Shown here: piece by piece, positions 1 to 64,000 of the stretch
How positions within the stretch are numbered: position 1 is the first letter of the stretch
Layout of the letters: the number at the start of each line of letters is the position of its first letter
From: Candidatus Eiseniibacteriota bacterium
Lineage (GTDB): Bacteria > Eisenbacteria > RBG-16-71-46 > CAIMUX01 > VGJL01
Direction: 5' to 3'
Length of the DNA stretch: 64,000 nt
Assembly (NCBI GenBank): GCA_041946735.1
Contig: JBHGAY010000009.1
Coordinates: 64,001-128,000 of the forward strand
The notes under the pieces: generated by a model
Told to the model about the DNA's origin: nothing
The model's input: only the letters and a program-made list of their open reading frames with translations
Databases searched by the model: none
Program-made: the position numbers and the translations under genes

Positions 1-553
1 CCTGAAGCTCGCGCCCGAGCGAGACGATCGCCGCCTTGTTGCACGCGAGCAGCGGGGCCCGCACCTCGATCCCCCTTCCCTCCACCCCCCTGCGGGTCGC
101 GAGCGCCGCGAGCCGGCGGAACGCCTCGAGATACTCGGGACGAGTATCGGGATACCCGGCTCCATCCTCGGCATGGACGCCGATGTAGATCGCGCCGGCT
201 CCGATCGCCTCGGCGCACGAGAGGGCGAGCGCGAGCAGCACCGTGTTGCGCGCGGGGACGTAGGTCGAAGGGATCGCCGAGACGATCTCCTGCTCGCTGC
301 GATCCTTCGGCACCGGGGGGCCGCCGCCGATCAGGCTCGAGCCTCCCCAGGAGGACAGATCCACGTCCAGCACCCGGTGGGAGGCGACGCCAAGAGAGCG
401 CGCGACCGCGCGGGCGCACGACAGCTCCACCGCATGCCGCTGTCCGTAACGGACGGTGAGCGCGTGCACCTCGCCGCACTCGCGCTTCGCGATCGCCAGC
501 GTGACGGCGGAATCCAGCCCCCCGCTCAAGAGGACGATGCCATCGTCGGGCAT
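1..553 (-). CDS. queC: 7-cyano-7-deazaguanine synthase QueC (3' end runs off the window)
   Basis: Manual translation from ATG 553: MPDDGIVLLSGGLDSAV...YGQRH...STYVPARN...GYPDTRPE; starts 2 nt after the queE stop. Confidence 0.95.
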   Translation of the reverse strand, partial: MPDDGIVLLSGGLDSAVTLAIAKRECGEVHALTVRYGQRHAVELSCARAVARSLGVASHRVLDVDLSSWGGSSLIGGGPPVPKDRSEQEIVSAIPSTYVPARNTVLLALALSCAEAIGAGAIYIGVHAEDGAGYPDTRPEYLEAFRRLAALATRRGVEGRGIEVRAPLLACNKAAIVSLGRELQ

Positions 554-555
554 CT

Positions 556-1203
556 TCAGACCCCCCTCGCATCCGCTCCCCAAATGAGCTTGTGGAGCTG
601 CAACTGCAGCCGGACAGGCGCGGCATCCTCCAGGATCCATGCCGCGAGATCGCTCGGGGGGCACGAGCGGGTGACGGGAGAGAAGAGGACGGTGTGCCGC
701 TCGTGAAGCCTTCGCTCCCGCAGGACCTGCAGCGCCCAGACGTAGTCGCGGCGGGAGGCGAGGACGAACTTGACCTCGTCCCGGCCCGGCCTGAGGAGCG
801 GGAGGTTCTCCCAGCGGTTGCGCTCCACCTCGCCGCTGTCCGGGCACTTGACGTCGTAGATCAGGACCGCGCGAGGGTCGATCCCTTCGATCGAGACCGC
901 GCCGCCGGTCTCGACCAGGACCTCGTACCCATCCCCGGAGAGCGCGCGGATCAGGTCGAACGCGGCCGGCTGTGCGAGTGGCTCCCCGCCGGTGATCTCC
1001 ACCAGGCGGACCGGGCGCTTCCGCACCTCGGCGAGAACCTCTTCGACGGTCCACGACGTGCCACCCTGGAACGCGTAGGCGGTGTCGCACCAGACGCAGC
1101 GGAGCGGGCAGCCGGTCAGCCGCACGAAGAGACAGGGGCGGCCGGCATAGGTCGACTCGCCTTGGATGCTGTAGAAGATCTCGGTAATGCGGACTTTCGC
1201 CAC
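556..1203 (-). CDS. queE: 7-carboxy-7-deazaguanine synthase QueE (radical SAM)
   Basis: EIFYSIQGE, CPLRCVWCDT (CxxxCxxC), ITGGEPL, QLHKLIW; likely GTG start at 1203 inside ORF 556..1947. Confidence 0.93.
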   Translation of the reverse strand: MAKVRITEIFYSIQGESTYAGRPCLFVRLTGCPLRCVWCDTAYAFQGGTSWTVEEVLAEVRKRPVRLVEITGGEPLAQPAAFDLIRALSGDGYEVLVETGGAVSIEGIDPRAVLIYDVKCPDSGEVERNRWENLPLLRPGRDEVKFVLASRRDYVWALQVLRERRLHERHTVLFSPVTRSCPPSDLAAWILEDAAPVRLQLQLHKLIWGADARGV

Positions 1204-1256
1204 GGTGCGCCCGGGGTTTTCGGCCTGCTCGCCTCGGCCCGTTCGATCTCTCGACC

Positions 1257-2489
1257 CTACCATCCCCCGGCACCCTCCCATTCGGCGCTGTCCGGCGATT
1301 CCCATCCTTCCCGAAAGCGGAACCGTCTCGGGTGCCCCAGTTGGTCGAGGACCGCCCCGAGATCCTGCATCGGCTCCGCCCCCCCGCAGAGGTACGCATC
1401 CCACCCGGACAGATCCTCGAAGAGCGCCGGCAGCAGATCGGTCAGCCTGCCTCGATACCCCGGCCAACCGGCCGTCTCCGGTCTCGAGAGGCTCGGATGA
1501 TACCGGAACCAAGAGGCGGATGCGTGGAGCGCCCGGAAGTCGGATTCGTAGAGAAGATCCGCTTCGCTGCGCGTCCCGAAGAGCAGAACGGAGCGTGTGG
1601 AGTCCCCGCGATCGGCGCGGTCCAGGATCATCGATCGCAGGGGCGCGACCCCGGTGCCGGTACCCACGAACAGCCGCGGCCGGCCGGTCCCCGGGTGAAC
1701 GCGGAAGCGTCCGAGCGGTCCTCGCAGAAGGAGTATCTCTCCCGCCCGGCATCCTCGCAGCCGCGTCGTGAAGGGATCGCCGTCGGTCAGGCGCAGGCAG
1801 AGGGTGATCGCATGACGGGACCGCGGGGGCGAGGCGATCGAAAGATGGCGGCGCAAATCCCCCGCCTCGGGAATCTCGACCTCGACGTGCTGCCCCGCCT
1901 CGAATCGGAGTCCTTCCGGGCGGACCGGCTCGAGGACCACCTGCCACGCGGCGCGGGCGACTCTCTCGCCTCGCAGGATCCTCGCCGGGATCGGAGGGAA
2001 AGTGGCGGGGCCTGGCGGGGCTGCGGGCGCCGCGGTATCCGAGGCAGGGGCAGGGGATGTCACCGGCAGCCAGCCTCCCCTATGCAGGGCATCGAGGACG
2101 GGGAGGCTCGCGTCGGGCAGCGGGTACCCCTTCAGCTCATCCGGGCGAACCCAGCGCCACCGCTGGCATCCGATCGCTCTCGGCTCGCCGGAGAGGCGCC
2201 GGGCGACGAAGAACCAGAGGTCGACCTTTCGATCCGCATAATCGTACGGTCGTTCGAGAAGCAGCCCGAGAACCTCGATCTCGATCCCGAGCTCCTCGCG
2301 GACCTCACGCACCGCGCACTCCTCGGGCTTTTCTCCCGGGTGGATCTTTCCCCCCGGAAACTCCCAGAGATCGGGAAGATGCACGTGAGGAAATCTGTGC
2401 GCGATAAGGAGATTGCCGTCTTCGACGATCACGGCGACCGCCGCCTTGACACGCCCTTCCGCAGATCCGGCTCCGTTCGTCCGGGACAG
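1257..2489 (-). CDS. MutT/NudG-like NUDIX hydrolase fused to a ferredoxin-NADP reductase-like FAD/NAD(P)-binding oxidoreductase
   Basis: Nudix box GGKIHPGEKPEECAVREVREELG; FNR motifs RHLSIAS, GPLGRF, GTGTGVAP, LLFGTR, YLCG; start is either GTG 2432 or CTG 2489. Confidence 0.85.
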   Translation of the reverse strand: MSRTNGAGSAEGRVKAAVAVIVEDGNLLIAHRFPHVHLPDLWEFPGGKIHPGEKPEECAVREVREELGIEIEVLGLLLERPYDYADRKVDLWFFVARRLSGEPRAIGCQRWRWVRPDELKGYPLPDASLPVLDALHRGGWLPVTSPAPASDTAAPAAPPGPATFPPIPARILRGERVARAAWQVVLEPVRPEGLRFEAGQHVEVEIPEAGDLRRHLSIASPPRSRHAITLCLRLTDGDPFTTRLRGCRAGEILLLRGPLGRFRVHPGTGRPRLFVGTGTGVAPLRSMILDRADRGDSTRSVLLFGTRSEADLLYESDFRALHASASWFRYHPSLSRPETAGWPGYRGRLTDLLPALFEDLSGWDAYLCGGAEPMQDLGAVLDQLGHPRRFRFREGWESPDSAEWEGAGGW

Positions 2490-2764
2490 AGGCCCTCCCT
2501 TCCTTGGTCTTGGTCAATTCGTTGGCGCGTGCTGCCGCCGTGTGCTGCGGCCGCTCTATCACTCCCTCGCCCGCCCGCCTCACGCTCGATGGCCCGCTCC
2601 ACCTGGCGACCTTGCGCCCGCCGCCCGGGCCGGGATGCTGCTACCTTGTGAGGAGTATGACCGGCTGGCCGGCGGCCGCGCCTGCTTGCTTCCGACCCCC
2701 GTTCGAGCGCGGGCTTCCGGTCGAATCCGCCGCAGTTGCCAAGCTCCGGGCAGGCGCCTAAACT

Positions 2765-2789
2765 GGAACATTTGCCGGAAGTCCGGGTT
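2765..2789 (+). promoter_or_regulatory. Candidate ECF-sigma promoter for degP
   Basis: GGAAC-N17-GTT about 70 nt upstream of the degP ATG. Confidence 0.4.
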
Positions 2790-2861
2790 CTCCACACGAG
2801 CGGGTTGGTGCTACACCACTCACAGCATCCCCGGATCGATGGAAGGAGGCAACAGGACAGC

Positions 2862-4394
2862 ATGAAGCGATGGATCTCGCTATTGGTCCTATCCCTCGTG
2901 ATCGGCATCGGCCTCGCGTGGATCGCACGTCCACTCGAGGTCCAGTTCCGTTGGGGTGATCGTCCGGATCAGTCGGCGACGCTCGCAGTTCGCGAATCGA
3001 CCGCACAGGCCGAATGGTCTCCCGAGGAACGGAACGCGATCGCAGGGGCAGAGACGATGAGCAAGGCATTCGCGGCGATCGCCCGGGAGGTTTCCCCTTC
3101 GGTCGTCACGATCCATAGCGAACGGGTCGTCACCGCCAACCGTCCGGGCGGCAACAACCCGTTCGGCGGAATGTTCCCCGACGACTTCTTCGGACGATTC
3201 TTCCAGATGCCCGACCGCATCCCACAGCGAGGGATGGGCTCGGGCGTCATCGTCTCCTCGAACGGTCGCGTCCTCACGAACAACCACGTCGTGGCGAACG
3301 CCGACCGGGTACGTGTGACTCTCTCCGACGGAAGGACGTTCGACGCCAAGGTGCTCGGGCGCGACGAGAAGAGCGACCTCGCGGTCGTGCAGATCGACGC
3401 CGACAACCTCCCCGCCGCCCACCTCGGCGATTCCGATCGGCTCGAGGTCGGCGAATGGGTGCTGGCGATCGGCAATCCGTTCGAGCTGACCCAGACGGTC
3501 ACCGCGGGGATCGTGAGCGCCAAGGGGAGAAGCTCGGTAGGGCTCGCCGACTACGAGGACTTCATCCAGACCGACGCGGCGATCAACCCGGGCAACTCCG
3601 GCGGAGCGCTCGTCAACCTCGAGGGCGACGTCGTCGGGATCAATACCGCGATCGCCACGCGGACCGGAGGCTATCAGGGGGTCGGCTTCGCGATCCCGAT
3701 GAACATGGCGAGCAAGATCATGGACAGCCTCGTGCGAACCGGGAAAGTGGTCCGCGGCTACATCGGCGTGACGATCCAGGACGTCGATGCGGCGATCGCC
3801 GACAACTACGGGCTCGACCATCCCTACGGGGCGCTCGTCAACAGCGTGAGCAACGGAGGCCCGGCAGCGGAGGCAGGGCTGAAGGCCGGCGACCTGATCA
3901 CCGAGCTGAACGGCCAGCAACTGAAGAACCGGGACGACCTGCGACTGAAGATCGGGGAAATGGAGCCCGGGACGCGGGTGGAGATGAAGGCGATCCGCGA
4001 CGGATCGACCAAGACGTTCCAGCTGCGGCTCGCCGAGTTCCAGGATACGAACGAGATGTCGGAGAATTCGGACGATTCGTCGGGAGATAATCAGGGCTCG
4101 GCGCTCGACAAGTTCGGATTCGGGGTGCAGCCGCTCGACCGGGCGACGCGCCAGCGGTTCGAGATCGGCGGTGACGTCGGAGGCGTTCTGGTCACCGAGG
4201 TGGAGCCGGGAAGCGCCGCTTTCGATGCAGGTCTTCGTACCGGCGACGTGATCCAGGAAGCGGCTCGCGAGCCGGTGTCGAGCGTGAACGATCTGCGGGA
4301 TCAGCTTCGCAAGGTGGATCCCGGCCACACGATCCTTTTGAAGGTGTATCGAGGCCAGGCGAGCTTCTTCGTCGCGCTTCGAATGCCGCGGTAG
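2862..4394 (+). CDS. degP: DegP/DegQ (Do family) serine protease with two PDZ domains
   Basis: N-terminal hydrophobic segment, GSGVI, TNNHVV, IQTDAAINPGNSGG, two PDZ-like repeats. Confidence 0.92.
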   Translation: MKRWISLLVLSLVIGIGLAWIARPLEVQFRWGDRPDQSATLAVRESTAQAEWSPEERNAIAGAETMSKAFAAIAREVSPSVVTIHSERVVTANRPGGNNPFGGMFPDDFFGRFFQMPDRIPQRGMGSGVIVSSNGRVLTNNHVVANADRVRVTLSDGRTFDAKVLGRDEKSDLAVVQIDADNLPAAHLGDSDRLEVGEWVLAIGNPFELTQTVTAGIVSAKGRSSVGLADYEDFIQTDAAINPGNSGGALVNLEGDVVGINTAIATRTGGYQGVGFAIPMNMASKIMDSLVRTGKVVRGYIGVTIQDVDAAIADNYGLDHPYGALVNSVSNGGPAAEAGLKAGDLITELNGQQLKNRDDLRLKIGEMEPGTRVEMKAIRDGSTKTFQLRLAEFQDTNEMSENSDDSSGDNQGSALDKFGFGVQPLDRATRQRFEIGGDVGGVLVTEVEPGSAAFDAGLRTGDVIQEAAREPVSSVNDLRDQLRKVDPGHTILLKVYRGQASFFVALRMPR

Positions 4395-4414
4395 TTGAAG
4401 AGGAGAACGACGCG

Positions 4415-4681
4415 ATGAGCGACGAGTCGAGGGCGTCTCGCCCAGGGCGCAAGCTGCCCGAGGGGATCCGTTCGAAGTACGAGATGGTCGTGGCCGCCGC
4501 GAAGGAGGCGGAGCGGTTGAACGACCTCTACCGCCACCGGGGCGACAGCGTGAACGAGAAGGTCACGATGATCGCGCTGCGGCGGATCGAGAAGGGGCTC
4601 TCGAAGGTCGTCTATGAGGAGCCGGAGAAGGGGACCGAGGATCGCGACCGCAAGGAGACCACCTTCTTCTTCACCTCCTGA
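4415..4681 (+). CDS. rpoZ: RNA polymerase omega subunit-like protein
   Basis: SKYEMVVAAAKEAERL...KVTMIALRRIEKG fits the omega pattern; 88 aa; GAGGAG Shine-Dalgarno upstream. Confidence 0.7.
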   Translation: MSDESRASRPGRKLPEGIRSKYEMVVAAAKEAERLNDLYRHRGDSVNEKVTMIALRRIEKGLSKVVYEEPEKGTEDRDRKETTFFFTS

Positions 4682-4719
4682 TCCTCGTCCTTCGCGCACG
4701 CGAAGACGCCGGAGAACCA

Positions 4720-4760
4720 AAGCCGCCGGAGGGCGCAGCAGCCGCGCCCTCCGGCGGCTT
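4720..4760. terminator. Perfect 17-bp hairpin between convergent genes (likely bidirectional terminator)
   Basis: AAGCCGCCGGAGGGCGC-N7-GCGCCCTCCGGCGGCTT. Confidence 0.75.
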
Positions 4761-4793
4761 CGTTGCGCGTCGTCGATGGAGGCGCGGTGCGTC

Positions 4794-5483
4794 TCACAGT
4801 CCCCCTTTCATCTGGATCAGCGAGCCGTTGACCCCGGCCGATCGGTCGGAGCAGAGGAAGGCGACCGCGCGAGCGAGCTCTTCGACGGGGACCCAGGCGG
4901 AACGGTCGGCGTGCGGCATGGCGGCGCGATTCCCCGGCGTATCGAGAATGCCGGGAACGATGCAGTTCGCGCGGACGCCCGACACGCGCCCCTCCTCGGC
5001 GAGGCAGCGCGTGAAGGCGACGACTGCCGCTTTCGCGACCGCGTAGCCGGAGGAGAGAGCTCCTCCGGAGAGCGCCGCGAGCGCGCCGAAGGTCACGATC
5101 GATCCGGCGCCGCGCCGCTTCATGCGCGCGTAGGCGAGGGAGCCGGTCACGCGGAGCGTCTCCCAGTTGGCGGAAAAGACGCCGGACCACGACGCCTCGC
5201 TCGCCTCCTCGATTGCTTCGCCGCCCAGGTAGCCACCGGCGAGATGCACGTAGGCGTGGAGAGGAAATGAGTCGTCGATCTCCGCGATCCGCTGGGAAGC
5301 GGCCGCGCGATCGGTCGCGTCGAGCGCGAAGCCGTGCGCTTGCGGGATCTCGTCTACGAGGGCCTCGATCGCCGGCTGGCGCCGGCCGGTGAAGAACACC
5401 TCGTAGCCTTCGAGCACGAGCGAGCGAACGACCTCACGTCCGGCCCCGCCCGTTGCGCCGATCACGAGCGCGGAGCGCTTCAT
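4794..5483 (-). CDS. SDR family oxidoreductase
   Basis: GATGGAG Rossmann motif, YAVAK (YxxxK), NCIVPG; ATG 5483 overlaps the upstream stop. Confidence 0.88.
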   Translation of the reverse strand: MKRSALVIGATGGAGREVVRSLVLEGYEVFFTGRRQPAIEALVDEIPQAHGFALDATDRAAASQRIAEIDDSFPLHAYVHLAGGYLGGEAIEEASEASWSGVFSANWETLRVTGSLAYARMKRRGAGSIVTFGALAALSGGALSSGYAVAKAAVVAFTRCLAEEGRVSGVRANCIVPGILDTPGNRAAMPHADRSAWVPVEELARAVAFLCSDRSAGVNGSLIQMKGGL

Positions 5484-6019
5484 GAGCCGCCTCCCTTCGG
5501 GCGCTCCTCGTCGAATCCTTCCTGAAGGATCCCGAGAGCGGCCACCCAACGCCGTGCCTCTTCACCCGGCCATCGGGCCTCGGCGAGGGCGAGCTCCCAC
5601 GCGCGAAGCGTCGCGGCTGGATGGGCGGCCGCCGATTCGGAGAGAACCGCCTCGGCCCACGCCCGCGCCTCGGGCCGAGCGCGCATCCATTCGCGGATCG
5701 CCGTGCGCGCCGCTTCGGCCCATACCACGGCGCTGCGGTCCCCGGCGTCGATCCTGCGCATCCAGGGGCGGGCGCGCCGGCAGAGGTAGGCTTCCAGAGC
5801 GGGGGCCTGGGCGACGTCGACGCCGTCTTCGGCCAGGGCGGGGGTCACCTGAGGATCGTTCACGTCGAGGTCGAAGAACAGGTACTGCAAGGCAAGGAGC
5901 GCATCGCCCGTCCCGCGAAGCACGACGCGGAGGGCGCAGAGAGCGAGGCCGATCGGGAGCCACTCCCGATCGGCCGCAGGATCGCTCGACGGCGAGACGT
6001 TCGAAGGCGAGCCGCTCAC
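5480..6019 (-). CDS. Hypothetical protein
   Basis: 179-aa ORF filling the gap in an operon, stop overlapping the next start. Confidence 0.6.
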   Translation of the reverse strand: MSGSPSNVSPSSDPAADREWLPIGLALCALRVVLRGTGDALLALQYLFFDLDVNDPQVTPALAEDGVDVAQAPALEAYLCRRARPWMRRIDAGDRSAVVWAEAARTAIREWMRARPEARAWAEAVLSESAAAHPAATLRAWELALAEARWPGEEARRWVAALGILQEGFDEERPKGGGS

Positions 6020-6029
6020 CGTCCCGGGC

Positions 6030-6806
6030 TCACTGGACGTCGAACGCGGTCAGCACGCTCGTCGTCGTCGAGACGTCCTCCGCCTGGCCCGTCATCTGCA
6101 CGCGCAGCTCCGTCTCGTCCTTCACGATCCCGACTCCATCCTTGACGTAGAGCGTCTGGGTGGTCGTGCTCGAGGAAGTGCCGGTGAGCGGCGGCAGGAA
6201 GGTCAAGGTCATCGTCTGGATCAGCTGCCCCTTGTACACGTCGTCGTAGTTGCCCGCCGGCACCTGGACGTTGTCGATACGTCCGAGGCTCTTGCCGCTG
6301 TAGTGAATCTCGACCGAGAAGCCGTCGGAGGGGAACTGCTCGGAGTAATCCAGGATCGTCCAGGTCGATCCGCTGTTCGCCGCGAAGTCGGCCGCTTCCC
6401 AGGGCAGACTGTTCGCGATCGCCTCGCCCATCGACGAGGGAAGCTCCGAGACGTCGACATTCAGATGGAGTAGAAGCTGTTGCGCGCTCTGGCGGACGAA
6501 GGACGTGTCCGGATCGCCGCCGGCGTCGTCGCTCGCTTCCAGCGCATAGTAGGGCTGCCCGTCGATCGTGGCGGTGCCGATGATCGTGTCGGTGCGGTTG
6601 TAGGCCGGCGCGCTCTTGCCGGTGCCCGTTTCGGTGACGCTGTAGGTCCACCCGTTTCCGACCTTCAGCGGGAAGGTGATGCTGCCGCCTCCATTGCCGT
6701 CGCCGTCGGGATTCGTCCCGTTGTCGTCGTCGCCGCATGCGAGTGTGAAGACAATCGCAAGCGCAAGCAGCCAGGGGGCGCGTCGCATCCAGTGCTGGAT
6801 CCTCAT
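6030..6806 (-). CDS. Putative lipoprotein (beta-rich, PLKVGNGWTY-type domain)
   Basis: Signal peptide ending TLAC-GDDD; ...YVKDGVGIVK C-terminal motif. Confidence 0.75.
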   Translation of the reverse strand: MRIQHWMRRAPWLLALAIVFTLACGDDDNGTNPDGDGNGGGSITFPLKVGNGWTYSVTETGTGKSAPAYNRTDTIIGTATIDGQPYYALEASDDAGGDPDTSFVRQSAQQLLLHLNVDVSELPSSMGEAIANSLPWEAADFAANSGSTWTILDYSEQFPSDGFSVEIHYSGKSLGRIDNVQVPAGNYDDVYKGQLIQTMTLTFLPPLTGTSSSTTTQTLYVKDGVGIVKDETELRVQMTGQAEDVSTTTSVLTAFDVQ

Positions 6807-7492
6807 CTCGTTCCTCCATCTTCCTGGGATCGTTCCGGTCTTTCGCTTGTGTTTTTGCTTTTGCTCTTGCCGAGCAGGACGCGAAGCGGCGCCCCGTCAG
6901 ACGTCTGCAGCTTGATGGGCAAGGACCACATAGTGTATCGGGACGCCTTCACTGCCGCCAGATGAAGATTCTCGACGATCAGGGTGCCGGCGCGCAGAAG
7001 GATCCGATGGGCATCCAGTCGTTCGCCGGGGGGATCGATCGAGAGCGCGTCGGTGCCGACCAACGCCGCTCGCCCGGCAAGCCAGGCGGCCGCGTCCGCG
7101 TCCAAGCCCGACCAGACCGACGACCCGCGCGGGTCCGTCCGGAGAAGAAGCCTCGAGGGCGGGCGACGCGCGCCGCCGAGGGCGTGGCGGAGAAGGTCCA
7201 GCGGGATCGCCTTGCCGCAAAGGCCCGGAAGATGGATCACGACGGCCGGCCCGTTCAGCGCGCCCAGGATCTCGCGGTCGGTAGGCCGGCGGCCGGCGGG
7301 CAGGACGTGGCGCGGGAGGTCGAGGTGCGTCCCGGTGTGCGTCGTGAGGGACAGGTAGACGATCTGCGTGCCGTCGCGCCTCTCGGTCGCGAGCACGGGC
7401 GGCGGGTCTCCCGGGTAGATGGGAAGCCCGGGGCCGATCGGACGCGTGACGTCGATCCAACCGGCGGCCTGCGAGGAGCGTCGCATCGGCAT
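6803..7492 (-). CDS. Cyclase family metal-dependent hydrolase (KynB/arylformamidase-like)
   Basis: YPGDP, HTGTHLDLPRH (HxGTHxDxPxH), GTDALSID, IVENL, DGAPLR; ATG overlaps the upstream stop (TGATG). Confidence 0.85.
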   Translation of the reverse strand: MPMRRSSQAAGWIDVTRPIGPGLPIYPGDPPPVLATERRDGTQIVYLSLTTHTGTHLDLPRHVLPAGRRPTDREILGALNGPAVVIHLPGLCGKAIPLDLLRHALGGARRPPSRLLLRTDPRGSSVWSGLDADAAAWLAGRAALVGTDALSIDPPGERLDAHRILLRAGTLIVENLHLAAVKASRYTMWSLPIKLQTSDGAPLRVLLGKSKSKNTSERPERSQEDGGTR

Positions 7493-9474
7493 CAAGGCAC
7501 CTCCGGCGAGGGGATCGGGATCGCATCGAAGCGCGCGAGCGCCGAGCGCCAGCGCTCCGCTTCGTCCTTGCGGCCGAACTCCTCGAGAAAAGCGATCCGG
7601 GAGCGGGCCAGGCTTTCGGGAATGCGCCAGGCCCGCGCACGGACCGGTTCGCGAACGAAGCGGGCCTGCAGGGCCCAGATCCCGGCATCGAGCGGATCGA
7701 CGGGCGGCGCGGCCTGCGCCGAGGGGAGCAGGCGGACCGCCATCGCCTCCGGAATCCCCCACCATCCCTCGTAGAAGCTCGGCTCGACCTCGGGAGTCTG
7801 ATAGATCGGCCGCTCGGACCGGTGCGCGGAGGAGATCCCGGCGATCACGGCGCGGTAGCGCTCCTCGATTTTCCGCGGATCGTACGGCTCGCCGGCCTCG
7901 AAGAGGCGAAGCTGCTCGAGAAAGCCCTTCACGCGGCTCTCGATCGGAGCGAGGAGCGAGGGGTCGATCCGCTCGAGCTCCGTGAAGTACCACGATCGGC
8001 GCAGGAGCTCCGGGTCGACGATCGTGACGTCCGGCCGCTTCCCCTCCACCCTCTGCACATAGAGCAGGGGCGAGACGACCATGTCCCAGTGCGACGACAG
8101 AAGGATCGTGCGAGGCGGGAGCTGGTCGAGAAGGCTCTCCGCGTAGAAGCGGACGAAGCGATCCTGGCGGCGGTCGAGAGCCGACCAGCGAAGTCCGAAG
8201 AGCAGGAGGGCGGCTACGGCCGGCAGGAAGACCCAAACCCGGGCGGCCCGGCGCTGCCAGGACGGCTTGCTTTGCCGCGGCGCCGTCCGAGCGGCCGCGC
8301 GAGCGGCGGAGACCGCGGTGTCCGTGAGGACCGCGGAACCCGCGAGGACCGCAGAGGGCGCGGAACCGGGGAGCAGGATCGTGGCGCCGGCTGCCGCGAG
8401 GCACAGGAGGGCGAGGCGCGCGACCATGTAGTAGGGCTCGATGTCGTGGATCGCGTAGCCCGATGCCCATGCGGTCCCGACCAGGAAGGCGAGACCGAAG
8501 CGCGCGAGGCTCGGACGGTCGCGCCGCGCGAGCGCGAAGACGCCGGCCGCCGCGGCGAGCAGCACAGGGATCGACAGCGGCGAGGCGATTTCCGAGACGA
8601 AGCCGGAGAGGTTCGTCCAGAAGTCGGAAGCCGAGGCGAAGAGCCAGACCCGATACTGCGCCCCCCCGACGTGCCGCAACAGCCGCGTCACCGTGACCGG
8701 ATCCCCCCAATCGAGCAGAGGGCGTTGGTGCGAGCGGATCGGCAGGTAGAGATAGAGGGTCAAGGGGAACAGCAGGGCAGCGCCGGCGGCAAGGAACCCT
8801 CCTGTCGAGTCGAGGCCCGCGAAGACGAGGCGGCCGGAGCGCTTGCGACGCGCCGCATCGAGGATTGCGCCGGCGGCGAGGCCCGGAACGAGGAACAGGA
8901 TCGAAAGGTGGTTCGTCAGCGCGAGTCCGAGCATATAGGCGGAGAGCAGGATTCCGCGCCCCCCCGCCCGGATCGCGCGCGAGGCGAGCCAGAGCGTCGC
9001 CGCGGCGAAGGCGGCCTGCAGCGCGTGCACCTCGTTGCCGATCGCCTGCTCCCAGAGGGCCGGGTGTGCGCCCCACAGCCAGGCGGCGCCCAACGCGAGG
9101 ACGGAGGAGGCCCAGGGCGGCGCGTCGGGGCGCGAACGCCGCACGATCTCGCGGACGAGCAGGAAGACGAAGAGCGCCGAAGCCGCCGCGAGGACGGCGC
9201 TCAGCAGGTTCAGGCGCTCGATCGGCGAGTGTCCCGGCAGCAGCAGGACCGCGATCCGCCCGAGTAGCGTGTAGAGCGGATAGCCGGTCGGGTGGGCGAT
9301 CCCCAGGGTTGCGGCAACGGCGGCCAGCTCTCCGGAGTCGATCGACCCGAGATCGGGAGCCAGGGTCGCCGCGTAGACGGCGAGCGGCACAGCGGCGGCC
9401 GCGGCCGCGGCCGCTGCGGCGGCGGTGAAGGCGCGAGGCGCGGCCGGCGCCGTCTCAGTCGATCGGATCCTCAA
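7492..9474 (-). CDS. DUF2723-type polytopic membrane protein (putative GT-C glycosyltransferase)
   Basis: DSGELAAVAATLGIAHPTGYPLY, many TM segments, YLYLPIRS...DWGDP; start uncertain (TTG 9474 chosen). Confidence 0.8.
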   Translation of the reverse strand: MRIRSTETAPAAPRAFTAAAAAAAAAAAVPLAVYAATLAPDLGSIDSGELAAVAATLGIAHPTGYPLYTLLGRIAVLLLPGHSPIERLNLLSAVLAAASALFVFLLVREIVRRSRPDAPPWASSVLALGAAWLWGAHPALWEQAIGNEVHALQAAFAAATLWLASRAIRAGGRGILLSAYMLGLALTNHLSILFLVPGLAAGAILDAARRKRSGRLVFAGLDSTGGFLAAGAALLFPLTLYLYLPIRSHQRPLLDWGDPVTVTRLLRHVGGAQYRVWLFASASDFWTNLSGFVSEIASPLSIPVLLAAAAGVFALARRDRPSLARFGLAFLVGTAWASGYAIHDIEPYYMVARLALLCLAAAGATILLPGSAPSAVLAGSAVLTDTAVSAARAAARTAPRQSKPSWQRRAARVWVFLPAVAALLLFGLRWSALDRRQDRFVRFYAESLLDQLPPRTILLSSHWDMVVSPLLYVQRVEGKRPDVTIVDPELLRRSWYFTELERIDPSLLAPIESRVKGFLEQLRLFEAGEPYDPRKIEERYRAVIAGISSAHRSERPIYQTPEVEPSFYEGWWGIPEAMAVRLLPSAQAAPPVDPLDAGIWALQARFVREPVRARAWRIPESLARSRIAFLEEFGRKDEAERWRSALARFDAIPIPSPEVP

Positions 9475-10867
9475 AGCAGGGAAGCGAGGAGAAGGCGAAG
9501 CCTGCTCCGTCGGGATGGAACTCGCCCGTCTCGGGATCCTGCTCGTAGCGACCCGACCAGCGGCGGCCGCAGATCGCGCGCATCCCGTCGAGGAAGCGAT
9601 CGATGTCTTCGTCGTCGTTGTGAAGGCCGATCGAGACACGTACCGCTCCGGGGATCTCGCGCCGGTCGCCGGCGCGGATCGAGTGCTCGAGCCGCTCCTC
9701 CTCTTCGTGCGGGACGCGAAGGAGCTTCTTGATCAGCGGGTGGGCGCAGAAGCAGCCGTGCCGCACCGACACCCCGTGCTCGTAGGCGAGGATCGCCGCG
9801 ACCAGCGCATGGTGCAGGCCGTCGACCGTATAGCTCACGACGCCGAGACGATCCTCCGTCCTCTCCGGATCGCAGCTGCCCAGGATCCGGATCCCGGAAA
9901 GATCGCACAGCCCGGCCAGGAGCCGCCGCGTCAGCCGGTCCTCGTGAGCGGCGACGCGATCCATGCCGTAGGACTCGAGCACCTGGACCGCGCGCGCCAT
10001 CGCCAGCATGCCGAGAATGTTCGGAGTCCCGGCCTCCTGGCGATCGGGAGGGTCGGCCCAGATGACGCTATCGAGCGAGACCGAGTAGACCGTCCCGCCC
10101 CCTTGGAGGTACGGGACGGCGTCGGCGAACGGCTCGCGAAGACCGATCACCGCGCCCTCCCCGTAGGGGCTGTTCATCTTGTGGGCCGAGAAGACGACGA
10201 AGTCGACGCTCTCCGCCGCGCCCGGCTTCCCCATCGAGAAGGCGCGATGAGGAAGGAGCTGCGCCCCGTCCACGACCACCCACGCGCCGTGCGCGTGCGC
10301 CCGAGCGGCGATCTCGTGGACCGGGAGGATCTGCCCCGTCACGTTCGACGCCCCCGTGATCGTCACGACCCGCACGTTCCCCGGCTCTCGGGACAGAGAC
10401 CGCTCCAGCTCCTCGATCTGGAAGCGCCCCTCCGCATCGATCGGGATGTACTCGACCCTCGCCTTCCCGCGCCATGGCAGGTCGTTCGAGTGATGTTCGA
10501 GGATCGTGGTGAGCACGCGCTCCTCGGGCCGCAGAGCGAGCGTGTTCGCGAGGAGGTTCAGCCCCTCGGTCGTGTTGCGGACCGGGATGACGACGTGGCG
10601 GCCGGGATCGCCGCCGACGAAGCGGATCAGGATGTCGCGCGCCTGCTCATAGAGGCGTGTGCAGTAGAGGGAGTCGTACCCCGTGCCTCGATGGATGTTG
10701 GAGTAGTAGGGCTCAACGCGACGCAGCCAGTCGCTGACCGCACGGAAGCTTTTCGTGCTCGCGGCGTTGTCGAGGAACGCCTGCCGCACCATCCGGCCGT
10801 CGAGGAGCGGCACCTGGCGGTGGGAACCAAGGACCTCCGGGGCCGCGCGCGAGGCGACGGACTGCAT
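9455..10867 (-). CDS. Class V PLP aminotransferase, SufS/cysteine desulfurase-like
   Basis: LDNAAST, EHHSNDLPW, DGAQ, FSAHK, EAGTPN, RHGCFCAHP; GGAGG SD before ATG 10867. Confidence 0.88.
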   Translation of the reverse strand: MQSVASRAAPEVLGSHRQVPLLDGRMVRQAFLDNAASTKSFRAVSDWLRRVEPYYSNIHRGTGYDSLYCTRLYEQARDILIRFVGGDPGRHVVIPVRNTTEGLNLLANTLALRPEERVLTTILEHHSNDLPWRGKARVEYIPIDAEGRFQIEELERSLSREPGNVRVVTITGASNVTGQILPVHEIAARAHAHGAWVVVDGAQLLPHRAFSMGKPGAAESVDFVVFSAHKMNSPYGEGAVIGLREPFADAVPYLQGGGTVYSVSLDSVIWADPPDRQEAGTPNILGMLAMARAVQVLESYGMDRVAAHEDRLTRRLLAGLCDLSGIRILGSCDPERTEDRLGVVSYTVDGLHHALVAAILAYEHGVSVRHGCFCAHPLIKKLLRVPHEEEERLEHSIRAGDRREIPGAVRVSIGLHNDDEDIDRFLDGMRAICGRRWSGRYEQDPETGEFHPDGAGFAFSSLPCFEDPID

Positions 10868-11195
10868 GCCTGACCCTCCCTTGGAGCAGGGAGCGGCCCT
10901 CTCCCTCCCTCCTCTGCGTTGCGGTTTTCTACACTCCACTTCCTTCGCTCGGCTCGGCCCGGCTCGGCGGGGCTCGGCTGCGCCGCGGCTCCATCGACAG
11001 CCGGTCGTCCGGCCGTCCCTCCACAGCGGTGCCGCCAAGGCGTCGCGGCGCGCAAAGCCGTCCGGAACTCTAGCACGCGCGCCTCGACCACTCGCCCGGG
11101 AATCGCGGGGTGCGGAGCAGGCCGCGCTTCGCGACCGCCGGCGACCGTCGGCGACCTCCGGCAAGCGCGAAGGCCGCTCCGAGCGGCCGGCTGCG

Positions 11196-11225
11196 TTGAC
11201 ACCCCCGCGAAACGTCGCCTATGGT
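11196..11225 (+). promoter_or_regulatory. sigma70-like promoter
   Basis: TTGACA-N18-TATGGT upstream of ATG 11341. Confidence 0.6.
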
Positions 11226-11340
11226 ACGGACACCCGGCTCGGCCCGTTTCGCGCGATCGCGCGAACGATCGGCAGTCGATGGAGCCGCGGCGCGCTCGAG
11301 GCTACCAACCCACGCCCTCAGGCGTCAGAGAAAGCGAGCC

Positions 11341-12423
11341 ATGAAGCAGGGAAGGCATGTTCACGTCGTCGGCACGGGGACGATCGGCGAGCCGCTGATC
11401 GGACTGCTTTCGGACTTCCGGCAGGATTTCGGGATCGACACGGTGAGTTTCCACAAGCGGACGCCGCTGACGACCGAACGCGCCAAGGTGAAGAACCTGC
11501 TCGATCGCGGCGCGCTCCTTTGCACCGATCCGCAATCGATCCCCAAGTTCGAGGACCAGGGCCTGAAGGTCTCCTGGGACGCCGAGGAAGCGATCGCCCG
11601 CGCTTCGGTGGTGATCGATTGCACGCCGAGCGGCGTGGGGCAGGCGAACAAGCAGCAGTACTACGACCGCCACAAGGACACGACGATCGGATTCGTCGCC
11701 CAGGGGAGCGAGTTCGGGTTCGGCAAGATGTACGCGCGCGGCGTCAACGACCGGGCGCTGAAGCATGGCGAGGACCAGTTCGTCCAGGTGGTCAGCTGCA
11801 ACACCCACAACGTCGCGGTCCTGCTGAACACGATCGCCCTCTCCGACGACCGCCCGGAGAATCTGATCGAGGGAAAGTTCCTGCTGATGCGGCGCTCGAG
11901 CGACATCAGCCAGGACGAGGACTTCATTCCCGCCCCGAAAGTCGGCAAGCACGATGACCCGGTGTTCGGGACGCACCACGCGCGCGACGCCTACCACCTG
12001 TTCCAGACGCTCGGCTACAAGCTGAACATCTTCTCCTCGGCCATCAAGCTCCCGACGCAGTACATGCACTGCCTCTGGTTCAACATCAAGCTGGGCGAGC
12101 GCGTGACCTTGAACCAGGTGATCCAGCGGCTCCAGGACAACCCGCGAATCGCGCTGACCGAGAAGAGGTCGGCGAACCAGATCTTCTCCTTCGGGCGCGA
12201 CCACGGCCATTACGGGCGCATCTTGAGCCAGACGGTCGTCGTCGTGCCGACGCTGCAGGTGCTCGAGCGGGATGGCGAGACCGAGATCATCGGTTTCTCC
12301 TACACGCCGCAGGACGGCAACCCGCTTCTGAGCAGCGTCGCCGTCGCGTCCTGGTTCCTCTATCCCGAGGAGTACGAGAAGCGCCTGAAGTGCCTGAGGC
12401 CGTTCCTGTTCCAGGAGGTCTAG
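11341..12423 (+). CDS. Archaeal (type II) GAPDH-like NAD(P)-dependent dehydrogenase
   Basis: VVGTGTIG, VIDCTPSGVG, AQGSE, QVVSCNTH (catalytic Cys motif), HHARD, TQYMH. Confidence 0.7.
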   Translation: MKQGRHVHVVGTGTIGEPLIGLLSDFRQDFGIDTVSFHKRTPLTTERAKVKNLLDRGALLCTDPQSIPKFEDQGLKVSWDAEEAIARASVVIDCTPSGVGQANKQQYYDRHKDTTIGFVAQGSEFGFGKMYARGVNDRALKHGEDQFVQVVSCNTHNVAVLLNTIALSDDRPENLIEGKFLLMRRSSDISQDEDFIPAPKVGKHDDPVFGTHHARDAYHLFQTLGYKLNIFSSAIKLPTQYMHCLWFNIKLGERVTLNQVIQRLQDNPRIALTEKRSANQIFSFGRDHGHYGRILSQTVVVVPTLQVLERDGETEIIGFSYTPQDGNPLLSSVAVASWFLYPEEYEKRLKCLRPFLFQEV

Positions 12424-12426
12424 AAC

Positions 12427-14391
12427 ATCGCCGGATCGGAGGCTGTCGCGGGAGGCCGCCGCCGCCCCGTCGGGGCGGAGCTTACCCCGGAAGGGGGCGC
12501 GGACCTGCGCGTGTGGGCGCCGCGCTCCTCCCGCGTAGAGGTCGTCCTCGAGGATCGCGACGGCTCGATCCGCTCGACCCATCTGCTCGATCCCGACGGC
12601 GACGGCTACTTCCGGGCGCGCGTCGCCGAAGCCGCCGCCGGCGACCGCTACCGTTTCCGCCTCGACGGCTCCGAGGAGCGCATCCCCGACCTCGCCTCGC
12701 GCTTCCAGCCGGACGGTCCTTTCGGTCCGAGCGAGCTGATCGATCCCGGGGCGTTCGAATGGACCGACGGCGCGTGGGAAGGGATCCCGCGGGAGCGGGT
12801 CGTCCTCTACGAGATGCACGTCGGGGCATTCACTCCGGAGGGGACCTGGGAAGCGGCGGCGCGCGAGCTGCCGGAGCTTGCGAGGACCGGAATCACCACG
12901 ATCGAGGTGATGCCGGTCGCCGATTTCGCGGGACGGTTCGGCTGGGGATACGACGGCGTCTGTCCGTATGCGCCGACGCGCCTCTACGGGACTCCGGATC
13001 AGTTCCGCTCGTTCGTCAATCGCGCGCACACGCTCGGCATCGGCGTGATCCTCGACGTCGTCTACAACCATCTCGGTCTGGAGGGCTCGTTCTTCCGCCG
13101 CTTCACCGACGACTACTTTTCCGACCGGCACAAGAGCGAATGGGGCGACCCGCTGAACTTCGACGGACCGCGGTCGGGCCCGGTGCGCGAGTTCTTCATC
13201 GAGAACGCCGGCTATTGGATCGAGGAGTTCCATCTCGACGGGCTGCGCCTCGACGCCACCCAGCAGATCTTCGACCTCTCCGAGGTGCACATCCTGTCCG
13301 AGATCGCGCGCGAAGCGCGCCGGGCCGCCGGGACGCGGAAGATCCTGCTCGTGGCGGAGAACGAGCCTCAGCATTCCCGCCTGGTCCGCTCGGCGGAAGC
13401 GGGCGGGCACGGACTGGACGCGCTGTGGAACGACGACTTCCACCACAGCGCGATGGTCGCGATGACGGGACGGCGCGAGGCCTACTACAGCGACTATCGC
13501 GGCCGGCCGCAGGAGCTGATCTCCACGATCAAGCGCGGTTTCCTCTATCAGGGACAGTGGTACTCCTGGCAGAAGAAGGGACGCGGATCTCCCGCCTTCG
13601 ACCTTCCGCCGCAGGCGTTCGTGCACTTCCTGCAGAATCACGACCAGGTCGCGAACACCGGCCGCGGGCTGCGCATGCAGCAGCGGACGTCGCTCGGACG
13701 GGCGAGGGCGATGACCGCCCTGCTGCTCCTCGCCCCTCAGATTCCGATGCTCTTCATGGGGCAGGAGTACTTCGCCTCGACTCCCTTCCTCTACTTCGCC
13801 GATCACGAGCGGGAGCTGGCCGCGTCGGTGGCGGCGCAACGCAAGAAGTTCCTCGCGCAGTTCCCGAGCCTGGCGAACCGGGCGGCCGCCGACCGGCTCG
13901 CGGATCCGGCCGAGGAATCGACGTTCCTGCAAAGCAAGCTCGATCCGGCGGAGCGCCAGCGCGACATCGAGATCCAGGAGATGCATCGCAACCTGCTGAC
14001 GCTGCGCCGCGACGATGCTGTGTTCTCCGCTCCCCGCGCGGGTGGCGTCGATGGGGCCGTGCTGGGCGAGGAGGCGTTCGTCCTGCGGTTCTTCGGCAGC
14101 GGCGGCGACGACCGCCTGCTCCTCGTGAACCTCGGCATCGATCTCCACCTGCCAAGCTTGCCGGAGCCGCTTCTCGCCCCTCCCGAGGGATGCGACTGGG
14201 AGACGCTCGTGTCGACCGAGGATCCCGCCTACGGCGGAGGGGGATGCCCGGCGATCGTCTCCGAGAAGGGTTGGACGATCCCAGGCCACGCCGCTTTCGT
14301 GATGGTGCCGGTCCGGCCGAGGAGGAGCCCCGGCGAGCCGGCGATCGCACGCGCGCCCGCGTCCTCACAAGGGACGGAAGGGGAACCGTGA
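12427..14391 (+). CDS. treZ: Malto-oligosyltrehalose trehalohydrolase (GH13)
   Basis: RVWAP, YEMHVGAFT, WGYDG, LDVVYNH, DGLRLDAT, QNHDQVAN, LFMGQE; start at ATC 12427 or GTG 12511. Confidence 0.9.
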   Translation: MAGSEAVAGGRRRPVGAELTPEGGADLRVWAPRSSRVEVVLEDRDGSIRSTHLLDPDGDGYFRARVAEAAAGDRYRFRLDGSEERIPDLASRFQPDGPFGPSELIDPGAFEWTDGAWEGIPRERVVLYEMHVGAFTPEGTWEAAARELPELARTGITTIEVMPVADFAGRFGWGYDGVCPYAPTRLYGTPDQFRSFVNRAHTLGIGVILDVVYNHLGLEGSFFRRFTDDYFSDRHKSEWGDPLNFDGPRSGPVREFFIENAGYWIEEFHLDGLRLDATQQIFDLSEVHILSEIAREARRAAGTRKILLVAENEPQHSRLVRSAEAGGHGLDALWNDDFHHSAMVAMTGRREAYYSDYRGRPQELISTIKRGFLYQGQWYSWQKKGRGSPAFDLPPQAFVHFLQNHDQVANTGRGLRMQQRTSLGRARAMTALLLLAPQIPMLFMGQEYFASTPFLYFADHERELAASVAAQRKKFLAQFPSLANRAAADRLADPAEESTFLQSKLDPAERQRDIEIQEMHRNLLTLRRDDAVFSAPRAGGVDGAVLGEEAFVLRFFGSGGDDRLLLVNLGIDLHLPSLPEPLLAPPEGCDWETLVSTEDPAYGGGGCPAIVSEKGWTIPGHAAFVMVPVRPRRSPGEPAIARAPASSQGTEGEP

Positions 14392-16472
14392 CGGACGAGG
14401 AATCGCAGGGCGCCGGGGAGGAGAAGCCGCAGAAAGCGGCGGCGCCCGGGGGAGCGAAGGACGCGGCGGAATCGGCGGAAGGCTGGGAGTCCCTCCTGAC
14501 GCATGAATGGCTCGTGACCAACGGTCTCGGCGGATACGCGTCCGGGACGGTCGGAGGCGTGATCACGCGCCGCTATCACGGGCTCCTCGTGTCGGCCTTG
14601 CCCGCGCCCAAGGGACGCGTCGTGATGCTCTCGCACCTCTCCGAGGCATTGCGGCTGCCGGATCAGCGGGTGATCCGGATCAGCGGAGAGGAGTCCGAAA
14701 GCGGGTGGCCGGAGATCGAAGGGGCGAAGCACCTCCGCGACTTCGGGCTCGAAGGCGGGCTTCCGGTCTGGCACTACGCGATCGAAGGCTTCCGGATCGA
14801 GAAGCGGATCGTGATGCCCCACTTCCAGAACACCGTACACGTCACCTACAGGCTGCTCGAGGGGGAGGGCACCGTCCGCCTGATCCTCACGCCGGCCGTT
14901 CATTTTCGTCCCCACGAGGAGCCGGTCGACACCCCGCTTCCCGGTCCGTTCTCGATCCGCGTGACCGGAGACCGCTACGAGGTGTGGATGCACCCCGACT
15001 TCCCCCCGCTGAAGATCGTGATGGTCGGCGAGAGGGGCGCATTCACGTTGGCCGCGCAGCACATCGAGAAGGTCTTCTTCCGGAGCGAGAAGGAGCGGGG
15101 CTACCAGTCGAGCGGGCGTCTGTGGAGCCCGGGAGAGTTCCGCGTCGATCTTTCCTCCGGCGAGAGCGCCACCTTCCTCTCTTCGACCGAGACGTGGGAG
15201 GAGATGCTGGCGCTGCGCCCGGCCGAGGCGCAGGAGGCGGAGCAGGAGCGCCGCCGGCGCCTGGTGCTCGCCGCGCACCCGAAGCTGCGCGATGGCTTCC
15301 CGGCGAGGCTCGTCCTCGCCGCCGACCAGTTCGTGATCACTCCCGCAGGCCGGGTCGAGGACACCTCCCGCGCCCGCGCTCGCGGGGACGAGGTGCGGAG
15401 CGTCATAGCCGGCTATCACTGGTTCACCGATTGGGGCCGCGACACGATGATCAGTCTCGAGGGGCTCACCCTGCTCACCGGGCGCTCCCTGGAGGCGGGC
15501 TACATCCTGCGAACCTTCGCCCACTACGCGAAGGACGGCCTCATCCCGAATCACTTCCCGGAAGGGAACAACGAGGCGATCTACAACACGGCGGACGCGA
15601 CGCTCTGGTACTTCCACGCGATCGATCGCTACCTGGAGGCGACCGGGGATCGCCGCACCCTGGCGATCCTCCTGCCCCTGCTCGTCGAGATCGTCGACGC
15701 CCATCTCCGCGGGACGCGCTTCCACATCGGGGTCGATCCGAGCGACGGCCTGCTCCGCCAAGGGCAGGAGGGCTACCAGCTGACCTGGATGGACGCGAAG
15801 GTCGGAGACTGGGTCGTGACCCCGCGCCGCGGGAAGGCGGTCGAGATCAACGCCCTCTGGTACAACGCCCTGCGCCTGCTCGAACGGTGGATCCGCGAGG
15901 AGCGTGGCGAAGCGGACGCGCATCGGTATGCGGAGCTGGCGGACCGGGCGCGCGACTCCTTCCGCCGGCGCTTCTGGTACGCGGAAGGCGGCTATCTCTA
16001 CGACGTGGTCGACGGAGAGCAGGGGGACGACGCCTCGTTCCGCCCCAACCAGATCTTCGCGGTCTCCCTCCCCCATCCGGTGCTCGAGCAGGAGCGGTGG
16101 GAGCCTGTCGTGCGCGCCGTGCAGGAGCGCTTGCTCACGCCGGTCGGCCTGCGGAGCCTGGCGCCCGGCGATGCCGACTTCAAGCCGCGCTACTACGGCG
16201 ATCTCCGGTCGCGCGACGCCGCCTACCACCAGGGGACGGTGTGGGCCTGGCTGATCGGCCCCTTCGTCGACGCCTGGCTGCGGGTCCATCCCGGCGATCG
16301 CGAAGGGGCGCGGCGGCTCCTCGAGGGATTCCCCGGCACGCTCGAGCAGGCCGCGATCGGGACGATCAGTGAGATCTTCGACGCGGAGGCTCCGTTCACC
16401 CCGCGCGGCTGCATCGCGCAGGCGTGGAGCGTCGCCGAGGTGCTGCGCGCCTGGGCGCAGACGGCGGAGTAG
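14388..16472 (+). CDS. Glycogen debranching enzyme, amylo-alpha-1,6-glucosidase family
   Basis: EWLVTNGLGGYA, IAGYHWFTDWGRDTMI, LTWMDAK, YHQGTVW, QAWSVAE; GTG overlaps the treZ stop. Confidence 0.92.
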   Translation: MTDEESQGAGEEKPQKAAAPGGAKDAAESAEGWESLLTHEWLVTNGLGGYASGTVGGVITRRYHGLLVSALPAPKGRVVMLSHLSEALRLPDQRVIRISGEESESGWPEIEGAKHLRDFGLEGGLPVWHYAIEGFRIEKRIVMPHFQNTVHVTYRLLEGEGTVRLILTPAVHFRPHEEPVDTPLPGPFSIRVTGDRYEVWMHPDFPPLKIVMVGERGAFTLAAQHIEKVFFRSEKERGYQSSGRLWSPGEFRVDLSSGESATFLSSTETWEEMLALRPAEAQEAEQERRRRLVLAAHPKLRDGFPARLVLAADQFVITPAGRVEDTSRARARGDEVRSVIAGYHWFTDWGRDTMISLEGLTLLTGRSLEAGYILRTFAHYAKDGLIPNHFPEGNNEAIYNTADATLWYFHAIDRYLEATGDRRTLAILLPLLVEIVDAHLRGTRFHIGVDPSDGLLRQGQEGYQLTWMDAKVGDWVVTPRRGKAVEINALWYNALRLLERWIREERGEADAHRYAELADRARDSFRRRFWYAEGGYLYDVVDGEQGDDASFRPNQIFAVSLPHPVLEQERWEPVVRAVQERLLTPVGLRSLAPGDADFKPRYYGDLRSRDAAYHQGTVWAWLIGPFVDAWLRVHPGDREGARRLLEGFPGTLEQAAIGTISEIFDAEAPFTPRGCIAQAWSVAEVLRAWAQTAE

Positions 16473-16548
16473 GGACCGGAGCAAGGAACGCTGGCTGGGG
16501 GCTGGGCGGCCCCCTCTCACTCGCCCGGGCGGCGCGTACCGGCGGGAC

Positions 16549-17277
16549 TCAGAGATTGCCGAGGGGCGGGACGATCCGCACTTCCTCCAGGAGCGCGTCT
16601 CCCGGAGCTTCCGCCGCCTCGCGGACGATCCGCGCGACGGCGCGCGGCGGCATCATCTTGGAGCGGTCCCAGTCCCCTTCGAGGCGGTCCCAGAACGGCG
16701 TCTCCGTTGCGCCGGGAAGGATCGCCGTCACCCGGACGCCTGCGCGGCGCACTTCGGCTCGTAGCGCCTCGACGAAGCCGAGTGCGCCGAACTTCGAGGC
16801 GTTGTAGGCGGCGTTCTTCGGGAAGGCGGTTCGGGCCGCGACGGAGAGGATGTAGAGCAGCCTTCCGTCGCCACGTTCGAGCATGGCGGGAAGAACCGCC
16901 CGAGTGACGAGGAAGAAGCCCCGGAGATTGGTGTCGATCGTCCGGTCCCACTCCTCGTCGGTCGTCTCGACGACCTTGCGAAAGACGCCCCAGCCCGCGC
17001 ACTGGATCACGGCGTCCGGCTCGCCGGTCGCCGCGCGCAGGGTGGCGGTCCATGCCGCGACCGATTCGGTGCGCCGGACGTCGACGGCAGCGAAGGCATG
17101 GCGCTCCGGTTGGGCGAACGAGGAGACGAGGTCGCGGAGGGCTGGCTCGTCGCGCGAGCCCGCCCCGATGGACCATCCCGCCTGCTCCAGCTCGATCGCG
17201 ACGGCCCGTCCGATCCCCGACGACGCGCCGGTGATCCAGGCCGTCGGGCGCTTCTCGCGCGGCTCTCCTCCTCCCAT
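16549..17277 (-). CDS. SDR oxidoreductase, probable sepiapterin reductase-like
   Basis: TGASSGIG, YNASK, PGATETPFW...MM; directly downstream of folE and PTPS. Confidence 0.75.
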   Translation of the reverse strand: MGGGEPREKRPTAWITGASSGIGRAVAIELEQAGWSIGAGSRDEPALRDLVSSFAQPERHAFAAVDVRRTESVAAWTATLRAATGEPDAVIQCAGWGVFRKVVETTDEEWDRTIDTNLRGFFLVTRAVLPAMLERGDGRLLYILSVAARTAFPKNAAYNASKFGALGFVEALRAEVRRAGVRVTAILPGATETPFWDRLEGDWDRSKMMPPRAVARIVREAAEAPGDALLEEVRIVPPLGNL

Positions 17278-17339
17278 CCCTTCCTTCTCTCTCCCTCTTG
17301 TTCCAGGGGGCTGTTCCGGGGGGCGGACCCGCCCGGCGC

Positions 17340-17894
17340 TCAGCGAATCGTGTGGTGGCCGATCAGGTTCATGAACTCGCTGCGCGTCGCCCGGTCCTCG
17401 CGGAACACCCCGAGCATCGCGCTCGTCGTCGCGAAGGCGTTCTGCTTCTCCACCCCACGCATGGCGATGCAGAGATGGAACGCCTCGATGACGACCGCGA
17501 CGCCGGCCGGCTGGATCGCTTGTTGGATGCACTCGGCGACCTGCTGCGTGAGGCGCTCCTGCACTTGCAGGCGCCGCGCGAACAGATCGAGGATCCGTGG
17601 CAGCTTCGAGAGGCCGATGATCTTCCCTTGCGGGAGGTAGGCGATGTGCGCCCGCCCGTAGAACGGCAGCAGGTGATGCTCGCAGAGCGAGTAGAAGTCG
17701 ATCTCCTTGACGATCACCATCTCGTCGTACGGCTCGTCGAAGATCGCCCCGTTGAGGACCGCGGTCAGGTCGGCCTCGTAACCCTTCGTCAGGAAGCGCA
17801 ACGCTTTCGCCACCCGCTCGGGCGTCTTCAGCAGCCCCTGGCGATCGGGATCCTCTCCGATCTCGCGCAGCAACGCCCGCACATGCTCTTCCAC
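17340..17894 (-). CDS. folE: GTP cyclohydrolase I
   Basis: [40 protein letters not shown]. Confidence 0.97.
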
Positions 17895-17898
17895 GTCC

Positions 17899-18375
17899 TC
17901 ATTCCTCCGTCGGCCCGAAATAGCGGGCGAAGTTGGTGCGAGATTCGTACAGCGTCAACTCATGGAGCGTGCAACCCGGGATCCGGCCCTCGAGCTGCTC
18001 CCAGAAGCGGATCACCAGGTTCTCGACGGTCGGCACCACGCCACGGAGGAAGTCGACGTCGAGATTGAGGTTCTTGTGATCGACCTTCGAGATCAGGACC
18101 TCGTCGAGGATGTCCTTCAAGCGCTTCAGGTCGAGGATCATGCCGGTCTGCGGATCGGGTTGGCCGGCCAGCGTGACGTCGAGGACGTAGTTGTGCCCGT
18201 GCCCGTTCGGGTTGTTGCAGATCCCGAAGACCTCCCAGTTCTTCTCGTCCGTGAAGTCCGGGCTGTAGAGGCGGTGTGAGGCGCTGAACTCCACCTGCTT
18301 GGTGATACGGACGACGGTCTTGCGGCGCGCGGCGATGGCCGGGATCTTCCCCGCCGGGCGAGCGGCATCCTGCAT
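17899..18375 (-). CDS. 6-pyruvoyl-tetrahydropterin synthase, PTPS-II type (CX5HGH)
   Basis: FSASHRL...[14 protein letters not shown]-like VDHKNLN, PTVEN, YES. Confidence 0.9.
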
Positions 18376-18460
18376 CGTTTCCCCCTGTGCCCGACGAAAT
18401 GGAAACTCGCGGAACGGCCGGGCATCCGACCACTGTACCCCAAGAGGACCGACGGGCGAA

Positions 18461-18570
18461 CGGGAGGCGCAGGCTGGCGAGCAGGGCGAGCGGGAGACAC
18501 AGGCCGGCGAGCAGGGCACCCGAGAGGCACAGGCCGGCGAGCAGGGCGCAGGGGACACGGCCGGCGAGCG
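18461..18570. repeat. Imperfect 30-bp tandem repeat, about 3.5 copies, intergenic
   Basis: cgggaggcgcaggctggcgagcagggcgag / cgggagacacaggccggcgagcagggcacc / cgagaggcacaggccggcgagcagggcgca / partial. Confidence 0.85.
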
Positions 18571-18625
18571 AGCGGGAGTTCGTCTCGCCTGCTTCGCGCG
18601 GTCGCCCGGACGGAGGATGGACGGA

Positions 18626-19660
18626 TCAGTCGCAGTAGAGGCGCTGCGGCTTCGGTGCCATCGTGCGGTCGTAGAGTCGGCGCACCATCGGCAGAACCAA
18701 CTCCTCCGCCTCGCTGATCGTCCCGGGCAGGAAGGCTCCGGCTGCGGTCGGCCGCCCTCCCCCGCCGATCCGCGTCGCGAGAGCGCCAACGTCGTGCTTG
18801 CCCTTCGACCGGAACGTCACGCGCACCCCCGAGCCGAGCACCTCCCGGAAGAGGATGCACAGGTCGATGTTCTGGATGGCGAGCAGGTTGTCGAGGATCC
18901 CGTCGCCGTCCTGCAGGACCGTGCGCGTCTCGACGAACGTCGTGTGCGGCACCGAGAGCCAGGCGACCTTGCCGTCCCGCTCGTGCCGCAGATTCGCGAG
19001 CGCACGCCGGTAGAGGTCGAACCGCTCGAAGCTCTCGCTCTGGAAGATCCAGCGGGCGACGCTGGCGTGGTCGGCGCCGTGTCGCAGAAGGTCCGCCGCG
19101 ACCAGGACCGCCCGGTTCGTCGTCTGCGGAAGGCGCAGGCCGCCCGTGTCGAACATCAGGCTGGCGTAGAGCGCCTGGGCGATGTCGGGATCGATGCGCA
19201 CTCCCGCCCAGCGGAAGTAGTGGTAAAGCATCTCGCCGGTGCTGCACGCGGAGGGATCGATCAGCTCGAGATCGCCGAAGTCTCCGATCGGATGGTGATG
19301 GTCGACAGAGACGACCGGTAGGCCGCTCGAGCGGAGGATCTCGGCGAGCGGACCGATGTAGCTCCACTGGCTGACGTCGAGAGCGATCAGGATCTCCGTC
19401 CCTGGAGGAATCGGGGGAGCCCCGTTCTGCCCGAGGTAGCGGGCAGGAAACAGGTCCATCAGAAACCGGTAGCACGGCCGCGCGGGCGTCGGATTCAGTA
19501 TCTGAACCGTCTTCCCTCGCTCCCTCAGATGGAGAGCGAGGGCCACTTCAGACCCGATCGAATCCCCTTCGGGGAACACGTGCGATGTGAGCAAGAACCG
19601 ATCGTATCTGTCGAGAACCTGTCGCAGACTATCCCAACCCCGGCCCGGTCCTGCGTCCAT
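18626..19660 (-). CDS. DHH/DHHA1 phosphoesterase (NrnA-like)
   Basis: TSHVFPEGDSIGS, ALD, VDHH, DTGG, FRSKG, GGGGRPTAAG. Confidence 0.85.
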   Translation of the reverse strand: MDAGPGRGWDSLRQVLDRYDRFLLTSHVFPEGDSIGSEVALALHLRERGKTVQILNPTPARPCYRFLMDLFPARYLGQNGAPPIPPGTEILIALDVSQWSYIGPLAEILRSSGLPVVSVDHHHPIGDFGDLELIDPSACSTGEMLYHYFRWAGVRIDPDIAQALYASLMFDTGGLRLPQTTNRAVLVAADLLRHGADHASVARWIFQSESFERFDLYRRALANLRHERDGKVAWLSVPHTTFVETRTVLQDGDGILDNLLAIQNIDLCILFREVLGSGVRVTFRSKGKHDVGALATRIGGGGRPTAAGAFLPGTISEAEELVLPMVRRLYDRTMAPKPQRLYCD

Positions 19661-19793
19661 GCGATTCGCCCCTCGCCGACTCGTTCGCGGAACCGATACT
19701 CCGTCTATATGTCGCCCTGCGTCTTTCGGGAACAGGGCGTTCGAATTCGCCAGGGTTGGAAACTCCCATGGCCGATCCGTCATGTCAACAAAT

Positions 19794-20219
19794 TCATTGC
19801 GACATATTCGTAAATCTTTCGTGCAACGAGACTTCCAGGAGACGAACGAACGCCGAACGAGGCCACACCTGGTCGGTTCCGGCTTCTCGAAGAGCGCGAA
19901 GGCCGCCGGCGTCGACGTGCGAGCCGAATCCCCAGATCGACCAGGAGGATTCCGTCTGCCCGCCGGCCCGGGCTGCGTCGATCGCGTGACGGATCGCTTC
20001 GATGCCGGCATCGAGATCGACGAGGAGCACGCCGCCGGGAGAATCGAGCGCGGCGCCGGCCTCGAGTTGCGAGATTCTGCGGAAGGCGAGGCGCAATCGC
20101 TTCGCGATCGCTTCGATGCGGCTCGAGAAGATCAGATCGTCGGATAGGAGGACCACGCGGCGCGCGCCGGGCGGCATCTCGCTCATCCGTTGTCGCCCAT
20201 CCGGTGGCGCCTCGCTCAT
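19794..20219 (-). CDS. Small atypical receiver-domain-like protein
   Basis: VVLLSDDLIFSSRI...LLVDLD...FGSHVD...AGTDQVWPRS; no canonical Lys; alternative start 20186. Confidence 0.6.
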   Translation of the reverse strand: MSEAPPDGRQRMSEMPPGARRVVLLSDDLIFSSRIEAIAKRLRLAFRRISQLEAGAALDSPGGVLLVDLDAGIEAIRHAIDAARAGGQTESSWSIWGFGSHVDAGGLRALREAGTDQVWPRSAFVRLLEVSLHERFTNMSQ

Positions 20220-20241
20220 CGAGTCCTCCGAGGGGGACGGC

Positions 20242-21273
20242 TCACTCCGCCTCTGCGCGACGCGGAAGCCCGGATTCCGCGAACGGGAGCGCTTCCACCG
20301 TGCCGGTCACGCCACCGGCCGTCACTTCCCTTCCTGCGAGCGGCGCGTCGATCCGAAGCACCGCAAGGCCCAGATCGTCCCCGCCGGTGCGCGATGGCGC
20401 GAAGCTCGTGAGACGGCCCAGCGGCTCCGAACCGGACTCGGCGAGGAACACCTCGGGACCTTCTCCGTGGCCTTCGCGGCGATCGAAGGCCGAGGCGGCG
20501 GTGAAGCGGGATCCGGCAGCGAAGCGGATCCCGAGGAGCGCACGATGCACCTTCCCTTGAAAGTGGATGCGAGCGATCGTCTCCTGGCCGACGTAGCAGC
20601 CCTTCTGGTAGTGCACCGCCTCCTCGAGCCCGGCCTCCATCGGAAAGAGCGCGCCGTCGACGTCCTTGCCGAAAAGAGGCCGACCCGCCTCGATGCGCAG
20701 CCGCTCGAGCGTCTCCGAGCCGATCGGGACGGCGTCCGCCTGCGCGAGCGCCTCCTCGAGCCCGTTCCCCTCGGAAAGCAGCAGGAGCCGGTCATTCGGC
20801 CCGACCTCGCGCACCTTCCAGAACTCCACGCCGCGAGCTGGCGGGACCCGGTCGGAACCCGGGCCTGTCAGGAGCAGGAGCCTCTGGTCCTCTCGCCGAT
20901 CGATCGCGAGCGATTCGAGGAAGTGGAACTGATGGAGGATCGCCAGGACGCCGGCCGCAGTCGAGGAGTCGAGGACAAGGTGCGCACCGTCTTCGAGCCG
21001 GAGGAGGCGGAGCGGCGCGAGGAGGTGGCCTTTCCGCTCGAGCAGGCAGGCGAGGCGGCTCTCGCCCGGGCGCATCCCGGCGACGTCCTGCGTCAGCATC
21101 CCTTGAAGGAAGGAGATGGCATCGGGACCGCGCACCGAGACGATCGCCCGTCGGGGAAGCGGCGTGTACGCGATGCGCCACCGCGCCGCTTCGTACTCCT
21201 CGCGCGGATCGCCGAAAAGAGGCGGGACGTGCGTCGCCGCCTGCGCGTGTCGCTCGCGGGCCGCCTCGCTCAC
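20242..21273 (-). CDS. ygfZ: Folate-binding YgfZ/GcvT-family protein
   Basis: GPDAISFLQGMLTQDV, RIEAG, KGCYVGQE signature. Confidence 0.88.
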   Translation of the reverse strand: MSEAARERHAQAATHVPPLFGDPREEYEAARWRIAYTPLPRRAIVSVRGPDAISFLQGMLTQDVAGMRPGESRLACLLERKGHLLAPLRLLRLEDGAHLVLDSSTAAGVLAILHQFHFLESLAIDRREDQRLLLLTGPGSDRVPPARGVEFWKVREVGPNDRLLLLSEGNGLEEALAQADAVPIGSETLERLRIEAGRPLFGKDVDGALFPMEAGLEEAVHYQKGCYVGQETIARIHFQGKVHRALLGIRFAAGSRFTAASAFDRREGHGEGPEVFLAESGSEPLGRLTSFAPSRTGGDDLGLAVLRIDAPLAGREVTAGGVTGTVEALPFAESGLPRRAEAE

Positions 21274-22082
21274 GATCCCGTCGCCTTGCGGTATTCCTTA
21301 TCCGCCTCCGGCATCCACTCCTCGAGCTGCCGGACGCGCGTCCCATGGCTCGGGTGCGTGCTCAGCCATTCGGGCGGCGCGCCCCCCTTCGACTGCTGCT
21401 CCATCCGCTGCCAGAACTGGATCGCGGCATGCGGATCGTAGCCGGCGCGAGCCATGTAAACGAGTCCGATGTGGTCCGCCTCGCTCTCCTGACTCCGGCT
21501 GAACGGCAGGAGGAAGCCGACCTGGGCGCCGACGCCGTAGGCGGCGAGGACGAGGTTCTGCGTCGCGGCGCTCTTCTCGTTCAACAGCGCCTGCAATCCC
21601 ATCCCTCCGAGCTGCAGGGCGAGCTGATCCGTCATTCGCTCCCCGCCGTGGCGCGCGACCGCATGGGCGATCTCGTGCGACATCACCGTCGCAAGCCCCG
21701 CCTCGTTCTCCGTCACCGGGAGGATGCCGGTGTAGACGGCGACCTTGCCGCCCGGAAGGCAGAACGCGTTGACCACCTTGTCGTTCTTGATCAGGTTGAA
21801 TTCCCAGTCGTAGTCCTTCTTGTTCGAGACCGCGGCGATGCGGCGACCTACGCGCCGGACCATTTCGACGTCCGGGCCGGACTGCACGACCTCCTCTTGT
21901 TTCAGCAGCTGCTGGTAGCTGTCGGCGCCCAGGGCGATCTCCTCGCCTTCGGGAATCAGGTTGAAGCTTTTCCTGCCGGTGATCGGGACGGTGGCGCACG
22001 CGGCGAGGACGACGAGCAAGAGCAGGAGCGAAGCGGCGAGCGGACGGGCGCGATGCCGCGCGAATGACCGTGGCTTCACCAT
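21270..22082 (-). CDS. M48 family zinc metalloprotease lipoprotein
   Basis: Lipobox LAAC, NAFCLPGG, HEIAH, ESEADHIG, LSTHP. Confidence 0.92.
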   Translation of the reverse strand: MVKPRSFARHRARPLAASLLLLLVVLAACATVPITGRKSFNLIPEGEEIALGADSYQQLLKQEEVVQSGPDVEMVRRVGRRIAAVSNKKDYDWEFNLIKNDKVVNAFCLPGGKVAVYTGILPVTENEAGLATVMSHEIAHAVARHGGERMTDQLALQLGGMGLQALLNEKSAATQNLVLAAYGVGAQVGFLLPFSRSQESEADHIGLVYMARAGYDPHAAIQFWQRMEQQSKGGAPPEWLSTHPSHGTRVRQLEEWMPEADKEYRKATGS

Positions 22083-22256
22083 GGTTGCCTCCTTTCCTGT
22101 CAGGTTAGACGATTCCCGGCTCGTCCAACACGAGCGCGGAGAGGCATGAGCGACAAGCGCACGCGGGGCGAACGTATCGGGGCGTATCGCCGGGCGGCGA
22201 TCACGCGGAGAACACCCGGGGCCGGACGTCCGGCGCGAGGGCGGAACAGCGAGAAG

Positions 22257-22285
22257 TTTACCAACGTGCGTCAATCCGATAGCTT
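22257..22285 (+). promoter_or_regulatory. Candidate sigma70-like promoter of the men operon
   Basis: TTTACC-N17-TAGCTT, followed by GGAGGT SD and ATG 22314. Confidence 0.4.
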
Positions 22286-22313
22286 AAGGTCTTTGGGCGG
22301 AGGTCTCATCCCG

Positions 22314-23813
22314 ATGCCGATCGGTTCGCTTTTCGGTCCTTTCCCCATGCAAGCGACCGGCCAGGAACGGCCGGGTGAAAGCGCGGACGAACCCGCCCTC
22401 GCCACCTGGGTGACGACCCTGTCGTGCGAAGACCTGCTCGCTCTTGGGCGGCAAGCCGACCTCTTCCCCCAGGCCGCCTGGTGGGACTCCGAGACGGGAA
22501 TCGCCTGGATCGGCATCGGCGCCGCCCGGGAGCGGATCGCCCAGCCTCCGGTGCCACCCTGGACCCTCATCGACGACTGCAGGCGGGAGCTCTTGCGGAT
22601 CCCGGCCCCGCAGCAGGCGAGCAAGGTGCTTCGGTATGCAGGCGGAGTTCCGTTCGACCCGGTAGCCGGAGCCCATCCGGAGTGGCCGGCAGGGGGAGCG
22701 ACCCGCTTCTTCCTTCCCCGCCTCTGCCTGCAGCAGGCGCCGGGAAGCCGCCAGGCGATCCTCGCCGTGACCGTGGAAGCCGATCCGGCGCGGCCCGAGA
22801 GGGCGTGCGAGCAGGTGGGCCGCTGGATCGAGACGGTTCGCGGCTGGGCGCTCGCGCGGGGCGGAAGCGGAGCAGCGGCCGGGAACGGCGAGCGCGGGGG
22901 GAACGGCGAGGGCGGAAGGCACGGCGACGGCACCGGCAACGGCGCGGGCGGGGCGGACGGGACGAGCGGCGGCGAGCCCGGCACGCAGCTTCGTGAAGTC
23001 GCGATCCCCGGAGGACAGGAGCGCTTCGAGGCGAGCGTCGCGCAGGCGCTCGCAGCGATCGAACGAGAGGAGATCCGCAAGGTCGTCCTTTCCCGCGACG
23101 TCATCCTCGAAGCTTCGCAGCCGCTCGACCCGTGGGATCTCTTCGCGCGAATCGTTCGACACGCGCCGCCCGGGTTCCCCTTCCTGTTCCGGTTCGACCG
23201 CGAAGGATCCTTCCTCGGCGCTACGCCGGAGCGGCTCGTCCGGGAATCGCGGGGCACGATCTCGTGCGACTGCCTCGCCGGGACGATCGGACGCGGAGCG
23301 GACGCGGCGGAGGACGCTCGCCTCGAGGCGTCGCTGCGGAGCAGCGAGAAGGATCTGCGCGAGCATCGCTTCGTCCTCGACGGAATCCGGGGGGCGCTCG
23401 CGCCGCTGGTCGCACGCATGGAGGTTCCGGCCAGCCCGGAGGTGCGGAAGCTGCCGCGCGTGCAGCACCTCTCCTCGCCGGTCCGCGCCCACCTGCATCC
23501 CGGCGTCGCCCTCGGGGAGATCGCGGCGCGCCTGCATCCGACGCCCGCCGTCGGAGGAGCGCCACGCGAAGCGGCGCTTGCGAAGATCGCCGCTCTCGAG
23601 TCCCGCCCGCGCGGCTGGTACGCCGGCCCGGTCGGATGGATCAGCGCGGGCGAGGCGGATCTCGCCGTCGCGATCCGCTCGGCGATCGTGCGCGGCGCGC
23701 GGCTGACGCTCACCGGGGGCGCAGGGATCGTACGCGGCTCGGACCCTCGATCGGAGTGGGAGGAGACGGCGCGCAAGACCGCCTCGATCCGCTCGCTTCT
23801 CGAGGAACGATGA
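22314..23813 (+). CDS. menF: Isochorismate synthase
   Basis: KVVLSR, GATPERL, LAGT, KDLREH, HPTPAVGG, RGWYAG, GAGIV; first gene of the men operon. Confidence 0.9.
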   Translation: MPIGSLFGPFPMQATGQERPGESADEPALATWVTTLSCEDLLALGRQADLFPQAAWWDSETGIAWIGIGAARERIAQPPVPPWTLIDDCRRELLRIPAPQQASKVLRYAGGVPFDPVAGAHPEWPAGGATRFFLPRLCLQQAPGSRQAILAVTVEADPARPERACEQVGRWIETVRGWALARGGSGAAAGNGERGGNGEGGRHGDGTGNGAGGADGTSGGEPGTQLREVAIPGGQERFEASVAQALAAIEREEIRKVVLSRDVILEASQPLDPWDLFARIVRHAPPGFPFLFRFDREGSFLGATPERLVRESRGTISCDCLAGTIGRGADAAEDARLEASLRSSEKDLREHRFVLDGIRGALAPLVARMEVPASPEVRKLPRVQHLSSPVRAHLHPGVALGEIAARLHPTPAVGGAPREAALAKIAALESRPRGWYAGPVGWISAGEADLAVAIRSAIVRGARLTLTGGAGIVRGSDPRSEWEETARKTASIRSLLEER

Positions 23814-25612
23814 GCGGCGAGAACCGCAACATCGTGTGGGCGGAGCGCCTGCTCGGCGTCCTCCGGAGCGTCTTCTCCGTCCGCTACCTCGTCATGAGCC
23901 CCGGCTCCCGGTCCTCGCCTGTCGTCTGCGCCGCCGCCGAGCCGAGGAGCGGCATCGAGATCCTGATCCAGATCGACGAGCGGTCGGCCGCCTACTTCGC
24001 GCTCGGGCTGGCGAAAGCGACGCAGGCTCCGGTGGCGGCGCTCTGCACTTCCGGCACCGCTGCGGCCAACTTCCATCCCGCGGTCGTCGAGGCCTCGCAC
24101 GCCGGCATCCCCCTGCTGCTGCTGACCGCCGACCGCCCGCCGGAAGAACGCGGAATCGGATCCCCGCAGACGATCGATCAGATCCGTCTCTTCGGCTCCG
24201 CGGTGCGCGACTTCGTCGAGCTGCCGCTCCCGGACGACTCGCCCGGCCGGATCGAACGGATGGAGACGCTCGTCGCCCGCGCCGCGCTCGCGTCGCTCGA
24301 GCCGGTCCCGGGGCCCGTGCAGATCAACGTCCCGTTCCGCGAGCCTCTCGCCCCGGTCCCCGTCCCGCCCGGGGATGGCGCGATCGCCGACCTGTCGGCC
24401 GTGTCCGGCGCTCGCCCTCGCCGGCTGCGCCTGCCCGTCGCGGTGCCGCGCGTCGTCCCTTCCCCCGATCGATCGCGGATCGAGTGGGCGGCCGGACGCG
24501 TCGCGCATGCCGAGCGCGGTCTGATCCTCGCCGGCCCGGACTCGGTGCGCAGCAGCGAGGACCGGTTCGCCTTGCTCCGCCTCGCGCGCCTGACGTGCTT
24601 CCCGGTCCTCGCGGACGTGGCGTCGGGTATTCGCTTCCCCGCCCCGTTCGAGGACACGATGGCCGGTCCGGGGGCACTCCTCTGCTCGCGCGCCGACGCG
24701 TTCCTTCGCGCGCCCGCGCTGCGCCGCGGCCCGGCGCCGGACCTCGTCCTCTGGTGGGGAGAGCTTCCGACGTCGAAGGCGATCCGGGAATACCTCGTCG
24801 CCAGCCGGCCGGAGGTGCTTCGCATCCAGCGCGACGCGCGCGTGTGCGATCCCGACGGCACCGTCACCGGCTCGCTGCTCGGCGATACGGCCGAGACCGC
24901 TTCGCTGCTCGCCGACTTGATGCCGCAGCAACGGGCGCCGGATCGATGGCGGGAGCGCTTCCTGCGAGCCGAGCGCGCCGCCGGATCGGTCGAGCGGGAA
25001 GTCGGAGAGGCGGACGCCGTCCGACTCGCTCTCGCCGCCTGCCCGGCCGGAGCCGCCGTCGTCCTCTCCAACAGCATGCCGGTGCGGTGGGCCGAGACCT
25101 ATGCGGCGGCCGGCAAGTATCTGCGAGTCTTCGTGCAGCGAGGCGCCAACGGTATCGACGGGATCGTCTCGACCGCATTCGGGATCGCGCGAGGGACGGC
25201 CGCGCCGCTTCTCCTCGTCACCGGCGACCTCGCCTTCCTTCACGATCTCGGAGGGCTGCGCCTCGCCCGTTACGCGCGAGCGCCGGTCGCGATCCTCTTG
25301 CTCGACAACGAAGGCGGCGGCATCTTCGCGCACCTGCCGATCGCGCAGTTTGCCGAACTCGACCCGTACTTCCGCACCCCGCACGGCTGCGATCTCGCCG
25401 CGGCGGCGGAGGTCTTCGGCTTGCGTCGCGTGGCGCTCGATTCGCCGCGATCGACGCCCGAGGCGGTCGATCTCGCGCTCTCCCAACAGACCGGCGGGAC
25501 GATGCTTCTCCATCTGAAGACCGACGCGGCGGAAGCGGCGAAGCAGCATCGAGAGCGGATGGAGCGGGTCGCACAGGCGGTCGGCAGCGAGCTTCCGGCG
25601 ACGAGGGACTGA
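23810..25612 (+). CDS. menD: SEPHCHC synthase
   Basis: SPGSRSSP, DERSAAYFALG, TSGTAAAN, TADRP, RGANGIDG, GDLAFLHD. Confidence 0.95.
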   Translation: MSGENRNIVWAERLLGVLRSVFSVRYLVMSPGSRSSPVVCAAAEPRSGIEILIQIDERSAAYFALGLAKATQAPVAALCTSGTAAANFHPAVVEASHAGIPLLLLTADRPPEERGIGSPQTIDQIRLFGSAVRDFVELPLPDDSPGRIERMETLVARAALASLEPVPGPVQINVPFREPLAPVPVPPGDGAIADLSAVSGARPRRLRLPVAVPRVVPSPDRSRIEWAAGRVAHAERGLILAGPDSVRSSEDRFALLRLARLTCFPVLADVASGIRFPAPFEDTMAGPGALLCSRADAFLRAPALRRGPAPDLVLWWGELPTSKAIREYLVASRPEVLRIQRDARVCDPDGTVTGSLLGDTAETASLLADLMPQQRAPDRWRERFLRAERAAGSVEREVGEADAVRLALAACPAGAAVVLSNSMPVRWAETYAAAGKYLRVFVQRGANGIDGIVSTAFGIARGTAAPLLLVTGDLAFLHDLGGLRLARYARAPVAILLLDNEGGGIFAHLPIAQFAELDPYFRTPHGCDLAAAAEVFGLRRVALDSPRSTPEAVDLALSQQTGGTMLLHLKTDAAEAAKQHRERMERVAQAVGSELPATRD

Positions 25613-25616
25613 CCGG

Positions 25617-26552
25617 ATGTCGCGGATCCGCGTCTCGGGTGGGTTGCTCCTGCGCGTGCGCGAGAGCGGCGATCCAGGAAGCGGGGCGAACGCGCCGCCC
25701 GGGCCCGTCGCGGGAGAGGCCGACGCCGCCACACGACGAGAGGAGGAGCCGGGGCCGCCGCCGGCGCTCCTTCTTCACGGCTTCGCGGCGACCGGCGCGT
25801 TCTGGGAGCCGATCGCGCGCGATCTCGACCGCCGCTGCCTGATGCCCGATCTCCCCGGGCACGGGGCGAGCGATGCGCCCGTCCCCTCGGGCTCGTGGCC
25901 GCTCACGCGCGCGGCGGACGCGCTCGCGAGCCTCCTCGACCGCCTCTCGATCGAGCGCGCGGACGTCGTCGCGTACTCGATGGGGGCACGCCTCGCCCTG
26001 CACCTGCTGCTCGGTCACGGCGACCGCGTCCGCCGCGCCGTCCTGATCGGCGCGTCTCCCGGAATCGCGGGCGCGCGTGAACGGCGCGAGAGGATCGAGA
26101 GCGACACGGCCCTCGCCCGCCTGCTCGAGGAGGAAGGGATCGAGGCGTTCCTGAAGATCTGGGAGGCCAAGCCCCTCTTCGCGAGCGAGGCGAGATTGGA
26201 GCGTGAGCGGCGGGACTGGATGCGCGGGTTGCGCCGCGCGAGCGATCCGCGCGGGCTGGCCGCGGCGCTGCTCGCCTTCGGCACCGGCGCCCAGGAGCCG
26301 CTGCACGAGCGGCTCCGAGAGATCCGCGCCGAGACGCTTCTGGTCGCGGGCGGCGAGGACGCAAAGTTCCGCGCCCTGGCGAGCGAGATGGCCGGAGCGA
26401 TGACGTGCGCCAGGGCGGCGATCGTCCCCGGCGCGGGCCACAACGTCCCGCTGGAGGCGCCTCGCGCGACCGTGGCGCTGTTGCGCCGCTTCCTGGCCGA
26501 GGGGCCACCTCCGCTGGACGGCGGCGGCGGCGGCTCCGCCTCGATCGCCTGA
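25617..26552 (+). CDS. menH: SHCHC synthase (alpha/beta hydrolase)
   Basis: LLHGF, DLPGHG, AYSMGAR, GGEDAKF, GAGHN; position in the men operon. Confidence 0.88.
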
Positions 26553-26578
26553 GGCCGGCAACCAAGGAGGAAGATCCG

Positions 26579-27415
26579 TTGCACGAGAACGAGGGCGGAG
26601 CGATCCGCTGGCAGAAGGCTCTCGAGTTCGAGGACATCCGCTACGAGAAGGCCGAAGGGATCGCGAAGATCACGATCGCGCGGCCCGAGGTGCGCAACGC
26701 TTTCCGGCCGCAGACCCTCTTCGAGCTGGAGCGCGCGTTCACCGACGTGCGCGAGGATCCGGCGATCGGCGTCGCGATCCTGACCGGCGAAGGGAAGGAA
26801 GCGTTCTGCTCGGGGGGCGATCAGCGGGTGCGCGGCGAGGCGGGCTACGTCGGCTCCGACGGAGTCCCCCGTCTGAACGTCCTCGACTTGCAGAAGCAGA
26901 TCCGCTCGCTGCCGAAGCCGGTGATCGCGATGGTCGCCGGCTACGCGATCGGCGGCGGTCACGTGCTGCACGTCGTCTGCGATCTGACGATCGCGGCGGA
27001 GAACGCCCGCTTCGGGCAGACCGGGCCGAGGGTCGGAAGCTTCGACGGCGGCTTCGGGGCGAGCATCCTCGCCGATCTCGTCGGTCCCAAGAGGGCGAAG
27101 GAGGTCTGGTTCCTCTGCCGGCAGTACGACGCGCGCGAGGCGCTTGCGATGGGGCTCGTCAACGCGGTTGTGCCGCTCGATCAGCTCGAGAGCGAGACCG
27201 TGCGGTGGTGCCGCGACATCCTGCGGCACTCGCCGCTCGCTCTCCGGTGCTTGAAGTCGGCGTTCAACGCCCGCACGGACGGCGAGGCCGGGCTGCAGGA
27301 GCTTGCCGGCAACGCGACGCTGCTCTACTACATGACCGAGGAGGCGCAGGAGGGGCGCAACGCGTATCTCGAGAAGCGCCGCCCCGATTTCTCGCGCTTC
27401 CCGCGGCTTCCCTGA
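26579..27415 (+). CDS. menB: 1,4-dihydroxy-2-naphthoyl-CoA synthase
   Basis: [33 protein letters not shown] start after AAGGAGG. Confidence 0.97.
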
Positions 27416-27471
27416 GTGTCCGCGGGCTCGAGGCGGGGAAGCTGGAGGATGGGGAAACGAGAGGAACGAAC

Positions 27472-28380
27472 GTGACTCCCGCGACGACGGTCCGACCGCC
27501 GCAACGCCGGCTGCCCGCGAGCCCGCTCGCGCTCTGGTGGACGGCGGCGCGGCCGCGCACTCTACCGGCCGCGATCGCGCCGGTGATCGTCGGGACGGCG
27601 ATCGCCGCCGCCGCCCACGCGTTCCGGCCGCTCGTCGCGCTTGCCGCTCTTCTCGGCGCCGTCTGGATCCAGATCGGGACGAACTTCGCCAATGACTACT
27701 TCGACTGGAAGCACGGCGCCGATGCCGCGCGCCAGGGACCGCTACGGGTGACGCAGGCCGGGCTCGTCACCGGACGGCAGATGCGTGTCGCGATCGCGAT
27801 CGCCTTCGCCGCCGCCACCGCCTGCGGCGTCTCGCTCGTGGCGGCGGCCGGATGGCCGGTCGTGGCCATCGGAGTCCTCTCGATCCTCGCCGGGCTCGCC
27901 TACACCGGAGGCCCGTGGCCGCTGGGCTACCACGGGCTCGGGGAGCTCTTCGTCCTCCTCTTCTTCGGCGTCGTCGCCGTCTGCGGCACCTACTACGTGC
28001 AGGCCCGCGCCGTGACCCCGCTCGCGCTGGCGCTCTCGATCCCGGTCGGGCTCCTCTCGGTCGCGATCCTCGTCGTGAACAACCTCCGGGACGAAGCGAG
28101 CGATCGCGCCTCCGGAAAGCGCACGCTGGTCGTGCGCCATGGCGGCCGCTTCGGCCGCGCCGAGTGGTTCGCCGCTGTCGGCGTCGCCTTCGCGGTCCCG
28201 CTGCTGCTGGTCGCGACGCGCCGGCTCGAGCCGCCGGCGCTTTTCGTCCTCGGCGCTCTCGCCCTCGTCCCCTCGCTCGCGCGCACCGTCTCCGGTCCCC
28301 GCCCGGGCCCCGCGCTCGCCGGCACCTCGCGCCTGCTCCTCGTCTACGCCTTCCTGCTCTCGGCCGGGCTCCTGCTGTGA
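27472..28380 (+). CDS. menA: DHNA polyprenyltransferase
   Basis: [24 protein letters not shown], multiple TM helices. Confidence 0.93.
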
Positions 28381-29492
28381 TCGTCGATCTCGCTCCCGTT
28401 CCGTATGTCCTGCGCCTGCGCGAGCCGGTCGTCACCGCGCGCGGCGCGTGGCAGGAGCGCCGCGGCTTCTGGGTGGTCCTCCTCGACGAGCAAGGCGGCC
28501 ACGGAATCGGGGAGGTGGCGCCGCTTCCGGGCTTCGGCACCGAGACGGAGGAGGAGGCGGCCGCCGCGCTCGATCGCCTGCGCGGCGAACGCAGAGCGGA
28601 TCCGCATCCGCAGAAGATCGAGAAGACGCTCGAGTCCTGGGACGTCACGCGAGAGCGGACGCCGGCGCTGTGCGCGGGGCTCGAGCTGGCGCTGCTCGAC
28701 TGGGCGGGACGATGCGCGGGGTTGCCGATCGCCGAGATCCTCGCCACCGCCCCGTGCCGCGAGGTGCCGGTCAACGCGCTCCTCGCCTCCGGCGATCCCG
28801 GCGCGCTCGCGAGCGCGGCGGCCGCGGCGATCGCGGCAGGCTACGGCACGCTGAAGGTCAAGGTGGGGGGACGTGCGATCGAGGAAGACGTCCGCAGGCT
28901 CGAAGCGGTGCGGCGCGCGGCCGGCGGCGCCGTGTCGGCGCGGCTGCGCGCCGACGCGAACGGCTCCTGGTCGGTCGACGAGGCGCGCGCGGCCTGCCAC
29001 CGGCTCGCCGGACTCGATCTCGAATACATCGAGGACCCCGTCGCCACGGCGGAGGATCTCGATGCGCTGCGCGCTGGCTGGGCGGGCGGGCAGCCGCCGG
29101 TGCCGATCGCTGCTGACGCGCTCGCCTCGACTCCCGGCCGCGCTCGCGCGCTGCTCCGGTCGCACGCGATCGACGTGCTCGTACTCAAGCCGGCCGTCCT
29201 CGGAGGGATCCGCCTCGCCGAGCGCCTCGCGCTCGACGCGATCGCGGCCGGCCTGCGGGTCGTCGTCACCTCCGCGCTCGACAGCGCCGTCGGGACCGCA
29301 GGAGCGTTGCACCTCGCCTGCGCGCTTCCGCCTTCCTCCGACACGGAGCGGCCGGTCGCGCACGGGCTCGCCACCGCCGGCCTCTTCGAAGAGATGCCGG
29401 CGGAAGGGCTGCCGGCGCCGGCCGATGGACGCATGCGACTTCCGGACGGCGCGGGCCACGGCGTGCGGCTGCCGTTCGCCTTCCCCTGGTGA
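28377..29492 (+). CDS. menC: o-succinylbenzoate synthase (enolase superfamily)
   Basis: GEVAPLPG, KVKVG, RADANG, YIEDP, LKP. Confidence 0.9.
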   Translation: MIVDLAPVPYVLRLREPVVTARGAWQERRGFWVVLLDEQGGHGIGEVAPLPGFGTETEEEAAAALDRLRGERRADPHPQKIEKTLESWDVTRERTPALCAGLELALLDWAGRCAGLPIAEILATAPCREVPVNALLASGDPGALASAAAAAIAAGYGTLKVKVGGRAIEEDVRRLEAVRRAAGGAVSARLRADANGSWSVDEARAACHRLAGLDLEYIEDPVATAEDLDALRAGWAGGQPPVPIAADALASTPGRARALLRSHAIDVLVLKPAVLGGIRLAERLALDAIAAGLRVVVTSALDSAVGTAGALHLACALPPSSDTERPVAHGLATAGLFEEMPAEGLPAPADGRMRLPDGAGHGVRLPFAFPW

Positions 29493-29511
29493 GGAGCGAC
29501 GGGAGGACCGG

Positions 29512-31056
29512 ATGCCGCCGAGCTTCCAGCGACCATCGAGCCTGACCGTCTCCCCCCTCGCCCGCGCGGCCCGCCGGTGGCCGGACGCGCCGGGCCTCCT
29601 CTGGAAGGATCTCTCCTTCGACTACCGCGCGATGGAGCAGGAGACGCGGCGCGCCGCCTCGGCGCTCCTCTCCCGCGGTATCGCACCGGGAGACCGCATC
29701 GCGATCGACGCGCCGCCGGGTCCCGCTTGGGTGGCCCTGCTGCACGCGGCGCCTCGCGTCGGGGCGATCCTCGTCCCGCTGAACTCGCGCCTGCACCCAC
29801 GGGAGCAAGCCGAGCAGATCGAGCGGATCGAGCCGCGGTGGACGCTGCGCGGCGCGGACGGATTGCGGGACTTCCTCGACGGCGCGCCGGAGCCCGACAC
29901 GGTCGCGCCCGACACGATTGCCACCGATCAGACGGCGCTCCTGCTCTTCACTTCGGGGACGACCGGACGTCCGAAGATCGTGCCGCTCACAGCCGGCAAC
30001 CTGCTCGCGAGCGCGCTCGCGTCGAACGCCGCCCTCCGGCTCCGCCCGCGCGACCGCTGGCTCGCCTGCCTGCCGCTCTTCCACGTCGGCGGGATCGGCA
30101 TCCTGTGGCGGTGCGCCCTCGCGGGAGCGTCCGTCCTCCTGCTTGAGCGATTCGACGCCGCCGGCGCCGAGAAGGCGTTCGAGAGCGGCGGGGCGACGAT
30201 CGCCTCCTTCGTCCCGGTGATGCTCGATCGCCTGCTCCAGCGTCGCGTGGGCGAGCCGCTCCCGCCGTCCGTCCGGGCGATCGTCGTCGGAGGCGGACCG
30301 GCGCGCCGCGCCTCGCTCGACGCCTGCCCGGCCGTCTTGGCGAGCTATGGCGCGACGGAGACCTCCTCGCAGGTCACCCTCGCGCGCGGCGAGCCGCGGC
30401 TGCCTGGCGCCGGCCGGCCGCTCCCGCGCGCGCGACTGCGGATCGTGGGGCCCGACGGCGCCACCCTCCCCGCCGAGCAGGTCGGCTGGATCGAGGTTCG
30501 AGGACCGATGGTGATGCGAGGCTATCTCGATGACACAGAGCCGGACGCCGCGGCGAAAGCGGCGGGCAAAGGCGCGGCGGAAACGGCGGGCGGCGCCGAT
30601 ACGCAAGCGGCGGGGCAGGGCGTGGCGATGACGAGCGGTTGGTTCCGCACCGGCGACCTCGGGTGCCTCGACGCGGCCGGCTGCCTGCACGTTCGAGGCC
30701 GCCGCGAGGATCTCATCGTCACCGGAGGCGAGAACGTCTATCCCGCGGAGGTGGAGGGCGCCCTCGCCGAGGATCCGAGCGTGGCCGACGTCCTTGTGAT
30801 CGGGATCGACGATCCTTCGTGGGGGGAGGTCCCGGCCGCCCTGCTCGTGCTCTCCCGCTCCGCGCCGGACGGTCCGCGCGAGGTGCTCGCGCGCCTGGAG
30901 AGCCGGCTCGGCCGCTACAAGATCCCGCGACGCTATCGGGTCGTGGAGACCATCCCCCGCCTCGCGAACGGCAAGCCGGATCGCGTCACGGCCCGCGCCT
31001 GGCTGACAGCCGAAAGCTGGCTGACAGCCGAAAGCTGGCCGACAGCCGAAAGCTGA
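29512..31056 (+). CDS. menE: o-succinylbenzoate-CoA ligase
   Basis: FTSGTTGRPK, SYGATET, TGDLG, GGENVYP, NGK. Confidence 0.9.
   Translation: MPPSFQRPSSLTVSPLARAARRWPDAPGLLWKDLSFDYRAMEQETRRAASALLSRGIAPGDRIAIDAPPGPAWVALLHAAPRVGAILVPLNSRLHPREQAEQIERIEPRWTLRGADGLRDFLDGAPEPDTVAPDTIATDQTALLLFTSGTTGRPKIVPLTAGNLLASALASNAALRLRPRDRWLACLPLFHVGGIGILWRCALAGASVLLLERFDAAGAEKAFESGGATIASFVPVMLDRLLQRRVGEPLPPSVRAIVVGGGPARRASLDACPAVLASYGATETSSQVTLARGEPRLPGAGRPLPRARLRIVGPDGATLPAEQVGWIEVRGPMVMRGYLDDTEPDAAAKAAGKGAAETAGGADTQAAGQGVAMTSGWFRTGDLGCLDAAGCLHVRGRREDLIVTGGENVYPAEVEGALAEDPSVADVLVIGIDDPSWGEVPAALLVLSRSAPDGPREVLARLESRLGRYKIPRRYRVVETIPRLANGKPDRVTARAWLTAESWLTAESWPTAES
31000..31053 (+). repeat. 18-bp tandem repeat x3 at the menE 3' end
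   Basis: tggctgacagccgaaagc x2 plus tggccgacagccgaaagc, encoding WLTAES-WLTAES-WPTAES. Confidence 0.9.
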
Positions 31057-31143
31057 TCGCGATGCCCTCGGTGCGTGCCGCCGTCAGGCATGTCGCCGCC
31101 GCGATGCCGCCGCCGCGCGCGCAGGCGCGCCGCGCCGAGCGGC

Positions 31144-31581
31144 TCACGTCGCCGGCGGGAGCGCCTCCTCCAGCGCCTTCCGGAGCGGAATCGGCAGCTC
31201 GCGCGGGCGCCCGGTCGAGGGATCGATGCAGACGTGCACCGTCCTCACGGTCGCGCGCAGCCTCTCCTCCTCCGGCGCCTCGGAGCCGGCGAGCGCGATC
31301 CGCACGGCGATCGTGTAGGACGTCCTGCCGATCGCGACCGGGACGAGGGACAGCGCCAGCTCGTCCCCCACCCGCATCGGCGCACGGAAGTCCGCCTCGG
31401 CATGCGCCAGCGGGAGCGCATAGCCGCGGTCCTCGATCGGGAGGTCCAGCGGCAGCCCGATCGACCGCAGCCAGGCTTCGTAGGCGTCGTGGGCATAGCG
31501 AAAGACGCGCGCGAAGAAGACGATCCCGGCCGGATCGGCCTCATGGAAGCGCACGCGGGTGTGGTCGAGGAACTCTGCCAT
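31144..31581 (-). CDS. Hotdog acyl-CoA thioesterase, candidate DHNA-CoA hydrolase
   Basis: VRFHEADPAGIVFF (4HBT-I type); convergent with menE. Confidence 0.75.
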   Translation of the reverse strand: MAEFLDHTRVRFHEADPAGIVFFARVFRYAHDAYEAWLRSIGLPLDLPIEDRGYALPLAHAEADFRAPMRVGDELALSLVPVAIGRTSYTIAVRIALAGSEAPEEERLRATVRTVHVCIDPSTGRPRELPIPLRKALEEALPPAT

Positions 31582-31681
31582 CGCGAGGAAGGCTAGTCGA
31601 TCCGCCTCCGGCTAGAAAGACCGGCGCCGGCACAACCGTGCCGGCGCGCCCGGACCTGCCACCCGCGCCCCTCGCCGCCGC

Positions 31682-32011
31682 TCAGACCGTGAACGAGCTG
31701 CCGCAGCCGCAGCTTCCGGTGGCGTTCGGGTTTTCGAAGACGAAGCCCCGGCCGTTCAAGCCGCTCGAGTAGTCGAGGGTCGTCCCCTTCAGGACCGTCT
31801 CGCTCTTCGGATCGAGGAGAAAACGCACCCCTTCCTTCTCGATGACGCGGTCGCCTTCGCGCGCCTCGCTCTCGAACTGCAGGACGTAGGAGTAGCCCGA
31901 GCAGCCGCCCGCCTTGACGCCCACGCGCAGGTAGGTTTCCTCCGGAAGGTTCTCGGAGCGGATCGCGTCCTTGACCGCGCTGAGCGCGGAGTCGGTGATC
32001 TGAATCGCCAT
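31682..32011 (-). CDS. iscA: A-type Fe-S cluster carrier (IscA/HesB)
   Basis: GGCSG and CGCGSSF motifs. Confidence 0.92.
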   Translation of the reverse strand: MAIQITDSALSAVKDAIRSENLPEETYLRVGVKAGGCSGYSYVLQFESEAREGDRVIEKEGVRFLLDPKSETVLKGTTLDYSSGLNGRGFVFENPNATGSCGCGSSFTV

Positions 32012-32075
32012 GTTCGGATCTGTCCTCTCTATTCTCTTCGCCGGCCGCATCGGAGCCGTCCGACGCGCCCGGCTG

Positions 32076-32174
32076 GTCCCAGTCTTCTCGTCTCGTGTCC
32101 CAGTCTTCTCGTCTCGCCACGAACGTCTTGCTACGAACGCCTCGTTACGAACGGCCCGTTACGAACGGCCCGTC
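32076..32174. repeat. Intergenic short tandem repeats (21-bp x2, then 14-bp x4)
   Basis: gtcccagtcttctcgtctcg(t/c) x2; acgaacg-N7 x4. Confidence 0.85.
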
Positions 32175-33396
32175 ATGCCGGACCACCGCGGGACGACGAC
32201 GAGCCCGCCGCCCGCTGTTCCCGGATCATCTCATAGAGCGGGGAGAGGGAGCGCAACCGCTTCACGGTCGCCACGACCCGCTCGGCGGCGATGTCGATCT
32301 CCGCCTCGGTGTTGAAGCGCCCGAGACTGAAGCGAAGAGCCGAGTGGGCGAGCTCCTCGCTGACCCCGATCGCCTTCAGCACGTGGGACGGCTCGAGGCT
32401 CGCCGAGGTGCAGGCGCTACCGCTGGAGAGCGCGATCCCCTGCAAGCCCATGAGGAGCGACTCCCCCTCGACGTGCGCGAAGCTCACGTTCAGGTTCCCG
32501 GGCAGGCGGCGCTCGAGATCCCCGTTGACGCGGACGTCCTCGAGGCCCGACACGATCCGTTCGCGAAGCCGGTCGCGCAACGCGCGCAGCCGCGCCGACT
32601 CGCCCGCCATCTCCTTGCGCGCGATCTCGGCCGCTTCCCCGAGCCCCACGATCCCCGGGACATTCGCAGTTCCCGAGCGAATCCCTCCCTCCTGCCCGCC
32701 GCCGTGGACGATCGGCTCCAGCACCACCCTCGGGTTCCTTCGCCGGACGTAGAGCGCGCCGGCCCCCTTCGGCCCGTAGATCTTGTGCGCGGAAACCGAG
32801 ACGAGATCGACGCCGAACGCTTGAGCGTCGAACGGCACCTTCCCGATCGACTGCGCGGCATCGGTGTGAAAGAGCACACCGCGCTCCTTGCAGATCCTCC
32901 CGATCGCCGCGAGATCCTGCAGCGTGCCGATCTCGTTGTTCGCGTGCATCACCGAAACGAGGACGGTCGTGTCCCGGATGGCCCCGCGCACGGCGGCCGG
33001 GTCGACGAAGCCGCGGTCGTCGACCGGCAGCAGGGTCGTCTCCGCGCCCTCATGCTCGAGGGCGGCGCAGACATCGAGGATCGCCTTGTGCTCGATCGCC
33101 GTCGTGACGATGTGGTTGCCTTTCGAGCGATAGCGGCGAAACACCCCTTTGAGGGCCAGGTTGTTCGACTCGGTCGCTCCGCTCGTGAAAACGATCTCCC
33201 GCGTGTTGACCGACAGGATCCGCGCGAGTTGGCCGCGGGCCTTCTCGATCGCCTCTTCCGCTTCCCATCCATACGGATGGTGATGGCTCGACGCGTTGCC
33301 GAAGCTCTCCCGCAGCCAGGGGAGCATCGCGTCGAGCACCCGCGGATCGAGCGGCGTCGTTGCGGCGTTGTCCAGGTAGATCCATCGGTCGTTCAT
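32173..33396 (-). CDS. iscS: Cysteine desulfurase IscS
   Basis: YLDNAATT, TSGATESNN, SAHKIYGPKG, SSGSACTS, LRFSLGR, SPLY. Confidence 0.95.
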   Translation of the reverse strand: MNDRWIYLDNAATTPLDPRVLDAMLPWLRESFGNASSHHHPYGWEAEEAIEKARGQLARILSVNTREIVFTSGATESNNLALKGVFRRYRSKGNHIVTTAIEHKAILDVCAALEHEGAETTLLPVDDRGFVDPAAVRGAIRDTTVLVSVMHANNEIGTLQDLAAIGRICKERGVLFHTDAAQSIGKVPFDAQAFGVDLVSVSAHKIYGPKGAGALYVRRRNPRVVLEPIVHGGGQEGGIRSGTANVPGIVGLGEAAEIARKEMAGESARLRALRDRLRERIVSGLEDVRVNGDLERRLPGNLNVSFAHVEGESLLMGLQGIALSSGSACTSASLEPSHVLKAIGVSEELAHSALRFSLGRFNTEAEIDIAAERVVATVKRLRSLSPLYEMIREQRAAGSSSSRGGPA

Positions 33397-33486
33397 TCTC
33401 GTCCTCGGGGACTGCTCCCGGCCGTGTCGCCCATGCTCGCGCCGTCCGGTCGAAGGGAAAAGCTTGGCTGGTGCCGGAAAGAGGGA

Positions 33487-33515
33487 ATCGTTTCATCCAC
33501 GCTGCCGACTGTCAA
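33487..33515 (-). promoter_or_regulatory. Candidate sigma70-like promoter for iscS
   Basis: Minus strand TTGACA-N17-AACGAT. Confidence 0.35.
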
Positions 33516-33644
33516 CACGTGGGGGATGGCGAGGATCCGTGCCCGCGGAAGCCGTCCGTCCGCCGCAGGCTCCCGGACCCTGTGTTTCGCCGGCCGAACG
33601 GCCGATACAATGGTCGAGACCTTCGTTCTAGGGGCGCGCGTCGC

Positions 33645-33673
33645 TTTGTCGGTCCCGTCCCCGGTCCTATAAT
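33645..33673 (+). promoter_or_regulatory. Candidate sigma70-like promoter
   Basis: TTTGTC-N17-TATAAT upstream of ATG 33725. Confidence 0.45.
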
Positions 33674-33724
33674 GAAGACAAATCGCGGGGAGGAAACGCA
33701 TTGGCAGGAGACGGACGAAAGGGG

Positions 33725-34315
33725 ATGGCATTCGCGGGGAAGGTCGTAGCCCTGCCCAAGCTCCGCAAGGCGAGCTTCAGCCTCACCCTGCTCGAGTTCG
33801 CCCATTCTCTCGTCCTGATGCTGTGGGTAGGTTCGCTCGCCGGCTTCGGTCTCGTCGTCGGCCCCGCATTGCTGACCGTCATGCCGGATCCGGAGATGGC
33901 GTTCCGCGCGATGCTGGCCGTCACCGAGCGCTCCGCCTTCCTTGGTTGCGGCGCGGGCGCGCTCCTCTTGCTCACGACGCTCCTGATGCACCTGCTCTCG
34001 CTTCGCCAAACGCGGACGACGATCGTGCAGATGCTCCTCCTCCTCGTCATGACCGGGGCAGCGGTCGCGAGCCAGATCTGGCTTTCGCCACAGATCCAGG
34101 CCGTTCTCGCTTCGCTTCCCGCCTCGCTCGCCGCCGTCCCCGCGGGCGATCCGCTTCGCGCTCAGCTCTCCCGCTTGAATCGCCTCGGGATGGGCGTGTT
34201 GACCGTGCAGGTGGTTGCCGGCATGGGCGTGCTCTTCTTCGCCGTCCGACGCTGGTACCGATACCTGCCGGGGCGGACTTCGCAGCGACTCGCGCGCGAG
34301 TCCTCGCGGATCTGA
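33725..34315 (+). CDS. DUF4149-like four-helix membrane protein
   Basis: Four hydrophobic segments; LWVGS...VGPAL pattern. Confidence 0.65.
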   Translation: MAFAGKVVALPKLRKASFSLTLLEFAHSLVLMLWVGSLAGFGLVVGPALLTVMPDPEMAFRAMLAVTERSAFLGCGAGALLLLTTLLMHLLSLRQTRTTIVQMLLLLVMTGAAVASQIWLSPQIQAVLASLPASLAAVPAGDPLRAQLSRLNRLGMGVLTVQVVAGMGVLFFAVRRWYRYLPGRTSQRLARESSRI

Positions 34316-34398
34316 CCTCCGGGATTCCGGCGTCTTCGCTTCGCTAGAGAGCCGCGCGAGGGCAACCGCGCGCGTGTTGCGCCGGGCGGGCCACGCGA

Positions 34399-35826
34399 TC
34401 AGACCACGAGGGGATCGCCCGGGCCGGGACTGACGGCGCCGGTGTCCTCCGGCCCCGCATCGCCGCCTCCGTTCGCGTCGAGATCCGACTCGTCCCCCGC
34501 GAGCGCGACCCCCTCGGCGAAGAGAGTGTGCGAGCTCGCTCGCGCGACGCGGACGACGCGGAAGTCCCCCTCGATCGCTCCGTCGGCAGGGAGAAGCACT
34601 GCCTTGCCATCGTCCGCCTTCCCCTTGATCGCGGCGCGGCTCCTTCGCGACGGCCCCTCCACGCGGACGAGCACCTCGCGGCCGATCCATCGCGCATACC
34701 GCTCCGCGGAGATCTCCTCCTGCAGGGCGATCATCCGCGTCAGCCGGTCCGCCTTGGACGCCTCGGGGACATCGTCCGCCTGGTGGCGGTACGCGAAGGT
34801 CCCGGGACGCGGGGAATAGCGGAACAGGAACGCCCCGTCGAAGCGCACCGCGAGCAGCAGCGAAAGGGTCTCTTCGAACTCCTCCTCCGTTTCGCTCGGG
34901 AATCCCGCGATGAGGTCGGTCGTGATCGCCGCGTCGGGAAGGACCGAGCGGATTCGGTCCACGACTTCGAGGAACTGCCGCCGCGTGTGTCCGCGCTTCA
35001 TCGCGGCCAGGATTCGATCGCTCCCGCTCTGCACCGGCAGATGGATCTGCTTGCAGAGGTTCTCGTGCCGGGCCATCACCTCGAACACCTCGGGCGTGAA
35101 ATCGGCCGGGTGCGGCGAGGTGTAGCGGATCCGCCGCAGCCCGGGGATTCGCGCGACGCGATCGAGGAGCTTCGCGAAGTCGGTCCCGCCGTCTCGATAG
35201 GAGTTGACCGTCTGGCCGAGCAGGGTGACGGCATTCGCGCCCGCCGAGACCGCTTCCTCGACCTGACGGAGGATCTCCTCGGCCGGCAGGCTTTTCTCAC
35301 GCCCGCGCACGAGCGGCACGACGCAGAAGGTGCAGAAGCGGTCGCATCCACGCATGATCGGGATCCAGGCATGCCGGGCGCCGGGCCGGACGGCCGGCAG
35401 CCCCTCGTAGCGCTCCTCCTTGTCGAGAGCGAGGTCGACGAGCGGTCCTTCGCTGGAGGAGCGCGCGAGGTCGTCGGCGAGGCGGCGATAGGAGTCGGGA
35501 CCGATCAGCAGGTCGACCGCCGGGAGTCTACGGAGCAGATCCTTGCCGAGATGCTTCGCCATGCATCCCGCCACCCCGATCCGCAGATCCGGCCTGTAGC
35601 GCTTGAGGAGCGCGAGCTGCCGCACACGCGACGCGACGCGTTCCTCCGCTCTCTCGCGGACCGCGCACGTATTCAAGAGGACGACGTCCGCGAGCGCGGC
35701 CTCCCCGCTCACCTCCCAGCCGGCATCGTCCAGCATGCGGAGCATCATCTCCGAGTCCGCCTCGTTCATCTGGCATCCGTACGTCTCGAGATAGATGCGG
35801 GGGCGCGGGGCGGGCGAAGGGGTCAT
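34399..35826 (-). CDS. miaB: tRNA-2-methylthio-N6-isopentenyladenosine synthase
   Basis: TYGCQMN, NTCAVRERAE, GCDRFCTFC, RYTSPHP, TRAM domain. Confidence 0.93.
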   Translation of the reverse strand: MTPSPAPRPRIYLETYGCQMNEADSEMMLRMLDDAGWEVSGEAALADVVLLNTCAVRERAEERVASRVRQLALLKRYRPDLRIGVAGCMAKHLGKDLLRRLPAVDLLIGPDSYRRLADDLARSSSEGPLVDLALDKEERYEGLPAVRPGARHAWIPIMRGCDRFCTFCVVPLVRGREKSLPAEEILRQVEEAVSAGANAVTLLGQTVNSYRDGGTDFAKLLDRVARIPGLRRIRYTSPHPADFTPEVFEVMARHENLCKQIHLPVQSGSDRILAAMKRGHTRRQFLEVVDRIRSVLPDAAITTDLIAGFPSETEEEFEETLSLLLAVRFDGAFLFRYSPRPGTFAYRHQADDVPEASKADRLTRMIALQEEISAERYARWIGREVLVRVEGPSRRSRAAIKGKADDGKAVLLPADGAIEGDFRVVRVARASSHTLFAEGVALAGDESDLDANGGGDAGPEDTGAVSPGPGDPLVV

Positions 35827-37385
35827 GCGCCGGGTCGCCTTCCTCGGGCGTCTTCGACCGGAGTTCCGCTTGCGGCCAGCGGCGCAGCGATCGGCTCGCC
35901 GCGCATCGTCCTCGCGTCGCCGGTCCAGTGGAGACGCACGGGAAGGCGCGCCCCCTCGGGAAAGCGGAACCCTTCGACCACGACCCGAATGTAGGTGTCG
36001 GTCACGCCTTGCGCGGATCCGTCGGCCTCGGCTTTCCCTTCGATCACGATCTCCGCCTGCTCTCCGTCCCAGCTCTGGAGGAAGGAGGCGCGGAGGCGCC
36101 GATCGAGGTCGCGGAGCAGGCGCGTCCGCCGCTTCTTCTCCGCCTCCGGCACCTCGCCGGGGAGTCGCAGCGAAGCGACGCCCGGCCGCGCCGAGTACGG
36201 AAAGACATGGAGATAGCCGGGGCTGATCGATTCGATCAGGCGGCGGGTGTTCTCGAACGCCTCCTCGTCCTCTCCCGGGAAGCCGAGGATCACGTCCGCT
36301 CCGATTGCGACCCGCGGAATGCGGGCGCGCGCGCGCGCGACGAGCTCCCGGTAGTCGGCCGGCGTGTACCCGCGCCCCATCCGGCGCAGGATCCTGGCAT
36401 CGCCGCTCTGGAGCGGCAGGTGCAGATGGCGGCAGAAGCGGGGCGAGGAGGCGAGCGTGTCGAGGAGATCGTCATCGACCCATTGAGGTTCGAGCGAGTT
36501 CACCCGGATCCGCGCGAGACCGTCGATCTCGAGTAGCCGCCGCAACAGTCCGGCGAGGCCGGATGCGGCGGGGCGACCGCTCCGCGTTCCGCGGTCGGCG
36601 GAGTCGGCGCGGGGGGCGTGGTCGGCGCGGTCGGCGCGATCGGCGCCGTAGGAAGCGGAGTGGATTCCTGTGAGCGTGATTTCCGCATAGCCCGCCGTTA
36701 CGAGCCGGCGCGCTTCCTGGAGGATCTCTCCCTCGTCGCGGCTGACGCTCCCGCCTCGCAGGCGCGGGATGATGCAGTAGGTGCAACGCTCGTCGCATCC
36801 GTCCTGGATCTTCAGCGCGGCTCGCGTCCGGTAGCCGGTCGATCCGGTGGCATGGCGGAGGAAGCGGGTCGTCGTCGGTTCCGCGCTCCAGAGGATCTCG
36901 GGCGCCGGAGCTCCGCGTCGCTCCAGCGCCGTCCCCGCCTCCTGGCCGGGCGGCGCGGCGACCGCGCGGCGCGCGCTCCGCTCCGCGAGCATCTCCGGAA
37001 TCCGCCACTTCTCGCCGTTGCCGACGACGAGGTCTGCGCCGATCCGCGCCGCCTCTTCGGGATCGCGCTGGACGAAGCAGCCGGTGGCGACCACGCGTCC
37101 ACCCGAGAGCCGGGCGGCGCGCCGGATCGCCTGGCGCGCGTCCGACTCGCCTGCGGCCGTTACGCTGCACGTGTTGACCAGCGTCCAATCGGCCGGTTGC
37201 CCGAAGGGGACCGGACGAAATCCGCGATCCGTCAAGCTGCCGAGGAGGCAGTCGACCTCTTCCTGGTTCGCCCTGCAGCCCAGGCTCAGGACGGCGATCG
37301 TCGGCGGCGGAACTTCCGCCGAGTCCGGCGTCGCCCCGACCGTCTCCGCAGTCTCGCCCCCGAGTCGCCGCTCGGCGTCGTCCAC
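35823..37385 (-). CDS. mtaB: tRNA t6A methylthiotransferase MtaB-like
   Basis: LGCRANQ, NTCSVT, KIQDGCDERCTYCIIP, HVFPYS. Confidence 0.85.
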   Translation of the reverse strand: MDDAERRLGGETAETVGATPDSAEVPPPTIAVLSLGCRANQEEVDCLLGSLTDRGFRPVPFGQPADWTLVNTCSVTAAGESDARQAIRRAARLSGGRVVATGCFVQRDPEEAARIGADLVVGNGEKWRIPEMLAERSARRAVAAPPGQEAGTALERRGAPAPEILWSAEPTTTRFLRHATGSTGYRTRAALKIQDGCDERCTYCIIPRLRGGSVSRDEGEILQEARRLVTAGYAEITLTGIHSASYGADRADRADHAPRADSADRGTRSGRPAASGLAGLLRRLLEIDGLARIRVNSLEPQWVDDDLLDTLASSPRFCRHLHLPLQSGDARILRRMGRGYTPADYRELVARARARIPRVAIGADVILGFPGEDEEAFENTRRLIESISPGYLHVFPYSARPGVASLRLPGEVPEAEKKRRTRLLRDLDRRLRASFLQSWDGEQAEIVIEGKAEADGSAQGVTDTYIRVVVEGFRFPEGARLPVRLHWTGDARTMRGEPIAAPLAASGTPVEDARGRRPGA

Positions 37386-37451
37386 GCATCCCTCCGTCTC
37401 GCGCGGCCGGGTCTCGCCGCGCCGCTGGCAGTGGTGTAGTCAGGATTCTGC

Positions 37452-37481
37452 AAGCTACTTCCGGCGACGGGCGGACGTCAA
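37452..37481 (-). promoter_or_regulatory. Candidate sigma70-like promoter for mtaB-miaB
   Basis: Minus strand TTGACG-N18-TAGCTT. Confidence 0.4.
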
Positions 37482-37624
37482 TAAGTGGTCCGACTACGTT
37501 TCATTCGGAAGATGGCTTCGTCGTTGCCTCATACGTTCCTCTTATGGTATCAGTGACATGTTGCTGAGAGCAGCCGCCGGATTAGGCGACCTAATCGGGG
37601 AGGCGGAGGAGGGGGAACAGCTCC

Positions 37625-38536
37625 ATGCAGGTGGAAACGCTGAAAATCTACTGCGACGTGATCGAGACGCAGAGCTTCTCGAAAGCGGCGATGCTCAACT
37701 ACATCAGCCAATCTGCGGTCAGCCAGCAGATCCGCGGCCTCGAGGAGAAGTACGATCGAAAGCTGATCGAGCGCGGCAAGCGGAACCTTGCGCCCACGCA
37801 GGCCGGACGGTTGCTGTACGAAGGAGCGAAGGAAATCCTCGAGCGCTTCCGGCTCATGGAGAACCGGATCCAGGTCCTCTCCAAGACGATCGCCGGCTCG
37901 CTGCGCGTCGCGACGGTCTACAGCGTGGGCCTGCACGAGCTGCCGCCGTACCTGAAGGAGTTCCTCCGCCGCTACCCCTCCGCGAACATCCATGTGGAAT
38001 ACAGCCGGGCAAACAAGATCTACGACGATCTCGTCACGGGCACCGTGGATCTCGGCATCGTCGCCTATCCGGTCCGGCGGAGCGGAATCGAGGTGATCCC
38101 CTTCCGCGAGGATCAGCTCGTCGTCATCGCCGCGCCCGACCATCCGCTCGCGAAGACGCGGAAGATCGATCTGGCGAAGCTCGCGCGCGTCCGTTTCATC
38201 GGCTTCGAGCGCGACATTCCGACGCGCCGCGCAATCGACCGCATCCTGCGTCAGAACGGCGTCCCCGTCGAGATCGTCATGGAATTCGACAACATCGAGA
38301 CGATCAAGCGAGCGGTCGAGATCGGCGCGGGCGTCAGCATCGTTCCCTCGCTCACCGTCCGCAGCGAGATCGAGACCGGCTCGCTCGTCCCGATCGAGAT
38401 CGGATCGGCCGACCTGCGCCGTCCCCTCGGCATCCTCGCCAAGAAGGGGAAGGAGAAGACCCAGGTGATGGAGAAGTTCATCGAGGTGCTTCTCGAAGGA
38501 AGACGGCCGGTTGCGATCGAAGGGGACGAGGAATAA
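37625..38536 (+). CDS. LysR family transcriptional regulator
   Basis: SFSKAA...SQSAVSQQIRGLE HTH, TQAG, C-terminal substrate-binding domain. Confidence 0.93.
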   Translation: MQVETLKIYCDVIETQSFSKAAMLNYISQSAVSQQIRGLEEKYDRKLIERGKRNLAPTQAGRLLYEGAKEILERFRLMENRIQVLSKTIAGSLRVATVYSVGLHELPPYLKEFLRRYPSANIHVEYSRANKIYDDLVTGTVDLGIVAYPVRRSGIEVIPFREDQLVVIAAPDHPLAKTRKIDLAKLARVRFIGFERDIPTRRAIDRILRQNGVPVEIVMEFDNIETIKRAVEIGAGVSIVPSLTVRSEIETGSLVPIEIGSADLRRPLGILAKKGKEKTQVMEKFIEVLLEGRRPVAIEGDEE

Positions 38537-38780
38537 GGGAATTCCGGCGCCTGAAGTTTTCCACACTTCTATCTTTCGCTGATGCAACCCGATGCGTTGA
38601 GTCGGGGTATTTTGCTTGCAACCGTGCATCGCCTCCCCTACCGTCCCGCCTTACCCGATACACGGTCCCGCTCACGAGAGCGCCTTCGGGAGCCCCACGC
38701 GAGAGGCGAGCCGGACGTACGGTGCCGATGTTTCATACTGCAGGAACCAACGCCGCAAGGAGCCGCACAGGAGGAAGGGC

Positions 38781-41714
38781 ATGAGTCGAAGGGAGTTCGA
38801 TGAGGAGGGCCCCGGCCGGGTCTCCGGCACTTCCCAGAACGAAGCCCAGGACGAGGCGCTCGGGCGCCGGGCGGGACTGAAGTTCCGCCGGTATTTCACG
38901 AAAGCAGGGATCGACCCTTTCGATACGGTCAGCTGGGACATGCGGACCGCCGTGATCACCAATGAGTCCGGGGATGTGATCTTCGAGCAGACCGGTGTCG
39001 AGTTCCCGCGCACCTGGTCGGTGATCGCGACGAACGTCGTAGCCTCGAAGTACTTCCATGGCGCCGTCGGATCCCCGGAGCGCGAATCGAGCCTGAAGCA
39101 GGTCATCCGTCGCGTGGTGGACACGATCGGCCGCTGGGGCCGTGAGCTCGGCTACTTCCATGCGGACGAAGATGCCGATGCGTTCCACGAGGAGCTGAAG
39201 CATCTGCTCCTCTACCAGATGGCCGCCTTCAACAGCCCGGTCTGGTTCAACGTGGGGATCGAGGAGAGGCCCCAGTGCTCCGCCTGCTTCATCAATTCCG
39301 TGCAGGACACGATGGCCTCGATCCTCGATCTGGCGAAGACCGAGGGGATGCTCTTCAAGTGGGGCTCGGGCAGCGGGACGAACTTCTCCAGCCTGCGGTC
39401 GAGCAAGGAGAGGCTCTCCGGCGGCGGCACCGCCTCGGGTCCCGTCTCCTTCATGAAGGGGTACGACGCGTTCGCGGGCGTGATCAAGAGCGGCGGCAAG
39501 ACGCGGCGCGCCGCGAAGATGGTGATTCTGGACATCGATCACCCCGACGTGCTCGAGTACATCCGCTGCAAGGCGGAGGAAGAGAAGAAGGCGTGGGCCC
39601 TCATCGACGCAGGCTACGATGGCTCTCTGACCGGAACCGCCTACTCCAGCGTCTTCTTCCAGAACTCGAACAACTCCGTCCGCGTGACCGATGATTTCAT
39701 GCACGCCGTGGAATCCGACGGGATCTGGCAGACGAAGGGCATCCTCAGCCACGAGCCGATCGACACCTACAAGGCGCGCGACCTGTTCCGCGAGATGGCG
39801 GAGGCGGCCCACATCTGCGGCGACCCCGGAATCCAGTTCGACACCACGATCAACACCTGGCACACCTGCCCGGTGACCGGGCGGATCCGGGCGTCGAATC
39901 CGTGCAGCGAGTACATGTTCCTCGACGACACCGCCTGCAATCTCGCGAGCCTGAACCTCATGCGGTTCCGCACGCCGGGCGGCGATCTGGACGTGGAAGC
40001 GTTCTCCCACGCGGTCGCGACGCTGATCCTCGCGCAGGAGATCCTGGTCGACTGCGCCTCGTATCCCACTCCGCAGATCACGCAGAACAGCTACGACTAC
40101 CGCCCGCTCGGGCTCGGCTACGCGAACCTCGGCACGTTCCTGATGGCTCGCGGGCTGCCGTACGACAGCGACGCGGGGCGCCACGTCGCGGCGGCGATCA
40201 CGGCGTTGATGACCGGCCAGGCATACAAGACGTCCGCGGAGATCGCCTCTGTCACCGGCCCGTTCCGCGGCTTCGCGCCGAACCGTGAGGCGATGCTGGG
40301 GGTGATCGCGCGCCATCGCTCGCACGTGAGCAAGGTCGATCCCTCGGTCGTTCCCGAGATGCTGCTCAACCGCGCGCGCAAGGCCTGGGACGAAGCGCTG
40401 GAGCTCGGCGAGCGCTGGGGATACCGCAACTCGCAGGTCACGGTCCTCGCTCCGACCGGGACGATCGCGTTCATGATGGACTGTGACACGACCGGCGTGG
40501 AGCCCGACATCGCGCTGATCAAGTACAAGAGGCTCGTCGGCGGCGGCGTGCTCAAGATCGTCAACCAGTCGGTGACCGAAGCGCTGGAGTACCTGGGCTA
40601 CGACGAAGGACAGCGGCGCGAGATCCTCGAGTACCTCGACGCGAACGAGACGATCGAGGGAGCGCCGGGACTCTCCGCGGAGCACGTCTCGATCTTCGAC
40701 TGCGCCTTCAAGCCCCGCAACGGCGAGCGCTTCATCGGACCGATGGGACACGTCCGGATGATGGCGGCCGTGCAGCCGTTCCTCTCCGGCGCCATCTCCA
40801 AGACGGTGAACCTGCCGAACGAGACGAGCGTCGAGGAGATCGAACAGGTCTACCTGGAGGCGTGGAAACTCGGACTGAAGGCGATCGCCGTCTATCGCGA
40901 CGGATGCAAGCGCACCCAGCCGCTCAGCACCTCCCTGTCCGAGGAACCGCGCAAGGCGGCGACGGGCACGGAGACAGGAGCCGGGACGGGAGAGGAAGTG
41001 TCCGCAAGGACGGGCGCCGTCGCGCCGGGAGCGACGGCGGGCTCGAGCCCGGCGAGCGCGAGCGGTCCGGTGCACCCGGTGCGTCGCCGGCTCCCGGACG
41101 AGCGAGCGGCGATCACCCACAAGTTCTCGATCGGCGGGCACGAGGGATACATCACCGTCGGCCTCTACGAGGACGGCCAGCCGGGCGAGATCTTTCTCGT
41201 GATGGCGAAGGAAGGGACCGTCGTCTCCGGGCTCGTCGATTGCTTCGCGACATCGATCTCGATCGCGCTGCAATACGGGGTGCCGCTCAAGGTCCTGGTC
41301 GACAAATTCGTCCATACGCGCTTCGAGCCCTCCGGAATCACCTCGCATCCGGAGATCCGCTTCGCGAAGTCGATCACCGATTACGTCTTCCGCTGGCTCG
41401 CCCTGAAGTTCCTGCCGGATCACGAGGCGGTTCGCAACGGCAAGACGAACGACTTCGGCGCGGAGATGCATCGCGCCGAGGGAATGACTCCGGCGGCGGC
41501 GATGGCGGCGACGTCCACGTCGACATCCACGCCGGCTTCGACCTCCGCCTCGAGCTCCGCGGGCACGCCGCCCGGCGGGGCGGAAGAGCCGCTGGCGATC
41601 TACCAGATCGCCGACGACACGCCTCCCTGCCCCGTCTGCGGATCGCTGATGGTCCGCGCCGGCAGCTGCGCGCGCTGCTTCAACTGCGGAAGCTCGAGCG
41701 GCTGCGCCGGCTGA
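38781..41714 (+). CDS. nrdJ: Vitamin B12-dependent class II ribonucleotide reductase with C-terminal TSCPD-like domain and Zn ribbon
   Basis: FNSPVWFN, QCSACFI, SNPCSE, APTGT, SKTVN, RRRLP...GEIF, CPVCG...CFNCG; AGGAGG SD. Confidence 0.95.
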   Translation: MSRREFDEEGPGRVSGTSQNEAQDEALGRRAGLKFRRYFTKAGIDPFDTVSWDMRTAVITNESGDVIFEQTGVEFPRTWSVIATNVVASKYFHGAVGSPERESSLKQVIRRVVDTIGRWGRELGYFHADEDADAFHEELKHLLLYQMAAFNSPVWFNVGIEERPQCSACFINSVQDTMASILDLAKTEGMLFKWGSGSGTNFSSLRSSKERLSGGGTASGPVSFMKGYDAFAGVIKSGGKTRRAAKMVILDIDHPDVLEYIRCKAEEEKKAWALIDAGYDGSLTGTAYSSVFFQNSNNSVRVTDDFMHAVESDGIWQTKGILSHEPIDTYKARDLFREMAEAAHICGDPGIQFDTTINTWHTCPVTGRIRASNPCSEYMFLDDTACNLASLNLMRFRTPGGDLDVEAFSHAVATLILAQEILVDCASYPTPQITQNSYDYRPLGLGYANLGTFLMARGLPYDSDAGRHVAAAITALMTGQAYKTSAEIASVTGPFRGFAPNREAMLGVIARHRSHVSKVDPSVVPEMLLNRARKAWDEALELGERWGYRNSQVTVLAPTGTIAFMMDCDTTGVEPDIALIKYKRLVGGGVLKIVNQSVTEALEYLGYDEGQRREILEYLDANETIEGAPGLSAEHVSIFDCAFKPRNGERFIGPMGHVRMMAAVQPFLSGAISKTVNLPNETSVEEIEQVYLEAWKLGLKAIAVYRDGCKRTQPLSTSLSEEPRKAATGTETGAGTGEEVSARTGAVAPGATAGSSPASASGPVHPVRRRLPDERAAITHKFSIGGHEGYITVGLYEDGQPGEIFLVMAKEGTVVSGLVDCFATSISIALQYGVPLKVLVDKFVHTRFEPSGITSHPEIRFAKSITDYVFRWLALKFLPDHEAVRNGKTNDFGAEMHRAEGMTPAAAMAATSTSTSTPASTSASSSAGTPPGGAEEPLAIYQIADDTPPCPVCGSLMVRAGSCARCFNCGSSSGCAG

Positions 41715-41732
41715 TCCCACCGGTTCCGCTGT

Positions 41733-41766
41733 CGTGCCGGGGATCGCGCAGGCGATCCCCGGCACG
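41733..41766. other. 15-bp GC hairpin between nrdJ and pduO (no U tract)
   Basis: CGTGCCGGGGATCGC-gcag-GCGATCCCCGGCACG. Confidence 0.7.
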
Positions 41767-41785
41767 GCGCTGAGGAGACACCGGG

Positions 41786-42385
41786 ATGAAGATCTACACG
41801 AGGACCGGCGACGGCGGTGACACGGGGATCCTCGGCAGCCAGAGGGTGCCGAAGAGCCACGTCCGGATCGACGCCTACGGCGAAGTCGACGAGCTGAACT
41901 CCCTGCTCGGCTGGATGCGAGCCGGGATGGAGGATCCGGCCGTCTCCTCGCTCGTCGAGTCGATCCAGGGACTGCTCTTCGAGGTGGGGGCCGAACTCGC
42001 CCGGCCCCCTTCGCCATCCGGTGTGGCGCACGGCACACTGCGCGAAGAGGACGTGACCGCGCTCGAACGGGCGATCGATCGGATGGAGTCGAACCTCCCG
42101 CCGCTCTCTGCCTTCGTCCTTCCCGGGGGAAGCGAGGCGGGATGCCGCGCACACCTGGCTCGCACGGTCTGTCGCCGCGCCGAGCGCGCGGTCGTCCGGC
42201 TTCTTCTCGAAGAACCGTACGAGACGCTCGCCGTCCGCTTCCTGAACCGCCTCTCCGACTTCCTCTTCGTTCTCGCGCGCAAGCTCAACCAGGATGCGGG
42301 AGCCACCGAGAAGCCGTGGGTCGCGCGCAGGCGCGGGGGCGCGCCGGCGTCCGGCTCGGAGTCGTCCCGGCCCAAAAGCGATTGA
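41786..42385 (+). CDS. pduO: PduO-type ATP:cob(I)alamin adenosyltransferase
   Basis: MKIYTRTGDGGDT, YGEVDELNS, RTVCRRAER, NRLSDFLF. Confidence 0.93.
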   Translation: MKIYTRTGDGGDTGILGSQRVPKSHVRIDAYGEVDELNSLLGWMRAGMEDPAVSSLVESIQGLLFEVGAELARPPSPSGVAHGTLREEDVTALERAIDRMESNLPPLSAFVLPGGSEAGCRAHLARTVCRRAERAVVRLLLEEPYETLAVRFLNRLSDFLFVLARKLNQDAGATEKPWVARRRGGAPASGSESSRPKSD

Positions 42386-42453
42386 CCTTCCCGCCGCGGG
42401 AGAAGAACCTGGGGTGGGTTTCGTCATGGCGTAGGGACGTGAGGAGGTCCGGG

Positions 42454-42921
42454 ATGGAAACGCTCCATGCGATCGCGAACCGGGACGTCAGCAAGCTCAC
42501 CCTGCTGGGCGTCCCCGACCGGCCTGGAATCGCCGCCGAGATCTTCGGCAAGCTCGGCCTTCAGGGTTTCAACATCGAGCTCGTCGTCTCCACGGGGGCG
42601 GACGGCGGCCGCGCCGACATCTCGCTCGCCATCTCGCGGAGCCAGGAGGAAGCGGTCCTGCGCGCGCTCGAGGTGTTGCGCGAAGAGGTCGGCGGGATCT
42701 CGATCGCCGTGAACTCCGGCGTCGCCCTCGTCAGCATCATCGGCCCGCATCTCTCCACCGAGCCGGGCATCGCCGGACGGATGTTCCGCGCGTTGTCGAA
42801 GCAGGGGATCAACATCGAGGTGATCTCGACCTCGATGTCCTCGGTCACCTGCATGATCGGCGACGAGTGGACCGAGACAGCGCTTCGGGCGCTTCGAGAG
42901 GAGTTCGGCCTCACGGCTTGA
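42454..42921 (+). CDS. Stand-alone double-ACT protein (aspartokinase regulatory-subunit-like)
   Basis: GVPDRPGIAAEIF...NIELV and VSIIG...PGIAGRMFRAL...INIEVISTS; GAGGAGG SD. Confidence 0.82.
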   Translation: METLHAIANRDVSKLTLLGVPDRPGIAAEIFGKLGLQGFNIELVVSTGADGGRADISLAISRSQEEAVLRALEVLREEVGGISIAVNSGVALVSIIGPHLSTEPGIAGRMFRALSKQGINIEVISTSMSSVTCMIGDEWTETALRALREEFGLTA

Positions 42922-43074
42922 GGCGCGGAGCGGCGCGCCCAGCGGCCGCGCCGGGAGCTCGCCGGGGCGCCTTGGCCCTGTGCCGGGGGCTCTGCTACGA
43001 TCCGCTGTTCCGCAATGATCCGTTCGAACTTCCCCATGGTTCGAACTTCCCCGTACCCGACGGCAGGAGGACCG

Positions 43075-44757
<1,683 letters not shown>

Positions 44758-44809
44758 TCGCCCCAGTCGCCGAGGCGTCGAGGGACACCGGGCAGGAAGG
44801 GAGCCGTCC

Positions 44810-45670
44810 ATGGCCGAGGAGATGGACCGGCGGTCGCGGGCCCTCCCGCTCGACCGGCTCGGAGTTCCACAGGAGCGCTTGCGTGAAGGCCGGTCGCCGG
44901 TTCTGCTCGAGCCACGCGACCTGTTGATTCTGCCGCAGCCGGGCGGCCGCGCCGCCGCGCATGCGAGTGCGAGCGCAGGCGCGAGCGCAGGCGCAGGCGC
45001 GGGCGTGGGCGGCGCCGCGACGGACCCCGGGCCGGGTCCCTATCCTACGGTCGTCTGCTTCCATGGGATGGCGATGCGCATCGAGCCGATGATTCGCTGG
45101 ATGTCGGACCTCTTCGACACGCCCTGGGCATGGCTCTTTCTCGAGGCTCCGTATCCGGTCGAGCGCAAGATCGGAGGCGTCCGCACCATCGGCTACGCCT
45201 GGTACGCGTTCGACGGCGACACGCCGGCGTTTCGCGACAGCCTCCGGAGAAGCGAGGCGCGGGTGTTGAGCCTTCTGCCCGATCGCGCCTCCGCATGGAA
45301 CCTGGACGTGACGCGGATGGTCGTGCTCGGCTTCAGCCAGGGGGCCTACTTCGCGGGCAGCGTCGGACTCCGCCATGCCGAGCGGTTCCGGGGCATCGTC
45401 TGCGCAGGCGGGCGCATCCGGCCGGCGTATTCCGGACGCTCCCCGGAAACCGTCCCGAAGCTGCCGATCCTCTTCCTTCACGGGCGCGACGACGCCACGA
45501 TCCCGATCGAGGACGCAAGGTCGGCGGCCGAGGAGATGCGAGGGCTGGGCTTTCCTGTCGAGTGGCGGGACGTCGAAGGGCGGCATCGATGGAACCCGGC
45601 GATGTCGGAGGCTCTGCGACCTTGGCTGAGCGAGCGCTTCACCGAGGCAGATCCCCCTGGATCCCGATAA
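44810..45670 (+). CDS. Alpha/beta hydrolase (phospholipase/carboxylesterase family)
   Basis: CFHG, YAWY, GFSQG, HGRDD, GRH. Confidence 0.85.
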   Translation: MAEEMDRRSRALPLDRLGVPQERLREGRSPVLLEPRDLLILPQPGGRAAAHASASAGASAGAGAGVGGAATDPGPGPYPTVVCFHGMAMRIEPMIRWMSDLFDTPWAWLFLEAPYPVERKIGGVRTIGYAWYAFDGDTPAFRDSLRRSEARVLSLLPDRASAWNLDVTRMVVLGFSQGAYFAGSVGLRHAERFRGIVCAGGRIRPAYSGRSPETVPKLPILFLHGRDDATIPIEDARSAAEEMRGLGFPVEWRDVEGRHRWNPAMSEALRPWLSERFTEADPPGSR

Positions 45671-45675
45671 TTCCC

Positions 45676-45877
45676 AAGAAGAAACCCAGGGGCTCTTCGA
45701 ATCTCCTCTCGGATCTTCGTCCCGGATGACCGTCTCCGGGAACCCCTGGGTTCCGGTTACCTGTCGAGATTCCGCAGACGACCTGGCTCAAGCCATACGA
45801 CTGCGGCCAGGCCGCCTAGCGTTCAGGCACCTCACGGGTCTTGGATTTCATAGATTGGACCACCTCCTTTCTCGTGT
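45676..45877 (-). ncRNA. Putative structured small RNA carrying an sORF (unknown family)
   Basis: Own promoter, extended SD, competing hairpins, 13-bp closing stem followed by UCUUCUU; ends inferred. Confidence 0.55.
45816..45851 (-). CDS. 11-aa small ORF MKSKTREVPER
   Basis: AGAAAGGAGGTGGTCCAATCT-ATG AAA TCC AAG ACC CGT GAG GTG CCT GAA CGC TAG. Confidence 0.5.
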   Translation of the reverse strand: MKSKTREVPER

Positions 45878-45883
45878 ACCGCC

Positions 45884-45912
45884 AACATAGGATGAGACAA
45901 CGAGCGCTGCAA
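45884..45912 (-). promoter_or_regulatory. sigma70-like promoter of the small RNA/sORF
   Basis: Minus strand TTGCAG-N17-TATGTT, 11 nt before the extended SD. Confidence 0.6.
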
Positions 45913-45940
45913 GAAGGATGTCGCTGGAGGGCGAACGGGC

Positions 45941-46450
45941 ATGCAGGAGGAAGAAACGTCGCCGTGCCGGCGAGAATCGCGAGCAGGACCGAAGCGGAGA
46001 CGCCCGGCCGAGGCAGGCCCGACCGGGAGCGCCGGGACAGTGATCGTCTACGACGCATCCTGTCCGATCTGCCGAGCGACGGTCCGTGCGCTGCGTGGCC
46101 TCGACGCCGACCGCCTCTTCGAGTACGCCGACGCCTCCGATCGAGACCGGCTTCGCCGCGACGTCCCACAGGTCGATCCCGGGCAAGCGATGGAGAAGAT
46201 CCATGTCGTCCTTCCCGGCGGAGGCGTGCGCGCGGGATTCAGCGCCTTGCTGGCGATCGTTTCGGCGCTCCCCGGCTGCCGTCCGCTCGCTGTGGCCCTC
46301 GGCCTGCCGGGGATCCGCTGGATTGGAGAGAAGGCATACGCCGTGTTCGCGCGTCACAGACCGCGACGAGGAGGAGGACGAGAAGGAGGACGAGGAGATA
46401 CGCATGCCGTGCGGGAAGGCGAGCCGCGCCCCGGTGGACGGGAAGGGTAG
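45941..46450 (+). CDS. DCC/DUF393 thiol-disulfide oxidoreductase-like protein
   Basis: IVYDASCPIC (DxxCxxC), ...YAVFARHR. Confidence 0.85.
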   Translation: MQEEETSPCRRESRAGPKRRRPAEAGPTGSAGTVIVYDASCPICRATVRALRGLDADRLFEYADASDRDRLRRDVPQVDPGQAMEKIHVVLPGGGVRAGFSALLAIVSALPGCRPLAVALGLPGIRWIGEKAYAVFARHRPRRGGGREGGRGDTHAVREGEPRPGGREG

Positions 46451-46796
46451 AGGCGAGCAAAGCGAGGCGGTGCGGAAAAGAAGGAAGCATGGCTGCCGGC
46501 GCGGAGGGGGGATGCCACAAGAGGATGGACAGCCATGCGAGGGACCGCAGGCGCATCGTCGCGCGGAAATGGGCACGGTCCAAGCCAATTCCCTGTCATG
46601 TTCGCGATCCTTCGACCGCGCGACGATGCGCTTCGCTCTCCGCCGTCCAGTTGAGCAGACCGGAGGGGGGACGAGCAGAGCCGAGTCGAGTCGAGCCACC
46701 AAGTCGAGCCGAGCCCCCGAGGCGAAGCGAAGCGATCAGCAGGCCTCCGCGAGGCTTGAAGCTCGATTCATTCCCGCCGCATCGCGTTCCTCCTAA

Positions 46797-49364
46797 TCAC
46801 GCGCATCCCCGTGATGCGTCCCCACCCGCACCGTCCGAAGGCGAAGCAGGGGGCTTCGCGCTCTCCGGGTCCGCGATCCTCTCTCCTTCCGGCTCGCGTT
46901 CCTCCGCGCTCGCCGAATCTCCGGGACCGGGGAAAAGGCCGAGCCGCTTCATCTTTCCGATCAGCGTCGTTCGGCTCAGTCCGCCCAGGGAGCGGGCGGC
47001 GCGCGTGCGGTTCCACTCGTTCTCCTCGAGCGCCTTGACGATCAGCCGGCGCTCGAGGTTCTCGAGGAACGGCTCGAGGCCTCCTGCGGCGCTCACGTCG
47101 TAGGGATCGAAAGCCTCTTCGGCATCGATCGTCGCCGGCAGCCGTTCGAGGTCGATGCAGTCCGCCTCGATCCGGTCCCGTCCGAGAGCGAGGGTGAGAG
47201 CGAGCGCCTTCTCGACGACGAAACGCAGCTCGCGCACGTTGCCCGGCCAGGCGTGCGCGAGAAGCCGGTCGAGCGCTTCGGGAGTCGGGGAGGGGCGGGG
47301 ATCGTCCGGCCCGGCGAAGAGACGCACGAAGTGGTGCACGAGGAGTGGCACGTCCCCCATCCGGTCGCGTAGCGGGGGCAGGTCGATGCGAAGGCCGGAA
47401 AGGCGGTAGTAGAGGTCGCGCCGGAACTCGCCTCGGCGGATCTGTCCCTGCAAGTCGGCGTTCGTCGCCGCCAGCACGCGCGCGTGGATCTTGCGCGTCC
47501 GCGTCTCGCCGACGCGGCGCACCTCCCCCAGCTCCAGAACGCGCAGCAGCTTCACCTGCGCGCGCGGCGTCATCTCCCCGATCTCGTCGAGGAGCAGCGT
47601 GCCCCCGTCCGCCGCCTCGAAGAGGCCGACCTTGTCGGCGATCGCGCCGGTGAACGCGCCGCGGACGTGCCCGAACAGCTCGCTCTCCTGCAGCTCGGCG
47701 GGCAACGCCCCGCAATTGACGGCGACGAACGGGCCGCGGCTCGCAGCCGCCCGGTGGAGGGCGCGAGCGAGAACCTCCTTGCCGGTTCCGCTCTCGCCGA
47801 GGATCAGCACGGGGATCGCCGTGCGTGCGAGCGACTCGATCGGCTCGAGCGCCCCGAGGATCCGCGGGTCGGCGGTGACGAACCCCAGCTGGGACACGCG
47901 CCGCGCGCGCGGCACGCGAGGTGGTCGCGCCGCAGCCGCGGCGGGCGCGGCGGCGGCCGCGCGCTCGCATTCCCGAAGTCCTTCGAGGGCGACGTCGCAG
48001 CGCCACGCGAAGCGGCTCTCCCCGAGCCGATGGAACAGCAGGCGGGCCTCGAGCAGAGACTCTTTCGCCCCCTCCCGCAGGTTCGGCTCCCAGCGGCGCA
48101 CGAGGACCGCTTCGGCGCGCTCCAGCAAAGTCCCGGCCAGCTCTCGCGAGGCTTGGACGCTGCGGTGGAGATCTTCGGCCCATTGGAACTCCGCCCAGGC
48201 GCGTTCCTCCTCCCCATCCTGGAGAGCAAGACGGGCGGCGAGCCGCCGCAGGCCCGCCAGGGCGAATCGATAGGCGGCGCCGGCGAGCCGCGCTCCATCC
48301 ACGCCGGCGGGCAGGACGTCGGAGAGGACCGCACGCGCCTCGGCCGGCATGCGGCGCTCGAGCAGGACCTCGGCGAGGAGGCTTGCCGCCTGCATCCCCG
48401 TCTCTTCGTCCCACGATCCCTTCTCGGCCATCGCCGCCCCACCGCCGCACACGGGGACGTCCGCCTGGACAGAGGCGGCGCTCGCTTCGCGGCAGGCGGC
48501 GCTCGCCTCGCAGCAGGCGGGGGCCGCTTCTCGGCAGACGGCGATCGTTTCGCGGCACGCGGACTCCGCCGCCTCCAACCGTCCGGAGAGAGACAGCAGG
48601 CGCGCGGCGGCGAGACGCGCGCGGGCGCGCAGCTCCGGGATCCTCTCGAGCGCCGGCTCGCCTTGCAGGCGGTCGAGCATGCGGCGCGCGGCGGGCAAGT
48701 CGCGGGCGTCAAGATAGACGTTCGCCGCGGTGAGACGCGCGCGCCCGCGCAGAGCCCAGTGGACCGGGGTCGACCTCGGTCCTCCCCCGCCTCGGAGCAG
48801 CCGCAAGGCGCGCGCCAGGTGGCGTACCGCGCGCGGCGGCTCTCCTGCCCCGGAGGCCGCCAGCGCCTCGCCGATCCGCAGCAGCGCCTCCTCCTCGCCG
48901 CCGCGGCGAGCGAGCGGCACGAGCGCCTCGAATGCCTCCCCCGCCGCCGTCCAGCAGCCGGCGGCGAGGAGCGAGCGGGCGAGGGCGAGCCCGGTCACGC
49001 GGAGCGAGGGTCGGTCCTCGTGCGCGAGCGCGAGCGCGTGCAGGCGGACGAGCTGGGAGCGGACGTCGCCGGCGCCATGCGGCGCCGCGGCGGTCGCCAC
49101 CCGTTGCTCGAGCTCATCGGCCTGCCGCTCCAGATCGAGATCGGCGGCCGGCGACGCCCGCTCGACGGCGTCGGACGTTGCGACATCCTCGAAGAGCGAA
49201 CCGCAAAGGATCGAAGCCGCGGCGAGTGTCGTCGCGTCGCGCTGGGGGACGAGCTCCGTGGGCCCCTCGAATGGCTCGGGCTGCGGAGCTGCGACAGGTT
49301 TCAGAGACACAAGAGACACGAGCGAAGCGAGCGAAACGGGGGACCTCTCCTGGATCACGGCCAC
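46797..49364 (-). CDS. sigma54-dependent enhancer-binding protein with long helical/TPR-like N-terminus
   Basis: [43 protein letters not shown], Fis-type HTH. Confidence 0.92.
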
Positions 49365-49723
49365 CTCTCGGAAGTGCGCCCCTCGGCCGGGCCGGCCATC
49401 GAGGCGCGGTTACCAGCTTGCGACATCAGGACTTCGGGAGGCTGGTGCCGGGGACTGCCGGAACGATTCGTAGCTCCGGCCGTCCCCGAGCGGGCATCCG
49501 GGGGGCGAATGCCTTCTACTGCTATAGCAAGACTCGCACCGGGAGCGGTGAGTGGCCGGCCGGCCAGCCAGCCAGCGGCTGCGAGGCTGCGGAGGGGAGA
49601 GCAAGCGCGGGCGTCCGAGTGCGGGATGGACTCGCTCCGGTGCGGCGGATACCGTCGCTCTGTCGCGAACGGCGCGCCGCCTCACCCTTCGCGGAGAGTG
49701 CGGCAGGAAGGCGAGACCGATCG

Positions 49724-52700
49724 ATGCGTCTGCCCCAAACCCTTCTTCTCCTGCTCGCGTGGACGGCCGCCGCAGCGTCGGTGGCCGTGCCGCCCGCGCC
49801 CGCGCAGGGCACGTTCGTCCTGATGAACGAGCGCAACCATCCCGAGCTGCGGTGGATGGAGCTGCGAACGGCGCACTTCCGGATCTTCTATCACGACCCG
49901 CTCGAGAGCTGGGCTCGCGAGGCGGTCTCGATCCTCGAGCGCTACGACGCGCCACTACGCGAGCGCCTCGGCGTCGAGCCCGGCGGCCCGCCGACCCGCG
50001 TGTATCTGTCCGACCAGGATCAGATCGCCAACGGCGCAGCGGTGGGCGACTACTTCTACGTCTGGATCCCCTCCCATCCGATCAGCCGGTGGTACGCCGG
50101 GGACAGGCCGTGGCTCGAGGAGGTGCTGATCCACGAGTACACCCACGTCCTGATCACGCGAGCCTCGTGGACGTGGATCGGGAACCTGGCATTCCTGGTC
50201 GGCGCCTACCCTCCACGTTGGGTGCACGAGGGAGTCGCGCAATGGACGGCGGAACGTTGGTCGGTGACGCGCGGGGATCAGACGCTGGGCGCCGCGGTGA
50301 TGGACGGCTCGATCGAGCGCACCCCGCCCGGCGTGCCCGGAGAAGGCGCCCTCCTCTACTCGCGCGGCCACGCACGTATCCGATGGATCGCCGCGATGGC
50401 GGGCGATTCGACGATCGCCCGCCTGCTCGAACCGCACGGTTCGCTCGGCCTCTATTCGTATCCGGCGGCCGAGCGCCGCGCTCTGGGGACGAAGCGGGCC
50501 GGGCGATCGTCCGAGGACTTCCGCCGCGACATGATCGCCTTCTACGGCGCCCGCTACGAGGCCGGAGAGGATCCTGATTCGCTCGGCAGGCTCGCCGACG
50601 CTCCGCTCGCCTATCCGCAGCGGTTCGTGGAGCTCGGCTCGGACGTCGGTTCGGACGTCGGCTCGGAGGCCGACTCGACGGCCGACTCGACGGGCGACTC
50701 GACGGCGAGCGGCCCGGCCCCCGGATTCTGGACAGGACAGGCGCGCCGGGGCGCGCCCGAGTCTTCGCTCTTCCTCGCCGGCAAGGACGGCGCGCGCCGC
50801 GTCGTGGCAGGATCCGTGTCCGGCTCTCCGGTGCCGCTTCCGGGCGGTGGCGCGCTCCTGCCGCGCCTCCATCGGGCCGATCACGGAGCGATCGTCGAGG
50901 ATCTCGGCCTCTGGGAACCGCGCGAAGGCTTCCGCTTCCTCACCCACGGCGAACGGATCGGCGAAGCGGCCTGGCTGTCCGGGACCGGGGCAGCGGCCGA
51001 CTCCCCGCTCGTCGTGCTGTTCGATCGACCGCTCGAGACGGTGCTCGCGCGCGGGCGCCTCGCTCCCGATCGCCGCGCGATCGACGTCCGTCCCATCCTC
51101 TCGTGGCCGCGCGGGCACAACCTGCACGGACTCGCCTCCTCTCCGGACGGTTCGCGCCTTGCCGTCTCGATCGCCGAGCCCGACGGCAGCCGCGGCCTCT
51201 GGGGCATCCGGCTACGGCCCGATGGGGCCGGCCGGCTCCCGCTCCTACGTCACCGCGTCGACGTCGCCGAGGAGCGGTCGGCTTCGTGGGTCGATGAAGA
51301 GACGCTCGCCTGGACGTCCTACGAAGGCGGGATCGCCAACGTCCGGACCGCCCGATGGCCCGAGGGCGCCGACAGCTTGACCGGCGCGCGACTCCGCACG
51401 AAGACCGGGATCGGCGCGGATCTGGCAGGCGTGCGCGACGATTCGCTCCTCGTCGTGGATCGATCGACGCGCCTCCGCTTCCCGGTTCGGGCGGCGGCGG
51501 CGGCGACCCGGCGCGGCACGGGCGGCGACCTTCCCCGCGATCCGTATCCTTTCCCGAGCGGGCGGGCGGTCGCGCCTCTTCCCGCGGAGAGCGTCTCGGT
51601 CGCCGCGACGGCCGAAGGACCGTTCCCGTATCGCGCCCTCCGAGAGGTCCGGCCGTGGTTCCTCCTGCCGCTCCTCGGGCCTCAGGCGGGGTCCCTGGGC
51701 TTCGGGGGGCTGGCGATCGCGAGCGAGCCGCTTCTTCGCCATTCGATCGGCGCCTACGTCTACGGCAGTCCCGAGTCGTATCGCGATCCGGATCGAGCCG
51801 CCGCCTACCTCACGGGGCGCTTCGGGCCGTGGCTGGCCGCGTACCACCACTCGACGATCCTCCCGCGCCGCGTGCTTCGTGGAGGGATCCTCTGGGAGCG
51901 GCGGGAGCAGACCGGGATCGGCGTGCTCGCGCCGCTTCAGTCCTCGGCCGATCCGAACCGGGGCGGATGGATCGCGCTCGCCGTCGACGCCGACAGCCGC
52001 TGGCCTCGCTTCGACGCGGCCGCCCTGCGCACCCCGCTCGGCGCGCCGCGCGCCTGGTCAGGCGTGCGAGCGTCGATCGAGGCCGGGACCGTCCACCAGC
52101 CGCCGCCCGCGCGCGGCAACGTCGCCACGGGCATCTCCGTTCGCGTCGATGGCAGCCTGGCCGCGCTCGAGCATCAGGAGCGGTTCCTGCGCGCCGCCGC
52201 GCGCTTCTTCCACGCGGCGCCGCTGCCCTTCGCGCCATCGCGCCTGTATCTGGAGGGTTCCTTCAACGGAGTGTCGGGGCCGGGACGATCGGGCGGGCTC
52301 CCGCCGCAGGAGTATCTCGGCCTCGACCGCTACCCGAGCTACGATGCCGGCGTCCCCGGCCTCGACCTGGACGGGACGGTCTTCCTTCGCGGCTGGCCGC
52401 GCGAGCGAGCGGCGCGCGCGGTGCTCTACGGCGATCTCGAGATCCGGATGCCCGTGCTCCCTGACTTCGGCATCCGCGGCCCCGGCTTCGCGATCGGCGC
52501 CGGCACCCTCGCTCCCTTCCTCGAGGCGGCGCATCCCTGGGGCGGATATTCCGCTCCTTTGTCCGAGGAGCGCACACGCGTGGCGGCCGGGTTCGAGGCG
52601 CGGCTCGGCGCTCGTCTCGGCCCGCTGCCTCTCGTCGCGAGCGCGGCGTGGGGACGGCCGCTCGGCCGCGAACACCCCGATGGCTTCGTGACGTGGAGGG

Positions 52701-52813
52701 TGAGCGCCGGTCCTCCGGTGCGCGCTCCCCTTTCGCCGGCGCGCCTCGCGCGCGCCCTGCTCGGCGGGCGGCTGATCGAGGAACTGCCGCGCGACGAATC
52801 GCTGCCGCGCTGA
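49724..52813 (+). CDS. Secreted/outer-membrane protein: HEXXH peptidase-like domain, propeller-like middle, probable C-terminal beta-barrel
   Basis: Signal peptide, HEYTH...P.W.HEG, SSPDGSRLAVS, amphipathic strands at the C-terminus. Confidence 0.65.
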   Translation: MRLPQTLLLLLAWTAAAASVAVPPAPAQGTFVLMNERNHPELRWMELRTAHFRIFYHDPLESWAREAVSILERYDAPLRERLGVEPGGPPTRVYLSDQDQIANGAAVGDYFYVWIPSHPISRWYAGDRPWLEEVLIHEYTHVLITRASWTWIGNLAFLVGAYPPRWVHEGVAQWTAERWSVTRGDQTLGAAVMDGSIERTPPGVPGEGALLYSRGHARIRWIAAMAGDSTIARLLEPHGSLGLYSYPAAERRALGTKRAGRSSEDFRRDMIAFYGARYEAGEDPDSLGRLADAPLAYPQRFVELGSDVGSDVGSEADSTADSTGDSTASGPAPGFWTGQARRGAPESSLFLAGKDGARRVVAGSVSGSPVPLPGGGALLPRLHRADHGAIVEDLGLWEPREGFRFLTHGERIGEAAWLSGTGAAADSPLVVLFDRPLETVLARGRLAPDRRAIDVRPILSWPRGHNLHGLASSPDGSRLAVSIAEPDGSRGLWGIRLRPDGAGRLPLLRHRVDVAEERSASWVDEETLAWTSYEGGIANVRTARWPEGADSLTGARLRTKTGIGADLAGVRDDSLLVVDRSTRLRFPVRAAAAATRRGTGGDLPRDPYPFPSGRAVAPLPAESVSVAATAEGPFPYRALREVRPWFLLPLLGPQAGSLGFGGLAIASEPLLRHSIGAYVYGSPESYRDPDRAAAYLTGRFGPWLAAYHHSTILPRRVLRGGILWERREQTGIGVLAPLQSSADPNRGGWIALAVDADSRWPRFDAAALRTPLGAPRAWSGVRASIEAGTVHQPPPARGNVATGISVRVDGSLAALEHQERFLRAAARFFHAAPLPFAPSRLYLEGSFNGVSGPGRSGGLPPQEYLGLDRYPSYDAGVPGLDLDGTVFLRGWPRERAARAVLYGDLEIRMPVLPDFGIRGPGFAIGAGTLAPFLEAAHPWGGYSAPLSEERTRVAAGFEARLGARLGPLPLVASAAWGRPLGREHPDGFVTWRVSAGPPVRAPLSPARLARALLGGRLIEELPRDESLPR

Positions 52814-52946
52814 GCGGACGCCGCGGCTCGGGCGCCGCCAGACGCCGCCCGCCCCCACCCGCCTCTCTTGTCCCCAAGCGCGCAAGCCCCTACGCTGGAG
52901 AGCGTTCTCGGCCGCCCTCTCGCGTTTCCATCCCCAGGAGGATTCG

Positions 52947-54518
52947 ATGCGCCTGCGACTCTACCCGCGCTTGCACCTGCCGGCGGCGATTCCGCTCGCG
53001 TCGCTTCTCGCCGCCGTCTTGCTGGCCGGCCCGGCCCGGGCAGCCGTGCCGCCGCTTCCCGATGACCTGTCTCCGAAGGAATGGAAGCCTCCCAAGGAGT
53101 TGCGGCAGATCTTCGACGACTTCGACGCAGTCGAGGGCTTCGAGGAGCTACGGGCGTTCGCCGATCGGGTGCAGCCGGTGCTCGAGAAGCATCCGGATTG
53201 GGTCGACCTCCATCGTTTCGCGATCGGCCTCGCCCGCCAACTCGATGAAATGCCGGAGGCGAGGGCGAAGTACGAGGCGTGGGTCGAGCGCGATTCGACG
53301 AACGCCGCGGCGCAGTATCTGCTTGGGATCCTGGAAGGGCCCGGCGGGGAGAAGCGCCTCCGGAAGGCTCTCGAGCTCGATCCGCAGAGCTACTACGCCC
53401 GGTGCGGCCTCGGCCTGCTCCTGCTCGGCGGCAACGATCCCCGTCCCGACGAGGCGTTTCCCCTGCTGTTCGAAGCGGCGCGCATGCGGCCGGACCATCC
53501 CTACGCCTACCACGCGATCGCCCTCGGCTACGAGATGTCGAGGGACTGGGAGACCGGCCTGCGCGTGCGCAGGATGGCCGAGGTCGTCGAACCTTCCTCC
53601 TTCCAGCCGGTGCAGTACGAGATGAAGGATCTCCAGCAGCTGAAGCGAGGCGACGAGGTGCTGGGACGGCTCGAGGCGTTCGTCGAGGAGCATCCCAAGG
53701 ACCGGCACGCCCAGCGCGCTCTCGTTCAGACCTACCTCGAGCTGAATCGGGTCGGCGACGCGATCCGTGTGCAGACCGGGTTGGCGGAGCAGGCGACCGA
53801 CTATCCGGACGAGACGTACCGCGCGGCGCTCCTGCTCGCGCGGGCGGGACGTCGCGACGAGGCGCTCGATTGGCTGAAGCGCTCCGCAAGGCAGGGCTTC
53901 GACAACTACCGCGTGGCGGAGGAGGATGGCGGCCTCGACTCGCTGCGGGCCCTTGCCGGGTACGCGGAAGCGATCGCCGCCATGAAGGAGCAGCACGAGA
54001 AGCGGGCGCCGGAGTACCGGTCGCAGGTTCTCGCCAAACGGGTCGACGAGGCGGCTCCGCCGTTCGAGGTCACCACGCTCGACGGAAAGACGTTGCGACT
54101 GGACGATCTGAAGGGGAAGGTCGTCGTCCTCGACTTCTGGGCGACCTGGTGCGGGCCGTGCCAGAAGACGCTGCCGCTCGTCCAGCAGATCCAGAACTCG
54201 GTCGAAGGCAAGCCGGTCGAGATCCTCTGCATGAACGTCTGGGAGAAGGACAAGGAGCGCGCAAAGGTCGCTCCCTACTGGAAGGAGAAGGGATACACGA
54301 TGTCCGTCGGGCTCGCGAGCGCGGACGATGCGACCCGCTACGCCGTCCGCGGAGTCCCGACGCTCTTCGTCCTCGATCGCGATGGGAAGATCCGGTTCCG
54401 CCACTCCGGATACACGCCGTTCATGGACGAGGAGATCTCCTGGGTGATCGATTCGCTTCTCGCCGAGACGACCGAAGGGGACGGCACCGGCTCCTCGCAA
54501 GGGGAGCTGGTTCGCTGA
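52947..54518 (+). CDS. Exported TPR protein with C-terminal TlpA-like redoxin domain
   Basis: Signal peptide, TPR-like helices, VLDFWATWCGPC, GVPT. Confidence 0.88.
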   Translation: MRLRLYPRLHLPAAIPLASLLAAVLLAGPARAAVPPLPDDLSPKEWKPPKELRQIFDDFDAVEGFEELRAFADRVQPVLEKHPDWVDLHRFAIGLARQLDEMPEARAKYEAWVERDSTNAAAQYLLGILEGPGGEKRLRKALELDPQSYYARCGLGLLLLGGNDPRPDEAFPLLFEAARMRPDHPYAYHAIALGYEMSRDWETGLRVRRMAEVVEPSSFQPVQYEMKDLQQLKRGDEVLGRLEAFVEEHPKDRHAQRALVQTYLELNRVGDAIRVQTGLAEQATDYPDETYRAALLLARAGRRDEALDWLKRSARQGFDNYRVAEEDGGLDSLRALAGYAEAIAAMKEQHEKRAPEYRSQVLAKRVDEAAPPFEVTTLDGKTLRLDDLKGKVVVLDFWATWCGPCQKTLPLVQQIQNSVEGKPVEILCMNVWEKDKERAKVAPYWKEKGYTMSVGLASADDATRYAVRGVPTLFVLDRDGKIRFRHSGYTPFMDEEISWVIDSLLAETTEGDGTGSSQGELVR

Positions 54519-54624
54519 GAGAACGCGGCCGAGCGGAGAGAGAGGCCGAGAAGCGAGGACGGCCGGGGGAGCGCGACGATTCGAGCGCGGACCGGGAAGC
54601 CGGCTGGAGAGAGAGGACTCGCGA

Positions 54625-54837
54625 CTACTCCACGAGGCCCCAGATCACCATCGCCTTCTCCCGTCCTCCTTCGGAGAAGTAGATGACGTCGTACTTGCAG
54701 CGATCGAACGGGCCCTCGTAGCCGAGCTTCGTCAGGAACCGCTGCACCTGGCTCGGCTCGAGGACCTGATACTGCACGCGTGGGTTCCTCTGCTGCATTT
54801 CGCGGATGCTGTCCTGGATGGTCGGCACCGTGGCCAA
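54625..54837 (-). CDS. Small hypothetical protein (70 aa)
   Basis: GAAGGAG SD before TTG; protein-like composition MATVPTIQDSIREMQ...VIWGLVE. Confidence 0.65.
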   Translation of the reverse strand: MATVPTIQDSIREMQQRNPRVQYQVLEPSQVQRFLTKLGYEGPFDRCKYDVIYFSEGGREKAMVIWGLVE

Positions 54838-55063
54838 TGCTCCTTCCCCGTCGCGCGGCTTCCGCGCACTTCCGCGCACTGCTGAAACGCCGCCGCATGG
54901 CGGCGTTATGGAACACAGTCGCATCACGGTCGCGCCGGCCGAGCGTCGATTTCGAGTCGAATTCGAATAGACGCTGGTCGACGCTACGACGCCCTCCGGC
55001 CGCACGCACGCCCGGATGCCCCGGAGCGCCCGGGCGAGCGGCCAGGGATTTCTGCGCCTCCCC

Positions 55064-55831
55064 TTATCGGCTCGTGGGGGCGGGCTCACCGCTCTTGCGC
55101 GGTCGCCCACGCCGGTTCCGTGGTCTCAGACCGTGGCGGCGCATGAGATTCCTCACGCGCGTCTCCGTCACTCCGAGACGCCGGGCGGCGCGCGACTGGT
55201 TCCAGCCCTCTACCTCGAGAGCCGCGACGAGCCGGCGCCGCTCGAGGTCCTTCAGCTCCTCGTCGAGATTCGACGTGGCGCCAAGGTCCACGATGCGGGC
55301 GAGATGCGCCTCGACCCGCTCGGCCGACGCGCTGTCGCCGATCTGTCCGTAGGTTTCCTTCGCCTTGCGATACAGATCGCGCGCCCGGTCCACGTTGCCG
55401 GTCCGCTCCTGGACGAGCCCCGCGTTCTCCATCACCTCGGCGCGGGTGCGACCCGGATCGAGGGGATTGGCGATCTCCAGCGCCTCGTCCATCGTTTCCG
55501 CGGCTTCGCGCGACCGGCCCGCCTCGAGATGCACACGGCCGAGGTCACCCAGCGCGCGGGCGGTGCCGATCGGGTCGGACGCATTGCGGCGAAGTTCGAC
55601 CGCCTCGCGGAGCCGTTCTCCCGCGGCGTCCAGATTCCCCGTCTCCCGCTCGAGGACTCCCTGGCTTGCGCGTACGGCCGCAATCCATTCGGGTCGCTGC
55701 TCCGTTTCGGAGATGCGATACGCCTCGTCCAGGAGCGCCTGCGCGCGTTCGACGGCACCACGTTCCCTTTGGGCGGTGGCCGCATCTAGGAGCAATCGCA
55801 CGAGCTGTTCTTGCGTCCATGCACTCGGCAT
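55064..55831 (-). CDS. TPR protein with C-terminal Fis-type HTH
   Basis: Tandem TPRs (ARALGDLGRVHL...), then LERRRLVAALE..GWNQSRAARRLG. Confidence 0.82.
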   Translation of the reverse strand: MPSAWTQEQLVRLLLDAATAQRERGAVERAQALLDEAYRISETEQRPEWIAAVRASQGVLERETGNLDAAGERLREAVELRRNASDPIGTARALGDLGRVHLEAGRSREAAETMDEALEIANPLDPGRTRAEVMENAGLVQERTGNVDRARDLYRKAKETYGQIGDSASAERVEAHLARIVDLGATSNLDEELKDLERRRLVAALEVEGWNQSRAARRLGVTETRVRNLMRRHGLRPRNRRGRPRKSGEPAPTSR

Positions 55832-55850
55832 TATCACGCTCCTGCCCTCC

Positions 55851-57992
55851 TCAGCGGCTGAGGATGACCTTCGTCCGGGCGGCGCGGCCGTGCGCCTCCA
55901 ACAGAGCGAGGTACACCCCCGAAGGGAGATCTCTGCCGTCGGCGCCGCGCAGATCGAAAGGCATTTCGTTCCATCCTTCATGGGTGACGGCCCTGGTCTC
56001 CCGCCAGAGACGTCTTCCCGTGGCTTCGAAGATCGTCATGCGAACCATCTCGGACATGCTGCCCGGAGGGGCGTACCAGCGAAGCACCGCGCCCGCCTTC
56101 CAGGGGTTCGGGCTCACCTCGATGCGCCATCCGTCGACGACGGGAAGGAGGTCATCCGTCCCCGACGCCTGCGGCGTGCGGAAGGAGAAATCGGCGCGGC
56201 AGAGCCGGCGATAGCCGTCCGGCTCCTCCGCGATCACCCTCCAGTAGAAGAGTGTTTCCGGCGGCAGCGGGACCGGAAGCGTCCACGTCGTGTCCGCGAT
56301 CTCGGAGTAAACGAGAGGAGTTCCGAAGTCCTGCTCCTCGTCCACCCACACCTCGTAGCGGATCACTTCGCCTTGCGGATCGGCCGACCGGTTCCATACG
56401 AAGGTCGGACGGACGGTCGGAGTCGTCGACCCGTCGGGAGGCTGCTGCAGGCTGAACGGGAGCGGGACCAGGACAGGCGTGTAGTGGATCGCCGCGTCGA
56501 CGTCGATTCTTCCCCACCCGTAGTCGTTGTCCGGATGCGTGTGGCGGTCGGCGGTCGAGATGAGCGCGCGGCGCGCTTGCCACACGCTCCACTCGGGGTG
56601 CGCCTCGAGGACGAGGGCGACCGAGCCGCCGACGAGAGGAGTCGAAAGCGAGGTTCCGCTGGCATCGGTATACGTATCGGTGTCGTTTGCGTCGGCGCAC
56701 CACGTATCGACCCCGCGCGCGACGACCTCCGGCTTCGTACGGCCGTCGGCCGTCGGGCCCCGGCTGGAGAAGTTCGCGATCGAGTTCTCGTTCGAGACAG
56801 CGCCGCAAGCGAGCATCGTGTCGGCGTCGGCGGGCTCCCCGAGGCTCCCGAGGTCGGGACCCGAGTTCCCCATCGCGTTCACGCAGAGAATCCCGCGCTG
56901 CGCGGCGCGGTCGATCGCCCGGGTGATCGGCGCGGTGTCGCCGTCGAGCTGCGCGTAGTCCCATCCCGAACCGTCGTCGAAGTCCTTGTAGATCAGTGAC
57001 GCCGAGGTGGAGGAGATGCCGAGCGAGTCGCCCCACTCGAGCGCGGCCACGTAATTGTCCTCTTCGACCGGCAGCTCGGAGCGGACGTCCTCGGTCTTCG
57101 CGAGCACGAACGTCGCGCCGTAGGCGGGGCCGATCAGATTCCCCGGCGCGTAGCCGCCGCACGCGCCCCACGTCGCGGTGCCGTGCCAATGCTGCGAGGG
57201 ATCGTCTTCCGGCTCGTTCTGCGTGTCGCCGTCGCCGAAGACGAAGTCGCGCTCGGCGAGGAGGTCGGTCTGCTGGAAGGCGTCGTGGTCCTTGCGGAAT
57301 CCCGTGTCGAGCATCATCACGCGGACGCGGGCCCCCGTGTATCCCTCCTGATGGGCGGCAGGAACGTCGATCTCGTCGAGCTGCGCGCGCGAAGGGCCGT
57401 AGATGTCGTCCACGCCGCCGAGCGGACGGCGCAGCCGCCGGGACGGATCGGGCCGCTCGAGCAGCCGGCCGTCCGGCGCCCGTTCCGGTCCCAGGCCCGC
57501 GGACGCCAGCCTGGCGACCGGCCGCACCTCGAGGACGAACGGCAGAGCCGCGATCGCGGCGATTTCCGTGACCGGCACCCGGGCGCTGACCGCGTTCAGC
57601 CAGCGGCTCTCGTGGCGGATCGTGCCATGAGCGGCGACCGCGCGGCGGTAGGCGGGACAGATGGGAAGGTCGGCGTCATCGGCCAGGGCCGCTCCAACAG
57701 CGGCGCGGCGGGCCAGAGCTTCGTCTCCGATCCTCTCCTGGGCTTGTCGAAGGGCTTCGGCGCGGGCGGCCTCCGTCGCGAATCCACGGTCCGCGAACGA
57801 TACCCAGACGATCGCCTCGGAAGGAGGAGCCGTCTCCGAGCGAGGAGCCATACGATCCTCCACGCTCGGACCGGCCGCGCCGATCCGGGCTTGGAGGACC
57901 GGGTGAATTCGACCGGCTCCGGCGTCCCCTGGGAGAGTCGTCTCGAGCAAGCCAAGCCCGAGAATCCCGAGGATCGAGAGGGTTCGTTGCAT
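55851..57992 (-). CDS. Secreted S8 subtilisin-like peptidase with FlgD-Ig/T9SS-like C-terminal domain
   Basis: LDTG, HGT, NAMGN, SGTSLS; C-terminal PNPW...GVYL; start may be up to 58055. Confidence 0.9.
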   Translation of the reverse strand: MQRTLSILGILGLGLLETTLPGDAGAGRIHPVLQARIGAAGPSVEDRMAPRSETAPPSEAIVWVSFADRGFATEAARAEALRQAQERIGDEALARRAAVGAALADDADLPICPAYRRAVAAHGTIRHESRWLNAVSARVPVTEIAAIAALPFVLEVRPVARLASAGLGPERAPDGRLLERPDPSRRLRRPLGGVDDIYGPSRAQLDEIDVPAAHQEGYTGARVRVMMLDTGFRKDHDAFQQTDLLAERDFVFGDGDTQNEPEDDPSQHWHGTATWGACGGYAPGNLIGPAYGATFVLAKTEDVRSELPVEEDNYVAALEWGDSLGISSTSASLIYKDFDDGSGWDYAQLDGDTAPITRAIDRAAQRGILCVNAMGNSGPDLGSLGEPADADTMLACGAVSNENSIANFSSRGPTADGRTKPEVVARGVDTWCADANDTDTYTDASGTSLSTPLVGGSVALVLEAHPEWSVWQARRALISTADRHTHPDNDYGWGRIDVDAAIHYTPVLVPLPFSLQQPPDGSTTPTVRPTFVWNRSADPQGEVIRYEVWVDEEQDFGTPLVYSEIADTTWTLPVPLPPETLFYWRVIAEEPDGYRRLCRADFSFRTPQASGTDDLLPVVDGWRIEVSPNPWKAGAVLRWYAPPGSMSEMVRMTIFEATGRRLWRETRAVTHEGWNEMPFDLRGADGRDLPSGVYLALLEAHGRAARTKVILSR

Positions 57993-58099
57993 GCTGCCGC
58001 CGCGCATCGAGCTCATGATGGGTCGGTCACCTCCCGGGTCGCGTCCATAACTCATTCTAACAGCCTGCTACCACCCGGCCATGTACAATCACGTCCGGC

Positions 58100-60514
58100 A
58101 TGTCGGGTATCAAGTCCTCGCGCTCCCGGCTCCACAGCCGGACGACCGATCGCGATCGCGCGGCGCCCCATCCTGCCCGGACGGCCGCCTCGGCGGCCTC
58201 GGCCGCCGCGGGAGCGCCTCGGCCCGCGCGCGGCCGGTGGCTGCATGCCGCGGCATGGGTTGCCGTTGGCCTCTGGGGCCTGGCCGGGCTCCTTCTCGCG
58301 TCGACGGAGATCGTCGACCCCGACTTCGCGTTCCACGTGGGTTGGGGACGCGTGCTCCTGACGAACTTCCCCGGCGCATCCCACGTCACCCTCGGTCAGT
58401 CCTCCGCCGTCCAGTCCTATGCGTACAGCTACTGGCTCTACCAGGTGGCGGTCTCCCTTGTGTTCGGCTCGGGGGGCGCCGGGGCCGTCGTACTGCTGCG
58501 CGCCTTGCTGCTCGCGGCCGCCTTCTTCCTCGCCGTTCGGATCGCCCTCCGCCAAGGCGTCCCCGTCGTCTCGATCCCGATCCTCCTCGCATTCGCCCTG
58601 GTGACCGCTCAGGAGCGCTTCCTCGACCGCCCGGAACTGGTCTCCTACGTCCTGTGGGTCGCCGCCCTCGGCGTTCTGATGCGGCCCGGCAGCCGGGATC
58701 GTCGCGCGCTCCGCCTCCTCGTGCCGATTCTGGTCCTCTGGACGAACACGCACCTCAGCTTCCCGCTGATGCTCGGCATGGTGGGGCTCTTCGCCATCGG
58801 TGAGAGGCTCGAGGGCCAGCCGCTCCGGCCGCGAGCCATCCAGATCGCCGTGCTCCTCCTCGCGAGCTTCCTGAATCCGGCCGGCCCGCTCGTGTGGCGC
58901 AGTCTCGAGCAGATCGTGCCGTTCTTCGGACGGGGACAAGGGCTGCCGTTCCGGATCGAGGAGATGACGAGCCCGTTCGGCTCCTACCAGGAAAGCCCGG
59001 CCGTCTGGGCTTTCCGGATCGGGATGCCCCTCTTGGTCGCCGCAGCGCTTCTCGCCCGCCGTAGGATGCCGGCCGGCGCATTGCTCGTCCTGCTGGCGAG
59101 CGCGCTTCTCGCGGCCCGTGCACGGCGCGCGATGCCGCTCTTCGCGCTGACCACGCTGTGTGTGACGCCCGCCGCCCTCCGGGCGCTGTTCGAGGGGACA
59201 CGCGATCGGGAGCGGCGTCCGGCCACGAAGATCGCCCGAGCGATCGGCATAGCCCTGGTGGCGGTTCCGCTCTTCGCAGGGGTCGTTACCGTCCTCGGCC
59301 TCGCCAACGGGCGGATCTTCCTCGCTCTGGATCAGGACCGGTCGATCGCGTTTCGGATGAGCCCGCGCTTCCCGGCGCTCGAAGCGGCGCGCTTCCTGCA
59401 CGACCAGGGAGTGCAGGGCCCGGTCTTTCACAATGCGGTCGCTGCCCCCGCGATCCTCTTGGAGAACGGGACGCGGCTGACGCCCTTTCTCGACGCGCGC
59501 TGGCGTGGGACGCCGGAGGCGGTCGCCATCTATCAATCGATCCGGACGGCCGGCGACGCAGCAATCGCGGAGCGATGGAAGCAGGCGATGGAGGCCCGTG
59601 GTTTCGAGGCGGTGCTCCTCGACTTCTATGAGATGCCGGCGCTGCTGCGGCTCCTCGACGAGGACCCGCGATGGGCGTTCGTCCACGTGGACGAGACGGC
59701 GGCCGTCTTCGTCCGGAGACAGGGAGCGAACGCGGCGATCGCCCGACGACTCGAGAATGCCGAGCCGCTTCGCGCCGGCCGCGATCCGGTGCGCGAGCAG
59801 GCGCTCGCCGACGCGATCGTGCGCTTCCTGAACTCCCCGGCGCCGTCGCTGCTCGCGCCGGTGCGCTTCCCCTACGGACCGTTCTACGATGCGAACCTCG
59901 CGCTGCAGCTCGGACGCACCTACGACACGCAGGAGGCGTATCTGCGGCTCCTGCAGCAGGAGCACGGCTCGCTGCATGGCAGCACGCATCGCACGGAGAT
60001 CCTGAACAACCTGCTTTGGGCTCTGCGCGACGCCGACCAGCCGGCTGCCACCGCCGGTCTCGCCGCAGCCGTCGCGACCGATCCGGCCACCGGTCCCGAG
60101 GAACGCCGTAATCTCGCGCTGCGACGGGCTCGGGCGCTCGACCGTCTCGGAGAGGACGAAGAAGCGGAGCGACTTGCTCGCCAGGTCGTGGAAGATCCGG
60201 CGGCGAACCCGGATCAGAAGTGGGCCGGCTGGTGCCGTGTCGCGAGCATTCGGTCGGAGGCTTCGGACTTCGAGGAGACGGCGGCGGCGCTGCGCCGGGC
60301 GACCGAGGCGCGGCCCGGCTCGGCGGAGACGTATCGATCGCTCGGAACGGTGCTCGACGTCAAGCTGGCGCGCCCGGCCGAGGCGCGTGAATCGTACCGG
60401 CGGTTCGTGGAGCTGGGCGGCGACGATCCATGGGTCGTCGAGCGGCTTCGCGCGCTGGGAGAGGCGCCGCGAGGCGGCTCGCCTGGCGCTGCCGTTGCCG
60501 ATTCGATCCGCTAG
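58100..60514 (+). CDS. Polytopic membrane protein with C-terminal TPRs (putative GT-C fold)
   Basis: DPDFAFHVGWG after TM1, RPELVS, LWTNTH, LNPAG, FLDAR; TPR-like tail. Confidence 0.65.
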   Translation: MSGIKSSRSRLHSRTTDRDRAAPHPARTAASAASAAAGAPRPARGRWLHAAAWVAVGLWGLAGLLLASTEIVDPDFAFHVGWGRVLLTNFPGASHVTLGQSSAVQSYAYSYWLYQVAVSLVFGSGGAGAVVLLRALLLAAAFFLAVRIALRQGVPVVSIPILLAFALVTAQERFLDRPELVSYVLWVAALGVLMRPGSRDRRALRLLVPILVLWTNTHLSFPLMLGMVGLFAIGERLEGQPLRPRAIQIAVLLLASFLNPAGPLVWRSLEQIVPFFGRGQGLPFRIEEMTSPFGSYQESPAVWAFRIGMPLLVAAALLARRRMPAGALLVLLASALLAARARRAMPLFALTTLCVTPAALRALFEGTRDRERRPATKIARAIGIALVAVPLFAGVVTVLGLANGRIFLALDQDRSIAFRMSPRFPALEAARFLHDQGVQGPVFHNAVAAPAILLENGTRLTPFLDARWRGTPEAVAIYQSIRTAGDAAIAERWKQAMEARGFEAVLLDFYEMPALLRLLDEDPRWAFVHVDETAAVFVRRQGANAAIARRLENAEPLRAGRDPVREQALADAIVRFLNSPAPSLLAPVRFPYGPFYDANLALQLGRTYDTQEAYLRLLQQEHGSLHGSTHRTEILNNLLWALRDADQPAATAGLAAAVATDPATGPEERRNLALRRARALDRLGEDEEAERLARQVVEDPAANPDQKWAGWCRVASIRSEASDFEETAAALRRATEARPGSAETYRSLGTVLDVKLARPAEARESYRRFVELGGDDPWVVERLRALGEAPRGGSPGAAVADSIR

Positions 60515-60757
60515 CACTCTCGCCGTTCATCCGCCCACACCCTCTGGGCCAGCGCATCCGTTGGAGAAATCCTGATCCTGCTGCCGCATGCGGTTCTCGC
60601 GAAACGCTGCTTCCGCGGCGCTGGGAAGCAGGGAGATCGCGACCCTGCTCGTCTCGCATCATCCTCCCAAGGAGGTGCTCCTCGACTCCGGCAGGCCCGC
60701 CGGGGGCCTTCTCTTGTCGACGGCGGGAGTCCCCGCTGACGGACGTATACTTGCGCC

Positions 60758-61519
60758 ATGCCGCGCTGCATCGTCCGCGAGGTCGAGGCGAAGTCGATCC
60801 TCAATCGCTCGAAGATCCACGATTACTGCGTCAATCCGTATACCGGCTGCGAGGTAGGGTGCGCCTACTGTTACGCGGCGCTGTTCATGCGCCGCTACAG
60901 CGGGCACAGCGAGCCGTGGGGAGCCTTCGTCGACATCAAGGTCAACGCGCCCGATCTTCTCGCGAGGCAGATCCTCCGAGCGAAGCGCGGGACGATCTGG
61001 TTCGCCTCCGTGTGCGATCCCTACCAGCCGATCGAGGAGCGGTATGCGCTGACGCGTCGCTTGCTCGAAGTCCTGGCAGGCCGGGACTTCCCCGTTTCGA
61101 TCCAGACGAAGTCCGCTCTCGTACGCCGCGACCTTGACGTCATTCGCCGCATTCCCAACGTCGAGGTCGGATTCACCATCACCACGGAAGACGAGACGAT
61201 GGCGAAACTGTTCGAGCCGAAAGCCTCCCCGGTCCGCGAGCGTGTGGCGGTCCTACGCGAGTTCCGGAAGGCGGGGATCGCCACGTTCGCCTTCGCCGGC
61301 CCCTTGCTTCCCGGAGATCCCGAGAAGCTTGCCGCGCTCCTTCGTGGAGCGGTCGATCGTGTTCTCGTCGATCGGATGAACTACGAGTCGTCGGTGAGGA
61401 AGGTCTACGCCCGCCACGGTCTGCTGCATGCCCTCGACGATTCCTTCTTTCGCGCGCAGGCGAAGCGGTTGGCCGAAGCCCTACGCGGCAGCGGCGTCCG
61501 TGTCGAAGTCCTCTTCTGA
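60758..61519 (+). CDS. Radical SAM protein, SPL/Rv2578c-like DNA repair family
   Basis: NPYTGCEVGCAYCYA, DPYQPIE, QTKS, FEP. Confidence 0.88.
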   Translation: MPRCIVREVEAKSILNRSKIHDYCVNPYTGCEVGCAYCYAALFMRRYSGHSEPWGAFVDIKVNAPDLLARQILRAKRGTIWFASVCDPYQPIEERYALTRRLLEVLAGRDFPVSIQTKSALVRRDLDVIRRIPNVEVGFTITTEDETMAKLFEPKASPVRERVAVLREFRKAGIATFAFAGPLLPGDPEKLAALLRGAVDRVLVDRMNYESSVRKVYARHGLLHALDDSFFRAQAKRLAEALRGSGVRVEVLF

Positions 61520-61660
61520 CCCGAGCCGCGCGCGCGCCTGGCATCGCCCGCGCGCGGGCACTTCCCTGTGTCAAGGTTTTGAGCGAAATCCCTGGGCGGA
61601 TTGCGCTAGAATCTCTCCGCGCCATGGTGGCCCCGGCTACGCCGCGACCTGGGAGGTGCC

Positions 61661-63799
61661 ATGCAGATCCTGGCTGCGATCCTCGCGACCCTCATCTTCG
61701 CTTGTGTCTGTTCACCGACTGCTGCGCGCGATTTGATCCCGTACGTGAACTCGATTCTCTGGAGCGGCGCTCGCGACGCCGTCGTTCAGCAGGATTTTGC
61801 CTATTGCGCCTTCGCGAACGGCCTCGTTGTCCTCGACGTCGCCGACCCGGCGGAGCCAGAGCTCGTGGGCCGCGCCTATGTGCAAGGCTCCGGGCGCGCA
61901 ATCGCGATCGACGCCAGCCATGTATTTCTTGCAGACGAACGCTCCGGACTGCGGATCTTCGACGTTTCCTCGCCGGCCGATCCGGTTCTCGTCGGCGGCT
62001 GGGACTCACCGGGGGAAGCTTGGGACGTGGCAGTCCAAGCGGGTTACGCCTACGTGGCCGACGGCCCGGGCGATCTGGAAATCCTCGACGTGCGCGACCC
62101 GTCCGCGCCGGCACGAGTGGGGACCTACGTCACTCCCGGACCGGCATCGGCCATCGCGGTCTCCGGAGACCTCGCCTACGTGTTGAACGGCTGGGACGAC
62201 ATGTACATCGTCTCGGTTGCCAATCCCGCCCATCCCGTGCTGGTCGGCACCTACTTCGCGTGCTGCGCATTCGACGTCGCCGTCGACGGCGACCTGGCAT
62301 ACCTCGCTTGCTCCGAAGGAGGCGAGCGGAGCACCGGCTGGCTGGAGGTCGTCGACGTAAGCGATCCCAGGCGGGCCGAGCGGGTTGGCCGCTGCTGGAC
62401 ACCGGAAGGAACGTCTGCTGTCGCTGTCTCCAGCCCCAGCGCCTATGCCTACGTCACGGTGAACGCCACCTTGGGATCCGTGGAGGTCATCGACATCTCC
62501 AACCCGCGGAGCCCCGAGGTCATCGGCAGCGCGACGACACCCATCGGAGCGGAAGGGCTCTGCGTCGCCGGCGATCATGTCTACGCCGCGGCCGGAGTGC
62601 AGGGGCTGCAGATCATCGATGTGTCCCAGCCGGCCTCGCCGGAGCTGGCCGGAAGCTGGTGCGAGGGGGGCGGCGCGAGCGAGCTGTGTGTCGACGGGGA
62701 CTATCTCTACCTCGCGGATTGGGTCGCAGGCCTGCGAGTCGTCTCGGTCGCCGATCCCGCGAACCCGGTCGCGGTGAGCCAGCTCGACATCCCCTCCTAC
62801 GCCACGGACGTCTGCTTCGCAAAGGGGTGCGCGTTCGTCGCCGCCTGGGAGGCGGGACTGAGGATCGTCGACGTCAGCGACCCCGCACAGCCCGTGGAGC
62901 TGGCAACCTGGGAGGGAACGGCTCGCGGCGTATGCGTCGCTGGCGACTACGCGTACGTCGGCGCCGGCCTGGCCGGCCTCGTGATCCTGGATGTCTCCGA
63001 TCCCAGGGATCCGCGGTTGGCGGCAGCCTGCCCGCTCGATGGAGTCTCGGGTCGACTCGTCGTGAACGATGCGCGCGCCTACATCTCGGGTGCCGGCGGC
63101 GGGATGCAGATCGTCGACCTCGAGGATCCCGCGCATCCCGTCGCCTTGGGCTCCTATGATCCCACCAACGCGATCAATGAGGTCGCTGTGCAGGGCGACT
63201 ACGCGTACGCGACGAACAGCGGCGACGGACTGCGAGTGCTTGACGTGTCCGATCCGATGCATCCGGTCCTCGTCGCCACAGCGGAGGTCCCTGGATACGC
63301 CGACGGCATTCATCTCGTCGACGGTTTCGCCTATGTGGCGGACTCCTTCCGGGGCGGCCTGCTCGTCTTCGACGTCGGCGATCCGCTGCATCCTCGCATG
63401 GTCGCCCAGTACCCCACGCCCGGTTCGGCCCGCGCGGTTTGGGCTGCCGGCGCCCACATCTACGTGGCCGACTGCTATTCGCTGATGGTCTTCGGGCGGC
63501 CGAACAGCGCCGTGCCGGGCTCCCTTTCCTGGGACGCCTCGTCGTCGCTGGCTCGCATCAGCCCGAATCCTTTCCGCGTGCGAACGACGGTCTCCGGCAT
63601 CCTCCCCGAACCCGCGAATCTTCGCGTGGAGGTCTTCGACATCCTCGGCCGCCGCGTTGCGAGGCTCGAGGAGAGCGAGCGTCCTGCCGGAGCCTGGCAA
63701 GTCATCTGGGACGCGACCGAGGTGTCCCCCGGCGTCTACTTCTGCGGCATCACGGCCGGGACGCAGTCCCTCGTCCGACATGTCGTCGTGATCCGGTGA
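61661..63799 (+). CDS. Secreted LVIVD-repeat beta-propeller protein with FlgD-Ig/T9SS-like C-terminal domain
   Basis: About 13 AYVA...L.I.DVSDP repeats; PNPF...FDILGR...WD...GVYF tail; GGGAGG SD. Confidence 0.9.
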   Translation: MQILAAILATLIFACVCSPTAARDLIPYVNSILWSGARDAVVQQDFAYCAFANGLVVLDVADPAEPELVGRAYVQGSGRAIAIDASHVFLADERSGLRIFDVSSPADPVLVGGWDSPGEAWDVAVQAGYAYVADGPGDLEILDVRDPSAPARVGTYVTPGPASAIAVSGDLAYVLNGWDDMYIVSVANPAHPVLVGTYFACCAFDVAVDGDLAYLACSEGGERSTGWLEVVDVSDPRRAERVGRCWTPEGTSAVAVSSPSAYAYVTVNATLGSVEVIDISNPRSPEVIGSATTPIGAEGLCVAGDHVYAAAGVQGLQIIDVSQPASPELAGSWCEGGGASELCVDGDYLYLADWVAGLRVVSVADPANPVAVSQLDIPSYATDVCFAKGCAFVAAWEAGLRIVDVSDPAQPVELATWEGTARGVCVAGDYAYVGAGLAGLVILDVSDPRDPRLAAACPLDGVSGRLVVNDARAYISGAGGGMQIVDLEDPAHPVALGSYDPTNAINEVAVQGDYAYATNSGDGLRVLDVSDPMHPVLVATAEVPGYADGIHLVDGFAYVADSFRGGLLVFDVGDPLHPRMVAQYPTPGSARAVWAAGAHIYVADCYSLMVFGRPNSAVPGSLSWDASSSLARISPNPFRVRTTVSGILPEPANLRVEVFDILGRRVARLEESERPAGAWQVIWDATEVSPGVYFCGITAGTQSLVRHVVVIR

Positions 63800-63843
63800 C
63801 GATCGCAGACTGCGGGCTCGCCGCAGCGGGAGAGATGAAGGGA

Positions 63844-63871
63844 GCGCCGAGGCTTCACGGAGCCCCGGCGC
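63844..63871. terminator. Hairpin between convergent genes
   Basis: GCGCCGAGGCT-TCACGG-AGCCCCGGCGC. Confidence 0.55.
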
Positions 63872-63903
63872 CTCAATGCGAACAAAGATCAGAAGCTGAA
63901 AGA

Positions 63904-64000
63904 TCAGAAGCGGTAGGACAGACCGAGGCTTGCGCGCTCCATCCAGACGTCGTCCGCCTTGCCGTCGACGGACAGCCCCTCGGCGTCGTTCGGCGGGAAG
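63904..64000 (-). CDS. C-terminus of an outer-membrane beta-barrel protein (partial)
   Basis: ...DDVWMERASLGLSYRF-stop, a typical beta-signal ending in Phe. Confidence 0.65.
   Translation of the reverse strand, partial: FPPNDAEGLSVDGKADDVWMERASLGLSYRF

Follow-up and report, generated by a model that had tools for sequence, protein, structure and literature searches.

A predicted ribosome-engaging RNA of the Ms_IGR-5 family in Candidatus Eisenbacteria, with an extended Shine-Dalgarno tract and a mini-ORF apparently conserved as a frame

Introduction

The minus strand of a contig from a Candidatus Eisenbacteria bacterium carries a short putative transcription unit, in which a tract complementary to the 3' end of the 16S rRNA precedes a reading frame of only eleven codons. 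The question that this locus raises is what such an RNA is, and to what end it would engage ribosomes: by gripping the 30S subunit, as the message for a micropeptide, or in some other manner. The locus was analysed within the window, the whole 64,000-nucleotide stretch of DNA under study (69 % GC), and through comparison with homologous loci. All the elements listed in a previous, sequence-only reading of the minus strand (TTGCAG-N17-TATGTT, the 20-mer, T-ATG, MKSKTREVPER-TAG, approximately 140 nt and a U-rich end) are present, and can be described as follows:

45884..45912, minus strand: putative promoter, with the -35 box TTGCAG at 45912-45907, a 17-nt spacer and the -10 box TATGTT at 45889-45884
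45877, minus strand: putative transcription start (+1), an A, at which the Rfam match also begins
45872-45853, minus strand: 20-mer beginning AGAAAGGAGG, 11 nt after the -10 box and followed by one T and ATG
45857..45872, minus strand: extended Shine-Dalgarno (SD) tract, comprising AGAAAGGAGGU (45872-45862) and GGUCC (45861-45857), the latter providing the 5' strand of helix P2
45816..45851, minus strand: mini-ORF of 11 codons, MKSKTREVPER plus TAG, with the ATG at 45851-45849 and the stop codon TAG at 45818-45816
45676..45877, minus strand: whole RNA of approximately 202 nt, matched by cmscan to Rfam RF02471 (Ms_IGR-5), the 140 nt past the mini-ORF ending in UUUCUUCUU at 45676

Family assignment and distribution

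The cmscan match to RF02471 scores 54.5 bits against a gathering score of 45, with E-values of 2.1e-9 for the whole window and 2.6e-11 when 801 nt were scanned, and extends over model positions 1-184 of 184, at full length and without truncation. Judged by this homology, the RNA is a member of a catalogued family, Ms_IGR-5, and not of a new one. It had been put forward as a novel system without a named family, with the proviso that a hit to a described Rfam family would remove the novelty; as far as the existence of the RNA is concerned, the match does so.

Ms_IGR-5 was reportedly first described by Li et al. in 2013. In RF02471, IGR-5 corresponds to ncMSMEG15794c of Mycobacterium smegmatis, located between MSMEG_5794 and MSMEG_5795, and the window RNA shares with it an identical order of SD tract, mini-ORF, P3 hairpin and branched terminator. 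Homologs are reported to be transcribed in Streptomyces lividans and S. avermitilis and ribosome-protected in mycobacteria (PMC8079986, PMC8780764, PMC4974804), M. abscessus and M. smegmatis both having ribosome footprints at their MS_IGR-5 homologs (PMC4974804), and IGR-5 is termed 'validated but yet uncharacterized' (bioRxiv 10.1101/2021.12.14.472595). No functional study of Ms_IGR-5 or IGR-5 was found in the literature searched.

The RF02471 model and name under-call this family. The host, of the phylum Candidatus Eisenbacteria, falls outside the Actinobacteria of the descriptive label, which is not a criterion of the model, and three of twenty non-actinobacterial loci also score above the Rfam cut-off. 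The covariance model constructed in this study detects one copy in 77/151 Eisenbacteria genomes, compared to 21/151 for the Rfam model, while within one Eisenbacteria family a refined model detects the RNA in 30/32 genomes and the Rfam model in 0/32. Records assigned by name to approximately nine other phyla likewise contain both sequence boxes, and the carriers by record title include Actinomycetota, Acidobacteriota, Eisenbacteria, Latescibacterota, Zixibacteria, Sumerlaeota and Binatia, among others. Among the 147 loci compared, box conservation holds by construction for the 120 gathered with a pattern that required both boxes; the set free of this bias consists of the covariance-model finds only (27 loci, later 36 rows). 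Ms_IGR-5 appears to be among the few small RNAs whose 5' part is kept almost letter for letter across very distant phyla.

A promoter pattern of the form TTGNNN-N16-19-TANNNT, whose last base lies 4-9 nt upstream of the putative +1, occurs at 108/147 homologous loci, where 0.5 would be expected from shuffles, and the suggestion of a stand-alone transcript is supported by this conserved promoter and by a terminator that is conserved as well. The start of M. smegmatis IGR-5, as mapped by NAD captureSeq, is an A (bioRxiv 10.1101/2021.12.14.472595). Four metatranscriptome runs yielded only short contigs, derived from relatives and lying over the conserved core, some of which end in adapter sequence; these span positions 45806-45851 (one to 45869) and 45733-45753 only, and the runs are uninformative for the other parts of the RNA. 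The locus, which lies between a divergent and a convergent neighbour and has no flanking gene conserved beyond single lineages, is described here as the predicted Eisenbacteria copy of Ms_IGR-5, a putative stand-alone unit with its own promoter and its own terminator.

Secondary structure and covariation

That the RNA would be structured had been anticipated, and the 202-nt sequence has a predicted minimum free energy (MFE) of -92.7 kcal/mol (z = -4.89), with 0/200 shuffles folding as well. The proposed elements are:

45873..45876, minus strand: P1 5' strand CACG, paired in the MFE fold with CGUG at 45836-45833 (ORF codons 6-7)
45837..45840, minus strand: P2 3' strand GACC (ORF codons 4-5), paired with GGUC at 45861-45858
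45837..45840 with 45731-45728, minus strand: candidate pseudoknot between the P2 3' strand and GGUC in the P4a loop
45824..45831, minus strand: Px 5' strand GGUGCCUG, containing the second, SD-like GAGGUG box (ORF codons 7-9), paired in the MFE fold with 45763-45755
45773..45821, minus strand: P3 hairpin, its base made of 45821-45816 (CGC, the final sense codon, and the stop codon) paired with 45776-45773
45755..45772, minus strand: conserved internal loop (G)AAUCYC... (45772-45764) and 3' box CAGGUAACC (45763-45755), the latter being the Px 3' strand
45676..45754, minus strand: P4, branched terminator domain, with an outer stem of 45754-45743 paired to 45692-45681, and a U-rich tail
45742-45720, minus strand: P4a inner hairpin, with the loop GACGGUCA at 45734-45727
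45719-45695, minus strand: P4b inner hairpin, followed by the 3' strand of the outer stem and the U-rich tail

P1, Px, P3 and P4 all occur in the thermodynamic fold predicted for the window RNA alone. Among 99 aligned homologs, changes on both sides are seen at 4/4 pairs of P1, with 90.2 % of the cells paired, and at 7/7 pairs at the base of P3 (helices 4 and 5), the apical part of which is variable in length among relatives. The P2 pairs are 81-100 % standard in a 70-sequence alignment; in the 99-sequence alignment three are 89-99 % standard and the innermost approximately 59 %. The long-range helix Px covaries by box type, with GGUG-C-CUG accompanied by CAG-G in 16/19 rows, GGUG-G-CUG by CAG-U/C/A, and CUUG by CAAG in a single locus (L020). 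It is also here that the window RNA departs from RF02471, as its second box reads GGUGCCUG and its 3' box contains CAGG in compensation. When the 99 homologs are aligned to the model constructed in this study, 82.2 % of the cells are paired (72.0 % in shuffles), 16/23 pairs change on both sides and the covariation score is 0.311, versus 0.153 in shuffles; the score of 0.311 is reached by 0/500 shuffles, and drops to at most 0.048 once the partners are slid by 1-3 columns; this alignment was fitted to the proposed structure, and hence favours it, and the aligned sequences are kin, with the result that the shuffle controls overstate significance. RNAalifold, applied to 26 homologs in a plain MAFFT alignment, recovered only six trivial pairs and gave way to the hand-set structure and covariance model.

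The covariation supports a predicted fold that includes P1, P2 and Px, three helices which covary among the homologs collected here and are absent from the Rfam consensus. Conversely, in the Rfam consensus only, the SD tract forms a helix with the sequence just past the second box; most of the pairs of this helix are non-canonical in the window. This helix, and a further conceivable pairing in which the 3' box is the partner of the SD tract, are each approximately 85-87 % pairable but show 0 changes on both sides, which speaks neither for nor against them; since the SD tract never varies, P2 and these two alternative partners are indistinguishable by changes on both sides. For the candidate pseudoknot, matching changes are found in the segment and the P4a loop among relatives, and a permutation of 30 Actinomycetota rows gave 5.07 versus 4.47 +/- 0.14 (2/2000), with no significant signal in the 20 Eisenbacteria rows by themselves. 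The AAU and ACC columns are near-invariant in two of the alignments (A2 and A3), and no pairing partner was found for the (G)AAUCYC... internal loop. The stretch GGUAACCG before P4, considered for its supposed resemblance to the 16S h44/h45 junction, varies among relatives and was dropped.

Complementarity of the Shine-Dalgarno tract to the 16S rRNA tail

The 3' end of the 16S rRNA is unassembled in the window genome, where only model positions 9-797 were recovered, and it is present in only 4/121 genomes of the phylum. A planned alignment to the organism's own 16S rRNA was in consequence made with relatives, the four same-phylum genomes all ending in the usual ...GGATCACCTCCTTTCT. Compared with the complement of this end, the 20-mer is identical at 17/20 positions, slightly below the approximately 18/20 first estimated; the match itself is real, and the first 16 positions are all pairable with the relatives' tail (15 Watson-Crick pairs and one G-U), such that the extended SD tract is complementary to the whole 16-nt tail. 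With up to two mismatches allowed, the window contains a single occurrence of the 16-mer (0.03 expected), and any match was obtained in 2/100 shuffles. The predicted duplex with the 16-nt tail amounts to -29.9 kcal/mol, compared to -8.7 kcal/mol for GGAGG alone, in keeping with the earlier view that the tract exceeds an ordinary Shine-Dalgarno sequence, and it ranks first among 12,794 segments of 30 nt taken from the two strands, for which the median is -7.9 kcal/mol and the next unrelated site reaches -23.5 kcal/mol. In the predicted fold the tract, which is invariant across phyla, forms a bulge of 10-12 nt between P1 and P2, with 0-1 nt opposite. A perfect 4-bp P1 core was found in 105 unique loci, and in 88 of them exactly 5 nt separate this core from GGAGG. 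This spacing equals the length of the 16S tail past CCUCC, and the SD duplex could thus stack on P1.

This anatomy is compatible, as modelled, with strong 30S binding, and might belong to a clamp or sponge that holds the entire 16S 3' tail to its last nucleotide and thereby parks, protects or checks the subunits, whether in hibernation, in protection of the 16S 3' end or in a test of its maturity, with the ORF serving only as an exit route. The sixteen contiguous pairs with the relatives' tail, the invariance of the tract and its presentation as an unopposed bulge, the 5-nt spacer and the ribosome footprints reported for homologs (PMC4974804) would all suit such a function. The start codon, open frame and fixed stop position, all of which are kept, would be needless for a pure clamp or sponge, however, while the RNA gene is present as a single copy in the genome, from which it is questionable that enough RNA would be made to titrate ribosomes stoichiometrically, short of very high expression, and helix P2 also accounts for the GGUCC. 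A 30S clamp or sponge is considered rather unlikely.

Conservation of the mini-ORF

An ORF of 11-19 codons begins 3-12 nt past GGAGGUG at 147/147 loci, and at 146/147 its end lies 13-16 nt downstream of the second-box GAG (15 nt in 137 cases), the exception being locus L143, where the distance is 23 nt. A canonical start together with an ORF is found in 129/137 unique loci, against 15.9 expected when the intervening stretch is shuffled. In the window RNA the P2 loop contains the start codon. The ORF is likewise kept in 36/36 Eisenbacteria covariance-model rows, all ending at the same UAG, and the homologs retain the extended SD tract, the short ORF and the stems, the combination that had been proposed as the one to look for. 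RF1-specific sensing through an invariant UAG was rejected, the stop codons of the loci being TAG (124), TAA (12) and TGA (11).

The amino acid sequence follows a different pattern. The conserved box is read as Glu-Val, with a similar C-terminal pentapeptide and a shared ...EV(A/P)x(R/S/T) terminus, in 137/147 members, as might be expected if the product were a functional micropeptide, 11-19 residues long, whose C-terminus ...T(R/C/S)EV(A/P)x(R/S/T) is conserved; the strong SD tract and the ribosome footprints on homologs (PMC4974804) would also be consistent with one. In the remaining 10/147 loci, including members of two Eisenbacteria families (f11 and f16), with one family of this phylum affected in its entirety, and Latescibacterota and Planctomycetota records, the same nucleotides are read in another frame, giving unrelated peptides with an unchanged ORF end position. 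Among the 36 Eisenbacteria rows, 28 read ...EV..., while eight use the other frame (six ...GGGCS and two ...ARCLV). The GAGGUG is invariant in all 36 of these model-derived rows, such that the Glu and Val codons have no synonymous variants, and the Pro codon CCU, expected to be rare at the GC content of the window, is fixed in the family and order to which the window genome belongs (12/12 sequences). All conserved codons form strands of covarying helices, and the N-terminal half of the peptide is hypervariable and its length varies freely. These observations weaken the suggestion of a highly translated micropeptide, which is now regarded as improbable, although the shared C-terminus may reflect a role of the peptide in most lineages.

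Since the frame-shifted members keep the ORF end, it is not the peptide that is conserved; on this comparative evidence the reading frame would be conserved as a frame. The strict conservation of start codon, open frame and stop position suggests that translation itself is needed, and the strong ribosome-binding site and tiny frame seem to be built to engage ribosomes rather than to make a useful peptide. In this respect the RNA can be compared with dual-function sRNAs such as SgrS/SgrT, RNAIII/hld and SR1/SR1P, in which the peptide is conserved and has an activity of its own, and the base-pairing region usually lies apart from the ORF. The window RNA resembles these as a small stand-alone RNA with a short, presumably translated ORF. 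It differs in that the peptide of its family is not conserved as a peptide across frames (10/147 loci; 8/36 rows in the other frame) and in that the ORF is itself the structured core.

Proposed mode of action

The reading preferred here, with a probability of roughly 0.5, is that the loading of a ribosome, and the brief translation that must follow, unfold the RNA. In the closed form, helix P1 would clamp the 5' end to the ORF, and the bulged SD tract, unopposed between P1 and P2, would capture a 30S subunit. Beyond approximately codon 3 the ORF is predicted to lie entirely within conserved helix strands (P2/candidate pseudoknot, P1, Px and the P3 base), and a ribosome translating the eleven codons would melt these one after another and end at a fixed site at the foot of P3, with the peptide as a by-product. 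In melting, these helices would set free the conserved (G)AAUCC loop along with the 3' box (CAG..CACC), both of them candidate regions for base-pairing with other RNAs, and the open form may function in target pairing, controlled decay or ribosome holding. As translation would melt the helices, the RNA could toggle between the closed and open forms according to ribosome availability. The family membership, the helices, the conservation of the ORF and its end-point and the loss of the peptide in frame-shifted members are direct results of the comparisons above; that the RNA is translated in this organism, and that translation opens the fold, is what we infer from them.

A more speculative extension, with only a small chance of being correct, is that the RNA acts as a 'test message', pairing with the whole mature 16S tail and releasing it only through translation, and so checking, parking or counting competent 30S subunits. 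In that case the SD duplex, with a 5-nt spacer equal to the tail length, would butt against P1 like a ruler, and the device would act in Actinobacteria, Acidobacteria, Eisenbacteria and other phyla. Precedents for RNAs and proteins that occupy the site of a large machine include the RNA polymerase decoys 6S RNA and Ms1, and the hibernation factors RMF and HPF, proteins which cover the anti-SD. By analogy, the window RNA may be a substrate mimic, here of an mRNA initiation region, that occupies the site of its machine; its conserved translatable ORF is without parallel among these precedents. The conservation of frame instead of peptide, the use of codons as helix strands and the match to the full 16S tail turn an uncharacterised sRNA into a source of concrete hypotheses.

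Genomic neighbourhood and cis-acting alternatives

Two protein-coding genes flank the RNA:

44810-45670, plus strand: Abhydrolase_2 gene, convergent with the RNA
45941-46450, plus strand: DCC1-like gene, divergent from the RNA

As previously noted from the sequence, no gene follows the RNA on the same strand and it converges on the hydrolase gene, its U-rich tail stopping 6 nt short of the hydrolase stop codon; at the other end, a distance of 29 nt separates the -35 box from the start of the DCC1-like gene. Such distances would permit regulation of the neighbours in cis, for example by P4 read-through antisense to the convergent gene or by promoter interference with the divergent DCC1-like gene, and leader-peptide attenuators classically share this layout, in which a short ORF precedes stems and a terminator. 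Known attenuators and the sRNAs derived from them include the trp-type leaders and rnTrpL, which the window RNA resembles in having a very short ORF placed to remodel downstream helices ahead of an intrinsic terminator. It differs from them in that its SD tract is far stronger than is generally known of such leaders, in that it has no co-oriented downstream gene, the downstream gene being convergent in 18 actinobacterial loci too, and in that the ORF contains no run of regulatory codons. Neither the MFE fold nor a pair scan revealed an antiterminator that could replace P4. Clustering of all flanking ORFs of the 147 loci moreover identified no neighbour conserved beyond single lineages, with the largest cluster comprising 26/147 loci and the neighbours in actinobacteria (GCV_T-like, THAP4/nitrobindin-like and ABC ATPase genes) being lineage-specific, and synteny thus provides no functional hint. 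A cis-acting device is on this evidence very improbable. Equally little probability is given to a riboswitch-like function, in which the conserved junction and (G)AAUCC loop would bind a ligand or protein that sets SD access: the invariant unpaired loop and bulge in a covarying scaffold conserved across phyla would fit, but no regulated gene is attached, the Rfam scan showed no similarity to any Rfam riboswitch, and any binding pocket would be hypothetical.

Two further features near the promoter were set aside. An ORF at 45848-46702 on the minus strand, suggested by codon-position GC, translates into low-complexity junk without family matches, and was rejected as the real gene there is the DCC1-like plus-strand ORF. 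A terminator-like hairpin at 45973-45959 on the minus strand lies inside the DCC1-like gene and is unrelated to the RNA. Elsewhere, the window also includes a sigma-54 activator gene.

Locus and family identity

The minus-strand features of the sequence-only reading (promoter, 20-mer, ATG, MKSKTREVPER, TAG and U-rich end) were all confirmed with their spacings, as was convergence on the hydrolase gene.

45912-45907 (-): -35 box, TTGCAG (sequence)
45889-45884 (-): -10 box, TATGTT, 17 nt after the -35 box (sequence)
45872-45853 (-): 20-mer starting AGAAAGGAGG, 11 nt after the -10 box (sequence)
45851-45849 (-): ATG after a single T, start of MKSKTREVPER (ATG plus ten codons) (sequence)
45818-45816 (-): TAG stop of the mini-ORF (sequence)
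ending at 45676 (-): 140 nt past the mini-ORF stop, with the 3' end UUUCUUCUU (sequence)
45840-45837 with 45731-45728 (-): candidate pseudoknot, GACC with GGUC (complementarity)
44810-45670 (+): Abhydrolase_2 gene, convergent with the RNA (profile match)
45941-46450 (+): DCC1-like thiol-disulfide oxidoreductase gene, divergent from the RNA (PF04134, E 2.1e-21)

As the Abhydrolase_2 neighbour is convergent and the DCC1-like neighbour divergent, the RNA forms a stand-alone unit. The element is real and well above chance, with a predicted folding energy for the 202-nt RNA (45877-45676) of -92.7 kcal/mol against a mean of -71.8 for dinucleotide shuffles (z = -4.89; reached by 0/200). The start of the DCC1-like gene and the -35 box are 29 nt apart, which places the two promoters back to back; relatives L003 and L010 carry this gene beside the RNA too. 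A methylmalonyl-CoA mutase gene (43015-44757(+); PF01642, E 4e-230) lies immediately 5' of the hydrolase gene. In the non-actinobacterial loci L046, L050 and L106, tRNA genes are found less than 2 kb from the RNA.

A gathering-threshold Rfam scan of the whole window returned a sole match, RF02471 (Ms_IGR-5), at 45676-45877(-), covering model positions 1-184 of 184 at 54.5 bits (cut-off 45). The RNA, present in one copy in the genome, had been put forward as the best candidate for a novel system, not recognised as a named family; it belongs to a catalogued family and is therefore not a new system. The present analysis extends this family to Eisenbacteria and other phyla, provides it with a better-supported fold and shows its mini-ORF to be conserved as a device. 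The prototype, IGR-5 of M. smegmatis, is located between MSMEG_5794 and MSMEG_5795, is reported to be NAD-capped at the +1 A, and is termed 'validated but yet uncharacterized' (bioRxiv 10.1101/2021.12.14.472595). Ribosome footprints are reported on the M. abscessus and M. smegmatis homologs (PMC4974804), as is transcription of Streptomyces homologs (PMC8079986, PMC8780764). No functional study of Ms_IGR-5/RF02471 was found in the literature searched.

Conserved fold

The structured sequence of the earlier reading is borne out by covariation among homologs. When 99 homologs were aligned on R1, a covariance model built in this analysis (122 positions, 23 pairs), 82.2 % of cells were paired versus 72.0 % in shuffles, 16/23 pairs changed on both sides and the covariation score was 0.311 versus 0.153 (reached by 0/500 shuffles; at most 0.048 with partners slid), figures which flatter the structure because fitting to the model shaped the alignment, whose rows are moreover related. 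The clearest helix, P1, joins the four bases that follow the inferred +1 to the four immediately before AGGUG, and its three inner positions include AU, GC, CG and UA pairs, all in numbers. Under a strict rule of a perfect 4-bp P1 core, such a core could be located in 105 of 131 unique loci and not in the other 26; 88 of the 105 place it 5 nt from GGAGG. The extended Shine-Dalgarno (SD) tract is modelled as a 10-12 nt bulge, with 0-1 nt opposite, between P1 and P2, the latter pairing the 3' part of the tract with the ORF. In Px, formed by the second GAGGUG box and a 3' box, GGUG-C-CUG accompanies CAG-G in 16/19 rows as counted by eye from the table (in two others the GGCACC complement is continuous, and in one compensation is missing), GGUG-G-CUG accompanies CAG-U/C/A, and the sole CUUG variant accompanies CAAG. 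The last sense codon and stop codon form the base of the P3 hairpin, where 7/7 pairs covary. Thermodynamic folding of the window RNA alone yields P1, Px, P3 and the branched terminator P4. The Rfam consensus helix joining the SD tract to the stretch past the second box displays no both-sided change, and most of its pairs in the window sequence are non-canonical.

A candidate pseudoknot would join the 3' strand of P2, with its flanks, to the loop of P4a (the first of the inner hairpins of P4): the two are complementary and vary in concert (GGACU/AGUCC, GGACA/UGUCC, GGACG/CGUCC, GGAUG/CAUCC, GGGACC/GGUCCC, CGACC/GGUCG). By permutation, the mean longest complement was 5.07 versus 4.47 +/- 0.14 in 30 Actinomycetota rows (2/2000) and 4.72 versus 4.21 in 50 pooled rows (0/2000); the 20 Eisenbacteria rows alone gave no pseudoknot signal (4.20 versus 4.16). 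The P4a loop is absent from lineages with a simple terminator, including the Eisenbacteria families f11 and f12 and many Acidobacteriota. Among Acidobacteriota (e.g. L043, L055, L058, L065, L074, L083) the 5' domain, counted from the 5' end through the 3' box, contains an enlarged P3 insert and spans ~220-290 nt versus ~130 nt in the window RNA.

Four RNA libraries, each from a different study (of sediment, soil or peat), contain contigs of 36-168 nt over the core 45806-45851; some extend into the SD tract and then adapter, and two bridge P3 of differing length. The contigs derive from relatives and show no more than the presence of RNAs of this kind in RNA libraries, and so lend weak support to expression of the window RNA. 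At 45851-45869, metatranscriptome contigs of runs X4 and X7 pass straight into Illumina adapter, and the inserts were thus very short fragments.

The mini-ORF

The short ORF behind its SD is retained in 147/147 homologous loci, 120 of which were gathered by a pattern fixing both boxes, and in 36/36 Eisenbacteria rows found by covariance model, which form the unbiased set and all end at the same UAG. It starts 3-12 nt past GGAGGUG in every locus, with 11-19 codons, and ends 13-16 nt past the GAG of the second box in 146/147 (15 nt in 137), the sole exception being L143 at 23 nt. The start codons comprise ATG (71), TTG (51), GTG (17), CTG (7) and ATC (1), and the stops TAG (124), TAA (12) and TGA (11). 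With canonical starts only, the ORF is present in 129/137 unique loci, whereas shuffling the inter-box stretch gives an expectation of 15.9. Twenty-eight of the 36 Eisenbacteria rows read ...EV..., six are in the +1 frame (...GGGCS) and two in +2 (...ARCLV), while GAGGUG is unchanged in all 36, with no synonymous variant. As the ORF and its UAG are kept across three frames and GAGGUG is invariant, what is conserved is an open reading frame that ends at a fixed point, together with the RNA sequence, and not a peptide.

Seven Acidimicrobiia loci (L039, L048, L066, L105, L130, L134, L137) lack ATG, GTG and TTG at the start position and their frame is opened by CTG 6 nt past GGAGGUG; a near-cognate start thus seems to be used. 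The ORFs of Acidobacteriota are much longer (17-19 codons), with Ser/Cys-rich N-termini.

Proposed mechanism

The maximal SD is displayed in a bulge, the start codon in a loop and the stop at the P3 foot, and all parts of the ORF beyond the start codon lie within conserved helices. We propose, at a probability of about one half, that the RNA is a translation-gated switch. An initiating ribosome would melt P2 (or the pseudoknot), next P1, Px and the P3 foot. With these helices open, the 3' box would be free, as would the invariant (G)AAUCC loop, until the ribosome departs and the RNA folds back. Target pairing, nuclease exposure or mere ribosome occupancy are candidate roles of the open form.

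The main rival, a 30S clamp or sponge, is considerably less probable. It draws on complementarity spanning the full 16S tail and on the 5-nt 'ruler' between the P1 core and GGAGG, but sits poorly with the strictly conserved start, frame and stop. The 16S gene of the window's own assembly comprises the 5' half only; its 3' end was taken from four genomes of the same phylum (...GGATCACCTCCTTTCT), with which nt 1-16 of the SD tract can pair at all 16 tail bases (15 Watson-Crick, one G-U). The match is far longer than an ordinary Shine-Dalgarno, as first proposed, although the 20-mer shows 17/20 identities to the complement rather than ~18/20. The 16-mer occurs once in the window at up to two mismatches (0.03 expected), and its predicted duplex (-29.9 kcal/mol; GGAGG core, -8.7) is the strongest among 12,794 scanned windows. 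The runner-up (-23.5 kcal/mol; ~56144-56159(+)) is a GGGAAGGAGGTCATCC-like tract in GC-rich surroundings that look coding.

A functional micropeptide, an option of the sequence-only reading, is improbable: the ORF is indeed kept in all loci, but the peptide is unconserved, with 8/36 rows in other frames. Two further readings, cis action (as an attenuator or antisense regulator) and sensing of a ligand or protein, are each very improbable.

Distribution

The Rfam model detects the RNA in 21/151 genomes of a phylum sample and 26/151 of a class sample, with none in family f11 (0/32 and 0/41, respectively). R1 recovers it in 77/151 genomes of the phylum sample, a tally that takes in one unpublished genome (G079), including 30/32 in f11; matches are single-copy except in G097 (two, at contig ends). 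In f11 members (e.g. L095, L169, L174-L182) the spacing is 1 nt shorter, the ORF is frame-shifted (...GGGCS) and a simple terminator replaces the branched P4.

A two-box pattern scan of 185,579 species genomes yielded at least 120 loci. Among the 120 listed, 86 are by record title Actinomycetota and 34 others, namely Acidobacteriota (21), Planctomycetota (4), Latescibacterota (2) and one each of Zixibacteria, Eisenbacteria, Sumerlaeota, Binatia, Syntrophobacter, Heliobacteriaceae and Leptospira. R1 matches 99/100 loci submitted, with Planctomycetota and Leptospira weak (22-28 bits), while Rfam's own model matches 10/20 non-actinobacterial loci at E <= 0.01, three exceeding its cut-off.

The window's host belongs to the Eisenbacteria and is not an actinobacterium. 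Locus L095, titled Candidatus Eisenbacteria, matches a contig of genome G143 at 100 % identity along its 2023 nt, and G143 shares phylum and class with the window's genome. A sigma-54-dependent activator gene in the window (46797-49364(-)) was also counted towards this placement. Its product combines Sigma54_activat (E 2.8e-61) and HTH_8 domains with ~490 N-terminal residues that have no Pfam match.
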